Shown: positions 1 to 51,986 of the stretch, in pieces | How positions within the stretch are numbered: position 1 is the first letter of the stretch | How the letters are laid out: each line of letters starts with the position of its first letter | IMG/VR virus record: IMGVR_UViG_3300047409_000500 | Coordinates: 1-51,986 of that record | Length of the DNA stretch: 51,986 bases | Reading direction: 5' to 3' (one strand) | Source: a virus | Lineage: Duplodnaviria; Caudoviricetes | Program-made: the position numbers and the translations under genes | Notes under the pieces: generated by a model | What the model was told of the DNA's origin: nothing | The model's database searches: none | What the model saw: only the letters and a program-made list of their open reading frames with translations

Positions 1-116
1 GTGGCGGGGCGTGGGTGTCAGTGGGGGCGTGGGGGCGTAGGGGGCGGCCTGGAAGCTAAAACGCCCCCATGGCGTTGAACCCTGGGGGCGTATGTTGGGG
101 GGCGTGGGGGCGGTGT

Positions 117-395
117 CTACCGTTGCACGAGGAAAAACAACGGGCCGAACCAAATCACCGTCTGCCGTACGGGCAAATGGGCGATGCGGAATCGGGGGGC
201 GTGGGGGGCGGTGTTACGGCACATGCGAATCGTCATATCGGTTAACCGTTGCCATGTGGACAACGGCTTGTAGCACGTCATCGCGGTTTGGCACGAGGCG
301 CAAACCAATACGCCTCGGGGCGTGGGGCGGCGACAAGGCCGCCCCCCGATTTCAAATCCCGATTTGCACCGCGCTGTCCACATGGCCTTCGTCAT
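117..395 (-). CDS. hypothetical protein (Cys-rich)
   Basis: ATG 4 nt after the stop of the upstream gene; no recognisable family. Confidence 0.35.
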   Translation of the reverse strand: MTKAMWTARCKSGFEIGGRPCRRPTPRGVLVCASCQTAMTCYKPLSTWQRLTDMTIRMCRNTAPHAPRFRIAHLPVRQTVIWFGPLFFLVQR

Positions 396-399
396 GGCG

Positions 400-747
400 T
401 TACTTGCCCCCCGCGATCTTGTACGTGCGCACGCCTTCAACGCTGGTCGATTCGATTGTGTGGGTCTTGCCCAGGATGCTCATGAATCCCCGCACCGTGT
501 GACGCTGCCATCCGAATCGCGTCATGAGGTCGTCTAGGGCGATTCCCTTTTTCAGTAGTTCGATCGCCTCGCCCTTTTTCGTGGTTCGGGGCGTGGGGGC
601 GGTCGGTGCGGGGGCGGCCTTGGCGGCCTTGGCGGGGGCGGCCTTCGTGGGGGCGGCCTTCGTGGGGGCGGCCTTGGCGGCCTTACCCTTGGGGGCGGCC
701 TTTTTCGTGGCGGCCTTCGGGGCGGTGTTCTTTTTCGTCGATTTCAT
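400..747 (-). CDS. DUF3489 domain protein with Lys/Ala/Pro-rich (histone H1-like) N-terminus
   Basis: C-terminus IELLKKGIALDDLMTRFGWQRHTVRGFMS fits the DUF3489 GWQxHTVRG motif; KAAP(T) repeats; start set at ATG 747. Confidence 0.8.
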   Translation of the reverse strand: MKSTKKNTAPKAATKKAAPKGKAAKAAPTKAAPTKAAPAKAAKAAPAPTAPTPRTTKKGEAIELLKKGIALDDLMTRFGWQRHTVRGFMSILGKTHTIESTSVEGVRTYKIAGGK

Positions 748-1086
748 TTTCGTTTTTTCCTTTTTCGTTTTTCGTACCGTTGCGGTACTGAAACTAGCTT
801 TGATCGGATCGCGAAAAAACGTCAAGCGCCTTTTTTCAAATCGCCGATTTGCCACGTCCAAGTGGGTGCTTCGATGCGGATCCGGCGATGTGGCTGGTGG
901 CTGACACCGATTGGCCCGGGGTCGGCCCGGGGGGAGGATAATCGGGTGATCCGCATCCCATCGGTGCATCGGGACGCCCCCGCGCACACATGATGGCCCG
1001 TACTCGGATACCACCCCTCCCTTTTTCTAGATTTGAGAACGCAAGTGGCATCGAATCGAAAACGGCCAGGGATTCGGCCACAAGCG

Positions 1087-1120
1087 AAAAAGCCCCCGGC
1101 ACCAATCGGCACCGGGGGCT
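1087..1120 (-). terminator. rho-independent terminator
   Basis: Minus strand GCCCCCGG...CCGGGGGC stem followed by TTTTT, just downstream of the 1152 stop. Confidence 0.75.
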
Positions 1121-1151
1121 CAACGAAAGGATGAAACGAAAACTGATCGGT

Positions 1152-1559
1152 TTAGCCGATAGGCGCATCACCTCCCTTCATGTGGAGCCACACGGCCCGC
1201 ACTTGATCGTCCGTCAGCGATTCGAGTAGATCGTCCGTTTCGGCCACGGTGATTCCGGTCGCCTCGTGGATCATGCGAATGAGATCGTCCTGGTCCATCT
1301 TGCGGTCGACGGTGCGCTCGGCGATTTGTTCGGCATACGAATCCCGAACGCCTTTCATCGTGGCGGCGTCGATCCGCGCCAGCTCGACCTCATCGGGAAT
1401 GCGAATTGCGATGTAGGTGTCGCCGTTCTTTTTCAGGAAGGTCACGGGCAATTTCAAATCCCGCGCCACGGCCTTAACCGCTTCGATCAGGTCCAGGCTG
1501 AATCCATTTTCCAGCGCATAGGCGGGGCAGCGCCCCCATGGTTCGCGTCTCATCTTCAT
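1152..1559 (-). CDS. hypothetical protein
   Basis: GGAGG upstream; part of a tightly coupled operon. Confidence 0.6.
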   Translation of the reverse strand: MKMRREPWGRCPAYALENGFSLDLIEAVKAVARDLKLPVTFLKKNGDTYIAIRIPDEVELARIDAATMKGVRDSYAEQIAERTVDRKMDQDDLIRMIHEATGITVAETDDLLESLTDDQVRAVWLHMKGGDAPIG

Positions 1560-1561
1560 CG

Positions 1562-1894
1562 TCAATATTCCTCCCGCAACATGATGGTTAATATCCGAAT
1601 CGTCTGGCCGGGATCGCTCGGGTCCTCGCTGCCGAATTCCAGCTTCCGGTCGTAGTAATCGATCTTCCACATGACAGCGATGCCGTCGTGCTCGAACGAT
1701 CCGAAATCGCGTTCGCCGTACGGGTCGTTGCCGGGATGGAAATCGTTGAACGTTTCCACCAATTCACGGATGCGGGATTGCGTCTGCCATGGCAGCGCGT
1801 TGATCCCGCTCGTCTGGTGCAGACGGCCCGCCACGCCCATCGCGGTACGGGCCAGATCGTTCAGTTCGGCGATGCGTTGTTTGTTAGCCGTCAT
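1562..1894 (-). CDS. DUF3768 domain protein
   Basis: IAELNDLAR...FNDFHPGNDPYGERDFG...WKIDYYD...LTIMLREEY is the DUF3768 pattern. Confidence 0.85.
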   Translation of the reverse strand: MTANKQRIAELNDLARTAMGVAGRLHQTSGINALPWQTQSRIRELVETFNDFHPGNDPYGERDFGSFEHDGIAVMWKIDYYDRKLEFGSEDPSDPGQTIRILTIMLREEY

Positions 1895-2136
1895 CGGGGC
1901 TGCCTGCCTTTCAGATCGGCCAGCCGTTTGCGGAATACCGCATCGGGCATGATGAACACCTCGACGGGCCGCCCCGCGCAACGCCATTGCAACGGCGCGG
2001 TACTGGCTGGATCGCGGCGCAGGATGGCAACGAATCCCGGCGCTTCCTGAATCGTTAGCGCGACCTCGTTGGCGGCCAGGATCGTGCCCGTAAAGGATCG
2101 CCACCCGGTGATGCGGACCTTGGTGCCGGGCGTCAC
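1891..2136 (-). CDS. hypothetical protein
   Basis: GTGA/ATGA overlaps with neighbouring genes. Confidence 0.55.
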   Translation of the reverse strand: MTPGTKVRITGWRSFTGTILAANEVALTIQEAPGFVAILRRDPASTAPLQWRCAGRPVEVFIMPDAVFRKRLADLKGRQPR

Positions 2137-2321
2137 TGTCCATCCTCCAGCGCCTTCTTGATTCGGTAGATGAGCATCCCTTCGGTCGCATTCGTGCCGA
2201 CCGCTTCTTCGTCGATCTCGGCATTGCGCCAATCGCCCACCACGGGGAAGCTGTCGATCACCAGCCCATCGGGCCGGGTGATTGTGATCAACACCCGGCC
2301 CATGACTTTCCTACTTGCCAT
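2133..2321 (-). CDS. hypothetical protein
   Basis: RBS GGAGG; coupled ORF. Confidence 0.55.
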   Translation of the reverse strand: MASRKVMGRVLITITRPDGLVIDSFPVVGDWRNAEIDEEAVGTNATEGMLIYRIKKALEDGQ

Positions 2322-2550
2322 CGCGAACCTCCCGGCGCTTCTGCAATCGCGCCGCTTCGATTGCCTCGCTCTGTTGCAGCACCGTCAGGGTGGGATCGAG
2401 TTCCACGGCGAACACCAGCGGCCTGTGCGATGTGCTATTGATCAATTCCGTTTTCCTGAACGCACCATAACTGGTGTACGTCGTGCCGCGACCTTCATCG
2501 GGCCGATCAATTTGCACCACAATCCATCGCGCTTGTTTCGCCTTCGTCAT
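2311..2550 (-). CDS. hypothetical protein
   Basis: GGAGG RBS; ATGA overlap. Confidence 0.55.
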   Translation of the reverse strand: MTKAKQARWIVVQIDRPDEGRGTTYTSYGAFRKTELINSTSHRPLVFAVELDPTLTVLQQSEAIEAARLQKRREVRDGK

Positions 2551-2750
2551 CGGACACCTCCATCGCGCTGCCCCGGCGACAGCGTTACCATTCCCCGCGC
2601 CACGTCCAACGCCCGATGCACATCCGGCCCGGCGAATTGCGTAAACGTCTGCGATCCGCCCCCGTGTTCGGGGGCGAATTCCTTCTTCACTTCCACCAGC
2701 CAATCGCCCAGGTCATCGAGCGTTAGCTTCACTTCCACGATTCGATTCAT
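2547..2750 (-). CDS. hypothetical protein
   Basis: TAATG overlap with the upstream small ORF. Confidence 0.55.
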   Translation of the reverse strand: MNRIVEVKLTLDDLGDWLVEVKKEFAPEHGGGSQTFTQFAGPDVHRALDVARGMVTLSPGQRDGGVR

Positions 2751-2920
2751 TAGTTGGTTCCTTTCCATGAGGTCGGGCGAAAGCCGCCTCGGCTAATCCA
2801 TTCATCGAGCGCTTCGACCAGTTCGGCCAGACGTACCGCGCCATAGCTGTGTGCATCGGGATCGGCGAGGATCGCTTTCGCGATCCTCCGTTGTTCCAGG
2901 AGATTGCTGTTGGGGTCCAT
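2750..2920 (-). CDS. small phage protein, 56 aa (MDPNSNLLEQ...LDEWISRGGFRPTSW)
   Basis: Read by hand, below the ORF-track cutoff; TAATG overlaps at both ends. Confidence 0.7.
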   Translation of the reverse strand: MDPNSNLLEQRRIAKAILADPDAHSYGAVRLAELVEALDEWISRGGFRPTSWKGTN

Positions 2921-3213
2921 TAGGCGATCCCTTCCGCCACGGGATAGAAATAGTACTGGCCGTCGTCGAAGTAGAATCCCGCCTCGCCGGGGGTAATCGG
3001 CGCGCTGTATTCCCTGCCGTCATCGCGCAGCAGTTGCGCATTAGGATAGCCGTGCGGGGATTGGAATCGGACGTTCATGATCTTCCCCGCGACCTGCATA
3101 CTCATGCAAACCTCGGACCAGGAGATCTCCATCCGAACCACATCGCCGGGCTGAACGAATTGTCGAATCGCGTAGTTTCGCATCGCTAGCACCGCCCCGT
3201 TTTCTGCAGCCAT
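2920..3213 (-). CDS. hypothetical protein
   Basis: ORF in coupled operon. Confidence 0.55.
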   Translation of the reverse strand: MAAENGAVLAMRNYAIRQFVQPGDVVRMEISWSEVCMSMQVAGKIMNVRFQSPHGYPNAQLLRDDGREYSAPITPGEAGFYFDDGQYYFYPVAEGIA

Positions 3214-3473
3214 TCGGTCGCATCGGTCACGTTCAAATCCATGGAGCAGGGATCGTAGTAATCGGGCGATCCGAATTCGCCATCGCGTTCTTTATAGAGC
3301 GCAAAGTACAGCGGCACCAGCGCGCCACTGTCCGGTCCAAGGCGCATGTAATCCCGCATTAATTCCTTCGCTTCGTCTACGGTGCTAGCTAGCCTATAGG
3401 GCTGATAGTGATAGGTCTCGGGATCGGGCATCCCGAGGCAGCTTTCCGCTTCAATTACAATCAAGTAAGTCAT
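3186..3473 (-). CDS. hypothetical protein
   Basis: First gene after an intergenic region; AAAGG RBS. Confidence 0.6.
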   Translation of the reverse strand: MTYLIVIEAESCLGMPDPETYHYQPYRLASTVDEAKELMRDYMRLGPDSGALVPLYFALYKERDGEFGSPDYYDPCSMDLNVTDATEWLQKTGRC

Positions 3474-3810
3474 CGTCTAAACCTTTCGTTTTCAATCAGT
3501 TGGGTTACAACCAGGACCAGCCTAACTCGATGCTCGTATGAATCGCAAGTACCATTTTTGATATGTGGCGGTCCCAGGCGCGGTGCATCGCGCGCCGCAT
3601 CGCCTCCCTGCCACAGCCACCTGGGACGCTGTGTAGGCGGATTTCTCCTCGCCAGGGGGGCGGCGATGCGAACCGCACCAGGAGCCGCCCGGCGGTGTGC
3701 GTAGGGGCGGGGCGGCGCGGGGATCATCGCCCGTACTCGGATACCACCCCTCGCCTTCTAAAAAAACCGCATCCCTCGGGGCCGCCGTTTCCGAATACAA
3801 TAGGAAAAAC

Positions 3811-4143
3811 ATGCAAGTACGAAAAACCAAACCGAACCACGGCGGGGGCCGCCCGCCGATGATGTTCAAGTGCAAGCTCTGCGGGGCGAAGCTCAACAAA
3901 ACGGAGATGCGGTTGCACGAGCCCGGCTGCCGCCGCGCGACGTTGCTGCACGTGGGCGCGCGCTTCACTGTGATGCTCAACGATAGGCAGGTCCCGGTGA
4001 TCATTGAGGAATTCCTGACGGACGAGGGCGAGGCCATGCGCTGCCGCAATCTGATTAGTGGCCGGCGGATTCGAGTCACATCGCCGCGGCGGTTTCGGGA
4101 ATGGATGGAAAGCGCCAACGTGCGCTTCGTGCGGGCCGGGTAA
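3811..4143 (+). CDS. putative Zn-finger protein
   Basis: AGGA RBS; CKLC...HEPGC motif. Confidence 0.55.
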   Translation: MQVRKTKPNHGGGRPPMMFKCKLCGAKLNKTEMRLHEPGCRRATLLHVGARFTVMLNDRQVPVIIEEFLTDEGEAMRCRNLISGRRIRVTSPRRFREWMESANVRFVRAG

Positions 4144-4158
4144 GAGAGGAAAAAAACG

Positions 4159-4530
4159 ATGACGAATAAGACGGGTAAAGTATCGACGGGCGCTGGCTGC
4201 GGAATCCTGCTGCTGTGCTGCGTTGGGATCTTGGTAGTGCTGTGGATTGGGACTGAGGTAAGGTCTGGCCTAAGCCGCCCCAGTCCCGAGGAAGTGAAGC
4301 GGCAAATCGCTATTGAGGTTTGCAGCGGCCTGCTTGTTCAAGAACACATGCCGGGCCTAAAAGGGGTCGAGGGGCGAAGACCCCGCGCGGAGACGTTGGC
4401 GACCGTGGCGAAGCAGGGCGACACCTATACCGTGAGTTGGGGAATCGGGGATGCATGGTGCAAAGTCAATCTCGTCACCACCGATGGCGGGGTCAAGAGC
4501 GGCAATCCCGATGTTTCCTGGCGTCACTAA
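4159..4530 (+). CDS. membrane-anchored hypothetical protein
   Basis: GAGG RBS; hydrophobic N-terminal segment GCGILLLCCVGILVVLWIG. Confidence 0.65.
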   Translation: MTNKTGKVSTGAGCGILLLCCVGILVVLWIGTEVRSGLSRPSPEEVKRQIAIEVCSGLLVQEHMPGLKGVEGRRPRAETLATVAKQGDTYTVSWGIGDAWCKVNLVTTDGGVKSGNPDVSWRH

Positions 4531-5678
4531 ACTTCCATTACCTTGAGGCGGGACTGGACCAGCCTGCCATTGGCCCGCTTCCCCTCGATCACAATTTCGT
4601 TCGTGGCCTCATCGAAGCGGGCCAGGGCCATGGGCACGCCGCCGACCATATAAGCGCCCGTCACGTTGCAATCGCCATCGACGTCCAGCTTGTGAGCGGG
4701 CGGGTTCTCGCCGAGGCTCAGGCTCCACACCATCCGCACGTAGGATTGCTCGCCGCTCATCAGAATGCCTACCGACCAATCGTTAGTGCGCAGCGAAACC
4801 AGATCGCCATCCTGGTGAATCAAGACCCACTCGTAAGGGACCGTCCCGTTCTTGTCGGGGAAGGTCACGTTGCCTGTAGACAGAGCGCCCGAAGGTTGAA
4901 TTCGGACGGCGCTTGCGCTATTCAAGGCGAAGCCAGCGGCATCGACGTCGCCCGTCCAGGGAGTTTGGCTCCCGCCGCCGCCACCCCCGCTGATCGGGGC
5001 ACCGTTGACGAAGTATTGGCCTGTGATGTTTACGTCGCCCTGCACGACGACCGCATAGGGACCTGCGCCGGGTCTGCTGGTTTGATTTCCAAAGAAGTGG
5101 GCGTTCATCGCAAATGAGATTCCACCCCCGCCCGTCCAATCCACTTCCATCAGCGTAAAACCCGAGGCTGCGAGTTGCCATCGACCGGAGAAGCATTGAC
5201 CGAAGAAGTTTGTGCCGCCGGGAAAATTAGCGCCATCCGACCAACGAATCGTACTCACATAATTCAGGGCGTGATTTGCCGCGTCGATATCCGAGGTCCA
5301 CGGAGTCTGCGAGGTGTCGGCGGCCCGGGTGTCCTTCAGCGTGGTTTCGATCACGATGCCCACATCGCGCAACTGATCCGTCAACACGGGGATTGAAGCG
5401 CCGCTCGGCCACAGGATGGCGTTGCTTTTCATCTTCCCGGTGGTATACACCAGACAGGACACGGCCCCAAACGTGGCATCGGCATCCTCGCCTACGATCC
5501 CGTTCGGTGCGGTCGCGCCCGAGGTGATCTCTCCGGTTCCTGGATCGATATGGACTACCGCGCCGCGCTGGTACGCGCCGGATGAGAGCGTGCCCTGCAC
5601 ACTGATTACACTGGACCCATCCACCAGGAGCGAATCCTGATCGGAATCGCCTTCGGTCAGAAAACCCGCGACGGGCAT
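4527..5678 (-). CDS. second head-decoration-like protein fused to fibre-like modules
   Basis: N-terminus aligns by eye to the 43324..44223 decoration protein; SQTPWT(S/G)D(I/V)DAA motif occurs twice and is shared with the tail fibre; AAGGAG RBS before ATG 5678. Confidence 0.7.
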   Translation of the reverse strand: MPVAGFLTEGDSDQDSLLVDGSSVISVQGTLSSGAYQRGAVVHIDPGTGEITSGATAPNGIVGEDADATFGAVSCLVYTTGKMKSNAILWPSGASIPVLTDQLRDVGIVIETTLKDTRAADTSQTPWTSDIDAANHALNYVSTIRWSDGANFPGGTNFFGQCFSGRWQLAASGFTLMEVDWTGGGGISFAMNAHFFGNQTSRPGAGPYAVVVQGDVNITGQYFVNGAPISGGGGGGSQTPWTGDVDAAGFALNSASAVRIQPSGALSTGNVTFPDKNGTVPYEWVLIHQDGDLVSLRTNDWSVGILMSGEQSYVRMVWSLSLGENPPAHKLDVDGDCNVTGAYMVGGVPMALARFDEATNEIVIEGKRANGRLVQSRLKVMEV

Positions 5679-5726
5679 AAGCGTTTCTCCTTCAGCCAAT
5701 TGTGCCCCAGTTTGTTTAAATCCCAA

Positions 5727-5978
5727 TCATAATTTGATTTGGATGGGAAGCACCATACCGCCGGGGTCGGTGCCGAAGCGGAAGAAGCGCTGGTTTGGGT
5801 CGGGCTCGTCGAGAAACTCGATTTCGATTACATGCAGGCGATGGGCAACCATGGCGGTCGCGTGTTTGGTGGCGAGGGCGGGCAGGAGGTTCTCGAGCCC
5901 GGCCTCGTCCAGATCAATGCGATCCTCAAACAGCATCTTTCCGGCCGCAAAGCCCCGGATGGCGATGCGTTGCTTCAC
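5727..5978 (-). CDS. hypothetical protein
   Basis: GTGA overlap start. Confidence 0.55.
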   Translation of the reverse strand: MKQRIAIRGFAAGKMLFEDRIDLDEAGLENLLPALATKHATAMVAHRLHVIEIEFLDEPDPNQRFFRFGTDPGGMVLPIQIKL

Positions 5979-6313
5979 GGCTTTGGCTTGCGCCTCCGCT
6001 TGGGCCTGGGGATCTCGGGGAACTCCGCGACGGCCAGCGGATGCGAACCGCACACCGGAGCCAGCGGCGGGTGGATCTTGCCAGACCAATTGCGCTCCAG
6101 GATGAAGCTCTTTGCGGTGGCCACGTTGTAGGCTTTGAACGAAACCACCTGGGTCCAGTGATGTTTGCTGCGTCTGCCGCACTCGGCGCAGGGTACGGCC
6201 CGGTTGAAGCGCAGGAAGCGGACAAGCTCTCGCTGCCATTCCTCGAATAGCGGATTCGGCCTTGCCTCCAGGATCGTCACCTGAAGAACCTTGTGGAAGT
6301 CGATGCCCTTCAC
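5975..6313 (-). CDS. hypothetical Zn-binding protein
   Basis: CAEC...C..H motif; GTGA overlaps. Confidence 0.55.
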   Translation of the reverse strand: MKGIDFHKVLQVTILEARPNPLFEEWQRELVRFLRFNRAVPCAECGRRSKHHWTQVVSFKAYNVATAKSFILERNWSGKIHPPLAPVCGSHPLAVAEFPEIPRPKRRRKPKP

Positions 6314-6603
6314 GGCTGGCCTCCGCACAACAGACAAGCCGGATCCTTGCCCTCGCACCAGGGGCACGGTTCCGATGCCTCCAGCAGCGGCACGAGCAAG
6401 CTCGGCGAACCGCCCACCTCCAGATAGACGAATCGCCTCTCCGTGGAAATCCGCGACGAGACGATCTGTACGCCCTCGCGGGTTCCGTAGATGTAGCCCG
6501 CGGTTACGCCGTCGCGCAGCACCTCGATGATGGTTTCGCTGCTCCGTGCCGGGTCGATGTGTCGGGCCTCGCGCAAGCGCAGCACCGAACGTTCTGGAAT
6601 CAC
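6310..6603 (-). CDS. hypothetical protein with C-terminal CxxC-CxxC
   Basis: CPWC...CLLC; AAGGAGG RBS. Confidence 0.6.
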   Translation of the reverse strand: MIPERSVLRLREARHIDPARSSETIIEVLRDGVTAGYIYGTREGVQIVSSRISTERRFVYLEVGGSPSLLVPLLEASEPCPWCEGKDPACLLCGGQP

Positions 6604-6833
6604 GATTCCTCCTTGGGCGGCTGTGCTTCCCCCCGCAGCCAGCGCTCGTAGGCGATGCGCGGAATATACCGGAACTGGCCGACCTGAACGGTGGGCAGCG
6701 CCCCGGAGTTAATCAGCATGTACACTGCATCGCGCCCGAGTCCCGCCGCCCAGGCGACCTCGCGCACCGTCATCAGATCCTTGCCCCGGTCGGGGCGGGG
6801 GTTGTTATTCTCTTTGGCTTCCCGCATCTTCAA
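6600..6833 (-). CDS. excisionase-family (HTH_17-like) DNA-binding protein
   Basis: LMTVREVAWAAGLGRDAVYMLINSGALPTVQVGQFRYIPR pattern. Confidence 0.75.
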   Translation of the reverse strand: MKMREAKENNNPRPDRGKDLMTVREVAWAAGLGRDAVYMLINSGALPTVQVGQFRYIPRIAYERWLRGEAQPPKEES

Positions 6834-7092
6834 TCTCGAAATGTGTCCCGCCCATCATCTCGACCCACGGCCCGCCCGGTTGCCCGTTGATAAGCCCGCG
6901 CGTAGCGAATAGCATGATGCCGTGTTCGGGGTGGATCGCCATGGACAACGGATTCCCTATGGGAAACGGCGGGCGGCTGTCGAACCCGACCGCGATGGAG
7001 CGTCCGTTGCTTGAGAGGATCGCCACCTCGGCGATGGCGGCCTTGTCGGGCCTACCCATGGGAAACACCCGCACCTTATCGCCCGTCGTCAT
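6805..7092 (-). CDS. hypothetical protein
   Basis: ATGA overlap. Confidence 0.55.
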   Translation of the reverse strand: MTTGDKVRVFPMGRPDKAAIAEVAILSSNGRSIAVGFDSRPPFPIGNPLSMAIHPEHGIMLFATRGLINGQPGGPWVEMMGGTHFEIEDAGSQRE

Positions 7093-7682
7093 CGCTGCAC
7101 CGTGGTGGCCGGGGGCATCCAATCCGCGCCGAACATTCCGCGCAGGATCGGCAGGGCTCTATGCACCGGGATCTGCTGCCCGTGCCGCCAGAAGGTCCAC
7201 TGCGAGGGGTTGCCCGGCTTCAAGTAGGGCGACAGCGGGAATGGACGTTTTAGCATCTGGATTGCCGAGCAACCCACGGCCACGAAAAGCTCGGGGCGGT
7301 CGGGGATCATCGTCTCGTCAATCAGGACCGCCGCCTCGGGGGGCAGCTTCCCCGGGTGCACCACATCCACCCGGCCCAGGTATTTCGGGGCCGCGAGATA
7401 GGGGCACGTCTGCAGGGCGTACTCGATGCATTCCTGATGCCCGGGTAAGTCGAGATACCATCCGTCAGGATGGAATGCCGAGCGCGGCCCGCCGACAAAC
7501 CAGATCAGGCTATCCAGTTTCTCGCCGCAGATCGGACAGAGGTCCTCGCGCAAGGCTTGCCAAGACCGCCGATCATCGTTGACCGTGAAGAAGACATCGC
7601 TCTCAGTGCGCAGCACGTTCCACGGGATCGGATAGCCCCGGGGATCGCGGGGCAAGCGGGCGATGCGTGCCGGCACGGTCAC
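7089..7682 (-). CDS. Cys/His-rich phage protein, paralog of 14278..14934
   Basis: RGYPIPW...CPICG...GP...HQEC...CPYL. Confidence 0.65.
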   Translation of the reverse strand: MTVPARIARLPRDPRGYPIPWNVLRTESDVFFTVNDDRRSWQALREDLCPICGEKLDSLIWFVGGPRSAFHPDGWYLDLPGHQECIEYALQTCPYLAAPKYLGRVDVVHPGKLPPEAAVLIDETMIPDRPELFVAVGCSAIQMLKRPFPLSPYLKPGNPSQWTFWRHGQQIPVHRALPILRGMFGADWMPPATTVQR

Positions 7683-7873
7683 AGCCGAACCTCGCGCACA
7701 ATCGGGCAGGCCGACCACTCCACGGGCTCACCGTTGATTTCGAGCATACAGGGCGCGTGACGATTGAGGATCAGCCCACACTGGTTGCCCTCGGTGTTGA
7801 GCAGGATAAACGGCAGCGCGAAGTGCGCCAGCTGCACATACATCGCGCGGCCGTAAAACGGGCAGTTTTTCAT
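7679..7873 (-). CDS. hypothetical Cys-rich protein
   Basis: ATGA overlap; four Cys. Confidence 0.5.
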   Translation of the reverse strand: MKNCPFYGRAMYVQLAHFALPFILLNTEGNQCGLILNRHAPCMLEINGEPVEWSACPIVREVRL

Positions 7874-8166
7874 AAGGGATCCATTCCCCAATCGGTGGCC
7901 ACCTCGACCCACTGGTCGATGTCCCGCCGCGAGGCGATGTGTTGGGCGGCGTCGCGCAAGGATTTCAACTCGGCCCGGCCCGCGTCGTTCAGGTGCGGGT
8001 TCTGATCCCACGTCCCGGCTTCGATCCACTGCACCAGATAGGCGCGGATCAGTTTGATCTCGTGCTTCGAGAGCGTTTCTTCCCGCAGGTAATGATGAAT
8101 GGCATCGGCGAGTCTGCTGCCGATTTCATGCATCCAGAAGCCCGGGGGTGTCGGTTGTGGGCTCAT
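7870..8166 (-). CDS. hypothetical protein
   Basis: AAGGAG RBS. Confidence 0.6.
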   Translation of the reverse strand: MSPQPTPPGFWMHEIGSRLADAIHHYLREETLSKHEIKLIRAYLVQWIEAGTWDQNPHLNDAGRAELKSLRDAAQHIASRRDIDQWVEVATDWGMDPL

Positions 8167-8332
8167 GGGGCTTCGCTCCTTTCCGTCGTTTGGATTCCTT
8201 CAATTCGATCCGGTCTATTACCGGGGCCAGGGCTTCCAGCAGCCGCGTTTCCTTCGCGTTCAGCGTTCGCTTCGATTCGAGTTCCACCAGTCGATAAAAT
8301 TCTCGGGCCATCGCAAACTCAAAGAGATTCAA
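8126..8332 (-). CDS. hypothetical protein
   Basis: TTGA overlap start. Confidence 0.45.
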   Translation of the reverse strand: MNLFEFAMAREFYRLVELESKRTLNAKETRLLEALAPVIDRIELKESKRRKGAKPHEPTTDTPGLLDA

Positions 8333-8556
8333 GGCTGCGCCCCCGCCGCGTCCCGGCATTGCGTACAGAGCACCCGGCCCCCGGCCAGGGCGGGATCGCC
8401 GAACAGCAGCACGCGATGCCCGCACGTCAACGCCGCGTAGTGGCCGACCCTGGTATTGGGAATGCGCTCAGTGCAAACGATGCCCATGTGAAAGCGGCTC
8501 TCGCGGGGATCTTCGTCGGGCTCCAGGTACGCGCCGCCGCCCAGGTCGATCTTCAT
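8329..8556 (-). CDS. hypothetical Zn-binding protein
   Basis: LTCGH...CTQC. Confidence 0.55.
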   Translation of the reverse strand: MKIDLGGGAYLEPDEDPRESRFHMGIVCTERIPNTRVGHYAALTCGHRVLLFGDPALAGGRVLCTQCRDAAGAQP

Positions 8557-9050
8557 TGCGGTTTGCCTTTCGGGGGATCTTCGGGATTCGCCGCGCGGCG
8601 CAGCCGCATCAGGCTGCGCAGCAATTCACCCGGAATCGGAATATCCGTAAAGGTGATTTGCGGGGCCGCGTTCTTCGAGATCACCAGGGTAAAGTTTTCG
8701 CGCAGGCCCACTGAGTTATCCCACCCGCCCACGGCGGCGGCCTCCTCCCGCATTTCCGCCCAGGCAAGGTTGCGCGCGATCTCTTCGAGCGCGGCGAGGC
8801 GGCTGATGAGGATGCGCAGCGCCTTGCGATCCTCTTCTCCGTTGGCATCGAACTTCAACGAGTGCTGCGCCAGCATCCCCTGGCGGTCATAATCGTGGGC
8901 CAGCGCCCACAACACCTTGGCATGGAGCGATTGAACCACCACCAGGACCGTCTCGCCCTCTTCCGCCGGGTCGAGCGAGGTGGCGGTTTGCTGTACGTGA
9001 GTTTCGTTGATCCGTAGTAAATCGGCCACAATAGTTTGAAAGATCGTCAT
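8553..9050 (-). CDS. hypothetical protein
   Basis: GGAGGT RBS; ATGA overlap. Confidence 0.6.
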   Translation of the reverse strand: MTIFQTIVADLLRINETHVQQTATSLDPAEEGETVLVVVQSLHAKVLWALAHDYDRQGMLAQHSLKFDANGEEDRKALRILISRLAALEEIARNLAWAEMREEAAAVGGWDNSVGLRENFTLVISKNAAPQITFTDIPIPGELLRSLMRLRRAANPEDPPKGKPQ

Positions 9051-9256
9051 CTCACCTCCCCGAACGGAACGATAGTCAGGCGGTGCCCGTAGTGCGCTTC
9101 GAACATGCGGCAGCCGGGCTGGTGGATCCAATAGAACTGATCACACGAGCGGCAGTAATCATAAGCTGCGTGTTGGCCGCACTCTTCGCACGGGCGGTGG
9201 ATCACCGCCAAGCTGAGTAAGTCGCGGACCTGGGTGTCATCGAGAAACGGCATCAC
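9047..9256 (-). CDS. small Zn-finger protein
   Basis: CEEC...CRSC...H...C. Confidence 0.55.
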   Translation of the reverse strand: MMPFLDDTQVRDLLSLAVIHRPCEECGQHAAYDYCRSCDQFYWIHQPGCRMFEAHYGHRLTIVPFGEVR

Positions 9257-9894
9257 CCTAAATTCTCCGGGCGCAAATCGCCGTACATTTTCTGGCGTCC
9301 GGTGAAGTCATCGACGCCCGTTTCCATGACCGTGACTTCGCGGAAGGTGATCGTCCCGGCGTGCTCGTCGCGTTCGTAGAGTTGATTTAGCATCATGGTC
9401 CGCAGGGGCGTTTGCACCGTCACGATGAGCGCTTCGGAGCGAGTGACTAAGCCCTGGTCGACGGCGGGCTGGAAGCCGCGATGCCGGGTGGCCGCCTCAA
9501 ACTCTTCCCGTGGGATCGACAGCGCCTTCTCGGTGCTCTTGCCGAACCAGCCATCGGTGACGAAGACCACGGCTTGGATATTCTGCTCCTGCACGACTTC
9601 GCGGATCGCACCAAAGAGAACATCCTTGGCGCGCCCATCGTTCATGATTTGCGGGTTGGGAATGTCGAACCGCATCGGCGGCCCCTCGGCGCTGCGGAAT
9701 ACGAAGAACGGCGATACCCTCCTGGTTTCGACGAGATCACGTTTGCCAATCAACAGCGCATGGACCGCGAGGTCGCGCAGCCCGGCGGTGTGCTCCGTAG
9801 TGGCGTCGGTAAACTTCTCGCAGTGGCAATAGCGGCAGCGCGCGCCAGCGGCGTGAGCATCTTCGAGATGGGTACAAAAGCAGGGTCGTTTCAT
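9253..9894 (-). CDS. hypothetical protein with N-terminal Cys/His cluster
   Basis: CFCTH...H...CRYCHC. Confidence 0.6.
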   Translation of the reverse strand: MKRPCFCTHLEDAHAAGARCRYCHCEKFTDATTEHTAGLRDLAVHALLIGKRDLVETRRVSPFFVFRSAEGPPMRFDIPNPQIMNDGRAKDVLFGAIREVVQEQNIQAVVFVTDGWFGKSTEKALSIPREEFEAATRHRGFQPAVDQGLVTRSEALIVTVQTPLRTMMLNQLYERDEHAGTITFREVTVMETGVDDFTGRQKMYGDLRPENLG

Positions 9895-10238
9895 AGAGGC
9901 TCGTTCTGTTTCTTCGCTTGGCGCATTAGTCGCTCAATGGCAGCGGACGCTTTTGCTTTCATCGCTTCGTCGAAGCGTTCGCCTTCAATAACCACGTCGG
10001 CGATCTGGCGCAGGCGCGCCGAGATCCAGACGTTACTGCCTACGGCGACGATGACCAGCGGCTTATCGAGCAGCAGCGCCGCGCCGACCTCGATAGCCAG
10101 CTTGACATCGAACGTCCCATCGAGCAGCGCCATGCACATGAATGACGCCCTCAGTTTGGGAAGCCAATCCTCGCGCGCCCCATCGGCCAGTCCCCGGTAG
10201 AATTCTTCAAGCTCTTTGTCGGTGGGTTTGTCGCTCAT
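9891..10238 (-). CDS. hypothetical protein
   Basis: ATGA overlap; IEVGAALLLDKPLVIV is reminiscent of an NDT/TIR-like fold (weak). Confidence 0.55.
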   Translation of the reverse strand: MSDKPTDKELEEFYRGLADGAREDWLPKLRASFMCMALLDGTFDVKLAIEVGAALLLDKPLVIVAVGSNVWISARLRQIADVVIEGERFDEAMKAKASAAIERLMRQAKKQNEPL

Positions 10239-10396
10239 GATCCTGCCTTCGTTTCCGCCGCGTGCAGCACGGTAAACACCGCTCCGCATCGACATTCCCA
10301 ATGCATCAGAAGCCATACCTTGAAGCTGAATTCTCGATGGCAATAGGGGCAGGTAGCGCCTCCGTCAGCATCTGGATGGAGAATGCGTTCGCTCAC
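10235..10396 (-). CDS. small Zn-ribbon protein
   Basis: CPYC...CRCG. Confidence 0.5.
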   Translation of the reverse strand: MSERILHPDADGGATCPYCHREFSFKVWLLMHWECRCGAVFTVLHAAETKAGS

Positions 10397-11319
10397 AGCT
10401 TTACCTCGATCTCGCGGGCCGGGGCGCTCTTGCCCTTCGTGCCGCGCACCACACTCGGGGTCCACACCAGTTGATGGTATTTGCCGAAGAGCCCCGCGCC
10501 CTGGCGGTAATCGCGGAAATGCCCCCGGCAGATGTGCATGGCTTTCGCCAGCCCGACCTCGTGGGAGCGTCCCTGGTTGCGGAGGATCTGTTTGAGCGGT
10601 TCGATCACCAGCGTCTTATGGGCGGTAAGCCGCGCCCCGGGATGGCGTTGCTGGTAGCGCCGCGCCAGCTTGGGCGGCACCGGGTTATCGACCATCGTGA
10701 CGTTCTTGCAATGCAGGAACGAGATCGCCAGCAGCGCCGGATTAAACCACGCCATGACCTTCTTCATCATTTCGTTGTGCTCGTCGGCGGCATAGCTTTG
10801 CATCCACGGCCGCTCCAGCAATCGGCCCTCGGCGTCGATGCACATAAACACTGAGCCATGCGATCCATCCGCGGTGGCTTCCGGCTTGCCGTAATCGACG
10901 AAATGCTCACACCATAGAATCCACTTCGCCTCTTCGGGGATGTCCTCACCTATAGCGTCGCCGCGCTCAATGGCGACAAATAGCTGGCCGACCCGCCCGC
11001 CGCGCGGCAGGATGTCTGTGATATCGGAATCGCCGTCCTCGGAGCGGATCTTGCGGACGATTCGGTGCTCACACCAGAACATAGGAAATGGCGGGGCTAG
11101 ATTGGGGAAGTCGCGCCCGAGGTCCCAATTCTCCTGGTCGGTCCCGGCGTACATGTACTCGGCCACATTGTCGATGCAGATCACAGGCAGCGCCGGATCC
11201 GCCAGCAGCTGCAGGACCCGCATCGTGTGCGCCTTCCACGCTTCGATCTTGTCGCGGCGCACGAACCAGGGCATTTCCAAGCGCCCCTCGTTGCGGATGT
11301 CGTCAATAAGCCGGGGCAT
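10393..11319 (-). CDS. conserved phage hypothetical protein (HxxRGHxR motif)
   Basis: C-terminal HICRGHFRDY...VWTPSVVRG. Confidence 0.7.
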   Translation of the reverse strand: MPRLIDDIRNEGRLEMPWFVRRDKIEAWKAHTMRVLQLLADPALPVICIDNVAEYMYAGTDQENWDLGRDFPNLAPPFPMFWCEHRIVRKIRSEDGDSDITDILPRGGRVGQLFVAIERGDAIGEDIPEEAKWILWCEHFVDYGKPEATADGSHGSVFMCIDAEGRLLERPWMQSYAADEHNEMMKKVMAWFNPALLAISFLHCKNVTMVDNPVPPKLARRYQQRHPGARLTAHKTLVIEPLKQILRNQGRSHEVGLAKAMHICRGHFRDYRQGAGLFGKYHQLVWTPSVVRGTKGKSAPAREIEVKL

Positions 11320-11323
11320 GAGT

Positions 11324-11638
11324 CTACGCCGCTCCTTGTTTCATCGTGTGGACCTTGGCCCGCCGCCCGTGCAGGCGATAGGCCGCCGGATCGAAGTAAG
11401 CCGTAAGCGGGCGGCTCGGATGCAAGCGCCAGATTTCCGTCGATTGAAACTCCAGCCAAGCCTTCTGCCCGGCCTCGGTGATCAGGAAGCCGTGCTTGGG
11501 GTAGAAAGTAATCCACCCCCGCACGAGCATCGACCGGAAGGGGCGCTGGTCGTAGAGCCTCGCCGTCTCCACGCTCATGTAATTGCCCTCGCTGAATGTT
11601 TTGAATAGCGGGTACTGCCGATTGGAGAGGCGAGTCAT
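11324..11638 (-). CDS. hypothetical protein (possible winged helix)
   Basis: RGWI...FLITEAG pattern. Confidence 0.55.
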   Translation of the reverse strand: MTRLSNRQYPLFKTFSEGNYMSVETARLYDQRPFRSMLVRGWITFYPKHGFLITEAGQKAWLEFQSTEIWRLHPSRPLTAYFDPAAYRLHGRRAKVHTMKQGAA

Positions 11639-11640
11639 CG

Positions 11641-12000
11641 TTAGGCCGCTTCCAAGTGCTTCTTCCCTCTGCCCGCCGCCATGGCGGCGAGGCGCGCCTT
11701 ACGTTGGCGGGGTGACATTGCCGCCCAGGCGGTCTTTTGCGCGGTGCTAATCTTCTCGCCCTTGGTTTTAGCCGCCCGCGCCGCAACGCGCCGGGCCATT
11801 TCTTTTTTGCGCTCCCCGGGATCATCCGGCCAGCCGTACCGCGCCTTATCCCGGGGCGGACTCAACAGCGCGGCCATATTGCCCCGCATGAGATCCACCT
11901 GGCTCTGCAGAATCTCTAAAGCGAACTCCATCCCGGGCAGCAGTGCGGCCATTCCCATGGATGCGTATTTCTTAATTTCATCGTTGGACTCGATCTTCAT
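11641..12000 (-). CDS. basic hypothetical protein
   Basis: AGGAG RBS; K/R-rich C-terminus. Confidence 0.6.
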   Translation of the reverse strand: MKIESNDEIKKYASMGMAALLPGMEFALEILQSQVDLMRGNMAALLSPPRDKARYGWPDDPGERKKEMARRVAARAAKTKGEKISTAQKTAWAAMSPRQRKARLAAMAAGRGKKHLEAA

Positions 12001-12125
12001 CGTCTCTCCTAAACCATCCAGTAATTGGAGTGTTTTTTTGCGTTTATCTTACTCCAACATAGTAATAAAAGGAATAGGGGGATGTAGGGTACGTCACCAC
12101 GGTATATTTCACACATTTAATCGCG

Positions 12126-12488
12126 TTACATTCGACACTGACAGCGCGCCGCGCCGCTGGCTTCGTAGGGCGGCAGGCCCACCGGGCTCACGGTGCGATA
12201 GGTGATCACAAAGCCCGTGCCCTCGCAGTAAGGACAATCGGACTTGCCGACACTCGTTCGCACGCGCTGGCGTTTCTCCCCGGCCATACGGATTAGATCC
12301 GCGGGCGTTGGGCAAATGCTATGGGTATCCACCACGTCGCTGATGAGGCGATGCAGAAAATCGGCGTCCGTGTCCGAGATCCGGCGTAAAGCGTGGATCA
12401 GTTCCTGGCGGGCTTTGGGCATCGCCGGAAATTTCGATAGCCCGGTAAGGCGTTCTACCTGATCGTCATAGACCGAATCAGCTAGCAA
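12126..12488 (-). CDS. replication-associated protein (possible helicase loader/inhibitor-like) with Zn motif
   Basis: Follows the initiator gene; CPTPADL...CPYCEGTG...CQC; start uncertain. Confidence 0.5.
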   Translation of the reverse strand: MLADSVYDDQVERLTGLSKFPAMPKARQELIHALRRISDTDADFLHRLISDVVDTHSICPTPADLIRMAGEKRQRVRTSVGKSDCPYCEGTGFVITYRTVSPVGLPPYEASGAARCQCRM

Positions 12489-13452
12489 GCTCGGATTCCG
12501 CTTCGATTTTTTCACGCCAAGCCTCCACGGCATCGGGGTTCATGTATTCCCGCAGGGCGCTCCACATCCCGTTTTCCGCCAGCGTTCGGTAAAAAGATTC
12601 GTTTGATTCCTTCTGTTCGCGTTTCCGCTTCTCGATCCAGGTTTCGGATTGCACCTCTTTGCGGTCGGCGGGCGGGTGTTCCCAATCTCCGTCATGGAAC
12701 CAGCGCCAGAGTTGCGGAATGAAACGGCCCGGGCCATAGGCGGCCCAACGAGCCCGCCAGAGCCCATGGTTCAGCCGGATTACCTCTACGGTCCCGGCGA
12801 TGCCCTCGGGGCGCGTGGTGAGGAGCTTGCGGGCCTCGGCTACGGCTTTGGGCACGTTGCCCGGTTCGGGATGCTGCGGCATCAGTTCGGCCACCAGCAG
12901 CCCGGCCTCGGCCAGCCCCGCCACGGGCGCGGGGTGTTGGGGTTCGTTACACCCATCGAGAGTGGCCGCCGACGCCGCCTCTTCGGGCGAGGCAGACACA
13001 CGCGCGGCGGCGGCAGCCGCTCCCTCTGGTTCAATAACATCTGGTTCATATAAGGATGTAGCCGCTTCGAGGTGCCGCGTTTGGCACGAATGTGGGGCCG
13101 GATTTGGCACTTGCGCTTGGGCCACATTTGGCACGAATGAATCCTCGGCGGCGGACGCGGAAACGGGCATCTGCCACTGGTCTGGGGTGGCTATTTCGTA
13201 GCGGTTGCCCCAGAGGTTGCGGTGGGCGATGACCATCCCGGCCCGGTAGAGTTCGGCCAGGGCGCGTTTGATGGTGCGAAGGCTCTTGCCCAGGCGCTCG
13301 GCCAGGGTGGCGAGTTTGGGATTGCAAATCCCGGTCCTGCGGTTCTTGTAGGCCAGCAGCGCGCTGAAGAGACATTTTGCCAGAGCGCTGATGCCGGGCT
13401 TCCAGATCGCCGCGTCGGGGATGCACGTGAACGAGAAGGTTAACGTGGGCAT
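12478..13452 (-). CDS. HTH replication initiator protein
   Basis: N-terminal HTH_36-like ICNPKLATLAERLGKSLRTIKRALAELYRAG; internal iterons. Confidence 0.75.
   Translation of the reverse strand: MPTLTFSFTCIPDAAIWKPGISALAKCLFSALLAYKNRRTGICNPKLATLAERLGKSLRTIKRALAELYRAGMVIAHRNLWGNRYEIATPDQWQMPVSASAAEDSFVPNVAQAQVPNPAPHSCQTRHLEAATSLYEPDVIEPEGAAAAAARVSASPEEAASAATLDGCNEPQHPAPVAGLAEAGLLVAELMPQHPEPGNVPKAVAEARKLLTTRPEGIAGTVEVIRLNHGLWRARWAAYGPGRFIPQLWRWFHDGDWEHPPADRKEVQSETWIEKRKREQKESNESFYRTLAENGMWSALREYMNPDAVEAWREKIEAESELAS
13072..13139. repeat. putative replication origin iterons inside the initiator gene
   Basis: Minus strand GTGCCAAATGTGGCCC, GTGCCAAATCCGGCCC, GTGCCAAACGCGGCAC at 23-24 bp spacing. 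Confidence 0.6.
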
Positions 13453-13565
13453 TACCGTACCCCCTGATGTAAAACTGTGATCCAGCCGTCATTTCTGGCG
13501 GCGCGAGTTGCGGTACGATGATCTTGATTCATCGTTTTGGACCTTTCGGGCGCGCCGGGCTACAG

Positions 13566-13952
13566 CTAAAGCGGCGCGCCCCGTTTGTTTGCGGCCTCGT
13601 GTTGTCCGAGCCACGCATCGAGCGCCTCCACGGTGTCTACCACCGCGATGGCCAGACGGTAGCCCAAACGGATCTCTAGGATTTGTTGTTTCTGGTCGTC
13701 ACTGATCCCTTCGCCTGGGCGCTTCACTTCGAGAAGGAAGCCGGGGAAGGTCTGATGCAGACACGCATAGTCGGGCGTGCCCTTGGGGGCACCCGTAATC
13801 CATCGGTTCAAATCCGCGGTGCGGAACTTGCCGCAATGGTTGCGGCCAATCCAATACCCGCGATAGCGCAGCAGATCCAGACAGGCCCGCTCCACGTCGT
13901 TCTCTTTGAGGCGCGGCGGGGCGGTCAGCCGGAATGGGCGCTCTTTACTCAG
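13566..13952 (-). CDS. VRR-NUC domain nuclease (putative resolvase)
   Basis: ENDVE...GTPDY...LLEVKRPG...SDDQ PD-(D/E)xK pattern; start uncertain. Confidence 0.75.
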   Translation of the reverse strand: MSKERPFRLTAPPRLKENDVERACLDLLRYRGYWIGRNHCGKFRTADLNRWITGAPKGTPDYACLHQTFPGFLLEVKRPGEGISDDQKQQILEIRLGYRLAIAVVDTVEALDAWLGQHEAANKRGAPL

Positions 13953-14290
13953 AGCACCTCCCCGGCGGGCTTCATGAGGCCCGCGATCACCTCGGCGCAT
14001 TGCGGGCAGATCGCTCCCACCAGCCCCTCGCTGTAGGGAGCCCGGGATCGCCGGATTCCCCCCGCCAGCGGTTCCCCGCAGAAGGCCCGGTTAGGATCGC
14101 CGAATAATTCGATGTGCGGGTGGCGGTGTTCCTTCTGAGCGAGGCGTAGATCCAGGCGCCGATCCGCCACGCGAACCAGATAGGGCGGCTGTTCGGCCAG
14201 GATCGCGTTGCGGTTGAGGCGCTCCACACAGCCAGGACAAATGATGGTCGTGTAGGAAGCGCCGCAGCGCTTGCACGTCAGGGAAGGCAT
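13949..14290 (-). CDS. Cys-rich hypothetical protein
   Basis: CKRC, CPGC, CPQC. Confidence 0.55.
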   Translation of the reverse strand: MPSLTCKRCGASYTTIICPGCVERLNRNAILAEQPPYLVRVADRRLDLRLAQKEHRHPHIELFGDPNRAFCGEPLAGGIRRSRAPYSEGLVGAICPQCAEVIAGLMKPAGEVL

Positions 14291-14934
14291 AGCTCGAACC
14301 GCCGAATCTGGGCTTCGAATTCGCGCAGCGCGTCTTCACCTTCCTCGCGGGCCAGCTTCTCCAAGTGGGGCAGCCCCCCGGCCACGGAGAAGTTGATCTC
14401 GGCGCGGGTGGCCTTGCGCCCCTCGGCGAACCACAGCGTTTCGATCGGTTCGCCGACGCTGATCAGGGGCCGCCCGGTATCGTCGGGGAAGATTTCGAAA
14501 CTGCGCGTGACCCACAGCAAGGCGACCCCGGGGTTGCGGTGGATCGGGCACCCGGCCGCTTCGATGGTGCCGGCGGGGAGATTGCCTTCCCGGCGTTCCA
14601 TCTCGGGGCGGGTGAGAAACGGGCAATTGAGCATCGACCAAAGGGCGCAGGCGCGATGGTTCGGGGGTTCGCTGGTCGTGCGCGTGATCCCGCACATCGG
14701 CCCGAGCACGAAGGCCAGATTGGCTCCGAGCCTCTCGCCGCACGTCCAGCAGCGGCGCTCCTTGATTGCCCGGCGGAACTTCTCCCCATCGGCGGTGCGA
14801 AATTCCGGGTCGGCATCGGGGCCGTTCGGCCACGCTGCGAACCAGGGCACGGGGTATCCGCGAAACACCGGAAGCGATTTCAATTGGTCCGGTAGCGGGG
14901 TGAGATCGGGCCGCAAGGACTCGAGGGTCTTCAT
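14278..14934 (-). CDS. Cys/His-rich phage protein, paralog of 7089..7682
   Basis: RGYPVPW...CWTCG...GP...HRAC...CPFL. Confidence 0.65.
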   Translation of the reverse strand: MKTLESLRPDLTPLPDQLKSLPVFRGYPVPWFAAWPNGPDADPEFRTADGEKFRRAIKERRCWTCGERLGANLAFVLGPMCGITRTTSEPPNHRACALWSMLNCPFLTRPEMERREGNLPAGTIEAAGCPIHRNPGVALLWVTRSFEIFPDDTGRPLISVGEPIETLWFAEGRKATRAEINFSVAGGLPHLEKLAREEGEDALREFEAQIRRFELCLP

Positions 14935-15122
14935 CGCATCCCCCCAGTGAAGAGCGTTGTGCCCTCTGGGAAGGTAGGCAGCACGCCCGGCTCGTTGGGA
15001 TCCAGCAGCGGGCACCCGCAGGGGCAGGCGACCTTGATCACCCGGATTTTGTTCTTCTCCCCGTCAGCCCAGATCGGGTAGGCGATCCAGCCGTCGTCCT
15101 GGCAAACGCTACAGAGGATCAT
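14931..15122 (-). CDS. small Zn-binding protein
   Basis: CSVC...CPCG; GGAGG RBS. Confidence 0.5.
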   Translation of the reverse strand: MILCSVCQDDGWIAYPIWADGEKNKIRVIKVACPCGCPLLDPNEPGVLPTFPEGTTLFTGGMR

Positions 15123-15393
15123 AGCCGCCTCCGAACGCTTCCTCGGCAATGAGATCGCGCGCCCCGAGCTTCGCCTGCCCTGCGGGGTTATTGAGCGGGG
15201 TCTGGATCTCGGTATGCGGGTTCAGCCGGATCACCGCGTCCCAGAAGGCCCGCGCGGCTTCGTCGACCGTGAAGGCGGGGTTAACCTCGACCCGCCCGTC
15301 AAATCGAATGGTGACAATCGGGTCGCCGGAGGCCGCGCAAAGCGCCATGGACCCCGGGCCGTGGGGAAGGGCAATACGGAGGATATCCGTCAT
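15109..15393 (-). CDS. hypothetical protein
   Basis: ORF heading the leftward operon. Confidence 0.55.
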   Translation of the reverse strand: MTDILRIALPHGPGSMALCAASGDPIVTIRFDGRVEVNPAFTVDEAARAFWDAVIRLNPHTEIQTPLNNPAGQAKLGARDLIAEEAFGGGYDPL

Positions 15394-15399
15394 CGCGCC

Positions 15400-15605
15400 C
15401 CCCCGAATCCGTTGTACAAACTTGTACGACGGGTGGGTGATGTATGCCTTTTATGCCATTCTAACCTGTTGATACTACACGTAAACCGTTGATTCGATGT
15501 TGCTTCCAACGAAGCAACTCTACGTTTTGGCACCATGTTAAGTCTCCTATTTTCAATAGCCTGAAAAATACCGTACAAAATAACCGTACGGAATGAGGTA
15601 AACTG
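15400..15605. mobile_element. putative attP region
   Basis: AT-rich, directly upstream of the integrase; two exact IHF consensus sites (15462-15474 and 15482-15494, minus strand); ACCGTAC direct repeats near 15570-15590; inverted repeats. Confidence 0.6.
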
Positions 15606-15610
15606 GGGTC

Positions 15611-16873
15611 ATGAAACAAACCCGTTTGACCCGCCGTAAAGATGCGAACTACCTTTCGGCCTATCGCCGCCATGCCGACGGCTGCACCGAAACCAATGAT
15701 TTGAATTGCAGTTGCCCCCTTTGGGTTCAGGGCCGCCTCGCCGGGAAATACGTCCGCGAAAGCCTGAACACTCGATCCTATCCCATGGCGCAACAGCAGA
15801 TTAAAGACAAGCTGAACCCGCCCGGTCCCGGCGGTCCCGGCGGCGGCCCGCGCCCCGTGGAAATTACCAGCGGGGCCGTTACCCTGGAGGCCGCCGAAGC
15901 CGCCTTCCTGAAATACAAGGCTGACAAGTCCGCCAGCACCATCAAAGAATACAGCTACACGGTGAAGCACTTCCGGCGCTTCGCCGAGGCGCACGGTGTG
16001 ACCGATGTGCGCGCCGTGGCCCCGCCCTTGATCCAGCAGTATTTCCTGGAGTACGGCAACGCCTGGGGGCAGCGCACCAAAATTACCCGCGCTACCTACC
16101 TTCGCATCTGGTGCAAATTCTGGTGTGAGATGGATTGGATTACGGTTTCCCCGGCGGACAAGAAGCTCTTCAGCTTCGCCCGCCCCACGGTCCACGCCCG
16201 CGAACCCTTCAGCATTGACGAAATTAAGAAGATCATGGAGGCCGTCGAGCTTGTGCCCGAGAGTCTTCACCAGGGGCGTGGCGATTGGCGCGGCGAAACC
16301 ATGCCTCACAACCGGGACCGCACCCGCGCCCTGGTGCTGCTGCTGCTCTATAGCGGGATGCGAATTTCCGACGCCGCATTCCTGGAACGCGCCTCGATCA
16401 GCCGCGCGGGCATTCTCGATTACGTGGTGATCAAAACCCGCCGCCAGATTGGCCTGCCCATTCAACTCCACGCGGACGCCATCGCGGCGCTGGCGAAACT
16501 GCCCGGCACGGGTGATTTCTTTTTCCTGCCGCCGGGCGAGTACCGCGCGGCGCTTGACGCCCGCCACAAGGGCCAGCGCTTCGAGGCCAAGCTGCCCGCG
16601 GGATTTATGCGGCAGTCGGTAGCCACCACCGCAGCGCTTATCGAGCGCGTCCTGGAATTGGCGGGGCTGCCGGGGCGGTGTCACCGCTTCCGCGATACCT
16701 TCGCGGTCAACATGCTGGTCGGCGGCGCGGATATTTATACCGTGTCTCAGGCCCTCGGCCACGCCGATGTGAAAATTACGAGTCGCCATTATCTGAATTT
16801 GATTCCCGGCTACCGTGAACGCATGAGCCAATCCACGCGGGTTCTAAATTATCAGTTACCCAAGGCGGGGTAA
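15611..16873 (+). CDS. int: tyrosine integrase
   Basis: LLYSGMRISD (R), HRFRDTFA (HxxR), LGHADVKITSRHY (H, Y). Confidence 0.92.
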   Translation: MKQTRLTRRKDANYLSAYRRHADGCTETNDLNCSCPLWVQGRLAGKYVRESLNTRSYPMAQQQIKDKLNPPGPGGPGGGPRPVEITSGAVTLEAAEAAFLKYKADKSASTIKEYSYTVKHFRRFAEAHGVTDVRAVAPPLIQQYFLEYGNAWGQRTKITRATYLRIWCKFWCEMDWITVSPADKKLFSFARPTVHAREPFSIDEIKKIMEAVELVPESLHQGRGDWRGETMPHNRDRTRALVLLLLYSGMRISDAAFLERASISRAGILDYVVIKTRRQIGLPIQLHADAIAALAKLPGTGDFFFLPPGEYRAALDARHKGQRFEAKLPAGFMRQSVATTAALIERVLELAGLPGRCHRFRDTFAVNMLVGGADIYTVSQALGHADVKITSRHYLNLIPGYRERMSQSTRVLNYQLPKAG

Positions 16874-16888
16874 AGTAGGATCTTTCCG

Positions 16889-16919
16889 AAGGGGCGGCCT
16901 CCGGGTCGCCCCTTTTTTT
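16889..16919 (+). terminator. intrinsic terminator, possibly bidirectional
   Basis: AAGGGGCGGCC-TCCG-GGTCGCCCC followed by T7. Confidence 0.8.
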
Positions 16920-16920
16920 A

Positions 16921-17014
16921 ATCCTTGCGTCGTCCAGCCAGACCGAATCGTGCCAAACCATGCCACACCACACTAAGCCCAATCTAGCCTTGCCAAGTCC
17001 TACCGTGACCCGCC
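16921..17014 (-). ncRNA. stand-alone GG(Y)NN pentamer unit (array C), candidate guide RNA
   Basis: Minus strand ggcaa ggcta gattg ggctt agtgt ggtgt ggcat ggttt ggcac gattc ggtct, then an A-run and a hairpin. Confidence 0.6.
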
Positions 17015-17128
17015 TTTTTCCGTTTATGGGGGCCGCCATAGGCCCGCCGGGGGCGTAGGGGGGCGACGGTTCCCCCCTGCCACCCACGGAGGCCGCCACG
17101 GGGCGGAAACGGGCCGCCATGGGGCAAT

Positions 17129-17383
17129 TTATCGCCCCGTGCGGCGGTACGCATTCTGTTGATAAACCCGCCGCGCCACCGATTCAGGAATGCGCAGGGA
17201 CACATAGGCCCGCTTGCGATTCTTCGTCAGTTTGCCGACCCCGAATTTGATTACGCCCGGTTCGTTGGCAAACCACTTGCGCAGCATTCGGGTGGACATA
17301 TGCCACGCTTCGGCCAGCTGCGCAATCGTGTAATGTTGCTCCAGAAAATCGGGGCGGTCGGTTTCCATTGGTTCCGCCATCAT
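17129..17383 (-). CDS. excisionase-like HTH protein
   Basis: HYTIAQLAEAWHMSTRMLRKWF...LRIPESVARRVY; next to the integrase. Confidence 0.7.
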   Translation of the reverse strand: MMAEPMETDRPDFLEQHYTIAQLAEAWHMSTRMLRKWFANEPGVIKFGVGKLTKNRKRAYVSLRIPESVARRVYQQNAYRRTGR

Positions 17384-17646
17384 GATTGGTATCTCCTCCT
17401 TGCCTCGCCATCGGGATATTCCTGCAGCGTCACCCCGGCCCGGGCGAGGTCGTCTTCCAGCTGCGCTAGATTCTTCGGGAAGGTTTCGTTGTGATCGTGA
17501 TGCAGCACCCAACACAGGACGTCCAGGTTGTGCATCATCGTCGCCTGCGTGTTGGGATCCACGGTCTGCCCCGTGACGGGATCGAGCAGCACTAGGGACA
17601 ACAGATCGTGCGCCCGTTGGATCTCGGCCTCGGTGCGTATCGTCAT
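17380..17646 (-). CDS. hypothetical protein
   Basis: ATGA overlaps. Confidence 0.6.
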   Translation of the reverse strand: MTIRTEAEIQRAHDLLSLVLLDPVTGQTVDPNTQATMMHNLDVLCWVLHHDHNETFPKNLAQLEDDLARAGVTLQEYPDGEARRRYQS

Positions 17647-17762
17647 CGCTGCCCCCACCAGGGCTGCGCGTGGCGCTGGTCGTCGCGGCGGCGGCGCGAA
17701 GGCCGCCGGGCGAAGAAGACCAACACCAGGAAACTTCCGATTACAATCGCCGGCAGTAACAT
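17643..17762 (-). CDS. small membrane peptide
   Basis: TGATG overlap, AAGGAG RBS, one hydrophobic helix followed by basic residues. Confidence 0.5.
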   Translation of the reverse strand: MLLPAIVIGSFLVLVFFARRPSRRRRDDQRHAQPWWGQR

Positions 17763-17938
17763 CAGTCCCACTCCTTCGTTAAACGTGCCCGCCATTCGGT
17801 GAGCAGTAGATCGGCAGCGTTCGCGGCCATCGCCACGGCCTCCTCGACCGTGGCCTGTGTTTCCGTCGCCAGGATCGCGCCGAGGGCCGTCACAGCGGCG
17901 CGTTCCCAAAAGTCACGCTCGGGATCCTTCTTATTCAT
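17762..17938 (-). CDS. small hypothetical phage protein
   Basis: MNKKDPERDFWERAAVTAL...AADLLL; ATG directly follows array B. Confidence 0.6.
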   Translation of the reverse strand: MNKKDPERDFWERAAVTALGAILATETQATVEEAVAMAANAADLLLTEWRARLTKEWD

Positions 17939-18758
17939 AAGCCTTGCCTCTGCCCGCCATAACCCGCCCAACCCATCCTGCCCGGCCTCACCGATTCACG
18001 CCTCGCCTTACATGGCCGACCCCGACCTCGCCTGCCCGGCCAATCCCGGCCAATCCCGGCCACGCCTAAACATGCCTCGCCTGCCGCGCCTCGCCGCCCC
18101 AGGCCCGACCTTTGCTCTACCTGCCAAACCCCGCCTGCCTCGCCATACCCACCCCGATCCGACCTTGCAATATCGCGCCAAACCTGATCACGCCGCGCCT
18201 GCCTTGCCAGCCCCCGCCTAACCTCGCCGATCCGCACCTAAGCAGTCCTAGCCTGCCGCCCTCCACCGGATCGCGCCGGGCCTACCATGCCCAACCTTGC
18301 ACCGCCTGCCCAACCGCGCCATCCCCGGACTCGCCAATCTCCAACGCTCCATCCCACACCCCGCCATACGATGCCAGCCCAACCCTTCCGGGCCAGCCCC
18401 GCCGAGTCGCTCCTAATCCCACCGGGCCGACCGTACCGGGCCTGCCAATCCGCGCCCGTTCTCCCCGTTCCAAGTCGCGCCATCCCAACCCTTACCGAGC
18501 CTGCCTCGCCGTACCCGGCCCGGCCCGTCCAACCGTCTCCCGACCCAACCTCGCCTGCTATGCCCCGCCGTCCCGGATCGGACCCGTACAAGCCGTGACT
18601 CATCCAGCCCGACCGACCCACGCCGTGCCTGCCGTGCCGCGCCTTGCCTACGCTGGCCGTGCCATGCCGTAGCCCCCCCGTACCACGCCTGCCAATCCCC
18701 GCCAGTCCTTGCCTGGGCCGACCGCACCTAATCTCGCCGTACCAGGGCCAGCCATGCC
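17939..18758 (-). repeat. array B: ~820 nt GG(Y)NN pentamer array punctuated by GGCA-GG(C/T), candidate multi-guide ncRNA
   Basis: 5-nt periodicity read directly; plus-strand CCTGC delimiters at 18688, 18628, 18554, 18500, 18441, 18305, 18252, 18198, 18134, 18080, 18031, 17977. Confidence 0.85.
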
Positions 18759-18764
18759 AGAGCT

Positions 18765-19247
18765 TTACGGCACCGCATCGTCGCCGCTCAAATCGGGCGG
18801 CGGCGGCCGGTGCCCATAATTTCGCGCGGCTCTTTCGATTGCGGCGAACACGCCAGCCAACTCTGAAAGCTGGAAGTACTTCACCTTTAGGCGATTCAGT
18901 TCATCCAGTGCATCGGTCAGCATTTGCGCGCGTTCGGATGGGGCCGCCAGCACTTGCGCCATAACGCGATACCCGCCCCCGTCAAGCTGCCGATCCGGTG
19001 TCAGGCTGATGAACGCTCTTACTTGGTAGTGGGGTTCATCGTGCGGAAGTGTCTCCACGGTGACGCGAATTAATTGGCGGGCCTGTTGCAGCCGCCACTG
19101 GTGGGCGGCCAGCCCATCGTCCCACTGGAAGTAACCGTGGAGAGGCGAGTCGGGGTGACTCGCCTCCGCAATTACATCAGCCGGACGCAGCAGCCCGTAC
19201 ATCGCTTGAATGCGATATAGCTCCTGTACCACGTCGATTCTTGGCAT
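18765..19247 (-). CDS. conserved phage protein, partner of the RAMP-like gene
   Basis: LRPADVIAEASHPDSPLHGYFQWDDGLAAHQWRLQQARQLI motif; starts 6 nt after the upstream gene. Confidence 0.8.
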   Translation of the reverse strand: MPRIDVVQELYRIQAMYGLLRPADVIAEASHPDSPLHGYFQWDDGLAAHQWRLQQARQLIRVTVETLPHDEPHYQVRAFISLTPDRQLDGGGYRVMAQVLAAPSERAQMLTDALDELNRLKVKYFQLSELAGVFAAIERAARNYGHRPPPPDLSGDDAVP

Positions 19248-19253
19248 TTTGTT

Positions 19254-19991
19254 TTACCCCAGTGCAACACGATCTATCAGTTTCGTTGCCACGGCATTGT
19301 TGAAGGATTCGTTGCCGTTGGTCTTTTCGATTTCAAACAGTCCCCAGCCCATTCCGGCTGAGTGCTTACTGTCGGGACGCCCCTCGCAGATACCAACCTG
19401 CTGGCCCACCCGCGCCAGCAAGTTAGTCACGTCCTCGAGGGTGAATTGATCGGCATCCCACCGGATGCGCGCGACCGCCGTCCAGTTGTGATAGGCCGCG
19501 CGCACGGTGACATACGGCTGCCCGGTTTCGACACGCGCCATATCCGCCTGCTTGACGGGAGTCGCGTCGCAAATTCGGATCAGCGGGATCTGTGGTTCCT
19601 CGGCATCGACGCCGTCCTTCTCGACGAAGACGGAGAGCTTGGCGAGGACCATTTTGAAGTCCACCAAGCGGCACGCTGAAATCAAGGCTTTCCGAAGCGA
19701 CCCCGCGTGAAAGCCATCCCACCCTTCGCGGCTGATGTATCGCGCCTCTTTGAAAGTCTGGTCCGTGTCCTTCGGTTCCCGATTCTTCTTACTCGACGCT
19801 GCCTTGCCCGTTTCCATCTTTTCTTGCATCTGGTTCTTGAGTTTGGCGCTGAAGCGATGAATTACCAGCGGGCAATCCTCCATGCCGATCAGCTTGAAAG
19901 ATGCATGTTGAAAGTTCACCGGACGGATGTTAATTGTCTTGGATACGGAAGTCTTCGTACCCGCTTCGTTTGCGTTTTTTTGAGTTGCCAT
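19254..19991 (-). CDS. Cas7/RAMP-like protein (candidate Vipr-like effector)
   Basis: PLVIH, GFHAGSLRKALISAC and the C-terminal G-rich loop GICEGRPDSKHSAGMGWGLFEI mirror RAMP motifs; AGGAGG RBS. Confidence 0.7.
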   Translation of the reverse strand: MATQKNANEAGTKTSVSKTINIRPVNFQHASFKLIGMEDCPLVIHRFSAKLKNQMQEKMETGKAASSKKNREPKDTDQTFKEARYISREGWDGFHAGSLRKALISACRLVDFKMVLAKLSVFVEKDGVDAEEPQIPLIRICDATPVKQADMARVETGQPYVTVRAAYHNWTAVARIRWDADQFTLEDVTNLLARVGQQVGICEGRPDSKHSAGMGWGLFEIEKTNGNESFNNAVATKLIDRVALG

Positions 19992-20050
19992 AGCAACCCT
20001 CCTAGATTGAAATTTCTTTCGTTTTTGCCGGGTCGAAAGATAGCCCCGGT

Positions 20051-20590
20051 TTGTTTAGCCAAGCAATGCCGAGTCCCGCCATGTCATGCCTCGCCGTTCC
20101 CAACCTTGCCTGCCATACCTCGCCCAATCGCTACATGCCTAACTGCTACATCCCAGGCCGCCCGAAACGAGACGCACCAAGCCTGCGGTTCCCTGCCCAA
20201 TCTTTCCGACTCGCCCATTCCATAACGCGCCCCGCCCCGCCGTGCCTGCCGGGCCAGCCCAGGCCAATCCCGACCTTGCCCCATCAGTCCTTCCATGCCG
20301 ACTCGGACCAAACCTGCCAGCCCGCGCCTCGCCCCATCGCGCCGCGCCTCAACTTGCCGTCTCGCCCCAAGCCCCGCCGACCCTTGCCGTGCCAAGCCTG
20401 CGAGTCCGATCCCTGCCGCGCCATCGCTTTCCAGCCGACATCGCGCCGAATCGCGCCCTGCCTGCAACGCCGAACCTCAACCAGCCCGGCCCCCAACACA
20501 ACGTGCGGCACCACGCCGAACCAATCCCCGCCTGCCACGCCACGCCCCGACGTGCCCCGCCTATCCTCGCCCCAACTCGCCGTGCCCATC
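20051..20590 (-). repeat. array A: ~540 nt GG(Y)NN pentamer array punctuated by NGCA-GG(C/T), candidate multi-guide ncRNA
   Basis: 5-nt periodicity; delimiters at 20531, 20461, 20397, 20313, 20245, 20182, 20109; hairpin at 20028-20049 follows. Confidence 0.85.
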
Positions 20591-20594
20591 TCAA

Positions 20595-20975
20595 CTACTG
20601 CTTCGTGCCTTCCGAATCGCCGGGCGCTCCGAAGTCAAGCCCCTGTTGCATCTCCTCGGCCGTCATGGCGACCTCTCGAACGTCCTCCCCGGAATCCGCG
20701 CGGCGGATGGTCTTCATGCCCGCCCGGGGCACACCGTAATAGGCGATGCATTGGACCTCGCGCATTTCGCTGCGGTCCTTGATCTTCCCGGCCAGGGTGA
20801 AGACCCGCCCGTTGGCGCGCTTCAAGTCCGCCGAGATCGCGCTGGTGGCTTCCTTCTTGCGTGCTTCGATTTCGCGCACGTCGTCGGCGGCGCGCGCCAA
20901 GGCATCACCGAGTTCCAGCAACTCGGCCCTGGTGAAGGTGTACTTTAATTCTTCGATTACCAGCTTCTCAGCCAT
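20595..20975 (-). CDS. conserved phage hypothetical protein (coiled-coil)
   Basis: GAGGAG RBS; IRRADSGEDVREVAMTAEEMQQGL. Confidence 0.7.
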   Translation of the reverse strand: MAEKLVIEELKYTFTRAELLELGDALARAADDVREIEARKKEATSAISADLKRANGRVFTLAGKIKDRSEMREVQCIAYYGVPRAGMKTIRRADSGEDVREVAMTAEEMQQGLDFGAPGDSEGTKQ

Positions 20976-21122
20976 CTACATCTCCTCTTCCGCGCCGCAG
21001 TCCAAACATCGATAACCGACCCAACGACGGCGCTCTTCGGTCCCATCAGGATGGGTAACTCCGGTGCCTGATTCACCGGACTCCTCGCGCAAATTCCAGG
21101 AACCGCACACGGAGCACACCAT
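20976..21122 (-). CDS. 48-aa Zn-ribbon protein
   Basis: Read by hand: MVCSVCGS...YRCLDCGAEEEM; fills the gap exactly. Confidence 0.6.
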   Translation of the reverse strand: MVCSVCGSWNLREESGESGTGVTHPDGTEERRRWVGYRCLDCGAEEEM

Positions 21123-21124
21123 CA

Positions 21125-22111
21125 CTATTTCCCCGTCGTCTGCGTCGGCGGTCCCGGGGCCGGGCTCTCCGGTTCCGCCTGGAGAAAACTTTCCTGGGCG
21201 AGAATCTTGTCGCGCACCGACCGCCCGCGCGGCGGCGCGGAATCCTCGGTGGGCGGAGCGTCGATGGCCCCCTGCAAATCCGCCGGCAGCATCGCGGGCG
21301 GCATGGATTCCATGGGGATCATCTCCAGCGCTTCTTCGCGGGACACCGCGCCGCGCAGCACGTGGGGCGCGTGGAATTTCTTCACCCGGCCCACCGTGCG
21401 CCAGTAGTACATGTCACGGCCCCAGGATTTGAAATTCCATTTTTCCGAGAGCGGGATCTGCTTGCCCTTCTCCCAAATCATCGCGGTGTCGGCATCGAAC
21501 TGCGTGAAGCTCACCGAGATGGCTTTGCCGCTGCGGTCGAGGATCGGATTGTAGCGCTGCTGGCTGGCGCTCCACTTCTTGATCCACAGCACGCAACCCA
21601 CGCACTTGCGATGCTTCCGGCCCTTATGGTCGACTTCATCCTCCAGCCATTCGATGTCCCACTCGTACCCGGCCTGCTGCAGCTTGGCAGCAATAATCTC
21701 GTTCTCGATGGCGGGCCGCCCGTTGGCGAAATAGAGGTAGCGCATCGAGTCAGCGGCGTTCAATCCCCAGTTACGGCCTAAATTGATCTTGACCATGGCG
21801 GTCGCAATCGCCTGATCGGCGGTGGCCGCCTTGAGATCGTCAAACTGGCCGCTAAGGGCGAACTCGCGCGCCAGCGCCCGGTCCTGGGCGAAGGTTTGCC
21901 GGGCCACCTCGGCGTCGACCAGCGCGCTGATCCACGCTTCGCGCTTCACGTTGTCGGGCATTTGCAGAAGGTGCTCGATGCTCACGCGCGAGGGCCGCCC
22001 GGTCGAGTCGGCCTGGGCGGGCTGCATGGATGGCGCCTGCGCGCTCAATTGCATCCCGGCGGCCGGGGGCGGTTCGGGCGCAGCGGTAGTGTTGCCTTCG
22101 GTTGGTTCCAT
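21125..22111 (-). CDS. RecT-like single-strand annealing protein (putative)
   Basis: Follows the YqaJ gene; LYFANGRPAI...WNFKSWGRDMYYWR...APHVLRG pattern. Confidence 0.6.
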   Translation of the reverse strand: MEPTEGNTTAAPEPPPAAGMQLSAQAPSMQPAQADSTGRPSRVSIEHLLQMPDNVKREAWISALVDAEVARQTFAQDRALAREFALSGQFDDLKAATADQAIATAMVKINLGRNWGLNAADSMRYLYFANGRPAIENEIIAAKLQQAGYEWDIEWLEDEVDHKGRKHRKCVGCVLWIKKWSASQQRYNPILDRSGKAISVSFTQFDADTAMIWEKGKQIPLSEKWNFKSWGRDMYYWRTVGRVKKFHAPHVLRGAVSREEALEMIPMESMPPAMLPADLQGAIDAPPTEDSAPPRGRSVRDKILAQESFLQAEPESPAPGPPTQTTGK

Positions 22112-22210
22112 AACTTGGATCTCCTGTACGGTTCGGTTAACCCGGAACCTTTTGTGCCGTCGTTTGGTTCCGGGTACCGCGAGCCATGACGACAGACGGC
22201 ATCGGCATCG

Positions 22211-23179
22211 TTAGGCGGCTTCCTCGCCGCGCATCGCATCGTGCTCGAAGCGGATCTTGCGGATGCCGGGCTTCGGGCGGGTATAAAACTCCATCACGCT
22301 TTGGCGGGCCTCTTCGGTCTTGAAGTGGTTCTGCAGGAGCCCGCGGGCCATCGCTTCCCAATCCACCTCGACGGAATCCTTGGTGCGCCTCCAGGTGAAT
22401 TTGCCCTCGGGCCAGACGAGCCCTTCCTTGTCGGCGATGGCGGCCTTGATCAAATTCTCGAGCAGCGCCCGGCGTTCCTTGACCCCGGCTTCCTCGAACC
22501 GTACCTGCGCGTAATCGGTCAGCAGGTTGATCTCTTCCGGGGTGGCTTGGCGCAGATCGGGCCGCTTGTGATGCGGGAAAGTCGTCTTCAGCCAGTAGGC
22601 GGCGGCCCCGCTGCCGTCGATGGGCGGGCGCTCGTCGCGCACGATAAACCGCTGGTGCCATTCCCACACCCGCGTCAGCATCGCCTGCTCGGCGGTCGGG
22701 TCGAGGCGCTCCACCGCGAAGATGCGCAGCTGGTCGCCGATCATGGCGGCGATGTCCCAGACCGGGTAATTGGTGGCCGCCATGTAGTAGTACGCCTGCA
22801 GCTGGATGTACTCGGGGATTTCACCGGGGCCGTCGCCCCAGTTGCGGCGCTGGTCCCAGGCGACCAGCTTGGCGTCCACGCCGCGCTTCTCGTTGCGCAC
22901 GAGCCCGTCCGGGGTGTACACCATCCAGGGGCGCTCCGGGTCGGTCAGCGTCCTATCGAAGTACTCGACATCGCGCTTCGTGGTGAAGGCGTAGAGCTTC
23001 AGGATGGCTTCCTCGAAAAACTTTCCTGCCATCATGCGGGCCGAGGGTTCCAGGTGCTCTGTCTCCCGGCATTTCTTCCGCGCCCACAGCCCGAAGCTAT
23101 CGAGGTAGGGATGACACCCGAAGATGGCCCCTACCTCGCTCCCGCCAATCCCGGTTCGCCGCGCTTCCGCATCGATCAT
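22211..23179 (-). CDS. YqaJ/lambda-exonuclease family recombinase
   Basis: RRTGIGGSEVGAI, TPDG, DAK, IPEYIQLQAYYYM motifs. Confidence 0.85.
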   Translation of the reverse strand: MIDAEARRTGIGGSEVGAIFGCHPYLDSFGLWARKKCRETEHLEPSARMMAGKFFEEAILKLYAFTTKRDVEYFDRTLTDPERPWMVYTPDGLVRNEKRGVDAKLVAWDQRRNWGDGPGEIPEYIQLQAYYYMAATNYPVWDIAAMIGDQLRIFAVERLDPTAEQAMLTRVWEWHQRFIVRDERPPIDGSGAAAYWLKTTFPHHKRPDLRQATPEEINLLTDYAQVRFEEAGVKERRALLENLIKAAIADKEGLVWPEGKFTWRRTKDSVEVDWEAMARGLLQNHFKTEEARQSVMEFYTRPKPGIRKIRFEHDAMRGEEAA

Positions 23180-23325
23180 CGCCGTAACCTCTCCCATTCC
23201 AGGCGCTGCACATAGAGCGCGGCGCACGCCGCGCACAGAAAATACCAATCGAGAAACCGGATCCCGGCCTGCTGGCGGCAGCGGTCGCAGCGGGCTACCT
23301 TGCTCTCCACCTGGGGCTTACCCAT
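23176..23325 (-). CDS. small Zn-finger protein
   Basis: CDRC...CAAC; GGAGG RBS. Confidence 0.5.
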   Translation of the reverse strand: MGKPQVESKVARCDRCRQQAGIRFLDWYFLCAACAALYVQRLEWERLRR

Positions 23326-23596
23326 TGGCGGCCTCCCCGCGCTTACGGCGCGGCGGCGGCAGCGGAACGTCCAGGGGGTAAGCGTCGATGTCTTCCGGTG
23401 GTTCATCGCCCGACTCCCCAAGGCCGCTTTCGTCGATCAGGTACTGGACCGCTTGTTGCTGGCTGCAGTGGTTCCAGCCCCGGATTTCTGCCAGCCGTAC
23501 CTGAATCCGGTGCAGCCTTTCCATGGCCCCATCCGACAGCTTGATATTCAGGTTTTTCCCTATCTTCGCGGCGGATTCATCAGGACCCCTACGCAT
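23318..23596 (-). CDS. putative Cro-position regulator (ribbon-helix-helix-like)
   Basis: First gene divergent from the repressor; KNLNIKLSDGAMERL. Confidence 0.5.
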   Translation of the reverse strand: MRRGPDESAAKIGKNLNIKLSDGAMERLHRIQVRLAEIRGWNHCSQQQAVQYLIDESGLGESGDEPPEDIDAYPLDVPLPPPRRKRGEAANG

Positions 23597-24080
23597 TGGA
23601 CACACCCCTTCCCGGGAGTATTCGAGCCCTTCATCGTGTGTGATTGCTTGGGAAAAATCCGCCAGACTTTCAGAGTCCGGTGTATTTCCCGTTTCGTTGT
23701 TTGAACTATACCCCCACAGGCAAATCGCGTCAATAGGTCTCCACAGCGCAAATCGTTGTGAGCAGGGGTTTTACTAAGTAATTTACTAAGTGTTTTGAAT
23801 GGCCGCCGGGTGTTTAAGAACGATTAGAAATCGCTCGCTCGTTTTTGTCAAACCCGCTAAGTTTTGCCCCGTCAAATGTTTCGCGATTTATACGAACCAA
23901 TCGGGCCACGCGGTAGGGGGTAGATCGAACGGCCCAAAAAAAAGTTTTGGCCCCGTGACATAAAACACAACCCGCCGGGGGGTCCTCGGGGGAACTCCGT
24001 ATGAGGCTTCGATGTGGGATACGTCTCACCTGTGCGGTATCCCGTGGCTATACATTTGTTAACAATCCAGACTGAACGTA

Positions 24081-24353
24081 ATGGGACGGGATGTAGATCG
24101 CACGATGGTCAGGAAGGCGTACGGAATGGCAGTACGGGGGTTGCGTGCCAGAATCGGTTTGGCGCAGGAAACACTAGCGCTTGAAGCGGGCGTGGATCGC
24201 GCCTACATGAGCGGGCTGGAACGGGGCAAGCACACCCCCACGCTGGAGACGGTGCTGCGCTTCCTGCCGTTGCTGCAGGTATCGTTCCCCGACTTCGCCA
24301 TCGAGTTCGACAAGTGCCTCCGCCGGGCGCGGCGCGAAGCCAAGAAGCTATAG
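24081..24353 (+). CDS. XRE/Cro-CI family HTH repressor
   Basis: LAQETLALEAGVDRAYMSGLERGKHTPTL. Confidence 0.85.
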   Translation: MGRDVDRTMVRKAYGMAVRGLRARIGLAQETLALEAGVDRAYMSGLERGKHTPTLETVLRFLPLLQVSFPDFAIEFDKCLRRARREAKKL

Positions 24354-24641
24354 CATCTTGTTGACGACGGCCTCCACGGATCCTTGCAACGCCGGGTCCA
24401 GGATCGCCGCGCCATCGGTTTGCACCGCGGCGTCCATCACGACGGGCGGCTGCAGCTTCATCGCTTCCGCCTCGGGATTCTGGAAGGTCTGGTTGGCCCA
24501 CTTCTCTCTGGTGTTGTGGGCGGGCGTGTTCGTGGGTTCACCCAGGATGGAGTCCGCGTATTTGAGCGCGGCCACCTTGACCCTGCCCCGGAAGGCAAAG
24601 TCGGTCATCAGTGCTGCGCTTTCGTCGTAGGTGAGTGGCAT
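24348..24641 (-). CDS. hypothetical protein after the tail fibre (possible chaperone)
   Basis: AAGGA RBS; gene position. Confidence 0.6.
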   Translation of the reverse strand: MPLTYDESAALMTDFAFRGRVKVAALKYADSILGEPTNTPAHNTREKWANQTFQNPEAEAMKLQPPVVMDAAVQTDGAAILDPALQGSVEAVVNKML

Positions 24642-24655
24642 AATCATTCTTCCTT

Positions 24656-26812
24656 TCAAAACCATTCAATCCAAGATGCAAACGATCCAGATGTGGTGAC
24701 CTTATACCAGTTTCCCGGCAATACAAAAAACGATAATGCTGCTCCTAAAGTACCTGCCGAAGCGAAGGTAGAAGCGACTGCCGTAGTTGGAGGATTGGCG
24801 GCGTCCGTATATGCGGTAGGGGTCTGGCCCGCAGTTACGCTTGCACAAACCGTGACGAACATTGCTTTGCCAGTGTCGTTTTGGTAAGGAGTGCCCGACA
24901 CTCTAGACCCTGTGACCACACGTTGAGTCGCTATGCCCCCTCCAATCGGCGTCCCATTCACCTTGTAAGCGCCCGTGATATTCAGGTCACCGTTGCTGGA
25001 GAATCGCGCCGATTCCGTGAGAGCACCGTCAGTCGGCGCTTTTCGCGTGTGGATGGTGACATCCCCCTGCGTGTTATTCGCGCCGTTTGTTGCCCATCCT
25101 TTGATGGCAGCAAATCTCCACGCGCCCCCCGCTGCGGAGAACATCACCATACCGCCGTTTCCGCCAGCTGCTCCGGTGTCGCACAGATCAATCGTAGCCG
25201 CCTGGCTATTCCCGGTAATGATGGAACCAGTGTTCCCGGCCCCCTGCACGGATAGCTGGTGGGTTGGGCTTACGCCTAAGCCGACCCTGCCAGCTTGAAC
25301 GATCATAGTGTTGGCCGCTGCCCCGGCGGCGATTACACGGAAAACCTGCGATGCTCCGCTATACACGCCGAGAGCATAATCCCCGCTCACGACTGACATT
25401 TCGATGGAGGAAGCCGGACCCGAACCCAACTCAAAATAAGCACCCTGGCCCGCCCCGGCCTCCAGCCACATTTGCGCGTTTCCTGTCGATGCGACGTGTA
25501 ACTGGGAAGTCGAAATCGGTGCTGTAGTGCCAATACCGACCGAACCGTTAGCCATGAACGTGGCAACCATCTTGCCGCCGACCGCACTATAAATGTTGAA
25601 GTCCGTTCCCCCGGTGGCAGTGATGAGATCGGTTCCCAACGACCATGTATCGTTACCGTACTTCGTGCCGAAAAAGCGCAGTTGAACGTGATTGGACGCA
25701 GAGTCAATGCCGCGAAGACGCAGCGCCTGGAACGAAGCACTTGCGATCTCCAGCGCATAGGTTCCCGCGCCCATTCCGATGGAGACTGGTCCCTCTCTTG
25801 AAGGATTCAGTAGCAGCGGATTTCCCGATAGCAATAGTTGAGTGAGTGCCCCCGCCGAACGGTTGTACGCCTGGATGTATCCGTTGTTGGCGCTGGCAAA
25901 CAATTCTATCCCCGCGCCCGATGTCGGCGCGTTCGCCGTCCCGGTGGATCGGATAAAACCGCTCGTGTTCAGCGCGCCCGCATTGTTGAGCATGAAGCCC
26001 GCCGCATCGATATCGCTGGTCCACGGCGTCTGCGATCCCCCGCCAGAGCCTCCGCTCGGTGTCGCCCAGATCCCATCGCCGCGCAGGTAAACGGTCGCTC
26101 CAGGTGTACCTGTGGCTAATCGGGCGGGCGCAATCACACCGGAGACGATAGCTGCTGCATCGTGAGTGTGGGCACTCGGCGGAAATGTTGCTGGCACCCC
26201 GGTGAGTTTTGCCCAGCCCAGGCTGGTGATCCAAACCGGATCGGCATAGCTTCCGCTGGTCGAAACCGCATTGGTCACTTGCGCGGCGCTATAATCCCCC
26301 GCCGTCGCCACCACCGCCCCGCTGCGCCCAAAGACGCTGGCGACCGCGCCTGCGCCGGGGATGACGACATTGGTAATCGTCTGGCCGCCGCCGTCGATGG
26401 GGCCTGTCCACTTCTGCGCCCCCATCGTGATGAGCCCGGTCGCCCGGTTGACCGCCAGCGGCGTGCCTAGCAAATTCCCGGCATCATCGTAGCGGCGCAG
26501 CGCGAAGTTGGATCCGGCATTCGCCCCGCCCTCGGCGGTGCCGTCCTTGGTAAGCGCCCATCGCAATAGCGCCGTGGGGCCGCTGCCGGATCGCAGTTCG
26601 AGGCGGCTCTCGCTATCCGGTCCCTGCGTGATGTTGACGGGCGACAACGTGTTCGTAAAGCCGCCCGAGCCATCGAGGATCACGTTCGATAAACGGTAGC
26701 CCCCGCCGTTCACGTCGCCGCCCCAGGCGCGGTCGTCGTTCGCCAGCGAGTTGAGCATATCGTTGAAGAGCTTGTCCGAGCGGGCGAGATCGTTGCGCGA
26801 GAGCCATGCCAT
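24656..26812 (-). CDS. tail fibre / receptor-binding protein
   Basis: Gly/Ala/Thr-rich; VASVFGRSGAV, GSVGIGTTAP, PSAHTH motifs. Confidence 0.75.
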   Translation of the reverse strand: MAWLSRNDLARSDKLFNDMLNSLANDDRAWGGDVNGGGYRLSNVILDGSGGFTNTLSPVNITQGPDSESRLELRSGSGPTALLRWALTKDGTAEGGANAGSNFALRRYDDAGNLLGTPLAVNRATGLITMGAQKWTGPIDGGGQTITNVVIPGAGAVASVFGRSGAVVATAGDYSAAQVTNAVSTSGSYADPVWITSLGWAKLTGVPATFPPSAHTHDAAAIVSGVIAPARLATGTPGATVYLRGDGIWATPSGGSGGGSQTPWTSDIDAAGFMLNNAGALNTSGFIRSTGTANAPTSGAGIELFASANNGYIQAYNRSAGALTQLLLSGNPLLLNPSREGPVSIGMGAGTYALEIASASFQALRLRGIDSASNHVQLRFFGTKYGNDTWSLGTDLITATGGTDFNIYSAVGGKMVATFMANGSVGIGTTAPISTSQLHVASTGNAQMWLEAGAGQGAYFELGSGPASSIEMSVVSGDYALGVYSGASQVFRVIAAGAAANTMIVQAGRVGLGVSPTHQLSVQGAGNTGSIITGNSQAATIDLCDTGAAGGNGGMVMFSAAGGAWRFAAIKGWATNGANNTQGDVTIHTRKAPTDGALTESARFSSNGDLNITGAYKVNGTPIGGGIATQRVVTGSRVSGTPYQNDTGKAMFVTVCASVTAGQTPTAYTDAANPPTTAVASTFASAGTLGAALSFFVLPGNWYKVTTSGSFASWIEWF

Positions 26813-26818
26813 AGTGAT

Positions 26819-27148
26819 TTACTCCTTTGCGATGCGTTCCAGGCCGCCATTGACGCGCGGGGCGGGTGGTGGCGGATCGGGCGGCGCCTGGGCCTGCGGG
26901 GCATCCGGCAGATCGCAAATCAGGTTGCCGCCTTCCAGCCGGGCCGCGCGGTAGTCGGTGATGCCGTATAGCTGCACCAGATTAGCGAGGTACTGCCGCC
27001 GCTTCTGCTCCACGACGGGCAGCTGCGCCCGGGCCGTTTCCATATCCAGGGTTAACGCGCCGATCTGGGCGAGGACGGTTTTGCGCTCCTCGTCGATCTG
27101 CTGCGCTTGGTTGATTTCGTGTGGTTGTAAGCTGAATGCTCTCTGCAT
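26819..27148 (-). CDS. hypothetical coiled-coil protein
   Basis: AAGGAG RBS before MQRAFSLQ. Confidence 0.6.
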   Translation of the reverse strand: MQRAFSLQPHEINQAQQIDEERKTVLAQIGALTLDMETARAQLPVVEQKRRQYLANLVQLYGITDYRAARLEGGNLICDLPDAPQAQAPPDPPPPAPRVNGGLERIAKE

Positions 27149-27168
27149 AGATTCTCCTTGTGTGATGT

Positions 27169-30100
27169 TTACGAATAACTGACGATGACGCCTCCACGCA
27201 CGACGATCTGTAACGCGCCCACGTTCGCCCCGTTGATCCACAGTTGCAGCGGATTTCCGGCGTTGTCGTGGAAGGCGATGGTATAGTCCTGTCCGGTGAG
27301 GCCCGTGGGGTTGAAGCCCGAGCCTGTGACCTTCCCGGTTGCCGTGATGGTGTTGTTGCTGGAAATGATGCCGCAGTCGATCCGGTTGGATCCCGCGTTG
27401 ATCGGTCCACAAGTGATCGACTGATTGTTGGTGGTGATTTGCTGGCAATTGAGCGTGCCTGGACTGATCACCATGCTGGATGCGCCGACCGCCCCGAGCG
27501 TGGTCTGCCCCGTCACACTCAGCGTGCCGGATAGCGACAAGGAGTTCATCGAGAGCGTGCCGCGAATAAACACGGCCCCGGCCCCATCCACCGAAAAATT
27601 CAGATTGCCCGAACCGTCGCGCAGGCTGAAGGTGGCATTGCCGTCCGCCGCCGATCCGCTGTCCAGCTGCACGTTGATGTTGCCGCTGGCGGGCGAGTAC
27701 ATCGTCAAGGTGCCCCACCACCAGTTGCGGGTCGCGTCGTTCCCTTTGGGGTCGCCGTTGAAGCTGACGAGCGCCGCGAGGCGTCCCTGCTGGCCGCCCA
27801 CATTGTTAGGGCCGCGCAGGATGATCCCGCGATTGATGATGGCGATGCCGTGCTTGGGATTGTTTACGGTGTCGTAGTTGGTCCGGTAGAGCGAGAGGCC
27901 GGGGAACTTGTAATAGCTGCTGTCGGATGGATTGTCGGTCACGAACGCCGAGAATCCATACTCCAGCCGCATCGCGGCGTTCGTTGGATTCGTGGCGGTC
28001 GGGTAGTTCGCCTGATAGTCGATGGTGAAGCGGGTAATTTGCCGCATCTGCACCGTCGCGCCCAGGGGGTCGGTGGCATCCTGCTTCGCCAGCATTCTCC
28101 AATCAGTGAAGGTCTGGCCGCCGTACGCAAACTCTTTGAACCACGCCCCTTGGATGGATACCTCCGGTCCTCCCTGGTTGCCTGTGGCGGCATAGCCGAT
28201 CCTGGCCCCGATCCGGCCCACTTCCGTATTCGCGTTGTCGCGGATCGAGATGTAGGGATAGCGGGATCCGGCCATCTCGAAACCGCCGATGATGACGGTC
28301 CCGTCCTGCTTCGCGTAAATCGGCGCGTTGGTGGGGTTGTCGCCGCCGACGTATAGCTCCTGCATCCAGCCGCCGAAGATCGAGTGCGCGGCGGGATTGT
28401 CCGGGGTGCCTCCGGTCTGCTGGCCGATCCAGCCGCGCAGGACGTTCGAGGCATTGTAGACGGCCACCTGTCCGTTTTCCATGCCTTTGAACAGGCCCGC
28501 GTTGCCCACGGTGGAAGGCCCGCCGCCGACGCGCAGGATCGATCCCACGAAAATCTTAGGGGCGATAATCTGCTCGACCGTGAATTTGGCCGGGTCGGCG
28601 GGCCAATCGAATTCGGCCTCGTTGAACCAATCCCTCGGCATTCGGGACGCCAGCACGTTTCCCACGATGGGAGTGAACGCGGGCGGCGTCACCTTCGGCG
28701 TGGTTCCCGGCAGAATCGTATTGCGATGCCCTGTCATATCCCGGCTGACGAAATAGAAATCCCAGGTGCGGGCCGCCGGGGCGGGCTCCCAATCGGTGGT
28801 GAAGCTGGTCGCGTTCTTCGGCACATCCCACCACGTGGGATCCGCCGTCTGCCCACTGATGACCCGCGCAATCGACATCCCGCCGAAGAGGTTGCTGGTG
28901 GGATTCTGCCACGTGCCGATTTGGTGGCGCATCATCACCACGCCATCGGAATTCAGTTCCTGGACCGTCGTTACCGTGGTGCCGCTTGCGCCGCCAGCGG
29001 GCGCGTATTCGAGGCCGTTGCCACCCAACGCGGGCGGCCCGATGTTCCAGGTGACGCGCGGGGTGTTGACGCCCGGGTTTGCCGGATCGTCGCTCGGCCT
29101 GCCCTGGTCGTCAATCGAGATCGCGACGATGGTCCACGCCTCGGCCACCTTCGGCCAGTCGATGATCTCCAGTCCAATCGAGGTGATGTTGGCGGGCACG
29201 CGCGGCTTCATCAGGCGCGGCGGCGTGACCCCGGTGCGATAGAATTCCACGCCCTTATAGCGTGGCGAGGCGGGCACGGTCCAGGTGAGAGTCGCCCTCG
29301 CAAGGTCGGTGCCATCCGGCTGCGGATCATGGATGTAGTTCGTTAGGGCGAGGCCCGTGACGTAGGGCGCGGTGGGCTGGCCCACGGGAGGGTACACGAT
29401 GGTGACGTCGATCATTGGCGTCACGCCCTTAACGATGGTGTTGCGCCGCCCATCGACATCGCGGGAGCAAAACCAGACTTTGAAGTGACCGCCCAGGCCC
29501 GCCTCGTAGCTGCCGCTGTGCCAATCGTCGGGCTTATTGACATCGAGGAACAGCGCTTCCTTGCGGGTGCCGTCGTCGTATTCGTATACCGTCATCACGC
29601 CGCCGAAGGCGCGCAGCCCGGGGGGCAGCGGAATCGCCGGATCGGGAGCGGTATAGCCGAACACCAGCGAGTACATCGGCCCCGCCGGATTGGCGAAGTC
29701 CTGAACCACCGTGATGTGGGCACCCGTGACGATCCAGGCATACTCCTGGCCGCTGACGTACTGCCCGGCGGCGGCGGGGATGGTGACGACCGCGCTTGGC
29801 GTGGGGGGCGGTTTGTTGGCCCGCACCAGGGTCGCGTTCTTGACGGTGCTGAACGCTTGCACATAGACCCGGATGGCGCGCGCCTTCGGAGCGCCGTTCA
29901 CGGTGATGAGGGCCGGGGGCTCAAAGTCATCGGTGATGTGGACCGGAGCCCACTTACCGGATACCTGGCTGGTTCCATCGAGCGGGATGCTGCCGTCCAT
30001 GGGCGCTTCGTTAGACGAACTGATGTCGGGATCTTCCAGGTAAATCCCCACGCCCACGGTGGGGGAGCCCGCGCCCGGCGACCAGTCAATCGTGACCTCG

Positions 30101-30228
30101 AATTTGCCCTCGTAGACTTCGCGCACCTTCAGCGGCCCGTTGATGACCGCCGGGGGCGCGTCGGGCGGGATGAAGGTTCCGCCCCCCGAGGTCGTGCCCT
30201 TCTCGTAGATCCAGGTCCCGGTTGCCAT
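27169..30228 (-). CDS. minor tail protein with repeated beta-sandwich domains
   Basis: Internal duplication (SRDVDGRRNTIVKGVTP / SRDMTGHRNTILPGTTP); tail-tip position. Confidence 0.65.
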   Translation of the reverse strand: MATGTWIYEKGTTSGGGTFIPPDAPPAVINGPLKVREVYEGKFEVTIDWSPGAGSPTVGVGIYLEDPDISSSNEAPMDGSIPLDGTSQVSGKWAPVHITDDFEPPALITVNGAPKARAIRVYVQAFSTVKNATLVRANKPPPTPSAVVTIPAAAGQYVSGQEYAWIVTGAHITVVQDFANPAGPMYSLVFGYTAPDPAIPLPPGLRAFGGVMTVYEYDDGTRKEALFLDVNKPDDWHSGSYEAGLGGHFKVWFCSRDVDGRRNTIVKGVTPMIDVTIVYPPVGQPTAPYVTGLALTNYIHDPQPDGTDLARATLTWTVPASPRYKGVEFYRTGVTPPRLMKPRVPANITSIGLEIIDWPKVAEAWTIVAISIDDQGRPSDDPANPGVNTPRVTWNIGPPALGGNGLEYAPAGGASGTTVTTVQELNSDGVVMMRHQIGTWQNPTSNLFGGMSIARVISGQTADPTWWDVPKNATSFTTDWEPAPAARTWDFYFVSRDMTGHRNTILPGTTPKVTPPAFTPIVGNVLASRMPRDWFNEAEFDWPADPAKFTVEQIIAPKIFVGSILRVGGGPSTVGNAGLFKGMENGQVAVYNASNVLRGWIGQQTGGTPDNPAAHSIFGGWMQELYVGGDNPTNAPIYAKQDGTVIIGGFEMAGSRYPYISIRDNANTEVGRIGARIGYAATGNQGGPEVSIQGAWFKEFAYGGQTFTDWRMLAKQDATDPLGATVQMRQITRFTIDYQANYPTATNPTNAAMRLEYGFSAFVTDNPSDSSYYKFPGLSLYRTNYDTVNNPKHGIAIINRGIILRGPNNVGGQQGRLAALVSFNGDPKGNDATRNWWWGTLTMYSPASGNINVQLDSGSAADGNATFSLRDGSGNLNFSVDGAGAVFIRGTLSMNSLSLSGTLSVTGQTTLGAVGASSMVISPGTLNCQQITTNNQSITCGPINAGSNRIDCGIISSNNTITATGKVTGSGFNPTGLTGQDYTIAFHDNAGNPLQLWINGANVGALQIVVRGGVIVSYS

Positions 30229-30231
30229 AGC

Positions 30232-33200
30232 TTATCCCGCTGTCACCCGCGCCGTCTCGGTCGGCCCGAGGGTCACAGCGCTGGCCCCATCGAAGAGGAA
30301 TTCCCCGGCGGCGCTTTCCACAATCGCGTTATGTGGCCCGGTGTCATTCACCACGTACAGCGTTCTGCCCTGGTATTGCGCGATGGGCAGCAATTGAATC
30401 GTCACATCGTTCTCGGTGGTGTCGGCGCGGATCGTCTGGTCGGTCGCCAGCGTGGCCCATGGCCCCAAGCCCGGCCCCACCACGCGCACCGTGGGCGGCT
30501 GGCCGTAGATGAAGATCTCGCGCAGCGGCGCGACCTCCTCGCTCGAATACTGGCCCCGGTCGTCGACCAGGAAGCCCCCCACCAGGGCGGTACGGTTGCG
30601 CAGGTTCTCCACCCGCATCTTGATCTCGACCCGCGTCCCTTCGCGCGGCACCTGGAGATCGCTCGTCTCCGTGGTGTAGGCCCAATCGGGATCTTCCACG
30701 ATGACGACCGAGGTATTGTCCGGGATCGTCTGCCATGCCGGGCTGACGGTGATTTGGGTATTGCTGTTGCCCGTGATGTAGCGCCACTGGCCCGCCCCGG
30801 TCCCGAACAGGATGCGCGCGATCCGCCCCTTCTCCTCGTCGACCGCGAGGCCCGGGCTGCCGAACTGATTGCGGGCCACGAAGTTATCCCACAGCGGGTC
30901 GGTGACGCTGTTGGCGGTCGCGGTAATCCCCACCGAGCGCAGGATCAGGACGTCGCCCTTCTCCACCGAATCGGCGGCCGTCCCGCGGACACAATCGGGT
31001 GTCACCGTGAAGGTCCCGGTAGCGCCATCGAAGTGCGTAATCGTGAAGTTCCACAGCGGGGCGCTGCCATCGCTCTGGTCGGCCAGCGCCGAGAGGATGC
31101 GTGCGGGCGGTCCTAACCAGTTATCCGTGCTGCCCTTGAAGTCATCGCTCTGGATCTGGTTGGGCGCGGTGACGCCCGTCACGCTGACGCCCGCGACCCC
31201 GGAATGCCAGATGCGCTTGGCGGCGATGGCGACCTTGCGCGCCCCGGCCTCGGGCATTCCCTCGGTCATGGGGTGGATCGGCCCGGCAAAATCCAGCGGT
31301 GTCTGGACGTTCATCCCGCTCGATTGCCGCGCCAGGGCGCGGCGGTCCTTGCCCGCCCACAGGTCCCACGGCTGATCGGAATCGGGCGAGGCGGCAATCG
31401 TCATCGTCACCTTCTGCCCGGTGACGCCCGGCGGGATCCAAAGTCCGATGAGGTTGGAAGGGGCCAGCGGCTGCATGGTGTTCATGCGTTGCGTAATCCC
31501 CACGTATACCGTCATGGGGCCAGCCAGCGTCCCGCCGGGGGCCAGGAAGGCCGCCAGGATACGCGGCTGCCTGCCGGGCGCGAACAGGTTGATGCACATC
31601 TGCCCGGCGACGTAGATGGTCGCGTCCCAACTTCCATCGCGGGCGATGCGGTAGTCCTGCCAGAGATCGAAGGTGCGCTGCAGCGGGTCGGTGTACAGCG
31701 GGTCGTTCGCCACGGGCGCGATCTCGTTGGGCATCCAGGTGAGCCCGGTGATCGACGGCAGCATCTCGGGCGGGACCGGGGCGGCGGTGGCATCCTCGGG
31801 CTTGGGGCCGAAGGTCAGATTGTACATCGCGTCCGTGGTGGGTGTCGCGTCGAGGTCGATGCTGAAATCCGGGTTGAGCATCCACTTCACCACGCGCCCC
31901 TCGGCGTACCCGGTGGGTAAGGCGGGATGTCCCTGGCCCGGCTGCAAGCTGCCAAGCGAGATGATATCGCCCGCCATCGTATGCAGCCCCAGGACCGTGG
32001 TGCGGAAGCGCAGGGACCGGGCCTTCACCTGTTGGTTATCTGTGATCGCGCCGCCCGCATCCCGAACCACAATCCCCCCGATCTCCTCGCGCAGCCGGGT
32101 GGTGGCGATGCGGGCCGCTTGGCTCTTGTTGCTGACGCCCACCAGGGTCATCGTGGAGGCGTTGAACTGGGGCGATTCCACGGTCCCGGCAAACGCCGCC
32201 TGATCCATATCGTAGATGGTGACGTTGTTTAACTGCCAGTTGAATTCCTCATCGCCAAACTCCACCGTCAGCTGATTGAATTGCGGCTGAATCGGAACCG
32301 TCTCCAGGCTCTTGAAGAGGATGTTGGCGCGGGTGTAGGTGTTGTGGGGAAGCACGCCCGAATTCTCGCGGATGCCAAGCCAAAGCTTCCCGTTCACGAA
32401 GGTGTAATAGCCGAGGCAGCAATTCAAGATCTCCTGCAGCCAATCCTTGAGCGGCTTGCGCTCCTTCAAAGCGCCCCGGAAGGGATACTGGCGCTCCTTC
32501 CCGGTGCCGACCAGCTTGTCTACCTGGAGATCGCAGATCGCCGCCATGGCGATGGCCTGCTGGACATCGAAGAAGGTTTCCATCTGCGCCGGGCTGACGA
32601 GCGCGTCCTGGCCCTGGCCGACCCGCAGGCCGATGGCGCGCAGGTAGACGTTGACGGCTACCCAGATCGTGTTAGCCAGCGCGGGCGTCCAGACCCGCGC
32701 GCCGGGGGCGGTCCACGTCCAGCCGCCGATGCCGCCCGTTACGGTCACTGTCATTACCCGGTCGGTGATTTGGGTGAGTTGGGTTCCGGCTTCATCGGTG
32801 CGCCGGATCTCGGCAAACGCGAGGCCCGCCGCATAGGTCGATCCCGGCGGGACCGTGTTCCAGGGTGCGGTGTCGAGGGCGAAGAAATCGCTGGTGGCCG
32901 CCGGGTCGTTGCCCGTGATCCCGCGCCAGCCGCCGCCGTGGACCGGATCGTGGGGCGGCTGGTTATCCAGCTTATGATTCATCAGGTTGGTGTCGTAACC
33001 GGAGATTGGGCCCTCCCCCACGATGCCGAGCGCCGAGTAGAATTCGCTCTCGTCGCGGCCCGCCGCCACGTCGCAAGTAACGACCATCGCTTCGTCGGTA
33101 TAGACCTCCTGCACCACGCGCTGATAGACGGTATCGGCGGCCACGGTGACGCTGGTCAGCCCCGAAGAGGCCCATCCGATGGTCCCGCTATCCTGCGGCA

Positions 33201-34221
33201 CGAAGGCGCGCTGCTGCGGGGCAACCACCACGCCGCCGAAGGAGTGCGGCACGGCCCGCGCGTTGCACGCTTCCCAGGACTTGGGGCAATCGGGCAGCGC
33301 GCTGGTCGATGGGCAGAAGCGGCCCTTATAAACCTTCCAGCAGGAGCGCGTCACCATCCGGCTTGGGTAGGACAGCCCCAACTCGAAGACGCCATCGCTG
33401 GCGGGCAGGAAGAAATTCCCATCGCTATCGAAGCTCCACGGCAGCGCATAGCCGCTCCAGAGCTTCACCAGGGTAAGGCTGCCCACGTGGAAGAGCGCGA
33501 ATTGCACCTTGGCCCGGTTGAGGTTGATTGTCTTCACGAGTTCCGTGAATACCGAATCGGCGTTGCCGAAGCCGAAGCGCGCGCTGTCGCCTGCTTCCCC
33601 GATGGACTGCGAGATGCCGTCCCAGGTGGCGAGGCGCGGCAGATAGGTAATCCCATCAACGGTAAGGCTTTGGTTGGAGAGGTAGAGCGTCGAGGTTGCC
33701 CCGGCCCGGTCCTGGATCGCAATCAGCGGGACGATGCGCTGCACCTGGGCGGTCAGCGCGGTGTCGAAGGCGCTATCGGGGAAGCGGTTGAGCGTGTGCG
33801 CCGATGTATAGGTCGGCACGCTGGTCGCCACTTCGATCATGGTGATTCCGGGGTCGCCCATGATTCTGCCGGCACTCGCCGGAAAGTCGATCATCGGATT
33901 CTCGTAGCGCACCCGCACGGTCTGATTGCCCGCGGGCGAAGGGTAAGTGAAGCTGAACTCCGCATACGTGCCCTGCGCCTGAATCCAATGGGCGCGCAAT
34001 TGATCATACTCATGGCACGCCAGATGATCGCGCCGGATCCGAAAGCGCCGCATCCCGTTGCCGAGCAGGAAGCGCTGCTCCGTCTTGAGGCCCGGCTGGT
34101 CGAACACATGGATTGCGATAGGCGGTTCGATGTCGGTCCCGCTTCCGAAATCCACCCGCAGGGGAAACGGCGCGATGAATGGAGGATCGGGGATTGGCAC
34201 GGGGCCGAGCGAACCGCTCAA
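30232..34221 (-). CDS. tail tip / baseplate hub (gpJ-like) protein
   Basis: 1329 aa after the Dit-like gene; CWKVY...CP...CPKSWEAC, VGEGPI, FNQLTVEFGD motifs. Confidence 0.7.
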   Translation of the reverse strand: MSGSLGPVPIPDPPFIAPFPLRVDFGSGTDIEPPIAIHVFDQPGLKTEQRFLLGNGMRRFRIRRDHLACHEYDQLRAHWIQAQGTYAEFSFTYPSPAGNQTVRVRYENPMIDFPASAGRIMGDPGITMIEVATSVPTYTSAHTLNRFPDSAFDTALTAQVQRIVPLIAIQDRAGATSTLYLSNQSLTVDGITYLPRLATWDGISQSIGEAGDSARFGFGNADSVFTELVKTINLNRAKVQFALFHVGSLTLVKLWSGYALPWSFDSDGNFFLPASDGVFELGLSYPSRMVTRSCWKVYKGRFCPSTSALPDCPKSWEACNARAVPHSFGGVVVAPQQRAFVPQDSGTIGWASSGLTSVTVAADTVYQRVVQEVYTDEAMVVTCDVAAGRDESEFYSALGIVGEGPISGYDTNLMNHKLDNQPPHDPVHGGGWRGITGNDPAATSDFFALDTAPWNTVPPGSTYAAGLAFAEIRRTDEAGTQLTQITDRVMTVTVTGGIGGWTWTAPGARVWTPALANTIWVAVNVYLRAIGLRVGQGQDALVSPAQMETFFDVQQAIAMAAICDLQVDKLVGTGKERQYPFRGALKERKPLKDWLQEILNCCLGYYTFVNGKLWLGIRENSGVLPHNTYTRANILFKSLETVPIQPQFNQLTVEFGDEEFNWQLNNVTIYDMDQAAFAGTVESPQFNASTMTLVGVSNKSQAARIATTRLREEIGGIVVRDAGGAITDNQQVKARSLRFRTTVLGLHTMAGDIISLGSLQPGQGHPALPTGYAEGRVVKWMLNPDFSIDLDATPTTDAMYNLTFGPKPEDATAAPVPPEMLPSITGLTWMPNEIAPVANDPLYTDPLQRTFDLWQDYRIARDGSWDATIYVAGQMCINLFAPGRQPRILAAFLAPGGTLAGPMTVYVGITQRMNTMQPLAPSNLIGLWIPPGVTGQKVTMTIAASPDSDQPWDLWAGKDRRALARQSSGMNVQTPLDFAGPIHPMTEGMPEAGARKVAIAAKRIWHSGVAGVSVTGVTAPNQIQSDDFKGSTDNWLGPPARILSALADQSDGSAPLWNFTITHFDGATGTFTVTPDCVRGTAADSVEKGDVLILRSVGITATANSVTDPLWDNFVARNQFGSPGLAVDEEKGRIARILFGTGAGQWRYITGNSNTQITVSPAWQTIPDNTSVVIVEDPDWAYTTETSDLQVPREGTRVEIKMRVENLRNRTALVGGFLVDDRGQYSSEEVAPLREIFIYGQPPTVRVVGPGLGPWATLATDQTIRADTTENDVTIQLLPIAQYQGRTLYVVNDTGPHNAIVESAAGEFLFDGASAVTLGPTETARVTAG

Positions 34222-34605
34222 TCAGGCCACCTCCCGCATCGCCAGCATGATGCGTGTCCGCCCGGGCTGTAGCTCCTCGCTCCAAGGCCCATCGAAGACC
34301 ACCACATAGCGCCCGGTGGGGTCGCCCGGCGGCGGCCCCGGCAGCGCCTCCAGCAGATTGTAGAAATAGAATGGCGCGCCCTGGTGCGCCAGATAGAAAT
34401 TCCGCATCGCGGTCCACTGCGCAGCCGTGAGGGAGAAGCCGAGCTTGAAGAAGTAGCGCGGGTTAACCTGCAGCGCGGCGCGCTGGCTGGTGCCATCCGG
34501 GTAAACGTTGAGCAGGCTTTCCACCCGCAGATTGGTCGTGAGGCCGCTGTACAGATTGGTCGGGAAGGTATCGACGGGCGCGGCGGGCGCGACATTGCCC
34601 GGCAT
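34222..34605 (-). CDS. distal tail protein (gpM/DUF2460-like)
   Basis: Follows the tape measure gene; YPDGTSQR...FYLAHQGAPFYF. Confidence 0.6.
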   Translation of the reverse strand: MPGNVAPAAPVDTFPTNLYSGLTTNLRVESLLNVYPDGTSQRAALQVNPRYFFKLGFSLTAAQWTAMRNFYLAHQGAPFYFYNLLEALPGPPPGDPTGRYVVVFDGPWSEELQPGRTRIMLAMREVA

Positions 34606-37600
34606 CAGCGCACCACCGTGAGAGGCTCCAGCAAGGCGCTGCGCTGCGCATCGCGGGACCGACCGGAGCGGCTGGCGGTGGCCGCCGCCTGCCCTACGCT
34701 GTCAGGATTGTTATTGATCACGCTGACCACGCGGCCCTCGAAGAGATCGTTGGCCTGCTGCGGATTCAGTTGGATATAGACGCCGCCCGATCCGGTACCG
34801 GGCATCGAGCTATAGGGATTCGCCACCAGCTGGCCGTTGGAATAGACGGGCTGCAGCTGCAGCGACCCGCCCGCCTGGGCGAAGGTGGCCCCGTACATCT
34901 TCTGCGGCATCCCCACCGGGTTCTGCGCGGTCGTCAGCGCATACAGCTGCACCAGGGTTTGAATCTCCGGGGAACGGATCGCCAGATCCAGATTCCCGCC
35001 GTACTTCTGTTTGGCGATTTCGAGGATTTGGGCGCGGACGTTTTTGTCCTGGATATCGACGCCATAGAGCGCTTTGACCTTCTCCTGCAGCTTTTTATCG
35101 GCGGTCTTCACCAGCGACCGGAAGAGGCCCGCGATGCCGCCCACGGCCGCGCCGATGCCCGCGCCGAGCAGCGTACCGATGCCGGGGAAGATCGCGGTTC
35201 CGAGCACCGCCCCGGTCAGCGCGCCACCCGCCGCCGTGATGCCGATGCCCGCTTTGCCGCCCCGGTAGAGCCCATACCCGGCGAGGCCGATGCCCGCGCC
35301 CAGGACGCCGCCGCCGAGCGCCGAGAGACTTGCGCCCCCGGCCACGGTGCCGAACAACGTAGGAGCCAGATGGGCTAATCCGACACCCGCCGCTGCTGCC
35401 CCGCCAATCGTCTGCCCCAGGCCGAGCTTCCCGCCCCGCTGGATCCCGCTGAGCGCGGCCATGCCGCCCCCGAATAGCGCCGCAGCGGGCCACAGGGCCG
35501 CAGCCGTTGCCCCGAACCCAGGCATAGCTACAGGTGCCCCGGCGGCGGCGGCCCCGCCTACGGGGCTATAACCGCCGCTATACCCCCCATACGTGCTGGT
35601 AGCGACCGGACCCGTAAAGCCCCCGGTGCCCCCGGGCGCGCCCGGGCTGCCGATGCCCCGCGCCCTCACCCCGAATAGGGCTGCGAGGATTCCCCCGGTG
35701 CCGACCGTGCCGCCACCCCCGCCGCCGAAGGTAGGCTGCTGGCCGCCGAGGCCGCGCGGCCCGCCCCCGAAATTCACCGTGCCATAGCCGAAGAGTTGCA
35801 TCAGGGCCGCCGCCGCCCGGCTGGTGACGATCTCTTTGATCGCGCCGATTACGGCGGTCTTGAGCGCGTTGCCCATCGCCTGCCAGACGCTGGTGGACTT
35901 ATTCAGCAGCGCATCGAACACCCGGTCGAGGGAACTTTTGAGCTTCTCGTAAATCTTTTTCTGCTCCTCTACGATGGCGGTCTGCGTGGCCTTCGCCGCC
36001 TCCAGGCGATCCTTGCTGATGCCCGCATCGGCCTTGACGGTGATCTGGGTCTTCTTCTCCTCGTTGGCGGTCCACAGCGCCGTGGAGCGAATCAGATAGT
36101 CGATGTCGCTCATCATCTTCACGTCGTGGAGCGCTTCGACGAGCGTAAGCTCCTCCTGGTATTTCTGGTCGGCCAGTTCGCGCTCCACATCGCGGATCCG
36201 CTCGGCATATTCCTGCTTGATGGCAAACACCGTTTGCTGGTAAGCGATTTCTTGCTCCAGCGTCTGCCGATGTACTACGTCGGCCTCGGCCAGCCGCTGG
36301 TCCCGGTCGGCGGCCAGCGCGGTCGCCTCGAATTCGAGGCGGGATGTCAGGGTGTCCCGCTCGATCTTGTCGGACTCCTCCACGTATTTCAGATGCTCTT
36401 TAAACGCCGTAGTGGGCGCTTCGGCGAAGTCTTTGAAATACTCCTCAATCGCCTTTCCGCCCTCCAGGCGCTTCTTCTCGGCCTCCTCCATCAGTTTGAT
36501 GTTTTCCTCTGCGATCTTCTTCTGGGCGAGGCTGAGATCGTCTGCCATCGCTTTGTATACTTTGCCGATTAGTTTCGCCTTGCCTGTCAGCTTATCGAGG
36601 TCCACATCCCCAACGAAGCCGCCGAATTTCCCCGGCTCCATCGTGGCGAACACTTTGGCGAGGTCTTTCGAGGTGGCTCCCAATTCCTTCAAATCGCTGG
36701 CGTACTTGTCATTGATCCCGAAAATCGCGCCATGAATCCTGGCCTGGGCGCGGGCGAGAATCTGTTCTGCAATTTGCTCTTGATGCAAGGCCAATTCCTT
36801 GCTCTCCTGAACCAGTCTGGCGTTGCGCGCTTTGGTAGCAATCTCATCGGCATCCAGCAACATCCTCATCTTGCGGATCGAATCCTGCAGTTCCGTTTCG
36901 GTCTGTTTGTTGAACGGGATGAGCGACATATTGGCCGCTTCGGGCAGTTTCTTGTCGGTCATCCATTGCTGATACTTTCGAGCGGTGGCCTCCATATCGG
37001 CACGGGCACCCTGACCAAACGCCTTAGCCTTCTCCTCGACGTCGCGGTTGAGCAATCGTCCAAGCCAGCTGTTGGGCTCCACCTTCTCGCGCAGCCACTC
37101 CCCGGCCTTCCATCCGGCGAAGGCCGCCGCCACGGCCCCGACCGCGATGGCCAGATTCACGACCGCTGGAACCATGGTGCCGATCAGTGCCAAGCGGGAT
37201 GTAAACGCCCCGGCCAGGGAGGACTCTGTGAAGAGCACCTGCAGCGTCAGCCAGAGCGTGCTGGCCGCTTTCGTGAGGCTCTCAATCATACCCACGCCAG
37301 CAGGAATCCACGACAGCAGGCCGAGCTTGCTCACCGCGCCGAGTGCGGTCATCGCGATAACCAGTAGGCCGATTGCGACGGTCGCATCCTGGATAAACGG
37401 GGGCAGCCGCCCGAACCACGCCACCAGTTCTCGAAGGCCGCCAATCGCCTTGGTTACGGCGGGGGCGAAGTCGTTCTCGATGGCCGCGCCGAGTTTTTTC
37501 AGATCGTCAACAAACTTATCGAACTGCGCCGTTTGCAGTTCCTTCGCCATCTTCTCCCCGGCCCCGGCGAATTGCTTGTTCATGCCATCGAGGATCACCT

Positions 37601-38291
37601 GGACGCCTTTTTCCGACCCGATCATCTGCTTCTCGATCATCTTGCGGACATCCAACTCGCTGACGGCCTTCCCGGTTTCCTTTTGAATTGCGACCTGGAG
37701 GTACTTGACCGAGTTGATGCCCACCTCGGCCAATTGGCGGAACGCCTCCTGGCCTTGAATGATTCCCTTGGCCCGCATCTGGCCGAGCGCCAGGGTGATC
37801 TGGTCAACGCCCATCTTGCCCTTGCCGAGGGCGGCAGCGGCGTTGGCGACGGTGTTGAGCAGAGTCGGAATCTGCCTGAGATCGAACCCGAAGCCGCGCA
37901 GGCGCTGCGCCATCTCGCGCAGATCATCGAAAGAGAACGGCGAGGTTTTCGCCACGAGTCGAATTGCCTCGATGGCGTCCTTCGCCTCGTTGGCCGAAGC
38001 GCCCATGGCCTCGAAGGCGATGGTGGTTTTCTTGATGTCATCGGCGGCCTGTACCATGCCAGCGAAGGCCCGCGCGAGTCCCAGGCCCGCCAGCGCCTGG
38101 GTGATCTGATCCATGCCCCTGGCCGTCTGCGAAACCGACACGGAGAGCGCGTTGAAGCCCGTCTCGGCCTCCTTGGTGGCCTTCGTCGATGTGGTGCTTA
38201 CACTTTTAATCTGCTGGTTGAGCGTGTTGATGGCGGCGGACGCACCCTCGGCCTGGAAGTCGACCTGGATGTAGATTTTGTTCGCCGCCAT
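34605..38291 (-). CDS. tape measure protein
   Basis: 1228 aa, Ala/Gly-rich; ITLALGQMRAKGIIQGQEAFRQLAE tape-measure motif. Confidence 0.9.
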   Translation of the reverse strand: MAANKIYIQVDFQAEGASAAINTLNQQIKSVSTTSTKATKEAETGFNALSVSVSQTARGMDQITQALAGLGLARAFAGMVQAADDIKKTTIAFEAMGASANEAKDAIEAIRLVAKTSPFSFDDLREMAQRLRGFGFDLRQIPTLLNTVANAAAALGKGKMGVDQITLALGQMRAKGIIQGQEAFRQLAEVGINSVKYLQVAIQKETGKAVSELDVRKMIEKQMIGSEKGVQVILDGMNKQFAGAGEKMAKELQTAQFDKFVDDLKKLGAAIENDFAPAVTKAIGGLRELVAWFGRLPPFIQDATVAIGLLVIAMTALGAVSKLGLLSWIPAGVGMIESLTKAASTLWLTLQVLFTESSLAGAFTSRLALIGTMVPAVVNLAIAVGAVAAAFAGWKAGEWLREKVEPNSWLGRLLNRDVEEKAKAFGQGARADMEATARKYQQWMTDKKLPEAANMSLIPFNKQTETELQDSIRKMRMLLDADEIATKARNARLVQESKELALHQEQIAEQILARAQARIHGAIFGINDKYASDLKELGATSKDLAKVFATMEPGKFGGFVGDVDLDKLTGKAKLIGKVYKAMADDLSLAQKKIAEENIKLMEEAEKKRLEGGKAIEEYFKDFAEAPTTAFKEHLKYVEESDKIERDTLTSRLEFEATALAADRDQRLAEADVVHRQTLEQEIAYQQTVFAIKQEYAERIRDVERELADQKYQEELTLVEALHDVKMMSDIDYLIRSTALWTANEEKKTQITVKADAGISKDRLEAAKATQTAIVEEQKKIYEKLKSSLDRVFDALLNKSTSVWQAMGNALKTAVIGAIKEIVTSRAAAALMQLFGYGTVNFGGGPRGLGGQQPTFGGGGGGTVGTGGILAALFGVRARGIGSPGAPGGTGGFTGPVATSTYGGYSGGYSPVGGAAAAGAPVAMPGFGATAAALWPAAALFGGGMAALSGIQRGGKLGLGQTIGGAAAAGVGLAHLAPTLFGTVAGGASLSALGGGVLGAGIGLAGYGLYRGGKAGIGITAAGGALTGAVLGTAIFPGIGTLLGAGIGAAVGGIAGLFRSLVKTADKKLQEKVKALYGVDIQDKNVRAQILEIAKQKYGGNLDLAIRSPEIQTLVQLYALTTAQNPVGMPQKMYGATFAQAGGSLQLQPVYSNGQLVANPYSSMPGTGSGGVYIQLNPQQANDLFEGRVVSVINNNPDSVGQAAATASRSGRSRDAQRSALLEPLTVVR

Positions 38292-38299
38292 CGCTTACC

Positions 38300-38626
38300 T
38301 TATGTGTGCTGTTCGGGATGTACCCACGACTTCACGGGATCGCCTTTGCGCTGCAAATCGAACGTCACCCCGCCCGCCTCGGCCTCGATCACCTCGACCG
38401 CCCAGGAAGGCGCTGCGCCCAACTCCTCCGCATAGGCCGGGGATTTCGGTAGCTGATTCTGGTATTCCTCGATCAGCGTGAGGTTTTTGTCATAGGCTTT
38501 GTCCTGCGCATCGGCTTGCAACCATTCATCGTTGCCGTGGGCCGAATGCACCGGGCCTGGATTCTGAATCGTGGTGTTCTGTTTTGCGGGAAGGATCGTT
38601 CCCACCGCAGGCGTTTTGTAGGCCAT
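38300..38626 (-). CDS. hypothetical protein between the chaperone and tape measure genes
   Basis: AAGGAG RBS. Confidence 0.6.
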   Translation of the reverse strand: MAYKTPAVGTILPAKQNTTIQNPGPVHSAHGNDEWLQADAQDKAYDKNLTLIEEYQNQLPKSPAYAEELGAAPSWAVEVIEAEAGGVTFDLQRKGDPVKSWVHPEQHT

Positions 38627-38652
38627 AATCGTCTCCTTTTATTTCCCGGCGT

Positions 38653-39018
38653 TCATCGCCGCTTCGCTTGCTTTTCGATCTCTTCGGTTTGCCAGCGAAC
38701 CTTCTCCTCGCCGAGCACGCGCAGCATCTGAAACTCCAGGTAGCTCACCTGTTCCAGCGTCACCGTCATGCGCCGCTCCAGCGCGAAATCCAAATCCACC
38801 ACCAGTTGCATCACCCGGCCGGCGGGCGATTGCAGATAGGCGTTGAGCATCTCCAGCGGGCAATCCAGGCACGGCTGCACGTCGGCCTCGTGGACCTCGG
38901 GCTGCTCGATCTGCGCCGGGGCGCATTCGACGGGGCCGGGGCAAAGCGCGTCGCGGCGCAACAGCCGATGGAAGATGAAGCGTGGCGAGGGCGCTTCCGG
39001 CCAGCCGCCGCCCGTTAG
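38653..39018 (-). CDS. tail assembly chaperone, frameshifted extension (gpT-like part of gpGT)
   Basis: -1 frame open from slippery site T TTT TTC (39024-39018) to 38653. Confidence 0.7.
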   Translation of the reverse strand, partial: LTGGGWPEAPSPRFIFHRLLRRDALCPGPVECAPAQIEQPEVHEADVQPCLDCPLEMLNAYLQSPAGRVMQLVVDLDFALERRMTVTLEQVSYLEFQMLRVLGEEKVRWQTEEIEKQAKRR

Positions 39019-39614
39019 AAAAAACGTTCATCATCGGAGGCGCTCATCTCGTTGTTGATCTCTTCCACGACCGCGCGGATGGCCACGTCCTTATGCAGCG
39101 CCGGGACCGCCCCGGTGTAATCCTCGCTGCGCCCCTTGCACTCGTCCCACAGCTTGGCGGTCGGGTCCAAATACATCCGCATCTGCGAGGTGTTATGGGG
39201 CGCGGAGAAGAGGCGCGAGGCGGCGCGCTGCATCTTGATGACCTGATCGGCGGTCGGCAGCTGCAGGCGGTGCGTCACCGCGCCGCCGGGCACCTGCATC
39301 GTGACGGTGGCCTCCTCGCCGTCGATCACCACCTCGGTGACTTCCGCGCGCTCCAGGACCTTGATCACCATCGACGCCTCGGCGGGCGTAAGCTCGGGCG
39401 CGCCATTGAGGCGGGCGGTCTGGTAGAGCTTGAAGTCGGCGGCCCCCGAGTCGATGATGGTTTCGCTCACGCCGCGCCCCATGCTGCGGATCGATACCTT
39501 GCGGGTGCGGTGGCGCTCGGCCCATTCCTCATCGCTCGGCCAGCGCATTCCGATCTCTACCTTGGTTTTTCCGGTGCGCGCGGTAATTGCGAACTCGGCG
39601 CTTGCATCAAACAT
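39015..39614 (-). CDS. tail assembly chaperone (gpG-like)
   Basis: Between tail tube and tape measure genes; ends in a slippery heptamer. Confidence 0.7.
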   Translation of the reverse strand: MFDASAEFAITARTGKTKVEIGMRWPSDEEWAERHRTRKVSIRSMGRGVSETIIDSGAADFKLYQTARLNGAPELTPAEASMVIKVLERAEVTEVVIDGEEATVTMQVPGGAVTHRLQLPTADQVIKMQRAASRLFSAPHNTSQMRMYLDPTAKLWDECKGRSEDYTGAVPALHKDVAIRAVVEEINNEMSASDDERFF

Positions 39615-39657
39615 AGTTGTCAGTCTCCTTCGATCAGTGAAACCGCCATGGACACGA

Positions 39658-39816
39658 TTAGCCGAGCTTCAACATCGGCCACAGGGACGCCAGCACCCAG
39701 AAGGCGAGGCCCGCTGAGACAAGCGATGGGTAATAGGGGTTCGGGTTGCTCCACCAGCGGGACAGCGCCCCGAGAACGAACAGCACAAAGGCAAATACCA
39801 TACAGACGAGCGGCAT
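39658..39816 (-). CDS. 52-aa two-TM protein (holin candidate)
   Basis: AAGGAGG RBS; two hydrophobic helices. Confidence 0.55.
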   Translation of the reverse strand: MPLVCMVFAFVLFVLGALSRWWSNPNPYYPSLVSAGLAFWVLASLWPMLKLG

Positions 39817-39830
39817 ACGTTGCCTCCTTG

Positions 39831-40883
39831 TTAGAGTCCGAAGATTCCATCCATGCTGGTGATTGCGCTCAGGGTGCAGAGATCGCCCGTGGGGGGCTTC
39901 ATGATCTTTGCGGTGCACGCAATCGTAACCAGGCCATCGGCTTCGCCGTTGACCGCCGCCGAGAGCACGGTGCGCGGGAAGTCCAGGAGGATGCTGTGCT
40001 TGGCCGGGCCTGCCGCGATCTGCGCGCCGTCGATGCGGATCTGGCTGGTGCCCTCGGTTTGCGACATCAGATTGTTGAATTCCGTGGAGCCCTTCTGGGC
40101 GCGGGCCACGAAGGTCAAGCTCACTTCGCGCGTCCCGTATTCCATGCGGCCCCGGATGGCAAATCCGTTTTGCGTGCCGGAACCCGGAAAGATCCCGGTC
40201 TCCAGGCGGATGTTGTTATTCCAGCGGAATTCCGCCGAGATGAAGCTGCCGCCGAGCAGGTAGTCGATCCCGTTGATCGTAAGTACGGCGGCCCCGGCGG
40301 CGTTGAGCAGATGCTCCGGGGTCTGGGCCGGAATCACGATGGCCGATGGGGTGATGAATTGTCCGGTCCCGACGAAGCCCGCCACCATGCGCGAGTTATT
40401 GCGGCCCGGCCCCGATTCCAGCGTGATGGTGAATTCGTTGACGCACATCCCCACCAGCGCCCGGTCCACCACGGCCTCGGCCCCGCTGCGGATCTGCTCC
40501 ACCCAGGTGAACGGGGTCATGTTGATGCAGTTGACCACCGGATCGCTCGGCACCGCCGCATAGGTAAGCGCCGGGATGGTCCCGGTTTTGGTTCCCTTGC
40601 CTAAGCCGAATAGAAACAGGTGGGCCGCGATCTCGCTCGATGTGAATTTCTCCAGCGGGACCGTGGTGTTGATATGCGAGGGGAAGGTCTGAGTCGGGAA
40701 CTCATCGCCCTTGCCGATGTCGAGCGCGTTGTCTTCGGTAACGGGCTCGGCCACCGCCAGCGCTGGATTGGTTTTGGTCAGGCTCCACAATTCCAGGTCG
40801 GTGTTGGGAGTCGAGAGATTGGCCTGCGGCTTGAAGCCAAAGGCGATCTTGGTTTCACGGACATTTGCGGGGCAGCTAGGCAT
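39831..40883 (-). CDS. major tail tube protein
   Basis: Size, gene position and beta-rich composition. Confidence 0.7.
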   Translation of the reverse strand: MPSCPANVRETKIAFGFKPQANLSTPNTDLELWSLTKTNPALAVAEPVTEDNALDIGKGDEFPTQTFPSHINTTVPLEKFTSSEIAAHLFLFGLGKGTKTGTIPALTYAAVPSDPVVNCINMTPFTWVEQIRSGAEAVVDRALVGMCVNEFTITLESGPGRNNSRMVAGFVGTGQFITPSAIVIPAQTPEHLLNAAGAAVLTINGIDYLLGGSFISAEFRWNNNIRLETGIFPGSGTQNGFAIRGRMEYGTREVSLTFVARAQKGSTEFNNLMSQTEGTSQIRIDGAQIAAGPAKHSILLDFPRTVLSAAVNGEADGLVTIACTAKIMKPPTGDLCTLSAITSMDGIFGL

Positions 40884-40885
40884 GA

Positions 40886-41341
40886 TTATGCATCTCCTGT
40901 TTCTTTGGTTTCGGTCATGATGGAGAAGTAGTCGATCCCTTCTTCATCGGTGGGGCGGGAAATTTCCGATATCGTGGTGGGCAAGACCCCATCCATCAGC
41001 GGGCAGAAGCGCCAGCGGAGGCCGTCGCCGGGCACCGGAATCCCGTTGATGATGGCCCCGATTAAATCCAGCGACGATTCGCCGCGGGCGGCGCGCACGA
41101 AGATGACGATGCGGTGCAGCCAGCCCTCCATCTCTCCTTGGGTAAGAAACGTCTCCTGCCACGCGGCCAGCACGCTGCCCGGCTTCATGCGGTAGATCGC
41201 CGAGCCGAGCGAGTTGCGTTCGGGGGGTTGATCCAGGTAGGCGTTAATCGCATTGGGATCCCCACCGAGCAGATCCACTAACTCGGGAACGGCGCGCAGC
41301 GCCGCGACCATCGCGTCGGTGAGGGCAATGAGACTAACCAA
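40886..41341 (-). CDS. tail terminator-like protein
   Basis: Position before the tail tube gene; TTG start inferred. Confidence 0.55.
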   Translation of the reverse strand: MVSLIALTDAMVAALRAVPELVDLLGGDPNAINAYLDQPPERNSLGSAIYRMKPGSVLAAWQETFLTQGEMEGWLHRIVIFVRAARGESSLDLIGAIINGIPVPGDGLRWRFCPLMDGVLPTTISEISRPTDEEGIDYFSIMTETKETGDA

Positions 41342-41780
41342 TAGGCACCCAGGCTTTCTGCAGGAGAATGCCGTACTGCAGCTGGCTGGCGCGGAAGATG
41401 GCAACTTGATCCGAACCGGAAAGACCGATCATCTGTTCGCTGTCCTGCGCTTTGTTGGCGCGCCTGCGGGTTTCCCGCGTCGTGTTCTCGGCGCGGATCA
41501 CGCCGTTGGCCGCTTTGCGCAGGGCGAAGTTTTTCAGGGTGTCGCCCGTCATCTTCATATCCCGGATCGGGCTCACCTGTCTGGTGTACTTGCGCTTGAT
41601 GAAGAAGTACCGTTTCGAGAGCTTCTTGCCGGGAAGCCCGTCCGCATTGAGGCCGTCATCCCATCGCGCCTTCTGAGCCGCGACCATGACATCGCCAATC
41701 GCGCGCAGCTGCGGGTCGGCGAGATTGGGCTCCCGCACCCGGCCCGTCTTTTTTACGTTGATCTTGGGTCCATCGGCCAT
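41334..41780 (-). CDS. neck / tail completion protein (basic)
   Basis: Gene position; LRAIGDVM...MTGDTLK. Confidence 0.55.
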   Translation of the reverse strand: MADGPKINVKKTGRVREPNLADPQLRAIGDVMVAAQKARWDDGLNADGLPGKKLSKRYFFIKRKYTRQVSPIRDMKMTGDTLKNFALRKAANGVIRAENTTRETRRRANKAQDSEQMIGLSGSDQVAIFRASQLQYGILLQKAWVPIG

Positions 41781-42223
41781 TATTGAAAGCCCTCGGTTCG
41801 GTCCTGCAGGATCACGTTGCAGCAGTCATAGGCGAACGCATCCACGTTCACCACGTCGTATTCAATCCCGTCCTTGACCACGACATCGCCCTTGGCGGGC
41901 GGGCGCGGCAGATCGAAATTGCGGACCAGCGCGTGCGAATAGCGGCCCGGCGATACCTGCTCGTCGGCGGCCCCTTCCTTCCAGATCAGCAGTAGCGGCT
42001 GGCTGGTCGAAGAATCGTCATCGAGCCAGTAGTCCACGGTGCGCCCGAACACGCGCACCAGGGAATCCCAAAGCATCGGGATGTGAAGGCTGAGAAACGG
42101 ATTCACATAGGCCGCATCCTCCCGCAGCGCGCGCCCGGTATGAGATTGGCGAGTCACACCACCGGACGCAGCGCGCGGGGATCGACCTGCGCGCGCCTTC
42201 ACGCGATCAGGTAATTGGTTCAT
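41780..42223 (-). CDS. head-tail joining protein (gpFII-like)
   Basis: Follows the capsid gene; PAKGDVVVKDGIEYDV. Confidence 0.6.
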   Translation of the reverse strand: MNQLPDRVKARAGRSPRAASGGVTRQSHTGRALREDAAYVNPFLSLHIPMLWDSLVRVFGRTVDYWLDDDSSTSQPLLLIWKEGAADEQVSPGRYSHALVRNFDLPRPPAKGDVVVKDGIEYDVVNVDAFAYDCCNVILQDRTEGFQ

Positions 42224-43242
42224 ACCACCTTGGCTTTGAAGGAGGCGTTGGGCCGATACGGAACCACCAGCGGGGCGCTCTGCATCAGCAGGAAGCGCAC
42301 GCTCGGGTCCTGTTCCACCCAGGATTTGACGAAGTACGGCAGTGGCTGCAGCCCGGCCCCCTCGTCGCGGATCGCGCCGTAGGCGCGCACGCCCTCCAGC
42401 GCGGGCGAGGCGAGGATCGCCGTACCCGCTGGCAGAATCGGCTTCTCTACGCCATCGGCGGGATCGACGTACCAGCCCGAGTAAACGTAGATGTTAAAGC
42501 CGTCCACGTTGCCCATAAAAATCCCGCCTTCCTCGATCTGCGCGGGCTGCCCCATGGTGGGCAGCGATTGGGAGACGCGCTGCAGGTTGAGGCGGTCCTT
42601 AATCTGGCCGTTGCTGCGAAACACCTTCCAGGCGTCGACCGTCATGATCACGTCGGTGAGCATCGCGCCCGTCTGCTGCAGCGCCATCTGGGACCAGTCC
42701 TGCAGATCATCGAGCGGCAGCGACGTTGGATCGCTCCACAGTTTGGAGGCCACGATGGTGTTTCCGGCCGCGCGGCCAAAATCCAGCACCACGGTCGGGT
42801 ACTTGTCTCCCGAGATGGTCGATTTGCCCGTGGCCAGGACCTCGCCCGCCATGACTTCCATGCGGCGGTCGATCATCGCGACCTGATCCTGCATATCGCG
42901 CGCCACCAGCGCCCGCTGGCGATCCGCCGGGGCCAGGGTGCCGCCGATCTGTTCGCCCGGGCCGCGTTTCAGCGGGCGGTTCATGTCGAAGACGCGCTTG
43001 TCCTTGACGTAGGCGGGCTTCAGGGTCGCTGTTTTGAAGCCCAACGAAGCCACGATTTGACCCTCGACCAACGGCGAAACGAACGGCGCGATGCGCCGCT
43101 TGCCATCGAGGGTATCGAAGTGAATTTCCTCCGAGACTTCCGTTTGAATCGTGGGGAAGTAACGGTCGAGCAAGAATTGCGATTGGCCAAGCAGGCTGGC
43201 GACTACCGCATTCAAGACATCGGTCGAAAAAAGATCAGCCAT
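42220..43242 (-). CDS. major capsid protein (lambda gpE family)
   Basis: FLLDRYF, IAPFVSPLVEG, KPAYVKDK, QSAPLVVP motifs. Confidence 0.92.
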   Translation of the reverse strand: MADLFSTDVLNAVVASLLGQSQFLLDRYFPTIQTEVSEEIHFDTLDGKRRIAPFVSPLVEGQIVASLGFKTATLKPAYVKDKRVFDMNRPLKRGPGEQIGGTLAPADRQRALVARDMQDQVAMIDRRMEVMAGEVLATGKSTISGDKYPTVVLDFGRAAGNTIVASKLWSDPTSLPLDDLQDWSQMALQQTGAMLTDVIMTVDAWKVFRSNGQIKDRLNLQRVSQSLPTMGQPAQIEEGGIFMGNVDGFNIYVYSGWYVDPADGVEKPILPAGTAILASPALEGVRAYGAIRDEGAGLQPLPYFVKSWVEQDPSVRFLLMQSAPLVVPYRPNASFKAKVV

Positions 43243-43323
43243 GGTAATTTGCTCCTCATCGAAACTGGTTACGGTTTAGCCGCCCTACGGCTGGTCGCCA
43301 TCCACCGCGCGGGCGGCGCTTCC

Positions 43324-44223
43324 TTACTCGGATTTCTTGCTGCGGGTCGCGCCAGGGGCGCTCTGGTCCACCTTGAACGTCTTGCCGTTGATGTAGAAGT
43401 TCGCCGAACGGGCCGCGCCCGTGTTGGCTGCCGCCGTGTAATTCACGCTGCCGCTGGCCGATTGCGGCCCGGCGGGCGTGAAGGTGAGCCACGACGCCGT
43501 TGCATCCTTGTCGACCGTCCAGGTGCCGCTTGCCCCCGGCCCGGTCATCGTGACCTGAATGCTGCCGGAACCGCCCTCGGCAGGAACCGTGCCGCTGGTG
43601 GGCGAGATGGTTACGGGAGGTACATCCGGCATCCCGGCGACCAGATCGTGCGCCGTCGGCACTTCCGCCAGTTCGGGATTCTTCTCGCGCTCCTCGGCGG
43701 TCAGGTAGGCGTAGGGGCTGTCGATGCTTTCCGGCAGTTCCGGTGCCGCCAGCCCCTTGGCCGCTCCCCCCTCGCGGTTGTATTCCACGACATTCTGCGC
43801 GGCTTGCGCTTCCTGGGCGAGAGGCCCGGATTTCACCAGCGTTCCATCGGTGTAGACCACGCTCTCGATCAGGATGCCGAAATCGCGCAGGGCGTCCGAT
43901 ACCACGCCATGGCCGAGGGCGGCGGGCCAGATGATGGCGTCGGCCTTCATCTTGCCGCTGACATAGACCAGGGCCGCCGCAGCCGCGCTGGTGGCGTCGA
44001 TGTCGTTGACCATCACGGCGTTGCAATCTGCCGCCGCCGCAGGCGCCGTAATCGCCCCGGTGGCGGGGTCGATCTTTACGATGGTGCCGCGCTTGATCAC
44101 GCCGCCGCCCGAGGCGACGGTGCCGCTGCGGCTTACGACGCCCTGGCCATCGCTCAAAAGCGGCGAATAGCCAAACGGCGTCGAGGAAAAACTGGCTCGG
44201 GCAATGGGATTCGATGTTGCCAT
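43324..44223 (-). CDS. head decoration protein (gpD-like) with C-terminal BACON-like domain
   Basis: Between protease and capsid genes; C-terminal PAEGGSGSIQV...WTV...SWLT...VNYTAAANTGAARS...FKVDQ. Confidence 0.75.
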   Translation of the reverse strand: MATSNPIARASFSSTPFGYSPLLSDGQGVVSRSGTVASGGGVIKRGTIVKIDPATGAITAPAAAADCNAVMVNDIDATSAAAAALVYVSGKMKADAIIWPAALGHGVVSDALRDFGILIESVVYTDGTLVKSGPLAQEAQAAQNVVEYNREGGAAKGLAAPELPESIDSPYAYLTAEEREKNPELAEVPTAHDLVAGMPDVPPVTISPTSGTVPAEGGSGSIQVTMTGPGASGTWTVDKDATASWLTFTPAGPQSASGSVNYTAAANTGAARSANFYINGKTFKVDQSAPGATRSKKSE

Positions 44224-44251
44224 AGTAGATAAGCTCCTTCTCTGTTTGGGG

Positions 44252-45592
44252 TTAGCTGGCCTGGATGCGCCGCCCTTTGGGTACGAAGCTCAGAACCCGC
44301 AGGGCTTCCGCCGCCGCCGTGTCCTGATCGCCGCCCGTGCCGAGTCCTACGGTCGGATTGTTGAGCCGCTTCATCTCGGTTTCGAGGGCATTGGCCGCTG
44401 CCGGGGCCGGGGCCGCCGCCGCCGCAGCCGGGGCCGCCTTGAGGATCCGCCGCACGGTATCGACGTCGTGATTGGTTTCGAGGGCCAGGGTACGCGCGAG
44501 GTTCTCGCGGCCTTGCGCTTCCTCGCAAGTCAGAATCGCCGTGATGCGCTGACGGTCGGCGCTGACGGGATCGGGTGGGGCCGCCGCCGCCGGGGCGGGA
44601 ACGGGCGCGGGTGGGGCCGGATTAGGGGTCGGAGCCGCTGTTGCAGCCGGGGGTGCGGCGGGCGCGGGCGGATCGGTTCGTATAGGGTCGGACATAGGTG
44701 CCTCCTGGGACGATCTGGCGGCCGGAGCCGCATTGCTGAGAAACGGAATCGGACGGGCGTCGGTGGTAGCGAGGCCCGCAATCAAGGGTTCGAAGCTGCC
44801 GAGCGCATCGGCCATTCCGGCGGCGATGGACTGCCGTGCCGGCACAATCGCGCCGCGCCCGAAATCGCTGGTCACGCGGTCGGCGGTCGTGCCCCGGAAT
44901 TGCGCCACGCGCCCGATGAAGAGGTCGGCCAGCGAGTCGGCGATCTTGCTCAACTGCGCCCGGCCTTCCTCGGTGCGGATGTCGGTACGCTTCAGGGGTG
45001 ATTGGGACGAAACAATCTCGTACCGCCTCACCCCCTGGCGTTCCTGGGCATCCCGGTTGTCGGTAACGGAGACGACGACCCCGATGGATCCCAAGAAGGC
45101 GCTCTCGTTGGCGATGATCCGCGAGGCCGCGGAAGCCACCCAGTAGCCGCCCGAGGCCGCGAGGCCATCGACGTAAGCGGTAACGGGCTTCTTGGCCGCC
45201 CCGGCGCGGATTTGATCGGCGAATTCGTTGATGCCGTCCACCTGACCGCCCGGCGAATTCACATTCAGCACGATGTGCGATACGGATGGGTTGTCGACCG
45301 CCGCCTTGAAGTCGCGCGCCAGATTCTCAATCGACGTCGCGCCGCTGATCTCGGTGAACACATTCGCATAGCGGAATAGCGGCCCCTCGACGCCCAACAC
45401 GGCCACGTTGCCATGCATCTCGACCCGGCCCCCGGTGTTTTCCAGGGGTTTGCCGATGCGCGCCACCACGGCCTCCACGTCGCCGCTTGACCGCTCCAGG
45501 ATTTCGAGGATGGTATTCATGCCGCCGTGGGTAATCGCCCACGGCCGCTCTTGAATCTCGGCGAGGATGTGCAGTAGGGATCGATTTTTCAT
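44252..45592 (-). CDS. S49 family prohead protease with scaffold-like C-terminus (gpC-like)
   Basis: NSPGG, AASGGYWVAS, GSIGVV motifs. Confidence 0.9.
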   Translation of the reverse strand: MKNRSLLHILAEIQERPWAITHGGMNTILEILERSSGDVEAVVARIGKPLENTGGRVEMHGNVAVLGVEGPLFRYANVFTEISGATSIENLARDFKAAVDNPSVSHIVLNVNSPGGQVDGINEFADQIRAGAAKKPVTAYVDGLAASGGYWVASAASRIIANESAFLGSIGVVVSVTDNRDAQERQGVRRYEIVSSQSPLKRTDIRTEEGRAQLSKIADSLADLFIGRVAQFRGTTADRVTSDFGRGAIVPARQSIAAGMADALGSFEPLIAGLATTDARPIPFLSNAAPAARSSQEAPMSDPIRTDPPAPAAPPAATAAPTPNPAPPAPVPAPAAAAPPDPVSADRQRITAILTCEEAQGRENLARTLALETNHDVDTVRRILKAAPAAAAAAPAPAAANALETEMKRLNNPTVGLGTGGDQDTAAAEALRVLSFVPKGRRIQAS

Positions 45593-47277
45593 GCGGGCGC
45601 TCCTTGCTGCCCCGGGATGGGCTCGGGCGGGGTGTTGTCCTGCGGCGGCGGGGCCGTGCCGGGCGGCGGCGGCGCGGTGTAGAGGCCCAGTTCCTTCAGG
45701 CGGGCAATCTCGACGGCGCGCTGCTCAATTACGTCGTTCCAATCGAGCCCCTGCTCGGCGCATTCCATCTCCAGAGTGGAGATCATGCTGTCCATGCGCA
45801 GTTGCGAGGCCGTGGCTTCCTTCACGGGATCGATCCAGCCCCGGCCCGGCCCGATCCATTTGGCTTTGGTGTAGTACGCCATGTTGGCGTAGAAGTCGGG
45901 CGCGTCGATCAGCCCGGCGTTGACCGCTTCTTCCATCCAGAGGCGGTAGACCGGACCCGCCCAGTAGGTCGCCAGCCACACCCGGCGATTGGTAAAGAAG
46001 CGCCACGCTTCGAGCAGCGCGGCGCGCGCCGAGGAATAGTTGGTCTTCGAGAAGTCCTTGAGCACAAGCTCGTAGGGCATCCCGAGGGCGGTCCCGATCT
46101 GCCGCGAGACGGCTTCGACAAAGTTGGAGAATTGCGGGGCCGGGCGCGCCGGAACGAACGGCGTCATCTTGTCGCCCGGGTACAACGGGATGAAGGTCCC
46201 GCCTTCCAACTGGATGCGGTATTCCCCTTTGGTGGCGAGGTACTGATTGGGGTCGCCGCCCATCATCTCGGCGATGCCCGCCGGGTCGAGGGGCGTCTCG
46301 ATCACGCCCGCCACCAGGGAATTGACGATGGACGATTGCAACTCCGTGCGCTGGTAGCTGTCCAGCATCCGAAACTGCTCAATCACCGGGGCCAGCAGCG
46401 GCTTGCCGCGCGTTTGATCGACGCGCTCCTGGGCCATGCAGTGAATCACGCGCTTGCGCCCCCAGACGGTCTCTGCCGGGATGCGTTCCCATTGCGTCGC
46501 CAGGAACGGCAGCAGCATCCCCATCCAGGTCGCCGATTTGCGGATGTAATAGGCCCGGGGCCGTCCGTAATCGTCCGTTTCCACCCCGCCGCGCAGGTTC
46601 GTTGTCGGCACGCGGTCCAGCGGGTTGCCCAGGCGGTCGGTGTCCACCAGCTGCAGGCAAGTACGGAACGGGGATTCAGGCCGCTCCAGCCACAGCGGCA
46701 GCGCCAGCGCCTCGCCGTTCTGCAGCGTCGACCGGAACACCAGTTGCGTCATCGAGGCGAAATTCTGGCGGCCCGCCGCATCGCAGGCGCAGGATTCGCT
46801 CCACGTGCGCCAGAGGCTTTCCACATCGCGGCTCCACTGCTCGGCCCACACGATATCGCGCCCCAAGGCCCGGTAATCGGGCGAACAGGAGAGGCGCAGC
46901 CCGATCCCGACCGTGTTGTCCTGCAGCGTTTGAAACGCGCCCGCCGCCACTCCGTTGTTGCGGTCCAGATCGCGGGATCTGGCAACCAGCAAATCCTGAT
47001 CCGGTAGCAAATCGGCGTCGGCGGGGGCGCGTACGGGCTGCCAGTTGGAAAGCTGCTTCCGCACCGTGGAAGCCCCGGCATACGAAGAATCGCGGTAGCA
47101 CCCGCTGCCATATTGCACGCCCGGGCTCGGCGAGGCCGGATCCTGGGCCTCGTGGCCGCCCCAGGCGCGCGCCAGCAGCCGCCGTAATCCCGTTGGCGCC
47201 GATGTAGCCCGTTTCGGTGCCTCAACCGGGGTTAAGCGCTTGATTTCGTTGCGATTTGGCAGTGGCGCTGCGCTCAT
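45589..47277 (-). CDS. lambda-family portal protein
   Basis: ARSRDLDRNN, QTRGKP, NYSSARAALLE, WIDPVKE motifs. Confidence 0.93.
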   Translation of the reverse strand: MSAAPLPNRNEIKRLTPVEAPKRATSAPTGLRRLLARAWGGHEAQDPASPSPGVQYGSGCYRDSSYAGASTVRKQLSNWQPVRAPADADLLPDQDLLVARSRDLDRNNGVAAGAFQTLQDNTVGIGLRLSCSPDYRALGRDIVWAEQWSRDVESLWRTWSESCACDAAGRQNFASMTQLVFRSTLQNGEALALPLWLERPESPFRTCLQLVDTDRLGNPLDRVPTTNLRGGVETDDYGRPRAYYIRKSATWMGMLLPFLATQWERIPAETVWGRKRVIHCMAQERVDQTRGKPLLAPVIEQFRMLDSYQRTELQSSIVNSLVAGVIETPLDPAGIAEMMGGDPNQYLATKGEYRIQLEGGTFIPLYPGDKMTPFVPARPAPQFSNFVEAVSRQIGTALGMPYELVLKDFSKTNYSSARAALLEAWRFFTNRRVWLATYWAGPVYRLWMEEAVNAGLIDAPDFYANMAYYTKAKWIGPGRGWIDPVKEATASQLRMDSMISTLEMECAEQGLDWNDVIEQRAVEIARLKELGLYTAPPPPGTAPPPQDNTPPEPIPGQQGAPA

Positions 47278-47531
47278 GGGCACGCCTCGATGTTGATGGG
47301 CCGCCGCCGCATCGCCGTGGTGCCGAGCGAAGCGGCGCAATCGGCGGCCAGACTATCGATCAATCGCTGCAAATCGGCGATGGACCCGCGGTTGTATTCG
47401 ACCCGGCCAAGCTGCGGGGTATCGACGACGACGACGCTCTGGCCCGAAGCCAGCAGGTACATCTGCGCTTTGGCCTGGGCGAGTGCCTCGCAGGGCGTAA
47501 GGGGCGCGGCGGTGGCTCGTTGGTTGATCAT
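47274..47531 (-). CDS. head-tail adaptor gpW-like
   Basis: Between terL and portal; RVEYNRGSIADLQRLI. Confidence 0.75.
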   Translation of the reverse strand: MINQRATAAPLTPCEALAQAKAQMYLLASGQSVVVVDTPQLGRVEYNRGSIADLQRLIDSLAADCAASLGTTAMRRRPINIEACP

Positions 47532-49462
47532 TCCGGGATCTCCCTGGCCCGAATCGGGCGGAATTGCGGTACGGGGGTGGCGGTAATCGACGGTTTGGCC
47601 GCCGAGGCGGGCTCGGGCCGCTCGATGGTGAGATTGGCTTCCATCTCGTCCCACCGGGCCGCGCTCCAGGACTCAAATCGCAGGCTGGCCGCCGCCGCCC
47701 GGGCATAGATGCGGCAATCGAGCGCCTCGTTGCGGTCGCGGCGCTTCTCCCACACGGTACGGCGCAGGCCGCCCTTGCTGGTGCGCGTCACCAGCTGCTC
47801 GGCGGTCAGCTGCTCGAAGTATTCCTTCGAATATTGCGGGAAGTGGCAGAATCCGGTCGGCCAGGGCTCCCCGGCCTCGCGGTCGGGCATTGAGCACCGC
47901 AGCCAGCGGTAAAGCTCCTCTTTGGCGATGGAGCTATTGATGGGCCACAGGCGGATGCCGTATTTCACCCGGCCATGTGGCCCCACCTCAATCAGCGAGG
48001 GCGCGCCGATCAGCGACGAGACACGACTATCGCCCTTGACCGCCATGACCCGCTGAGGAGACATACGGCGTACGAAATCGTAGACTGCCGTGGTGTTGAA
48101 ACCGGAATCAATCGCCATCTTGGTGATGCGGGTGCGCCCGCCGTAAGCGGTGTCAAAATCCTCATCGAGCAGCTTGACCAGCTGGTCCCAGACGGCGGGC
48201 TGCGTGGTGTCGCCTTCGAACACCCGGTAATCGATGCTCCACGAGAGCCGCTGGCGGCCCCAGGCGACGATCTCCACCTCCAGGCGCTTCAACTGCACGT
48301 CCACCCCGGCGGTGAGCAGCAGGCCGCCGTGGGGGATTTTACCGATGTCGTAGATTTCGCGGCGCTCGTAGAGGCGGTCGGTGTCGGGTACCTCGCCGAT
48401 GTCGGTCCACGGCTGGCCGAGCACGGTGTTCTGAAAGACTTGCAGCTTCTCCCGGTCGGTCCCGGCATCTTCGTACTGCTTGGCGATCTGGCCCCAGGAA
48501 AGCCACCCCACCGGGGAATAGAGGCTCGAGAGGTGGTAGCCGTGGATCCGGTCGTCTCCGGTAATCTGCTGCGGCTGCCAGACGCCCTGCTCCAGCATCC
48601 GTTTTTTGGCGTGATTGGGAATCGATCGCCCGCAGCCTTCGCACATGTAGTGGGCCGCGTCGGGATTCTGCTTCGGCCAGCGAAGCTGCTCGAAGCGCAG
48701 CACTTGACTCAACGCGCAGAACGGGCACGGCACCCAAAACTGGCGCATATCGCTGTCGTTGTAGAAGCGCTCGATGCGGCTTTTGCCGCTGAGTACCGGG
48801 GTGGACACGATGAAGATTTTGCGGCGCTGCGAATAGTTCGAAGTACGCGCGATGGCCAGATCACAGGGCTCCCCTTCCCCGTCCACATCGCCCGGGTAGC
48901 CGTCGACCTCGTCCAGAAACAGATACCGGGCCGACATCGAGCGCAGCCCCTTGGCGCTGTTGGCCCCCGTCATCACCAGGATGCCGCCGGGGTATTCCTT
49001 CGCCAGCACCGTGTTGCCGCTGTCGCGCGACCGCGCCTCCCGCACGAGGCCGCGCAACACCTCCGATTCTTCGATCAACGGCCCGATGCGCTGCTTCGAA
49101 TTGCGCTTCGCCATATCGGTCGTGGGCTGGACCGCCATCATGGGCCCTGGAGCCATGTGAATCGTGAAGCCGATCCAGTTGTTGCCGCACTCGGTGCCGC
49201 CGATCTGGCTGCCCTTCATGAAAATCACCGTGTGGCACTTCGAGCGCGGCGACAGATCGTCCATGATGTCTTTCAGGAACGGGGTCCGCGCGGTGCGCCA
49301 CTGCCCGGGCTCGGGCGAGGACCGCGATGTCAGGAAGCGATGCTTATCCGCCCATTCGGAGATGGTGAGATCGGGATCCGGCCTCGCCCCGGCCCTGGCG
49401 GCGCGTCGGTAGATCGTGGCGGCCGACAGGGTCGAGGGCTCCGTGGTGAGGAAATCGTTCAT
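47528..49462 (-). CDS. terminase large subunit (lambda GpA family)
   Basis: KGSQIGGTE, LFLDEVDGY, STP, GVDVQ, RNEALDC motifs. Confidence 0.95.
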   Translation of the reverse strand: MNDFLTTEPSTLSAATIYRRAARAGARPDPDLTISEWADKHRFLTSRSSPEPGQWRTARTPFLKDIMDDLSPRSKCHTVIFMKGSQIGGTECGNNWIGFTIHMAPGPMMAVQPTTDMAKRNSKQRIGPLIEESEVLRGLVREARSRDSGNTVLAKEYPGGILVMTGANSAKGLRSMSARYLFLDEVDGYPGDVDGEGEPCDLAIARTSNYSQRRKIFIVSTPVLSGKSRIERFYNDSDMRQFWVPCPFCALSQVLRFEQLRWPKQNPDAAHYMCEGCGRSIPNHAKKRMLEQGVWQPQQITGDDRIHGYHLSSLYSPVGWLSWGQIAKQYEDAGTDREKLQVFQNTVLGQPWTDIGEVPDTDRLYERREIYDIGKIPHGGLLLTAGVDVQLKRLEVEIVAWGRQRLSWSIDYRVFEGDTTQPAVWDQLVKLLDEDFDTAYGGRTRITKMAIDSGFNTTAVYDFVRRMSPQRVMAVKGDSRVSSLIGAPSLIEVGPHGRVKYGIRLWPINSSIAKEELYRWLRCSMPDREAGEPWPTGFCHFPQYSKEYFEQLTAEQLVTRTSKGGLRRTVWEKRRDRNEALDCRIYARAAAASLRFESWSAARWDEMEANLTIERPEPASAAKPSITATPVPQFRPIRAREIPE

Positions 49463-50076
49463 GCCGCCGCACCTTCCCGGGGGCTCGATTCGCGGTTGGC
49501 GAACTCTTCGAAGGCCCGGCGAAGCTCGACCATCAGGGTTTCGTAGACCACGGTGGCATCGGTCTCGGCGGCGATCTGCGCGCTCACCCGGTCGGGAATG
49601 TTGAAGCACGCATCGCGCAGGATGCGGAAGGCGTTGAAGGCTTCCAACTCCACCGATTTACGCGAAACCAGGTTGCCCAGGCGCTCTTCGTAATCGAGCT
49701 TCTTGATGCGCGCCTCGTAGATTTCCTTGGCGGCGCGCGCCTTATTGAAATCCGGCCCGGTGGCGAGGCGCTCTCCGCTGCCAAGCTCGGCGGCGTCCTG
49801 CTCGGCGTGGCGGATGGCATGGGTCGCGGCCCGGTGGCGGCCCGCCTGGACGTGCCCCGTGGCCGCCGGGGGATCCGCGCGGGGCTTCTTCGGTACGCCC
49901 AACTGGTCGACCCGGGCGTTCGAGTGCATCGTGTTCTGTTCCCACTCGCGGTCGGCCTGCTCGGTGTCGATCAAACCATCCACGCGGCGGGTGATGCGGC
50001 CCCGCTTCACGGCGTACTGCACTGCCGTGAGGCTGACGCCGCGATGGCGGGCGTATTCGGTGATTCCTAACAACAT
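49459..50076 (-). CDS. terminase small subunit (Nu1-like)
   Basis: N-terminal HTH YARHRGVSLTAV; ATGA overlap with terL. Confidence 0.8.
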   Translation of the reverse strand: MLLGITEYARHRGVSLTAVQYAVKRGRITRRVDGLIDTEQADREWEQNTMHSNARVDQLGVPKKPRADPPAATGHVQAGRHRAATHAIRHAEQDAAELGSGERLATGPDFNKARAAKEIYEARIKKLDYEERLGNLVSRKSVELEAFNAFRILRDACFNIPDRVSAQIAAETDATVVYETLMVELRRAFEEFANRESSPREGAAA

Positions 50077-50129
50077 GCCCTTCGCCTAATCCTTCCCGGG
50101 TGATACAATCTGCATCAACGGGTTGTACT

Positions 50130-51518
50130 TTAGGCAGACGGCTTCTGTTCCACGGGTTGCTCTGCCGGGTTCGCAGTCTTGGCCGCTGATCGCACAGCGG
50201 CCTTCTCTTTTTCCAGAATCAATCTCTCTCGCTCCACCTGGAGGTAGTTCGCCCCGGTGGCCGCCAGGATCGGCTGGCGCTTGGTGTAGTTGCGCCAGCG
50301 CTTCAGAATCACATCGCAATAGACCGGGGCAATCTCAATCAGCCGGGCCTTCCGGCCCAGGCGCTCCGCGGCGATTAGCGTTGACCCACTTCCCCCGAAG
50401 AAATCAATCACCAAATCGCCGCGGCGCGTGGAATTCATCAGCGCCCGCTCCAGAAGCTCGACGGGTTTCATCGTCGGGTGCTCCCGGTTGGCCTGGGGCT
50501 TCTTCTCGGCCCAGATGGTGGATTGCGTGTTGTCGCCGTACCAGAGGTCGACGTCGCCCTTGCGGTGGCAGTAAACAATCGTCTCGTGCTGTTGCTTATA
50601 GCGGTTGAACGTCATCACGAAGTGATTCTTCGCCCAGACGATGTGGCAGCGGATTACGAACCCGGCCCCTTCCAGCGCGCACTCGAAGGCCGTATGGCGC
50701 ATCAGCGCCAGGAAGCAGTACATCGACCCGCCGGGCTTCAGGCAATCGGCGTAAACCCGCATCGTCGCGTCGATGAAGTCCTGGAAGTCCTCGGGCGAGG
50801 CGTCATCCTGCTCGATTTGGTCGTGGAGCTTCTCCCGCTTGCCGTTGACCCGCGATTCGCGCCGCGACCGGGCGCTGTGGTGGTAATCGACGTTGTAGGG
50901 CGGGTCGGTCAGCACCAGCTGCGCCTTCTCGCCCTCCATCACGGCGTCGACGGTCGCCGGATCCAAACAGTCGCCGCAGACCAGCCGATGATTCCCCAGG
51001 AGCCAGAGGTCGCCCGGGCGCGACACCACATCTTCCGCGGTTGCCGGCGCTTCATCGGCGTCGGTGTCGCCCTCAATCGGATCGCCCGAAGCTTCGAGTA
51101 GCTCTTCCAGTTCCTTTTCAGTGAATCCCGTTACGGTGACATCGAAGTCATCGGCCAGGAGTTCCTTCAACTCTTCCCGCAGGAGCTTCTCATCCCACCC
51201 GGCGTTTTCGGCCAGCTTGTTGTCGGCGATGATGTAGGCGCGCTTTTCGGCGTCCGACAAGTGCCCCAACGGGATCACCGGGGCTTCCGGCATCCCGAGC
51301 TTGTAGGCGGCCCGCAGCCGGGCGTGGCCCGCCAGGATATCCCCGTTAGCCTCGTCCACCAGGATGGGCTGTGTGAAGCCGAATTTGATAATCGAGGCGG
51401 CGATCTGGTCGATCTGTTCGTCGGTGTGTGTCCGGCTGTTTTTGGCGTAGGGCATCAAGCGCCCGAGCGGCCACATTTCCACACGATTTGCCATCGCCGG
51501 AATCAAGAAGTTAGACAT
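50130..51518 (-). CDS. ParB-like domain fused to N4/N6 DNA methyltransferase
   Basis: ILAGHARL/IIADNKL (ParB-N); DPPY, HPTMKP, FGGSGST (MTase). Confidence 0.9.
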   Translation of the reverse strand: MSNFLIPAMANRVEMWPLGRLMPYAKNSRTHTDEQIDQIAASIIKFGFTQPILVDEANGDILAGHARLRAAYKLGMPEAPVIPLGHLSDAEKRAYIIADNKLAENAGWDEKLLREELKELLADDFDVTVTGFTEKELEELLEASGDPIEGDTDADEAPATAEDVVSRPGDLWLLGNHRLVCGDCLDPATVDAVMEGEKAQLVLTDPPYNVDYHHSARSRRESRVNGKREKLHDQIEQDDASPEDFQDFIDATMRVYADCLKPGGSMYCFLALMRHTAFECALEGAGFVIRCHIVWAKNHFVMTFNRYKQQHETIVYCHRKGDVDLWYGDNTQSTIWAEKKPQANREHPTMKPVELLERALMNSTRRGDLVIDFFGGSGSTLIAAERLGRKARLIEIAPVYCDVILKRWRNYTKRQPILAATGANYLQVERERLILEKEKAAVRSAAKTANPAEQPVEQKPSA

Positions 51519-51699
51519 AATCGTGTTACGAATTACTAAATTCGTGCTACCAACGCTTTGCCCGCGATTATGCAAGACAAATCTCACCGTGTCAAGCGCC
51601 GAAGCGCCGCGCCGCCATGAAGTTAGCCCGAACCATGCCGATTCTTGACGTCTTGTACTTGTCGCACGGCAGCCACAGTGGAAATTGCAGCGGAACTGT

Positions 51700-51830
51700 G
51701 CAAAACGCTGTAAACGATTGAAAACAAAGCGTTTTTACCCTCTGACGCTAGCGCACTGGTGCGGGCGGCGAGCCCCCAGGCCGCATAATCGGGGGAAGTA
51801 CCTATGTTATCAACGACTTACGGGGATTTC
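51700..51830. promoter_or_regulatory. putative packaging (cos-like) / late control region with IHF site
   Basis: Exact IHF consensus TATCAACGACTTA at 51808-51820, upstream of the MTase-terS-terL block. Confidence 0.4.
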
Positions 51831-51986
51831 GCCGCGCAGCCACCTGGGCGGGGTGGATCGGGAGGTGAGGCGGGGGGTTAAACCGAGGATAAACGGGAGC
51901 CACCTGCCGATGGTGTACGGGGGTGGCCACGTGGCGAAAAAAAGGCGATCAAAATCGCCCCAAAAAAAGGCGAAAAAAAGTTTCCG

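What the first reader, a model, noticed from the sequence alone, without database searches (positions are those of the whole stretch)
17939..18758. Array B has a second-order period: units of 5n+4 nt separated by GGCA-GGY
Plus-strand CCTGC delimiters fall at 18688, 18628, 18554, 18500, 18441, 18305, 18252, 18198, 18134, 18080, 18031 and 17977. The spacings are 60, 74, 54, 59, 136, 53, 54, 64, 54, 49 and 54. Eight of eleven equal n pentamers plus one 4-mer (GGCA), so a constant phase break divides the array into about 13 units of ~9-14 pentamers. That is what a processing or assembly boundary between guides would look like. The array fills the space from just after the upstream stop codon to the next ATG.
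Basis: seen in the sequence. Interest (0 to 1): 0.85.

Follow-up and report, generated by a model that had tools for sequence, protein, structure and literature searches.

The report
Phage VIPR guide-RNA array, staggered units
The five-base repeat tract is a guide-RNA array of a phage VIPR system, a recently described CRISPR-like system that silences rival phages, and its regular one-base register breaks mark the borders between guides.

Summary
All 12 listed CCTGC sites and their spacings are present, with one extra site at 18120. On the gene (minus) strand the tract is a run of GGYNN pentamers. Almost every register break is a 4-nt step, usually GGCA before GGC: 16 four-steps against 1 six-step in array B, and 10 against 1 in array A.

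This matches the "staggered vrRNA arrays with 1-nt overlaps" of VIPR systems (bioRxiv 10.64898/2026.04.26.720920). The 245-aa gene between the two arrays is a Vipr homologue: its profile hits PDB 36pp "SUSP1 Vipr protein" at E=1.3e-12, and its model resembles Csm3/Cmr4. A search with the DNA motif alone found at least 119 IMG/VR contigs. Of the 72 with arrays, 57 carry a homologue of this gene or of the neighbouring 160-aa gene, and all 50 arrays next to a vipr homologue lie on its strand.

Related Mycobacterium phages differ by whole units cut exactly at GGCA|GGC, and by changes at NN positions only.

No RNA data were available, and no target was found for this phage's own guides. Verdict: a real new member of a known, very recent kind.

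The parts
17939..18764 (-). Array B: staggered vrRNA array of GGYNN pentamers, with 16 four-nt register steps (mostly GGCA before GGC)
18690..18758 (-). unit B1: 13 pentamers plus GGCA
18630..18689 (-). unit B2: 60 nt, 10 pentamers with one internal 6-nt step, ends in GGCA
18556..18629 (-). unit B3: 14 pentamers plus AGCA (74 nt)
18502..18555 (-). unit B4: 10 pentamers plus GGCA (54 nt)
18443..18501 (-). unit B5: 11 pentamers plus GGCA (59 nt)
18376..18442 (-). three short segments (2, 6 and 3 pentamers) ending in GGTC, GGCT and GGCT; degenerate or atypical boundaries
18307..18375 (-). unit B7: 13 pentamers plus GGCA (69 nt)
18254..18306 (-). 53-nt stretch with an internal GGTA step (4 + 5 pentamers), ends in GGCA
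18200..18253 (-). unit B9: 10 pentamers plus GGCA (54 nt)
18136..18199 (-). unit B10: 12 pentamers plus GGCA (64 nt)
18082..18135 (-). unit B11: 10 pentamers plus GGCA (54 nt); holds the extra in-register GGCAG at 18120-18125
18033..18081 (-). unit B12: 9 pentamers plus GGCA (49 nt); holds a 10-nt internal triplication
17979..18032 (-). unit B13: 10 pentamers plus GGCA (54 nt)
17939..17978 (-). terminal unit of 8 pentamers with no closing GGCA; abuts the ATG of the next gene
18765..19247 (-). 160-aa conserved partner gene (vap-like accessory; phrog_15946): weakly winged-helix-like N-terminal half plus a helical hairpin
19254..19991 (-). vipr: 245-aa RAMP-fold protein, homologue of SUSP1 Vipr (phrog_4652, no Pfam)
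20055..20596 (-). Array A: second staggered vrRNA array, upstream of vipr; 99 five-steps, 10 four-steps, 1 six-step; 8 units of 7 or more pentamers
20595..20975 (-). 126-aa upstream gene (phrog_12688); not conserved next to arrays elsewhere, so context only
17762..17938 (-). 58-aa downstream gene; no family hit and no homologue in the other loci, so context only

Best explanation
Arrays B (17939-18764) and A (20055-20596) are the guide-RNA (vrRNA) arrays of a phage-borne VIPR system. Its effector gene, vipr (19254-19991), and a conserved 160-aa accessory gene (18765-19247) lie between them, all on the minus strand of the early-left operon of a temperate phage.

Shown here: the GGYNN code, the adjacent Vipr homologue, the conserved module, the -1 register steps, and whole-unit turnover in related cultured phages.

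Inferred by homology with the SUSP1 and P. fulva systems: the operon transcript is coated by Vipr protomers, one per pentamer, with GGY clamped between neighbouring protomers and NN exposed. Each filament reads double-stranded DNA by the 'NN, skip one' rule, where the skipped base is the codon wobble position. It then silences genes of competing phages.

My inference for the second-order period: at each GGCA|GGC junction only one base separates two GGY motifs, so a filament cannot continue in register. Each unit of 5n+4 nt (n mostly 8-12) is therefore a separate guide. The junction is where filaments end and where the RNA is cut or trimmed. No separate 3' handle or tail is present, unlike type II VIPR.
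For: 1. Effector. The profile of 48 homologues (A1) matches PDB 36pp_D 'SUSP1 Vipr protein' at E=1.3e-12, over 173 of 199 profile positions. The AF2 model has pLDDT 82.6. Its best Foldseek matches are Csm3/Cmr4/Cas7-type RAMPs (21 matches at E<=1e-3, best 6e-5). A conserved C-terminal glycine-rich loop is present.

2. Code. Pentamer composition in the window is G 95%, G 83%, Y 75%, then two variable positions.

3. Association found from the DNA motif alone. The motif scan returned 119 IMG/VR loci. Of these, 72 have arrays. Of the 72, 45 have a p245 homologue, 49 a p160 homologue and 57 at least one. All 50 arrays next to a vipr homologue lie on its coding strand.

4. Register breaks. In the window there are 26 four-steps against 2 six-steps. 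In the other loci there are 490 against 18. The 4-mer is GGCA in 394 of 463 cases, with A at 94% (partly biased, because the search motif held GGCAGGC). Unbiased sets found by protein homology show the same pattern: Cy-LDV1 has 8 four-steps and 0 six-steps, and Donkeykong has 7 and 2.

5. Unit size. There are mostly 8-13 steps between consecutive four-steps, within the published 9-16 repeats per vrRNA.

6. Whole-unit turnover. Donkeykong carries two extra units (59 + 54 nt) compared with Brocalys, LastJedi, Clifton, Pippy and Zizzle. Mattes carries one extra unit (59 nt) compared with ByChance. All break exactly at GGCA|GGC. All 4 of the 4 variable columns in homologous units fall at NN positions.

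7. Targeting rule in this clade. I searched 260 guides against 2.2 Mb of held sequence. The 1-nt skip gave 18/18, 19/20 and 18/20 matches, all in frame with the skipped base at the wobble position of real ORFs (an AAA_24 gene, a DUF669 gene and a 469-aa ORF). Skip 0 gave no match at >=0.9 and skip 2 gave one. NN composition correlates best with sense codon positions 1-2 (r=0.58 in the family and 0.66 in the window; other frames in the family <=0.25).

8. Literature. Staggered, 1-nt overlapping vrRNA arrays are described in the legend of fig. S18.
Against: - No RNA evidence. No listed sequencing run is RNA, so transcript ends at GGCA|GG are untested. The preprint's text says only the hammerhead-interspersed and single-vrRNA architectures were confirmed by sRNA-seq.
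- No target was found for this phage's own guides. The best 1-nt-skip matches in the window and loci are 71-83%. Six exact-pattern scans of IMG/VR gave nothing or chance-like cores: 23/32 in two homologous contigs and 19/26 in one. Two metagenome scans gave nothing.
- The family-level target signal is small. Shuffled-NN controls gave 0-2 hits at >=0.9 per run (mean 0.5; maximum 0.95) against 3 observed. The count at >=0.85 (17) is matched or nearly matched by two of ten controls (17 and 16).
- In the window, 10 of 30 segments are short (2-6 pentamers) or end in non-GGCA 4-mers, so part of the arrays may be decayed or my parse may over-split them.
- Unit turnover was seen in phages whose Vipr is only 27% identical to this one. 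No close relative of the window with a differing array was available.
- The 160-aa partner has no significant structural match.
Confidence: 0.85

Rival explanations
1. It is a VIPR array, but the 4-nt steps are not functional guide boundaries. They are scars of how units are duplicated or inserted (slippage or recombination junctions), and the RNA is used as longer filaments or cut elsewhere.
For: No RNA ends are known. Some 4-nt steps are not GGCA and bound very short segments. An in-register GGCAG also occurs inside a unit at 18120.
Against: The junction is far more conserved than an ordinary pentamer: A is 94% and the preceding C is 97%, against 69% C in ordinary pentamers. The direction is almost always -1 (490 against 18 in other loci). 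Unit lengths fall in the published guide range. Units are gained and lost as cassettes at the junction. The published legend calls these the boundaries of individual vrRNAs.
Confidence: 0.08
2. The arrays are decaying remnants or decoys that no longer guide anything. They would be kept only as spacer DNA in the operon, or as a sponge for another phage's Vipr.
For: No targets were found for the window's guides. There are several degenerate pentamers and short segments. Decoy or solo vrRNAs are reported for satellites (passages seen).
Against: An intact vipr with a strong RBS and an intact partner gene lie between the arrays. GG is kept in 83-95% of 212 pentamers. Missing exact matches are expected, because the search could only find perfect 9-10-dinucleotide cores in collections that may lack the soil competitors.
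Confidence: 0.05
3. It is not a guide array at all. It would be a DNA- or RNA-level G-rich element: a G-quadruplex or R-loop former, a Chi-like decoy for the neighbouring RecE/RecT functions, a C-rich antisense Rho-loading site, or a sponge for a ring-shaped RNA-binding protein of the TRAP or CsrA kind.
For: There is strong GC skew (-0.32 to -0.46). Recombination genes lie upstream. The roughly 54-nt units resemble 11 x 5 nt (my first idea, from recalled knowledge of TRAP).
Against: None of these predicts a conserved GGY with two free positions, the constant -1 junction, variable unit length (n of 7 to 16), or the near-obligate same-strand linkage to a Vipr homologue. RecE/RecT homologues are not linked to arrays elsewhere: 1 weak hit in 119 loci.
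Confidence: 0.02

Closest known systems
Staggered vrRNA arrays of VIPR systems (bioRxiv 10.64898/2026.04.26.720920, fig. S18; legend and text read, figure not seen)
   Same: GGY/NN pentamer guides placed head to tail, with successive vrRNAs overlapping by 1 nt. This is exactly a 5n+4 spacing. The arrays sit next to a vipr gene in a phage.
   Different: Nothing that I could test differs. This report adds the junction consensus (GGCA before GGC), the 27:1 excess of -1 over +1 steps, the unit-length distribution, and cassette-like turnover in cultured phages.
Type II VIPR (Escherichia phage SUSP1, Pseudomonas fulva prophage)
   Same: A homologous Vipr effector (profile E=1.3e-12 to PDB 36pp), the GGY/NN code, arrays on both sides of the vipr and accessory genes, a phage-borne locus, and an accessory protein predicted to bind DNA.
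   Different: In type II, each vrRNA ends in a conserved 3' tail of about 40 nt with a pseudoknot. Here the units abut with no tail and only a 4-nt junction. The Vipr is distant and longer (245 aa against 202 in the PDB chain). No relation was tested between the 160-aa partner and vap1.
CRISPR arrays with Class 1 (Cas7/Csm3/Cmr4) backbone filaments
   Same: A RAMP-fold protein coats a guide with a fixed nucleotide period, and many guides are encoded in one array beside the effector gene.
   Different: There is no repeat-spacer structure, no Cas6-type hairpin repeat and no cas1/cas2. The period is 5 nt, not 6. Pairing is noncontiguous, and unit borders are a register shift rather than a repeat.

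Membership tests
VIPR system | Vipr effector: a small RAMP-fold protein (RRM core, thumb, glycine-rich loop) encoded next to the array | tested here: met
   Profile A1 against PDB 36pp 'SUSP1 Vipr protein', E=1.3e-12. AF2 model pLDDT 82.6. Best Foldseek matches are Csm3/Cmr4/Cas7. A conserved G-rich C-terminal loop is present.
VIPR system | vrRNA made of tandem GGY/NN (YNNGG) pentamers, 9-16 per guide | tested here: met
   Pentamer logo G95 G83 Y75 N N over 212 pentamers. There are 20 units of 7-16 pentamers.
VIPR system | Arrays in the intergenic regions flanking vipr, on its strand | tested here: met
   In the window both arrays are on the minus strand, either side of vipr and p160. Elsewhere, 50 of 50 arrays lie on the strand of the vipr homologue.
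VIPR system | A vipr-accessory (vap) gene in the operon | tested here: inconclusive
   The 160-aa gene is the conserved neighbour (49 of 72 array loci). Its fold is only weakly winged-helix-like (Z<=6).
VIPR system | Array transcribed and processed into short RNAs that bind Vipr | not testable with these tools
   No RNA run was listed. All laid runs are DNA contigs.
VIPR system | Targets follow the 1-nt-skip (NNx) rule, with the skipped base at the codon wobble position | tested here: inconclusive
   Window guides: no target found. Same clade: matches of 18/18, 19/20 and 18/20, all in frame at wobble, against shuffled controls with 0-2 hits at >=0.9. NN composition fits sense codon positions 1-2.
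Staggered vrRNA array (architecture) | Successive vrRNAs overlap by 1 nt, so unit length is 5n+4 | tested here: met
   26 four-steps against 2 six-steps in the window. 8 of 11 delimiter spacings are 4 mod 5, and the rest are explained by extra steps.
Type II VIPR vrRNA | A conserved 3' tail of about 40 nt (pseudoknot) after each repeat tract | tested here: not met
   Units follow one another directly, and no non-pentamer stretch of about 40 nt lies between them. No Rfam family hit.
CRISPR array | Direct repeats of about 25-40 nt alternating with spacers, with cas genes nearby | tested here: not met
   Tandem-repeat search finds only short periods of 5-10 nt within the array. No PADLOC or NCBIfam hit for the neighbouring genes.

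The most novel reading that the evidence does not exclude
In this large, tail-less clade of VIPR systems the guide border may be nothing more than a one-base register shift. The Vipr filament itself would act as the ruler: it cannot step over GGCA|GGC, so guide length and processing sites are set by filament phasing, without a handle, hairpin, ribozyme or dedicated nuclease. Units would then behave as exchangeable cassettes.

A further unexcluded twist is that guides are mostly sense-strand copies of codon positions 1-2. NN composition gives r=0.58 for sense against 0.25 for antisense, and 3 of 3 best targets are sense. This could mean a strand-biased way of acquiring or selecting guides.
Probability: 0.3. 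Interest if true: 0.7.

Novelty: new member of a known kind. Interest (0 to 1): 0.45.

Why it matters
VIPR is a very recently described RNA-guided DNA-silencing system, proposed to predate CRISPR. Its staggered array form is so far mentioned only in a supplementary figure and, by the preprint's wording, has not been confirmed by RNA sequencing.

This locus, the at least 72 IMG/VR loci like it, and above all the cultured Mycobacterium smegmatis, Gordonia and cyanobacterial phages that carry the same architecture give a defined junction motif (GGCA|GGC) and tractable phages in which to test how tail-less guides are delimited and matured. In the mycobacteriophages the array is partly annotated as a protein gene.

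It also shows that arrays of this kind can be recognised from raw sequence alone.

Tried and rejected
Ideas held before the literature search and then dropped: a sponge RNA for a TRAP- or CsrA-like ring protein, a C-rich antisense Rho-loading site, a G-quadruplex or R-loop element, Chi-like decoys for the adjacent RecE/RecT genes, and a hidden coding repeat (unit lengths are not multiples of 3). None explains the Vipr linkage.

Searches that gave nothing useful:
- Rfam at gathering threshold: no family in the window. tRNA scan: none.
- Promoter and terminator consensus scan of 17500-21300: 0 and 0.
- blastn of 15001-23000 against phages: one 116-nt match inside vipr of Cyanophage Cy-LDV1.
- The search for related loci with the 160-aa protein in viral contigs: none, although tblastn later found 53 homologues in the motif-derived loci.
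- Pfam, NCBIfam and PADLOC: nothing for the vipr or the 160-aa gene.
- Atlas search for the 160-aa protein: only unnamed viral clusters.
- Genome contigs relatives of Vipr lie in MAGs of six different phyla at 45-69% identity, so no host could be named.

RNA evidence: no RNA holder listed. Laid DNA contigs of four soil-metagenome runs gave only short pieces at 90-99% identity and no unit-level indel.

Unit sharing between the 72 array loci: 0 pairs share a unit at >=90% identity, so gain and loss could not be tested among them.

Target search for the window's guides:
- Held sequence only gave background matches.
- Exact NNx core patterns in IMG/VR: 0 hits. One search gave 2 homologous AT-rich contigs with a 20/20 core but 23/32 overall. 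One search gave 1 contig at 19/26. I judged all of these to be chance.
- Metagenome scans: 0 hits.

Structure of the 160-aa protein: no Foldseek match at E<=1e-3. VIA-wide gave Z<=6.0, below the tool's stated noise level.

Not seen: supplementary files and figures of the preprints. These include type assignments, the fig. S18 image and data S3/S4. They may already list this clade, its vap gene or its junction motif. In the main text of the first preprint, the words Mycobacter-, Actinobacter-, Actinomycet-, Gordonia, cyanophage and soil do not occur.
Full report
**What is in the sequence**

The window is a complete IMG/VR virus record of 51,986 bases, with completeness estimated at 97%. It is a temperate phage. 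It has a tyrosine integrase at 15611-16873 (+) and a leftward operon with a RecE-like exonuclease (22211-23248) and a weak RecT-like gene (21125-22111).

Two intergenic tracts in that operon are strongly G-rich on the gene (minus) strand, with GC skew of -0.32 to -0.46 on the plus strand. Array B is the finding, at 17939-18764. Array A is at 20055-20596.

The spacings are as stated, and 8 of 11 equal 4 mod 5. Array B begins just after the TAA stop of the upstream gene and ends at the ATG of the next gene.

**The period and its breaks**

Autocorrelation shows a period of 5. Its peak slides by one base about every 50 nt.

I parsed each array into GGY-led steps by dynamic programming, with equal penalties for 4-nt and 6-nt steps:
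- Array B: 152 five-steps, 16 four-steps, 1 six-step.
- Array A: 99 five-steps, 10 four-steps, 1 six-step.

The four-step is GGCA in 14 of 22 window cases that have full context, and it is followed by GG in all 22.

Array B has 12 units of 7-15 pentamers and 6 short segments. Array A has 8 units and 4 short segments.

**Spread of the motif**

A motif built only from the junction and its flanking GG positions matches 9 times in the window, all inside the two arrays. Many contigs have several matches spaced 34, 39, 44, 49, 54, 59 or 64 nt apart.

With my detector, 72 of the 119 loci hold arrays of at least 100 nt. These contain 4848 five-steps, 490 four-steps, 18 six-steps, 4 three-steps and 2 seven-steps. 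There are mostly 8-13 steps between consecutive four-steps.

The four-mer is GGCA in 394 of 463 cases. Its A is 94% conserved, and the C before it is 97% conserved, against 69% C in ordinary pentamers. This set is biased, because each locus was found with a GGCAGGC-containing motif.

**What it is**

A full-text search for 'pentanucleotide repeat', 'prophage' and 'intergenic' led to bioRxiv 10.64898/2026.04.26.720920. I read its abstract, Results, Discussion, part 1 of the Methods, Methods sections 26 and 27, and passages that include the supplementary figure legends. I did not see its figures or supplementary files.

The preprint describes VIPR systems. A small RAMP-fold protein, Vipr, works with vrRNAs made of 9-16 YNNGG repeats, and usually with one accessory vap gene. 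The systems are mostly found in phages and prophages. The NN dinucleotides pair with double-stranded DNA, skipping one target base per repeat, and the skipped base is usually the codon wobble position.

Besides the tailed type II vrRNAs, the preprint names 'staggered arrays with overlapping vrRNAs'. The text says that only the other two architectures were confirmed by sRNA-seq.

I saw three further preprints as search listings and passages only:
- 10.64898/2026.04.26.720927: one protomer per repeat, GGY clamped by two neighbouring protomers, filaments of 11-12 subunits.
- 10.64898/2026.10.15.759431.
- 10.64898/2026.10.21.760802: 99 period-5 clusters recovered together with Vipr-like folds.

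**Membership tests done here**

*The 245-aa protein (19254-19991).*
- It has 3807 database homologues at E<=1e-5. None of the 120 listed has a Pfam domain or a name other than 'hypothetical protein'.
- A profile of 48 homologues hits PDB 36pp 'SUSP1 Vipr protein' at E=1.3e-12, and nothing else below E=0.7.
- Its AF2 model (pLDDT 82.6) is most like Csm3/Cmr4/Cas7 subunits.

*Linkage in the motif-derived loci (119 in all).*
- 49 encode a homologue of this protein, 53 encode a homologue of the 160-aa neighbour, and 40 encode both.
- Of the 72 loci with arrays, 57 have at least one of the two.
- All 50 arrays beside a vipr homologue are on its coding strand, directly adjacent to one of the two genes.
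- The 47 loci without a detected array have 4 homologues of each gene. They are mostly chance motif matches or contig ends.

*The 160-aa protein.* It models well (pLDDT 89). It has no significant structural match: the N-terminal half weakly resembles winged-helix domains at Z<=6, below the tool's noise level. I call it vap-like on position and conservation only.

*Tail.* There is no tail of about 40 nt between units, so the arrays are not of the type II kind.

No close relative of this phage with a different array was available:
- The nearest Vipr in 5.8 billion proteins is 82% identical (P0005).
- Contigs from other soil runs are short and near-identical.
- No two of the 72 loci share a unit.

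A protein search of GenBank phages found 33 records: 27 Mycobacterium, 5 Gordonia and 1 cyanophage. These were found independently of the DNA motif, and they show the same architecture:
- Cy-LDV1: 8 four-steps and no six-step.
- Donkeykong: 7 four-steps and 2 six-steps.
- Gordonia phage Ecliptus: 4 four-steps and 1 six-step.

I fetched 10 closely related Cheoctovirus phages. Their unit orders are:
- Donkeykong: u0 u1 u2 u3 u4 u5 u6.
- Brocalys, LastJedi, Clifton, Pippy, Zizzle: u0 u1 u2 u5 u6.
- Mattes: u7 u1 u8 u11 u10.
- ByChance: u7 u1 u11 u10.
- Saal has u9 in place of u11. The two differ by one whole pentamer.
- Quico (u12 u13 u14 u15 u6) shares only the terminal unit with the others.

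The indels begin and end exactly at GGCA|GGC. All 4 of 4 variable columns within homologous units lie at NN positions. This was seen in systems whose Vipr is 27% identical to the window's.

**Targets**

For the window's 18 guides of 8 or more pentamers, the best 1-nt-skip matches in the window and all held loci are 15/20 to 23/32, no better than the other skip rules. This also means there is no self-target.

I scanned exact cores of 9-10 dinucleotides from six guides against IMG/VR, and cores from two guides against metagenome contigs. The results were nothing or chance-like cores.

At the family level, I searched 260 guides from the loci and the window against 2.2 Mb of held sequence with the arrays masked. 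The number of guides whose best match reached >=0.9 was 3 for skip 1 (including 18/18 and 19/20), 0 for skip 0 and 1 for skip 2.

The three skip-1 matches lie in:
- an AAA_24 gene and the adjacent DUF669 gene of one contig, hit by guides of two different phages;
- a 469-aa ORF of another contig.

All three are on the sense strand, with the skipped base at codon position 3.

Ten controls with shuffled dinucleotide order gave 0, 0, 1, 0, 0, 0, 1, 1, 2 and 0 such hits, with a maximum of 0.95. The signal is therefore real-looking but small.

The NN dinucleotide composition correlates best with sense codon positions 1-2: r=0.58 over 2660 family dinucleotides and 0.66 over 127 window dinucleotides. 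The next best values are 0.25 and 0.49. This is weak but independent support for the wobble-skip reading.

**Mechanism**

*Shown here:* the code, the effector homologue, the conserved three-part module, the -1 junctions, and cassette turnover in distant relatives.

*Inferred from the published SUSP1 and P. fulva work:* one protomer per pentamer, exposed NN, NNx pairing with duplex DNA, and transcriptional silencing of rival phages.

*My own inference:* two GGY motifs are separated by a single base at GGCA|GGC, so a filament cannot continue in register across it. Each 5n+4 unit is then a separate ribonucleoprotein, and the junction is the site of cutting or trimming. No sigma-70-like promoter or intrinsic terminator consensus was found in 17500-21300. 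This fits read-through from the operon but proves nothing.

**Verdict**

The element is a new member of a known, very recently described kind, and it is not categorically new.

Remaining open points:
- RNA ends at the junction.
- The targets of this phage's guides.
- The VIPR type of the locus.
- The role of the 160-aa partner.

Noticed in passing
L134 (Mycobacterium phage Donkeykong NC_051648.1) 1986-2372; also L137-L140 599-787 and L141 639-797: In cluster-F (Cheoctovirus) mycobacteriophages, the staggered GGYNN array just upstream of the vipr homologue is annotated, wholly or partly, as a 'hypothetical protein' CDS (for example gp48 of Donkeykong and gp43 of LastJedi). These are probably not protein genes.
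   Followed up: partly
L082 1940-3561 (IMG/VR contig of 158,651 b): This is the longest array seen, about 1.6 kb with 19 motif matches, next to vipr and p160 homologues in a large phage contig.
   Followed up: no
L097 421-1754: Guides of two different VIPR phages (L052 at 18/18, L046 at 18/20) match adjacent early genes (AAA_24 ATPase and DUF669) of one contig. That contig itself carries a VIPR locus, and one of its guides matches L110 at 19/20. This is a possible network of mutual targeting.
   Followed up: partly
window 592-722: A tandem repeat with periods of 9, 15 and 54 (unit GGCGGCCTT and variants) lies near the left end of the record. It is unrelated to the pentamer arrays. It may be a coding repeat in one of the overlapping ORFs.
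   Followed up: no
window 20976-21125 (-): A 49-aa ORF with two CxxC pairs (zinc-ribbon-like) sits between the RecT-like gene and the 126-aa gene.
   Followed up: no
window 18033-18081 (-): One unit holds an exact 2.8-copy repeat of 10 nt (two pentamers). This looks like recent internal duplication of pentamer pairs, a way in which unit length could change.
   Followed up: no
L122-L128: Vipr homologues 45-69% identical to the window's lie in MAGs assigned to Gemmatimonadaceae, Bacteroidota, Paludibacter, Anaerolineales, Deltaproteobacteria and Planctomycetota. Either the clade has a very wide host range or phage contigs have been mis-binned.
   Followed up: no

What the first reader, a model, noticed from the sequence alone, without database searches (positions are those of the whole stretch)
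19254..19991. Stand-alone protein carrying three RAMP hallmarks
The N-terminal strand FKLIG..PLVIH resembles Csm3/Cmr4 TPLHIG. GFHAGSLRKALISAC resembles IPGSSLKGALR. The C-terminal VGICEGRPDSKHSAGMGWGLFEI resembles the G-rich loop GxGxxRSxGYG. The order and spacing fit a single-RRM Cas7-like backbone subunit outside any cas operon.
Basis: partly seen in the sequence, partly recalled or inferred. Interest (0 to 1): 0.85.

Follow-up and report, generated by a model that had tools for sequence, protein, structure and literature searches.

The report
Phage Vipr protein with guide-RNA arrays

Summary

On the same strand the gene is flanked by two long arrays of YNNGG pentamers, at 17940-18760 and 20040-20595. 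These score z = 21 and 14 against dinucleotide shuffles. A solo array lies at 16920-17016. The arrays are cut into blocks of 5n-1 bases by a conserved 4-base CAGG junction. This matches the "staggered vrRNA arrays" of VIPR systems described in 2026 preprints.

A conserved 160-aa neighbour at 18765-19247, weakly winged-helix-like, is the likely vap accessory gene. Gene order is kept in related viral contigs: a downstream array in 43 of 53 and the vap homologue in 45 of 52.

The contig is a temperate tailed phage with no cas genes found among the proteins scanned. Natural targets, RNA expression and VIPR type could not be established.

Verdict: a new member of a known kind.

The parts
19254..19991 (-). 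vipr gene: 245-aa single-RRM RAMP protein (P0001)
19998..20003 (-). Shine-Dalgarno-like AGGAGG, 6 nt upstream of the vipr ATG
   Evidence: Read directly from the sequence.
18765..19247 (-). Candidate vap (vipr-accessory) gene: 160 aa (P0271), N-terminal winged-helix-like domain plus a long C-terminal helix
20040..20595 (-). Upstream vrRNA-like array B: 11 in-phase blocks of YNNGG pentamers, between a 126-aa ORF and vipr
   Evidence: 67 of 98 pentamers carry GG. The blocks are listed. The Viterbi score is 135.4 against shuffles of 34.5 +/- 7.1, z 14.3, while the plus strand scores -95.9.
17940..18760 (-). Downstream vrRNA-like array A: 14 in-phase blocks of YNNGG pentamers separated by 4-nt CAGG junctions
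   Evidence: 118 of 153 pentamers carry GG. The blocks are listed. The Viterbi score is 246.4 against shuffles of 65.3 +/- 8.6, z 21.0 (run on 17940-18770). 12 CAGGC junction motifs lie on the minus strand here.
16920..17016 (-). Solo YNNGG block S1 (18 pentamers, 11 with GG), between the integrase gene and a 128-aa ORF
   Evidence: Found. It scores z 8.0 against shuffles.

Best explanation
The ORF is the Vipr protein of a phage-borne VIPR (Viral Interference Programmable Repeat) system.

Proposed working, by homology with the SUSP1 system:
- The minus-strand unit (array B, vipr, vap candidate, array A) is transcribed.
- Vipr protomers bind the RNA one per YNNGG pentamer. They hold the GGY bases with strand beta1 (H45), the thumb (R164) and the G-loop (E203, R205), and leave the two variable bases exposed.
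- Each run of about 8-16 in-register pentamers is one guide.
- In this clade the guides are delimited by a conserved 4-base CAGG junction that shifts the register by -1 (the 'staggered' array). They are not delimited by a structured 3' tail.
- The filament reads double-stranded DNA through the NN bases, skipping every third target base, and blocks transcription of a rival mobile element.
- The 160-aa winged-helix-like neighbour assists as a DNA-binding accessory.

Shown here: the fold, the profile-level homology, the repeat arrays and their strand, the junction rule, the conserved gene order and the phage context.

Inferred from the preprints: RNA expression, filament formation on RNA, the one-base-skip reading of DNA, and silencing.

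For: (2) Homology to a characterised Vipr. The profile of 59 diverse relatives hits one PDB sequence only, 36pp_D 'SUSP1 Vipr protein', at E 4.9e-6. The narrower 26-sequence profile gives E 0.022.

(3) Key residues. The alignments put R164 on SUSP1 R138 (thumb), E203 on D177, R205 on R179, P206 on P180 and I104-x-A106-C107 on I73-x-A75-C76 of helix-1. In a weak stretch H45 falls on H17. H17, R138, D177 and R179 are the GGY-contacting residues named in the structure preprint (section 5).

(4) Arrays. Same-strand YNNGG arrays lie on both sides of the gene, z 21.0 and 14.3 against dinucleotide shuffles. No other 500-nt tile of the window on either strand exceeds the 99th percentile. Pentamer position 4 is G in 96%, position 5 is G in 83%, position 1 is a pyrimidine in 75%, and positions 2-3 are near-uniform. 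This matches the published 9-16 YNNGG repeats per vrRNA (first preprint, Results).

(5) Staggered architecture. In the related loci, the length of a block flanked by good blocks is 4 modulo 5 in 53 of 55 cases, and in 4 of 4 in the window. All eight junction words printed (64 of 97 junctions) end in GGCAGG. This fits the legend of fig. S18, 'staggered vrRNA arrays ... 1 nt overlapping positions'.

(6) Conserved synteny across the 54 related loci. A downstream array is present in 43 of 53 testable loci, an upstream array in 6 of 51, and a vap-candidate homologue directly downstream in 45 of 52.

(7) Phage context. The window encodes terminase, portal, protease, tape measure, integrase, an exonuclease and a RecT-like protein. 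The record is a virus record.

(8) Self-association. Three copies give ipSAE 0.60 (runs 0.60, 0.64, 0.58) against a best control of 0.00. Runs agree in at least 72% of contacts and partner pLDDT is at least 81. The calibration mark was reached by 20 of 30 proteins solved as homo-pairs and 1 of 23 solved as single chains. The interface is asymmetric: the G-loop, helix 185-199 and thumb side of one copy meets the N-terminal strand and helix-1 side of the next. The tool warns that such a pass may reflect likeness to solved RAMP filaments, that its counts hold only roughly for three copies and my own alignment, and that it shows support, not binding.
Against: - Pairwise similarity to SUSP1 Vipr is not significant (phmmer E 0.69). 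The link rests on a profile match over about 47 residues plus fold.
- SUSP1 W178, which stacks on the second G, aligns with an invariant glycine here (G204). GGY recognition therefore cannot be identical in detail.
- The H45/H17 match comes from a stretch that scores 0.1 bits.
- No invariable structured 3' tail of the SUSP1 type follows the repeat tracts, and no Rfam family, hammerhead included, is found in the window.
- Many pentamers are degenerate. 35 of 153 in array A and 31 of 98 in array B lack GG. Only 16 of the 25 blocks in A and B pass my 'well-formed' filter.
- No sigma-70-like promoter was found in 16800-21200.
- No evidence here shows that the arrays are transcribed or bound.
- No convincing natural target was found.
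- The VIPR type (I-VII) cannot be assigned. The classification rests on a figure and supplementary data that I could not see.
Confidence: 0.9

Rival explanations
1. It is a stray or decayed Cas7, Csm3 or Cmr4 subunit of a CRISPR-Cas system carried by a phage, and the flanking repeats are unrelated low-complexity DNA.
For: The closest solved folds are Csm3 and Cmr4. Phages are known to carry CRISPR-Cas parts (general knowledge, not tested here).
Against: - No Pfam, NCBIfam or PADLOC family is hit, RAMP models included, at E <= 1.
- There were 0 cas hits on 14 window proteins, and no CRISPR-like array.
- By sequence profile the only solved relative is Vipr, not any Cas7.
- The repeats are strand-specific, keep a precise pentamer rule, and recur beside the gene in 43 of 53 related loci.
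Confidence: 0.03
2. It is a phage recombination or replication accessory protein, for example a single-strand-binding or annealing mediator with an RRM-like fold. It would act with the neighbouring exonuclease and RecT-like genes, and the GC-rich pentamer tracts would be DNA elements such as an origin, iterons or bent DNA.
For: The gene lies just downstream of a YqaJ/RecE-like exonuclease (phrog_434, E 4.8e-53) and a weak RecT-like ORF (phrog_4171, E 0.0053). In Cyanophage Cy-LDV1 the homologue also lies near bet and exo genes.
Against: - Across the first 46 related loci the exonuclease is seen in only 3 and the RecT-like gene in none. The vap candidate and the arrays, by contrast, are kept in most of the 54 loci.
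- The arrays follow the published RNA code YNNGG on the gene's strand only.
- There is profile homology to a protein shown to bind such RNA.
Confidence: 0.04
3. The pentamer tracts are protein-coding, since proline-rich ORFs can be read on the plus strand, and the ORF is an unrelated hypothetical protein.
For: ORFs of 186 aa (18112-18672, +) and 243 aa (20051-20782, +) can be read through the arrays.
Against: - A period of 5 with -1 slips is not compatible with a conserved reading frame.
- The variable positions are near-uniform in base use.
- The same tracts in related loci keep the pentamer rule but share no block with this window at 85% or more of the NN bases. The best hits were 16 of 20 and lay outside arrays.
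Confidence: 0.01

Closest known systems
VIPR systems (Vipr protein plus vrRNAs), especially the 'staggered array' architecture described in bioRxiv 10.64898/2026.04.26.720920
   Same: - A single small RAMP protein with G-loop and thumb.
- Same-strand flanking arrays of YNNGG pentamers with variable NN.
- A two-gene vipr-vap operon in a (pro)phage, with no cas genes.
- Blocks of 8-16 pentamers.
- A register shift of one base between neighbouring blocks.
   Different: - The protein is only remotely similar to the characterised type II proteins (SUSP1 pairwise E 0.69), and the tryptophan that stacks on G2 is a glycine here.
- There is no structured 3' tail.
- The arrays are much larger, about 25 blocks against four vrRNAs in SUSP1.
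- The preprint says staggered arrays were not among the architectures confirmed by small-RNA sequencing (Results).
- The type could not be assigned.
CRISPR type III backbone subunits Csm3 and Cmr4 (Cas7 family)
   Different: - There is no sequence-family membership (no Pfam, NCBIfam or PADLOC hit).
- There is no cas operon and no CRISPR repeat-spacer array.
- The guide is a pentamer repeat, not a contiguous spacer.
- The published target is dsDNA read with gaps, not RNA.
Homologues in isolated phages: Cyanophage Cy-LDV1 g34 (50% identity) and Mycobacterium/Gordonia phage proteins such as Donkeykong gp49 (27-30% identity)
   Same: The same protein family. YNNGG tracts lie next to the gene, on its strand. 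The genes sit in the early/lysogeny region near repressor and excisionase genes.
   Different: All are annotated 'hypothetical protein'. In Donkeykong the tract lies upstream of the gene and is covered by an annotated CDS (gene 48). I did not check whether the preprints include these phages: searches of the first preprint's text for 'Mycobacterium' and 'cyanophage' found nothing, and the supplements were not seen.

Membership tests
VIPR system / Vipr protein | Sequence homology to an experimentally characterised Vipr (SUSP1, PDB 36pp). | tested here: met
   The profile of 59 relatives gives E 4.9e-6 and 36pp_D is the only PDB hit. The 26-sequence profile gives E 0.022. The single sequence gives E 0.69, not significant on its own.
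VIPR system / Vipr protein | GGY-contacting residues of SUSP1 Vipr: H17, R138, D177, W178, R179 (structure preprint, section 5). | tested here: inconclusive
   Aligned positions are H45 (weak stretch), R164, E203 (D to E), G204 (W not kept) and R205. H45, R164, E203 and R205 are invariant in the 26 close relatives. In the 59 diverse relatives R205 stays invariant and R164 nearly so.
VIPR system / Vipr protein | vipr flanked by intergenic tandem YNNGG repeats (at least 4 units; 9-16 per vrRNA) with variable NN. | tested here: met
   Arrays lie at 17940-18760 and 20040-20595 on the gene's strand, z 21.0 and 14.3. Most blocks hold 8-16 pentamers. Position 4 is G in 96%, position 5 is G in 83%, position 1 is Y in 75%, and positions 2-3 are near-uniform.
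VIPR system / Vipr protein | An adjacent vap accessory gene, predicted to interact with DNA. | tested here: inconclusive
VIPR system / Vipr protein | Minimal locus without cas genes or a CRISPR array, mostly in viruses or proviruses. | tested here: met
   The phage genes are shown, and the record is a virus record. There were 0 PADLOC hits to cas on 14 proteins. TRF found no repeat-spacer array. Not all ORFs were scanned.
VIPR system / Vipr protein | vrRNAs are expressed and co-purify with Vipr. | not testable with these tools
   This needs small-RNA sequencing and a pull-down.
VIPR system / Vipr protein | Targets are read by the one-base-skip rule (NNx). | tested here: inconclusive
   There was no excess of >= 80% matches over shuffled-order guides in the window plus 46 loci. 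Seven exact-pattern scans of public collections, covering six guides, gave two hits near the chance level. Details are in Tried and rejected.
VIPR type II (SUSP1 / P. fulva clade) | Repeat tract followed by an invariable structured 3' tail, with discrete ~100-nt vrRNAs. | tested here: not met
   Blocks abut one another through a 4-nt CAGG junction, with no intervening conserved tail. The protein is only remotely related to SUSP1 Vipr.
CRISPR Cas7 (Csm3/Cmr4) family | Membership of a curated RAMP/Cas7 sequence family, and location in a cas operon beside a CRISPR array. | tested here: not met
   No Pfam, NCBIfam or PADLOC family is hit at E <= 1. There are no cas neighbours and no CRISPR array.

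The most novel reading that the evidence does not exclude
In this widespread Vipr clade, guide boundaries are written into the repeat register itself. A conserved 4-base CAGG unit causes a -1 slip that ends one Vipr filament and starts the next. One roughly 0.8-kb transcript would then carry a dozen or more guides without a structured tail, a ribozyme or a dedicated processing nuclease. The phage would thus carry about 25 guides, a multi-target silencing library far larger than in the characterised systems. One of these guides (A11) may be aimed at the early operon of a Mu-like transposable phage.
Probability: 0.3. Interest if true: 0.6.

Novelty: new member of a known kind. Interest (0 to 1): 0.45.

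Why it matters
VIPR was described only in 2026, and its characterised examples are E. coli and Pseudomonas type II systems.

This locus belongs to a very large, strongly conserved and uncharacterised branch. A word-indexed search found 3807 relatives, and a full scan found 2547 clusters at 50% identity. The branch occurs in soil and other environmental phages and has the 'staggered' array form, which the first preprint does not list among the architectures confirmed by RNA sequencing.

The locus offers a compact test case in three parts: a 245-aa protein, a 160-aa partner, and blocks of 49-64 nt. It could show how guides are delimited without a tail, and how GGY is recognised when the stacking tryptophan is absent.

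For the scan, it shows that a reader of raw sequence recovered a real RNA-guided system.

Tried and rejected
Target search.
- I took the two variable bases of each pentamer of every block with at least 8 pentamers. I searched the window and 46 related viral loci (700,449 bases) with skips of 0-3. Hits at >= 80% were no more frequent with a skip of 1 than with shuffled-order guides, and no self-target stood out.
- Exact-pattern scans of viral contigs gave 0 hits for guides A9, A4, A13 and the first ten units of B4, and 1 hit for A11.
- Exact-pattern scans of metagenome contigs gave 0 hits for A5 and 3 for A9.
- The three A9 hits are one identical sequence from three sibling records. The site sits 4 nt into a stop-to-stop frame, so it is probably intergenic. 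The skipped base is not at the wobble position of either open frame. I treat this as chance.
- The A11 hit is 20 of 20 bases over codons 16-25 of a 326-aa phrog_1748 gene. That gene lies between a regulator gene and a Mu-like transposase gene (phrog_310), and the skipped base is at the wobble position.
- In the whole 36,217-bp record no other guide reached 80% except the short B6 (14 of 16). B1, at 18 of 24, beat 50 of 50 shuffled controls.
- My rough estimate is about 0.1 chance hit per 20-base pattern. It rests on a database size that I recall and did not measure. One hit in six viral scans is therefore not significant. It is a lead only.

Expression. No RNA holder is listed for 16900-20650. 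Laying four soil-metagenome runs gave only short DNA contig pieces, so nothing can be said about expression or RNA ends.

Other negative or unproductive searches.
- Rfam at gathering threshold found no family in the window.
- The promoter and terminator scan of 16800-21200 found 0 promoter-like sites and 2 terminator-like sites, both on the plus strand. That is no more than in shuffles.
- Pfam, NCBIfam and PADLOC gave no family for either protein.
- The vap candidate has no significant PDB sequence hit (best E 0.32) and no Foldseek hit at E <= 1e-3. The ESM Atlas returns only unnamed viral clusters.
- A cluster look-up of ten relatives returned no accession numbers. I therefore could not test whether the preprint's seed proteins belong to this family.
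- No guide of this window recurs in the arrays of the 54 related loci. The best hit was 16 of 20 and lay outside arrays.

Limits on what I could see.
- VIPR type assignment and the list of 2,664 Vipr sequences are in figures and supplements that I did not see. They may already contain this clade.

Papers.
- 10.64898/2026.04.26.720920: I read the abstract, Results, Discussion, methods sections 18, 20 and 27, and figure-legend passages.
- 10.64898/2026.04.26.720927: I read the abstract and section 5.
- 10.64898/2026.10.15.759431: I read the abstract and two passages that did not bear on this.
- 10.64898/2026.10.21.760802: I saw the search listing only.
- Searches for other descriptions of the system found only these papers.
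Full report
**The observation**

The window has an ATG-to-stop ORF of 245 aa at 19254-19991 on the minus strand. An AGGAGG lies six bases before the start (sequence).

They are among the best conserved parts of a very large family.
- A word-indexed search found 3807 proteins at E <= 1e-3 among 4145 candidates. The 120 listed carry no Pfam domain and no name other than 'hypothetical protein'.
- A full HMM scan of 1.84 billion cluster representatives found 2547 at E <= 1e-3, 1478 at <= 1e-10 and 315 at <= 1e-30.
- In 26 close relatives, 79 columns are invariant, including H45, I104-C107, R164, E203-S208 and W216-F219.
- In 59 relatives at 32-63% identity the glycines of the C-terminal loop and R205 remain invariant.
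- Pfam, NCBIfam and PADLOC give no family at E <= 1. PHROGs gives phrog_4652, of unknown function, at E 2.3e-10.

**Fold**

AlphaFold2 on the 26-sequence alignment gave pLDDT 78.9 and pTM 0.72. The order of elements is:
- strand 27-36 and 42-44;
- a helical insertion;
- strand 92-95 and helix 96-106;
- further strands, including a hairpin at 145-152/160-167 with a low-confidence tip;
- strand 171-179 and helix 185-199;
- a long glycine-rich loop at 200-218, then a last strand at 219-221.

Foldseek against the PDB gave 14 matches at E <= 1e-3, all chains of CRISPR type III, type VII or Cas7-11 effector complexes. The best was 6ifl_F at 1.7e-4, and TM-scores were 0.33-0.44.

**What it is**

A sequence search of all PDB chains with the single protein gave one weak hit, 'SUSP1 Vipr protein' (36pp_D, E 0.69). 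With the 26-sequence profile the same chain scored E 0.022. With the 59-sequence profile it scored E 4.9e-6 and was the only hit in 177,635 distinct sequences.

Full-text searches led to three 2026 preprints on VIPR systems. According to the first one (Results and methods):
- Vipr is a minimal single-RRM RAMP found mostly in phages and prophages.
- It is usually next to one accessory gene (vap).
- It is flanked by intergenic regions that encode vrRNAs made of 9-16 YNNGG repeats. GGY is conserved and NN is hypervariable.
- The NN bases read double-stranded DNA while skipping every third base.
- The complex silences transcription of competing mobile elements.
- Seven types exist, with array forms that include 'staggered arrays with overlapping vrRNAs'.

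The structure preprint (section 5) reports one protomer per repeat in a right-handed filament. It names H17, R138, D177, W178 and R179 as the residues that hold the two guanines and the pyrimidine.

In my alignments:
- R164 falls on R138.
- E203 falls on D177.
- R205 falls on R179, and P206 on P180.
- The helix-1 motif I104-x-A106-C107 falls on I73-x-A75-C76.
- In a stretch that scores almost nothing, H45 falls on H17.
- W178 is not kept. It aligns with the invariant G204.

**The arrays**

Direct-repeat and custom scans showed that both flanks of the gene carry a period-5 pattern on the minus strand only.

A five-state Viterbi segmentation for YNNGG gave the following:

| Array | Scanned span | Pentamers | With GG | With Y + GG |
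|---|---|---|---|---|
| A (downstream) | 17930-18770 | 153 | 118 | 88 |
| B (upstream) | 20040-20600 | 98 | 67 | 52 |

Against 300 dinucleotide-preserving shuffles:

| Region | Score | Shuffle mean +/- sd | z | Plus-strand score |
|---|---|---|---|---|
| Array A | 246.4 | 65.3 +/- 8.6 | 21.0 | -130.2 |
| Array B | 135.4 | 34.5 +/- 7.1 | 14.3 | -95.9 |
| Solo tract 16920-17016 | 27.3 | 0.9 +/- 3.3 | 8.0 | -20.7 |

Among all 500-nt tiles of the window on both strands, only minus-strand tiles within 17801-18900 and 20001-20800 exceed the 99th percentile.

In well-formed blocks, position 4 is G in 96%, position 5 is G in 83%, position 1 is C or T in 75%, and positions 2 and 3 are close to uniform.

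The arrays are divided into in-register blocks: 14 in A, 11 in B and one solo. Sixteen of the 25 blocks in A and B pass a filter of at least 6 pentamers with at least 65% GG.

Neighbouring blocks are joined by a truncated 4-base unit, CAGG, so the register slips by -1. The word GGCAGGC occurs 13 times on the minus strand within the two arrays and 9 times in the remaining 50 kb. Typical block lengths are 49, 54, 59 and 64 nt. This is what the legend of fig. S18 of the first preprint calls staggered arrays, with '1 nt overlapping positions'.

**Conservation of the locus**

I fetched 46 related viral contigs (44-79% protein identity) and 8 MAG contigs. I set a threshold at the 99.9th percentile of 4168 null tiles taken more than 4 kb from the gene. 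With that threshold:
- 43 of 53 testable loci have a YNNGG array within 2.5 kb downstream.
- 6 of 51 have one upstream.
- 45 of 52 have a homologue of the 160-aa ORF directly downstream.

In these loci, 199 well-formed blocks were found. The length of blocks flanked by good blocks is 4 modulo 5 in 53 of 55 cases. The eight commonest junction words, covering 64 of 97 junctions, all end in GGCAGG. The junction rule is therefore a property of the clade, not of this contig.

No block of this window recurs in those arrays. The best hit was 16 of 20 variable bases and lay outside arrays. This fits hypervariable guide content on a conserved scaffold.

**The neighbour**

The ORF at 18765-19247 (160 aa, phrog_15946, E 9.7e-17) has 129 relatives at E <= 1e-3, all unnamed except for one odd automatic label. 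The model (pLDDT 86.3) has a compact N-terminal domain of helices and a small sheet, followed by a helix of about 40 residues.

'Winged-helix-like DNA-binding accessory' is therefore an inference. It agrees with the preprint's description of vap genes but does not prove it.

**Context**

The window is a virus record. It encodes the following:
- a large terminase, portal, head protease and tape measure;
- tail proteins;
- a tyrosine integrase;
- a replication initiator;
- a repressor-like HTH protein;
- a RecE/YqaJ-like exonuclease and a weak RecT-like protein.

The VIPR unit lies between the recombination genes and the integrase, on the strand of the early genes. No cas protein was detected among 14 proteins scanned.

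**Oligomerisation**

A three-copy fold of residues 20-228 with the 59-row alignment gave ipSAE 0.60 (runs 0.60, 0.64, 0.58) against 0.00 for the best of three controls. At least 72% of contacts were shared between runs and partner pLDDT was at least 81. The calibration mark was reached by 20 of 30 proteins solved as homo-pairs and by 1 of 23 solved as single chains.

The interface is asymmetric. It joins the G-loop, helix 185-199 and thumb side of one copy to the N-terminal strand and helix-1 side of the next, as expected for a head-to-tail polymer. The tool warns that this may reflect memory of solved RAMP filaments, that its counts hold only roughly for three copies and my own alignment, and that it shows support, not binding.

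**How it most likely works**

Shown here: the fold, the profile homology, the arrays, their strand, the junction rule, the synteny and the phage setting.

Inferred from the preprints:
- The arrays are transcribed with the operon.
- Vipr coats each in-register run, one protomer per pentamer.
- The exposed NN bases pair with a DNA strand, skipping one base in three.
- Binding silences a gene of a rival element, helped by the accessory protein.

My own inference: the -1 slip at CAGG ends one filament and starts the next. This would explain why no tail or ribozyme is needed here.

**What speaks against, or is missing**
- Pairwise similarity to the characterised Vipr is not significant.
- One of the named contact residues is not kept.
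- Many pentamers are degenerate.
- No promoter-like site was found.
- No RNA data exist for this sequence in the runs on offer.
- Target prediction failed to give a significant result.

Of seven exact-pattern scans covering six guides, two returned hits.
- One is an intergenic site in three sibling metagenome records, with the wrong codon phase. I regard it as chance.
- The other is a perfect 20-of-20 match of guide A11 to codons 16-25 of the gene just upstream of the transposase in a 36-kb Mu-like virus record, with the skipped base at the wobble position. No clear convergence of other guides on that record was seen. It is a lead, not a finding.

**Novelty**

The kind is known (VIPR, preprints of April to October 2026). 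This is a new member from a large, uncharacterised, strongly conserved clade with staggered arrays and an unusually large guide complement. I could not assign the type, and I could not check whether the clade is already in the authors' supplementary lists.

Noticed in passing
window 16920-17016 (-): A solo YNNGG tract (18 pentamers, 11 with GG, z 8.0) lies between the integrase gene (15611-16873, +) and a 128-aa ORF, about 0.9 kb beyond the end of array A. It may be a third vrRNA locus of the same system.
   Followed up: partly
window 18112-18672 (+) and 20051-20782 (+): Long proline-rich ORFs can be read through the arrays on the opposite strand. Gene callers would probably report them as proteins, but they are by-products of the CCNNR periodicity.
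   Followed up: partly
L063 2601-2850 (Mycobacterium phage Donkeykong, NC_051648.1): A strong YNNGG tract (150-nt tile score 67 against a median of -14) lies just upstream of the Vipr homologue gp49. It is covered by the annotated CDS 'gene 48, hypothetical protein'. 27 Mycobacterium and 5 Gordonia phage records carry homologues at 27-30% identity.
   Followed up: partly
L055 4651-4850 and 5426-5600 (Cyanophage Cy-LDV1, BK059895.1): The closest homologue in an isolated phage (g34, 50% identity) has YNNGG tracts with the same GGCAGGC junctions on both sides of the next gene (g33). They lie near the cI-like repressor, excisionase, bet and exo genes.
   Followed up: partly
L059 8945-8973 (-), virus record G001: Guide A11 (window 18082-18135) matches 20 of 20 variable bases, with the skipped base at the wobble position. 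The match lies in codons 16-25 of a 326-aa phrog_1748 gene, which sits between a regulator gene and a Mu-like transposase gene. It is near the chance level for the number of scans made.
   Followed up: partly
L047-L053: Vipr homologues at 45-69% identity sit on MAG contigs labelled Gemmatimonadaceae, Bacteroidota, Paludibacter, Anaerolineales, Deltaproteobacteria and Planctomycetota. This is a very wide labelled host range for so conserved a protein. Binning of phage contigs may be unreliable.
   Followed up: no
window 17904-18054 and 18063-18213: Two 151-base contigs of another soil-metagenome run (X4, a different study code) match parts of array A with no differences. The same guides therefore occur outside the probable source sample.
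   Followed up: no
window 50130-51587 (-): A 485-aa protein combines a ParB-like N-terminal domain with a DNA methyltransferase (phrog_498, E 2.6e-150; phrog_620, E 1.8e-55).
   Followed up: no
window 592-722: Tandem repeats based on GGCGGCCTT, with periods of 9 to 57, lie near the left end of the contig. I have no explanation for them.
   Followed up: no

Follow-up and report, generated by a model that had tools for sequence, protein, structure and literature searches.

A degenerate pentamer array upstream of a predicted RAMP-fold gene in a temperate soil phage: the probable guide-RNA array of a VIPR system

Array A is a tract of five-base units directly upstream of a predicted RAMP-fold gene in a 51,986-base soil virus record, here called the window. 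In all likelihood the record is that of a temperate soil phage with a VIPR (Viral Interference Programmable Repeat) system whose upstream array of guide RNAs (vrRNAs) is array A. What we observe here is the periodicity of the array, the joints that divide it, the strand-specific co-occurrence of such arrays with the vipr gene, and the RAMP fold of the gene product together with its profile match to the Vipr protein of SUSP1. Formation of the ribonucleoprotein, the code that skips 1 nt and the silencing itself are known from experiments on the SUSP1 and P. fulva systems (10.64898/2026.04.26.720920, 10.64898/2026.04.26.720927); the clade described here would, by analogy, work as those two systems do.

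Introduction

VIPR, first described in 2026, is a CRISPR-like form of RNA-guided DNA silencing (bioRxiv 10.64898/2026.04.26.720920, 10.64898/2026.04.26.720927, 10.64898/2026.10.15.759431, 10.64898/2026.10.21.760802). Vipr, a phage-borne RAMP protein with an RRM core, a glycine-rich loop and a thumb, coats a vrRNA in which GGY and NN segments alternate. Every protomer sequesters a GGY and leaves the NN pair exposed; the NN pairs read double-stranded DNA with one base skipped per unit, and binding silences transcription in competing phages or satellites (10.64898/2026.04.26.720920, 10.64898/2026.04.26.720927). In SUSP1, the change of GGY to GAY is among the perturbations reported to abolish silencing (10.64898/2026.04.26.720920), and residue W178 stacks on the second G of the triplet (10.64898/2026.04.26.720927).

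Types I-VII of VIPR have been distinguished, and the published accessory genes are vap1-6. Most of the characterisation so far concerns two systems of type II; for types III and V, too, small-RNA sequencing has been reported (10.64898/2026.04.26.720920). According to the legend of fig. S18 of the same preprint, there are also staggered arrays, in which individual vrRNAs come from positions that overlap by 1 nt. Small-RNA sequencing confirmed the ribozyme arrays and the single-vrRNA systems, and the available text of the preprint makes no such statement for staggered arrays.

Results

The locus and its phage

The window carries genes for an integrase, a RecE-like exonuclease, a RecT-like protein and tail proteins, and the five sequencing runs listed as containing its DNA are all of soil DNA, none of them of RNA. 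Relatives of the locus are found in metagenome-assembled genomes (MAGs) titled as many different phyla, the closest being Gemmatimonadaceae and Acidobacteria MAGs, and no host was deduced. The features of the locus are collected in Table 1. The 126-aa ORF whose stop codon adjoins array A has homologs in three loci only and, to judge from the sequence comparison, is not a core VIPR gene. ARAGORN found no tRNA, and a scan of 16800-21200 for sigma-70 promoters returned 0 sites, a result that says little.

Table 1. Features of the VIPR locus in the window, with the guide units of array A listed in the order in which they are read
Feature	Position	Strand	Description
Upstream ORF	20595..20975	-	126 aa, phrog_12688; stop codon adjoins array A
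Array A	20056..20592	-	about 98 GGY+NN pentamers and 11 four-nt units; upstream of vipr; starts 3 nt past the stop of the upstream ORF
Putative vrRNA unit A0	20533..20592	-	60 nt; 10 in-register pentamers, then GGCA
Putative vrRNA unit A1	20463..20532	-	70 nt; one internal register break; TGCA end
Putative vrRNA unit A2	20399..20462	-	64 nt = 12 x 5 + 4; GGC and GAT units alternate; CGCA end
Putative vrRNA unit A3	20315..20398	-	84 nt = 16 x 5 + 4; cleanest and longest guide, GG in 13/16 units; GGCA end
Putative vrRNA unit A4	20247..20314	-	68 nt; internal register break
Putative vrRNA unit A5	20184..20246	-	63 nt; internal register break
Putative vrRNA unit A6	20111..20183	-	73 nt; most degenerate, with GTA/GTC/GTT/AGT triplets
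Putative vrRNA unit A7	20056..20110	-	last unit, 11 pentamers; then AACAAA
Hairpin	20028..20049	-	5-bp stem, 12-nt loop, without T run; between array A and the vipr ribosome-binding site
vipr	19254..19991	-	245 aa, predicted RAMP fold, glycine-rich loop G196...G217, phrog_4652
Accessory gene, vap position	18765..19247	-	160 aa, helical (model), phrog_15946
Array B	17950..18765	-	downstream; about 147 pentamers, 19 four-nt units, 12 GCAGGY joints
Array C	16925..17015	-	solitary, about 18 pentamers, beside the integrase terminator
Intrinsic terminator	16888..16915	+	of the integrase gene; the hairpin that the earlier note tied to array C
Integrase gene	15611-16873	+	

Array A consists of tandem GGY/NN pentamers

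Array A reads on the minus strand and is rich in G (265 of 565 bases, 47%). The GGC triplet recurs with a period of five: we counted 17, 17 and 21 co-occurrences at lags of 5, 10 and 15, as compared to 0, 0 and 1 at lags 1-3. The GG dinucleotide behaves likewise, with 52 co-occurrences at lag 5 against 26.8 ± 4.4 in dinucleotide shuffles (z 5.8; none of the 2000 shuffles scored as high) and a depletion at lag 3, where 8 were counted against 27.3 in the shuffles. Because of this period of five and the depletion at lag 3, array A is not coding sequence. Long ORFs cross the tract on both strands.

Parsing the array by simple dynamic programming yielded 98 pentamers and 11 four-base units. G occupies position 1 of the pentamer in 94 of the 98 cases and position 2 in 76, and a pyrimidine occupies position 3 in 75. 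The corresponding entropies rise from 0.31 through 1.04 and 1.69 to 1.89 and 1.96 bits over positions 1-5, as compared to 0.62, 0.81, 1.42, 1.92 and 1.97 bits in the clade as a whole; since the array caller rewards GG, the conservation of positions 1 and 2 is partly built in, and positions 3-5 are not favoured. GGY is thus conserved and NN hypervariable. Array A therefore consists of tandem GGY/NN pentamers (YNNGG, in runs well beyond four units) lying beside vipr and on the same strand, as is the case for VIPR arrays.

Joints divide array A into putative guide units

The earlier note had placed delimiters at seven positions of array A. Each of the seven falls inside a GCAGGY motif, 4 nt from its first base (motif starts at 20535, 20465, 20401, 20317, 20249, 20186 and 20113), and the spacings we obtained, 70, 64, 84, 68, 63 and 73 nt, are identical to those given before. 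Seven occurrences of GCAGGY are far more than expected (1.15 ± 1.02 in dinucleotide shuffles, with 0 of 2000 shuffles reaching that number). At each joint a four-base unit (GGCA, TGCA or CGCA) is followed by a new GGY, and the next pentamer run is therefore shifted by one base. Put differently, a joint of GGCA and GGY is equivalent to two pentamers with one G in common, and there are 7 such joints in array A and 12 in array B. We found no conserved non-pentamer segment between the units of array A. Judged by the legend of fig. S18 (10.64898/2026.04.26.720920), array A would thus be a staggered array, with successive vrRNAs overlapping by 1 nt.

Array A is degenerate. The register is kept in two of its six spacings (64 and 84) and lost in the other four (70, 68, 63 and 73), seven of the 11 four-nt units lie at a GCAGGY joint, and GGY makes up 56% of the triplets, as compared to about 79% (GGC plus GGT) in the register-clean vrRNAs of the clade. 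As GGY to GAY is among the changes that abolish silencing in SUSP1, some units of array A may be weak.

The units of array A had been described as longer than those of array B, which is indeed the case: the spacings are 63-84 nt in array A and 60, 74, 54, 59, 136, 53, 54, 64, 14, 40 and 49 nt in array B. A claimed excess of GAT and GTT triplets in array A survives as a trend in the expected direction, 13 of 98 pentamers against 11 of 147, and is not significant (Fisher p 0.19). Neither the share of GGY (56% in A, 62% in B; p 0.43) nor the proportion of register-clean spacings (2 of 6 in A, 6 of 11 in B; p 0.62) sets the two arrays apart, leaving unit length as the only clear-cut difference.

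Array C has no GCAGGY joints. It has small ORFs on one side and the integrase terminator on the other, in the vicinity of the likely attachment region.

The adjacent gene encodes a putative Vipr protein

The 245-aa product of the gene downstream of array A belongs to no Pfam family and falls in the unannotated family phrog_4652. A profile built from 35 homologs matches PDB entry 36pp_D, 'SUSP1 Vipr protein', with an E-value of 2e-4 over 53 residues that extend from the thumb to the glycine-rich loop. In this alignment R138, D177 and R179 of SUSP1 Vipr correspond to R164, E203 and R205 of the window protein, all three invariant among the 35 sequences, as is the G-rich loop near the C-terminus. 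SUSP1 W178, on the other hand, aligns in the HMM alignment with an invariant glycine, G204. From the alignment, this replacement may allow a relaxed reading of the second base of the triplet.

The AF2 model of the protein has a pLDDT of 85.1. When it was searched with Foldseek, the top matches were the Cmr4 and Csm3 RAMP proteins of type III CRISPR complexes, with a probability of 1.0 for the first two and 0.9-1.0 down the list, at low TM-scores of 0.39-0.42. The earlier description of the adjacent gene as RAMP-like is thus borne out by both the Foldseek matches and the profile match to SUSP1 Vipr, and on the strength of sequence profile and structural model we assign the product of 19254-19991 as a predicted Vipr protein with a RAMP fold.

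Homologs of this protein are encoded in 33 deposited phage genomes (27 of Mycobacterium phages, five of Gordonia phages and one of a cyanophage), all annotated as hypothetical proteins. Examples are Cyanophage Cy-LDV1 (31484-32113), Mycobacterium phage Donkeykong (gene 49) and Gordonia phage Ecliptus (gene 19). The cyanophage homolog shares 50% identity with the window protein and those of the other deposited phages share 27-30%.

Array architecture is shared across related loci

We collected 105 related loci, 46 from a scan of IMG/VR and 59 from a scan of genome contigs, and ran one array caller on all of them, requiring at least 30 units for an array. An array on the vipr strand is present in 93 of the 105 loci (127 arrays in total), as compared to two arrays on the opposite strand; this strand bias argues that the functional form is a transcript rather than duplex DNA. 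One of the related loci (L036) holds a sizeable pentamer array with GCAGGY joints opposite the vipr strand, at 4956-5344, beside arrays on the vipr strand, which may be an inverted array or a second system.

The spacings between successive GCAGGY joints in the clade follow a simple rule, with 402 of 515 equal to 5n+4 and 49, 54, 44, 59 and 64 nt being the commonest. Among the 46 viral loci and the window the four-base units are GGCA (263), TGCA (46), GGCG (33), CGCA (29) and AGCA (18); GCA at the joint is imposed by the search motif; nothing in the procedure forces the 5n+4 rule, the strand bias or the randomness of positions 4-5. The register-clean vrRNAs of the clade, 335 when only unique ones are counted, comprise 7-16 pentamers, mostly 9 or 10; whatever the unit index, G accounts for about 90% of the bases in positions 1 and 2. 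The first pentamer past the joint is biased (GGCAA in 53, GGCGA in 48, GGCAT in 43 and GGCGT in 32 of the 335 clean guides), so that about half of the clean guides open with a variable pair made up of R and then A or T, as compared to the expected quarter. This may reflect a context preference at the guide boundary.

The position of the arrays is modular. Of 90 evaluable loci, 20 have an array upstream; of 83, 55 have one after vap and 25 have one in the gap that separates vap from vipr. In 90 of the 105 loci vipr is directly followed by a homolog of the 160-aa gene, and we therefore assign this gene to the vap position; an adjacent accessory gene is thus present, as judged by its place in the locus. 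The model of the 160-aa protein is helical (pLDDT 89.1). It has no Pfam family, with only weak and scattered matches among 33 aligned members (best E 0.0046), no sequence match in the PDB and no Foldseek match at E <= 1e-3; the best VIA match, at Z 4.9, is to a helical hairpin.

The hairpin downstream of array A

As described before, the last pentamer is followed by AAACAAA (20056-20050) and a CCGGG/CCCGG stem (20049-20028). The earlier note had suggested a defined RNA 3' end here, a reading that comparison did not support. The predicted energy of the hairpin is -9.6 kcal/mol (z -1.16), 29 of 200 shuffles are as stable, and it was not called by a terminator scan. Its sequence recurs in only one of 107 loci (L003), which differs little from the window in the hairpin and in the leader as far as the ribosome-binding site, the guides having diverged. 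A clearly stable structure after an upstream array was seen at two of 19 array ends (L037 and L093, with the window counted among the 19), and the 70-nt segment that follows array A in the window has a z of -0.2.

Array C had been said to end in the same way. A hairpin does lie there (16888-16915), and the resemblance is superficial: with 12 pairs and a T run after them it has the canonical form of a terminator on the plus strand, behind the integrase gene, and is better explained as such. To judge from these comparisons, the hairpin at 20028-20049 is a possible RNA end, one that the evidence does not support, and it is not a feature of the clade. A tail of the type II (SUSP1-like) vrRNA kind was considered and rejected on the same grounds: there is no conserved segment between units, and the terminal hairpin is weak and confined to one of 107 loci, with structure at two of 19 array ends.

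A working model and its alternatives

The core of the earlier note, that RNA-level pentamers with a fixed triplet serve the adjacent RAMP-like protein, agrees with published VIPR and with the fold, the profile match and the synteny described above. Since array A starts 3 nt past the stop of the upstream ORF, it more probably belongs to a long early transcript than forms a leader of its own. We propose that it would be transcribed on the minus strand together with the early genes as some eight head-to-tail vrRNAs, each ending in a 4-nt (N)GCA that puts the next guide one base out of register. Vipr made from the downstream gene would load onto the array with one protomer per GGY+NN pentamer, holding the GGY and presenting the NN, and the pairs of one vrRNA would read a DNA target as NN-x-NN-x, with one base skipped per unit; the bound filament would then silence transcription of a competing mobile element. 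The slip in register would both end the filament and mark the site at which the transcript is cut, and the off-register units rich in GAT and GTT would be weakened or decaying guides.

An array that has largely decayed, with A1 and A4-A6 as relics and only A0, A2, A3 and A7 usable, strikes us as rather doubtful but not negligible. It would account for the four off-register spacings out of six (70, 68, 63 and 73), for the four of 11 four-nt units that lie away from a GCAGGY joint, for a GGY share of 56% where clean vrRNAs of the clade have about 79%, and for the GAT or GTT found in 13 of 98 triplets; the change of GGY to GAY is among those reported to abolish silencing in SUSP1 (10.64898/2026.04.26.720920). 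However, array B is not significantly better, with 62% GGY (p 0.43) and 6 of 11 spacings in register as compared to 2 of 6 (p 0.62), G still stands at position 1 in 94 of 98 pentamers, and with a glycine in place of SUSP1 W178 the second base is perhaps read less strictly. The same glycine enters a more far-reaching proposal, which we consider unlikely, in which the slip is the sole punctuation: Vipr filaments would grow in phase, stop at GGCA and so measure out guides with no need of tail, ribozyme or Cas6-like nuclease, the off-register GAT/GTT units of array A would serve as a sink for Vipr in the leader and tune its supply, and the change from Trp to Gly at the second-G pocket would make this possible.

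The earlier note had also raised autoregulation. Array A would then be a cis-regulatory leader that binds and titrates Vipr and feeds back on translation of vipr or on transcript stability, with the hairpin setting the RNA end. The array is indeed directly upstream of vipr, with the hairpin 37 nt from the start codon; hairpin and leader are kept in L003 while the guides have diverged; upstream arrays recur, in 20 of 90 evaluable loci; and units that are off register and of low conformity could act as a sink instead of as guides. We nevertheless hold such a role to be distinctly improbable. An upstream array is missing from 70 of the 90 evaluable relatives, which rules out a general role of such arrays in the control of vipr. 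The hairpin is no better than shuffled sequence and is not a feature of the clade, where a clearly stable structure stands at two of 19 array ends. Furthermore, matches of the window's guide runs to the window's own sequence stay within the shuffled-guide null, and the experiments give no hint of it in so far as a term search can tell, the string 'autoregulat' being absent from the main text of 10.64898/2026.04.26.720920 and of 10.64898/2026.10.15.759431. That the tract is no VIPR RNA at all, and is instead a coding region, a DNA-level repeat (iterons, a G-quadruplex or an R-loop tract) or a CRISPR-like array, is hardly credible. Such readings could draw on the long ORFs that cross the tract on both strands and on its G-rich non-template strand, but a coding region could not show a period of five together with a depletion at lag 3, long direct repeats separated by spacers are absent, no Rfam family matches, and arrays keep to the strand of vipr (127 against 2).

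Search for natural targets

Taking the guide-array reading of array A, we converted in-register runs to the NN-x code (1-nt skip) and searched for matching DNA. With 17 in-register guide runs, searched against the window and 46 loci and then against 107 loci, the best scores were within the shuffled-guide null. The longest guide, A3, scored at best 21/32 as compared to a null maximum of 23-24, and the best score for array C was 25/36, at or just above the null maxima of 24 and 25. Exact seeds of units 1-9 searched in IMG/VR gave two matches for A3, which failed on extension (3/14 and 0/14), two for A7, which failed likewise (0/4 and 1/4), and none for A0. In one metagenome collection units 1-10 of A3 gave seven matches that reached 2-5/12 on extension, and the full A3 guide with up to three mismatches had no match in five genomes or in 401 genomes of one phylum. 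No natural target above chance thus emerged for A0, A3 or A7 from searches that allowed few or no mismatches, that cover soil phages thinly, and that are blind to the 80% match level used in the VIPR preprint.

Discussion

Relation to other VIPR systems

The locus of the window appears to be VIPR in its staggered, tail-less form, and is of an already known kind rather than a new one. With the staggered-array systems (10.64898/2026.04.26.720920) it shares the predicted RAMP-fold Vipr gene, the adjacent accessory gene, flanking GGY/NN arrays on the same strand and carriage by a phage, and, as in the legend of fig. S18, its vrRNAs would abut with a one-base overlap, here at the GGCA unit. The window differs from these systems, to which it is likened by the legend only, in its approximately eight guides upstream of vipr, many of them off register.

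With the type II systems of SUSP1 and the P. fulva prophage (10.64898/2026.04.26.720927) it has in common the GGY+NN pentamers, at 9-16 per guide; in SUSP1, as in the window, vrRNAs lie on both sides of vipr, and the arginines of the thumb and of the G-loop are kept (R138 and R179 in SUSP1, R164 and R205 here). Unlike the tail-less units of the window, which run guide to guide, the vrRNAs of SUSP1 are each about 100 nt long, of which about 40 nt form an invariant, pseudoknotted 3' tail, and a single vrRNA is upstream (10.64898/2026.04.26.720927). The sole 3' structure in the window is the weak hairpin, common to one relative. As for the protein, W178 is replaced by Gly and the similarity is limited to 53 residues (E 2e-4).

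Given that the available text of 10.64898/2026.04.26.720920 gives no small-RNA confirmation for the staggered form, the present locus is a reasonable substrate for questions of guide cutting and filament length. The soil-phage locus adds a well-delimited, tail-less staggered example, with three arrays and about 20 joint-delimited guide units, and the comparison of 105 loci yields a simple rule for guide boundaries, namely 5n+4 spacing plus a GGCA joint. It leaves the known VIPR mechanism unchanged.

Relation to Class 1 CRISPR and to triplet-binding regulators

The backbone of Class 1 CRISPR complexes, Cas7, Csm3 or Cmr4 on crRNA, likewise has the RAMP fold and places one protomer on a fixed number of guide nucleotides, and its thumb breaks the guide-target duplex periodically, as in VIPR. 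The period differs, being 6 nt with one flipped base in CRISPR as compared to 5 nt with three sequestered bases in VIPR. The window, moreover, has no repeat-spacer array, no cas genes and no repeat handle of the Cas6 type. A CRISPR array was accordingly rejected as a candidate: Tandem Repeats Finder reported short periods only, there was no Rfam match, and none of the 10 ORFs scanned around the arrays had a Cas Pfam match.

Short fixed triplets separated by short variable spacers and bound by an oligomeric RNA-binding protein are also typical of TRAP on the trp leader and of the CsrA-sponge RNAs CsrB and RsmZ. The triplets of TRAP and CsrA are (G/U)AG or GGA in loops, and these RNAs regulate or sequester the protein and do not guide it to DNA. 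No TRAP- or CsrA-type protein is encoded here, as judged by the lack of a Pfam match among the 10 ORFs scanned around the arrays.

Further observations on the arrays and the window

Four soil DNA runs, compared with the window, yielded the probable source contig and otherwise only short fragments of relatives; parts of array A (20194-20421) lack cover in the other runs, which shows nothing. In a contig of another soil run (X2), 20051 is followed directly by 20094, so that 42 bases at the 3' end of the array are skipped. This single contig of low depth suggests a relative with a shorter last guide.

In array B, the pair GGCCG GGATT stands almost three times over in one guide near 18035-18081, and the 10-nt tandem repeat CCCGGCCAAT that Tandem Repeats Finder reports at 18035-18062 is this same pair. 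Elsewhere, near the start of the window, G-rich tandem repeats lie on the plus strand at 592-722 and 6-46, with periods of 9, 15, 24 and 54 (GGCGGCCTT-type units) and of 8 (GGGGCGTG); their period is unrelated to that of the pentamer arrays.
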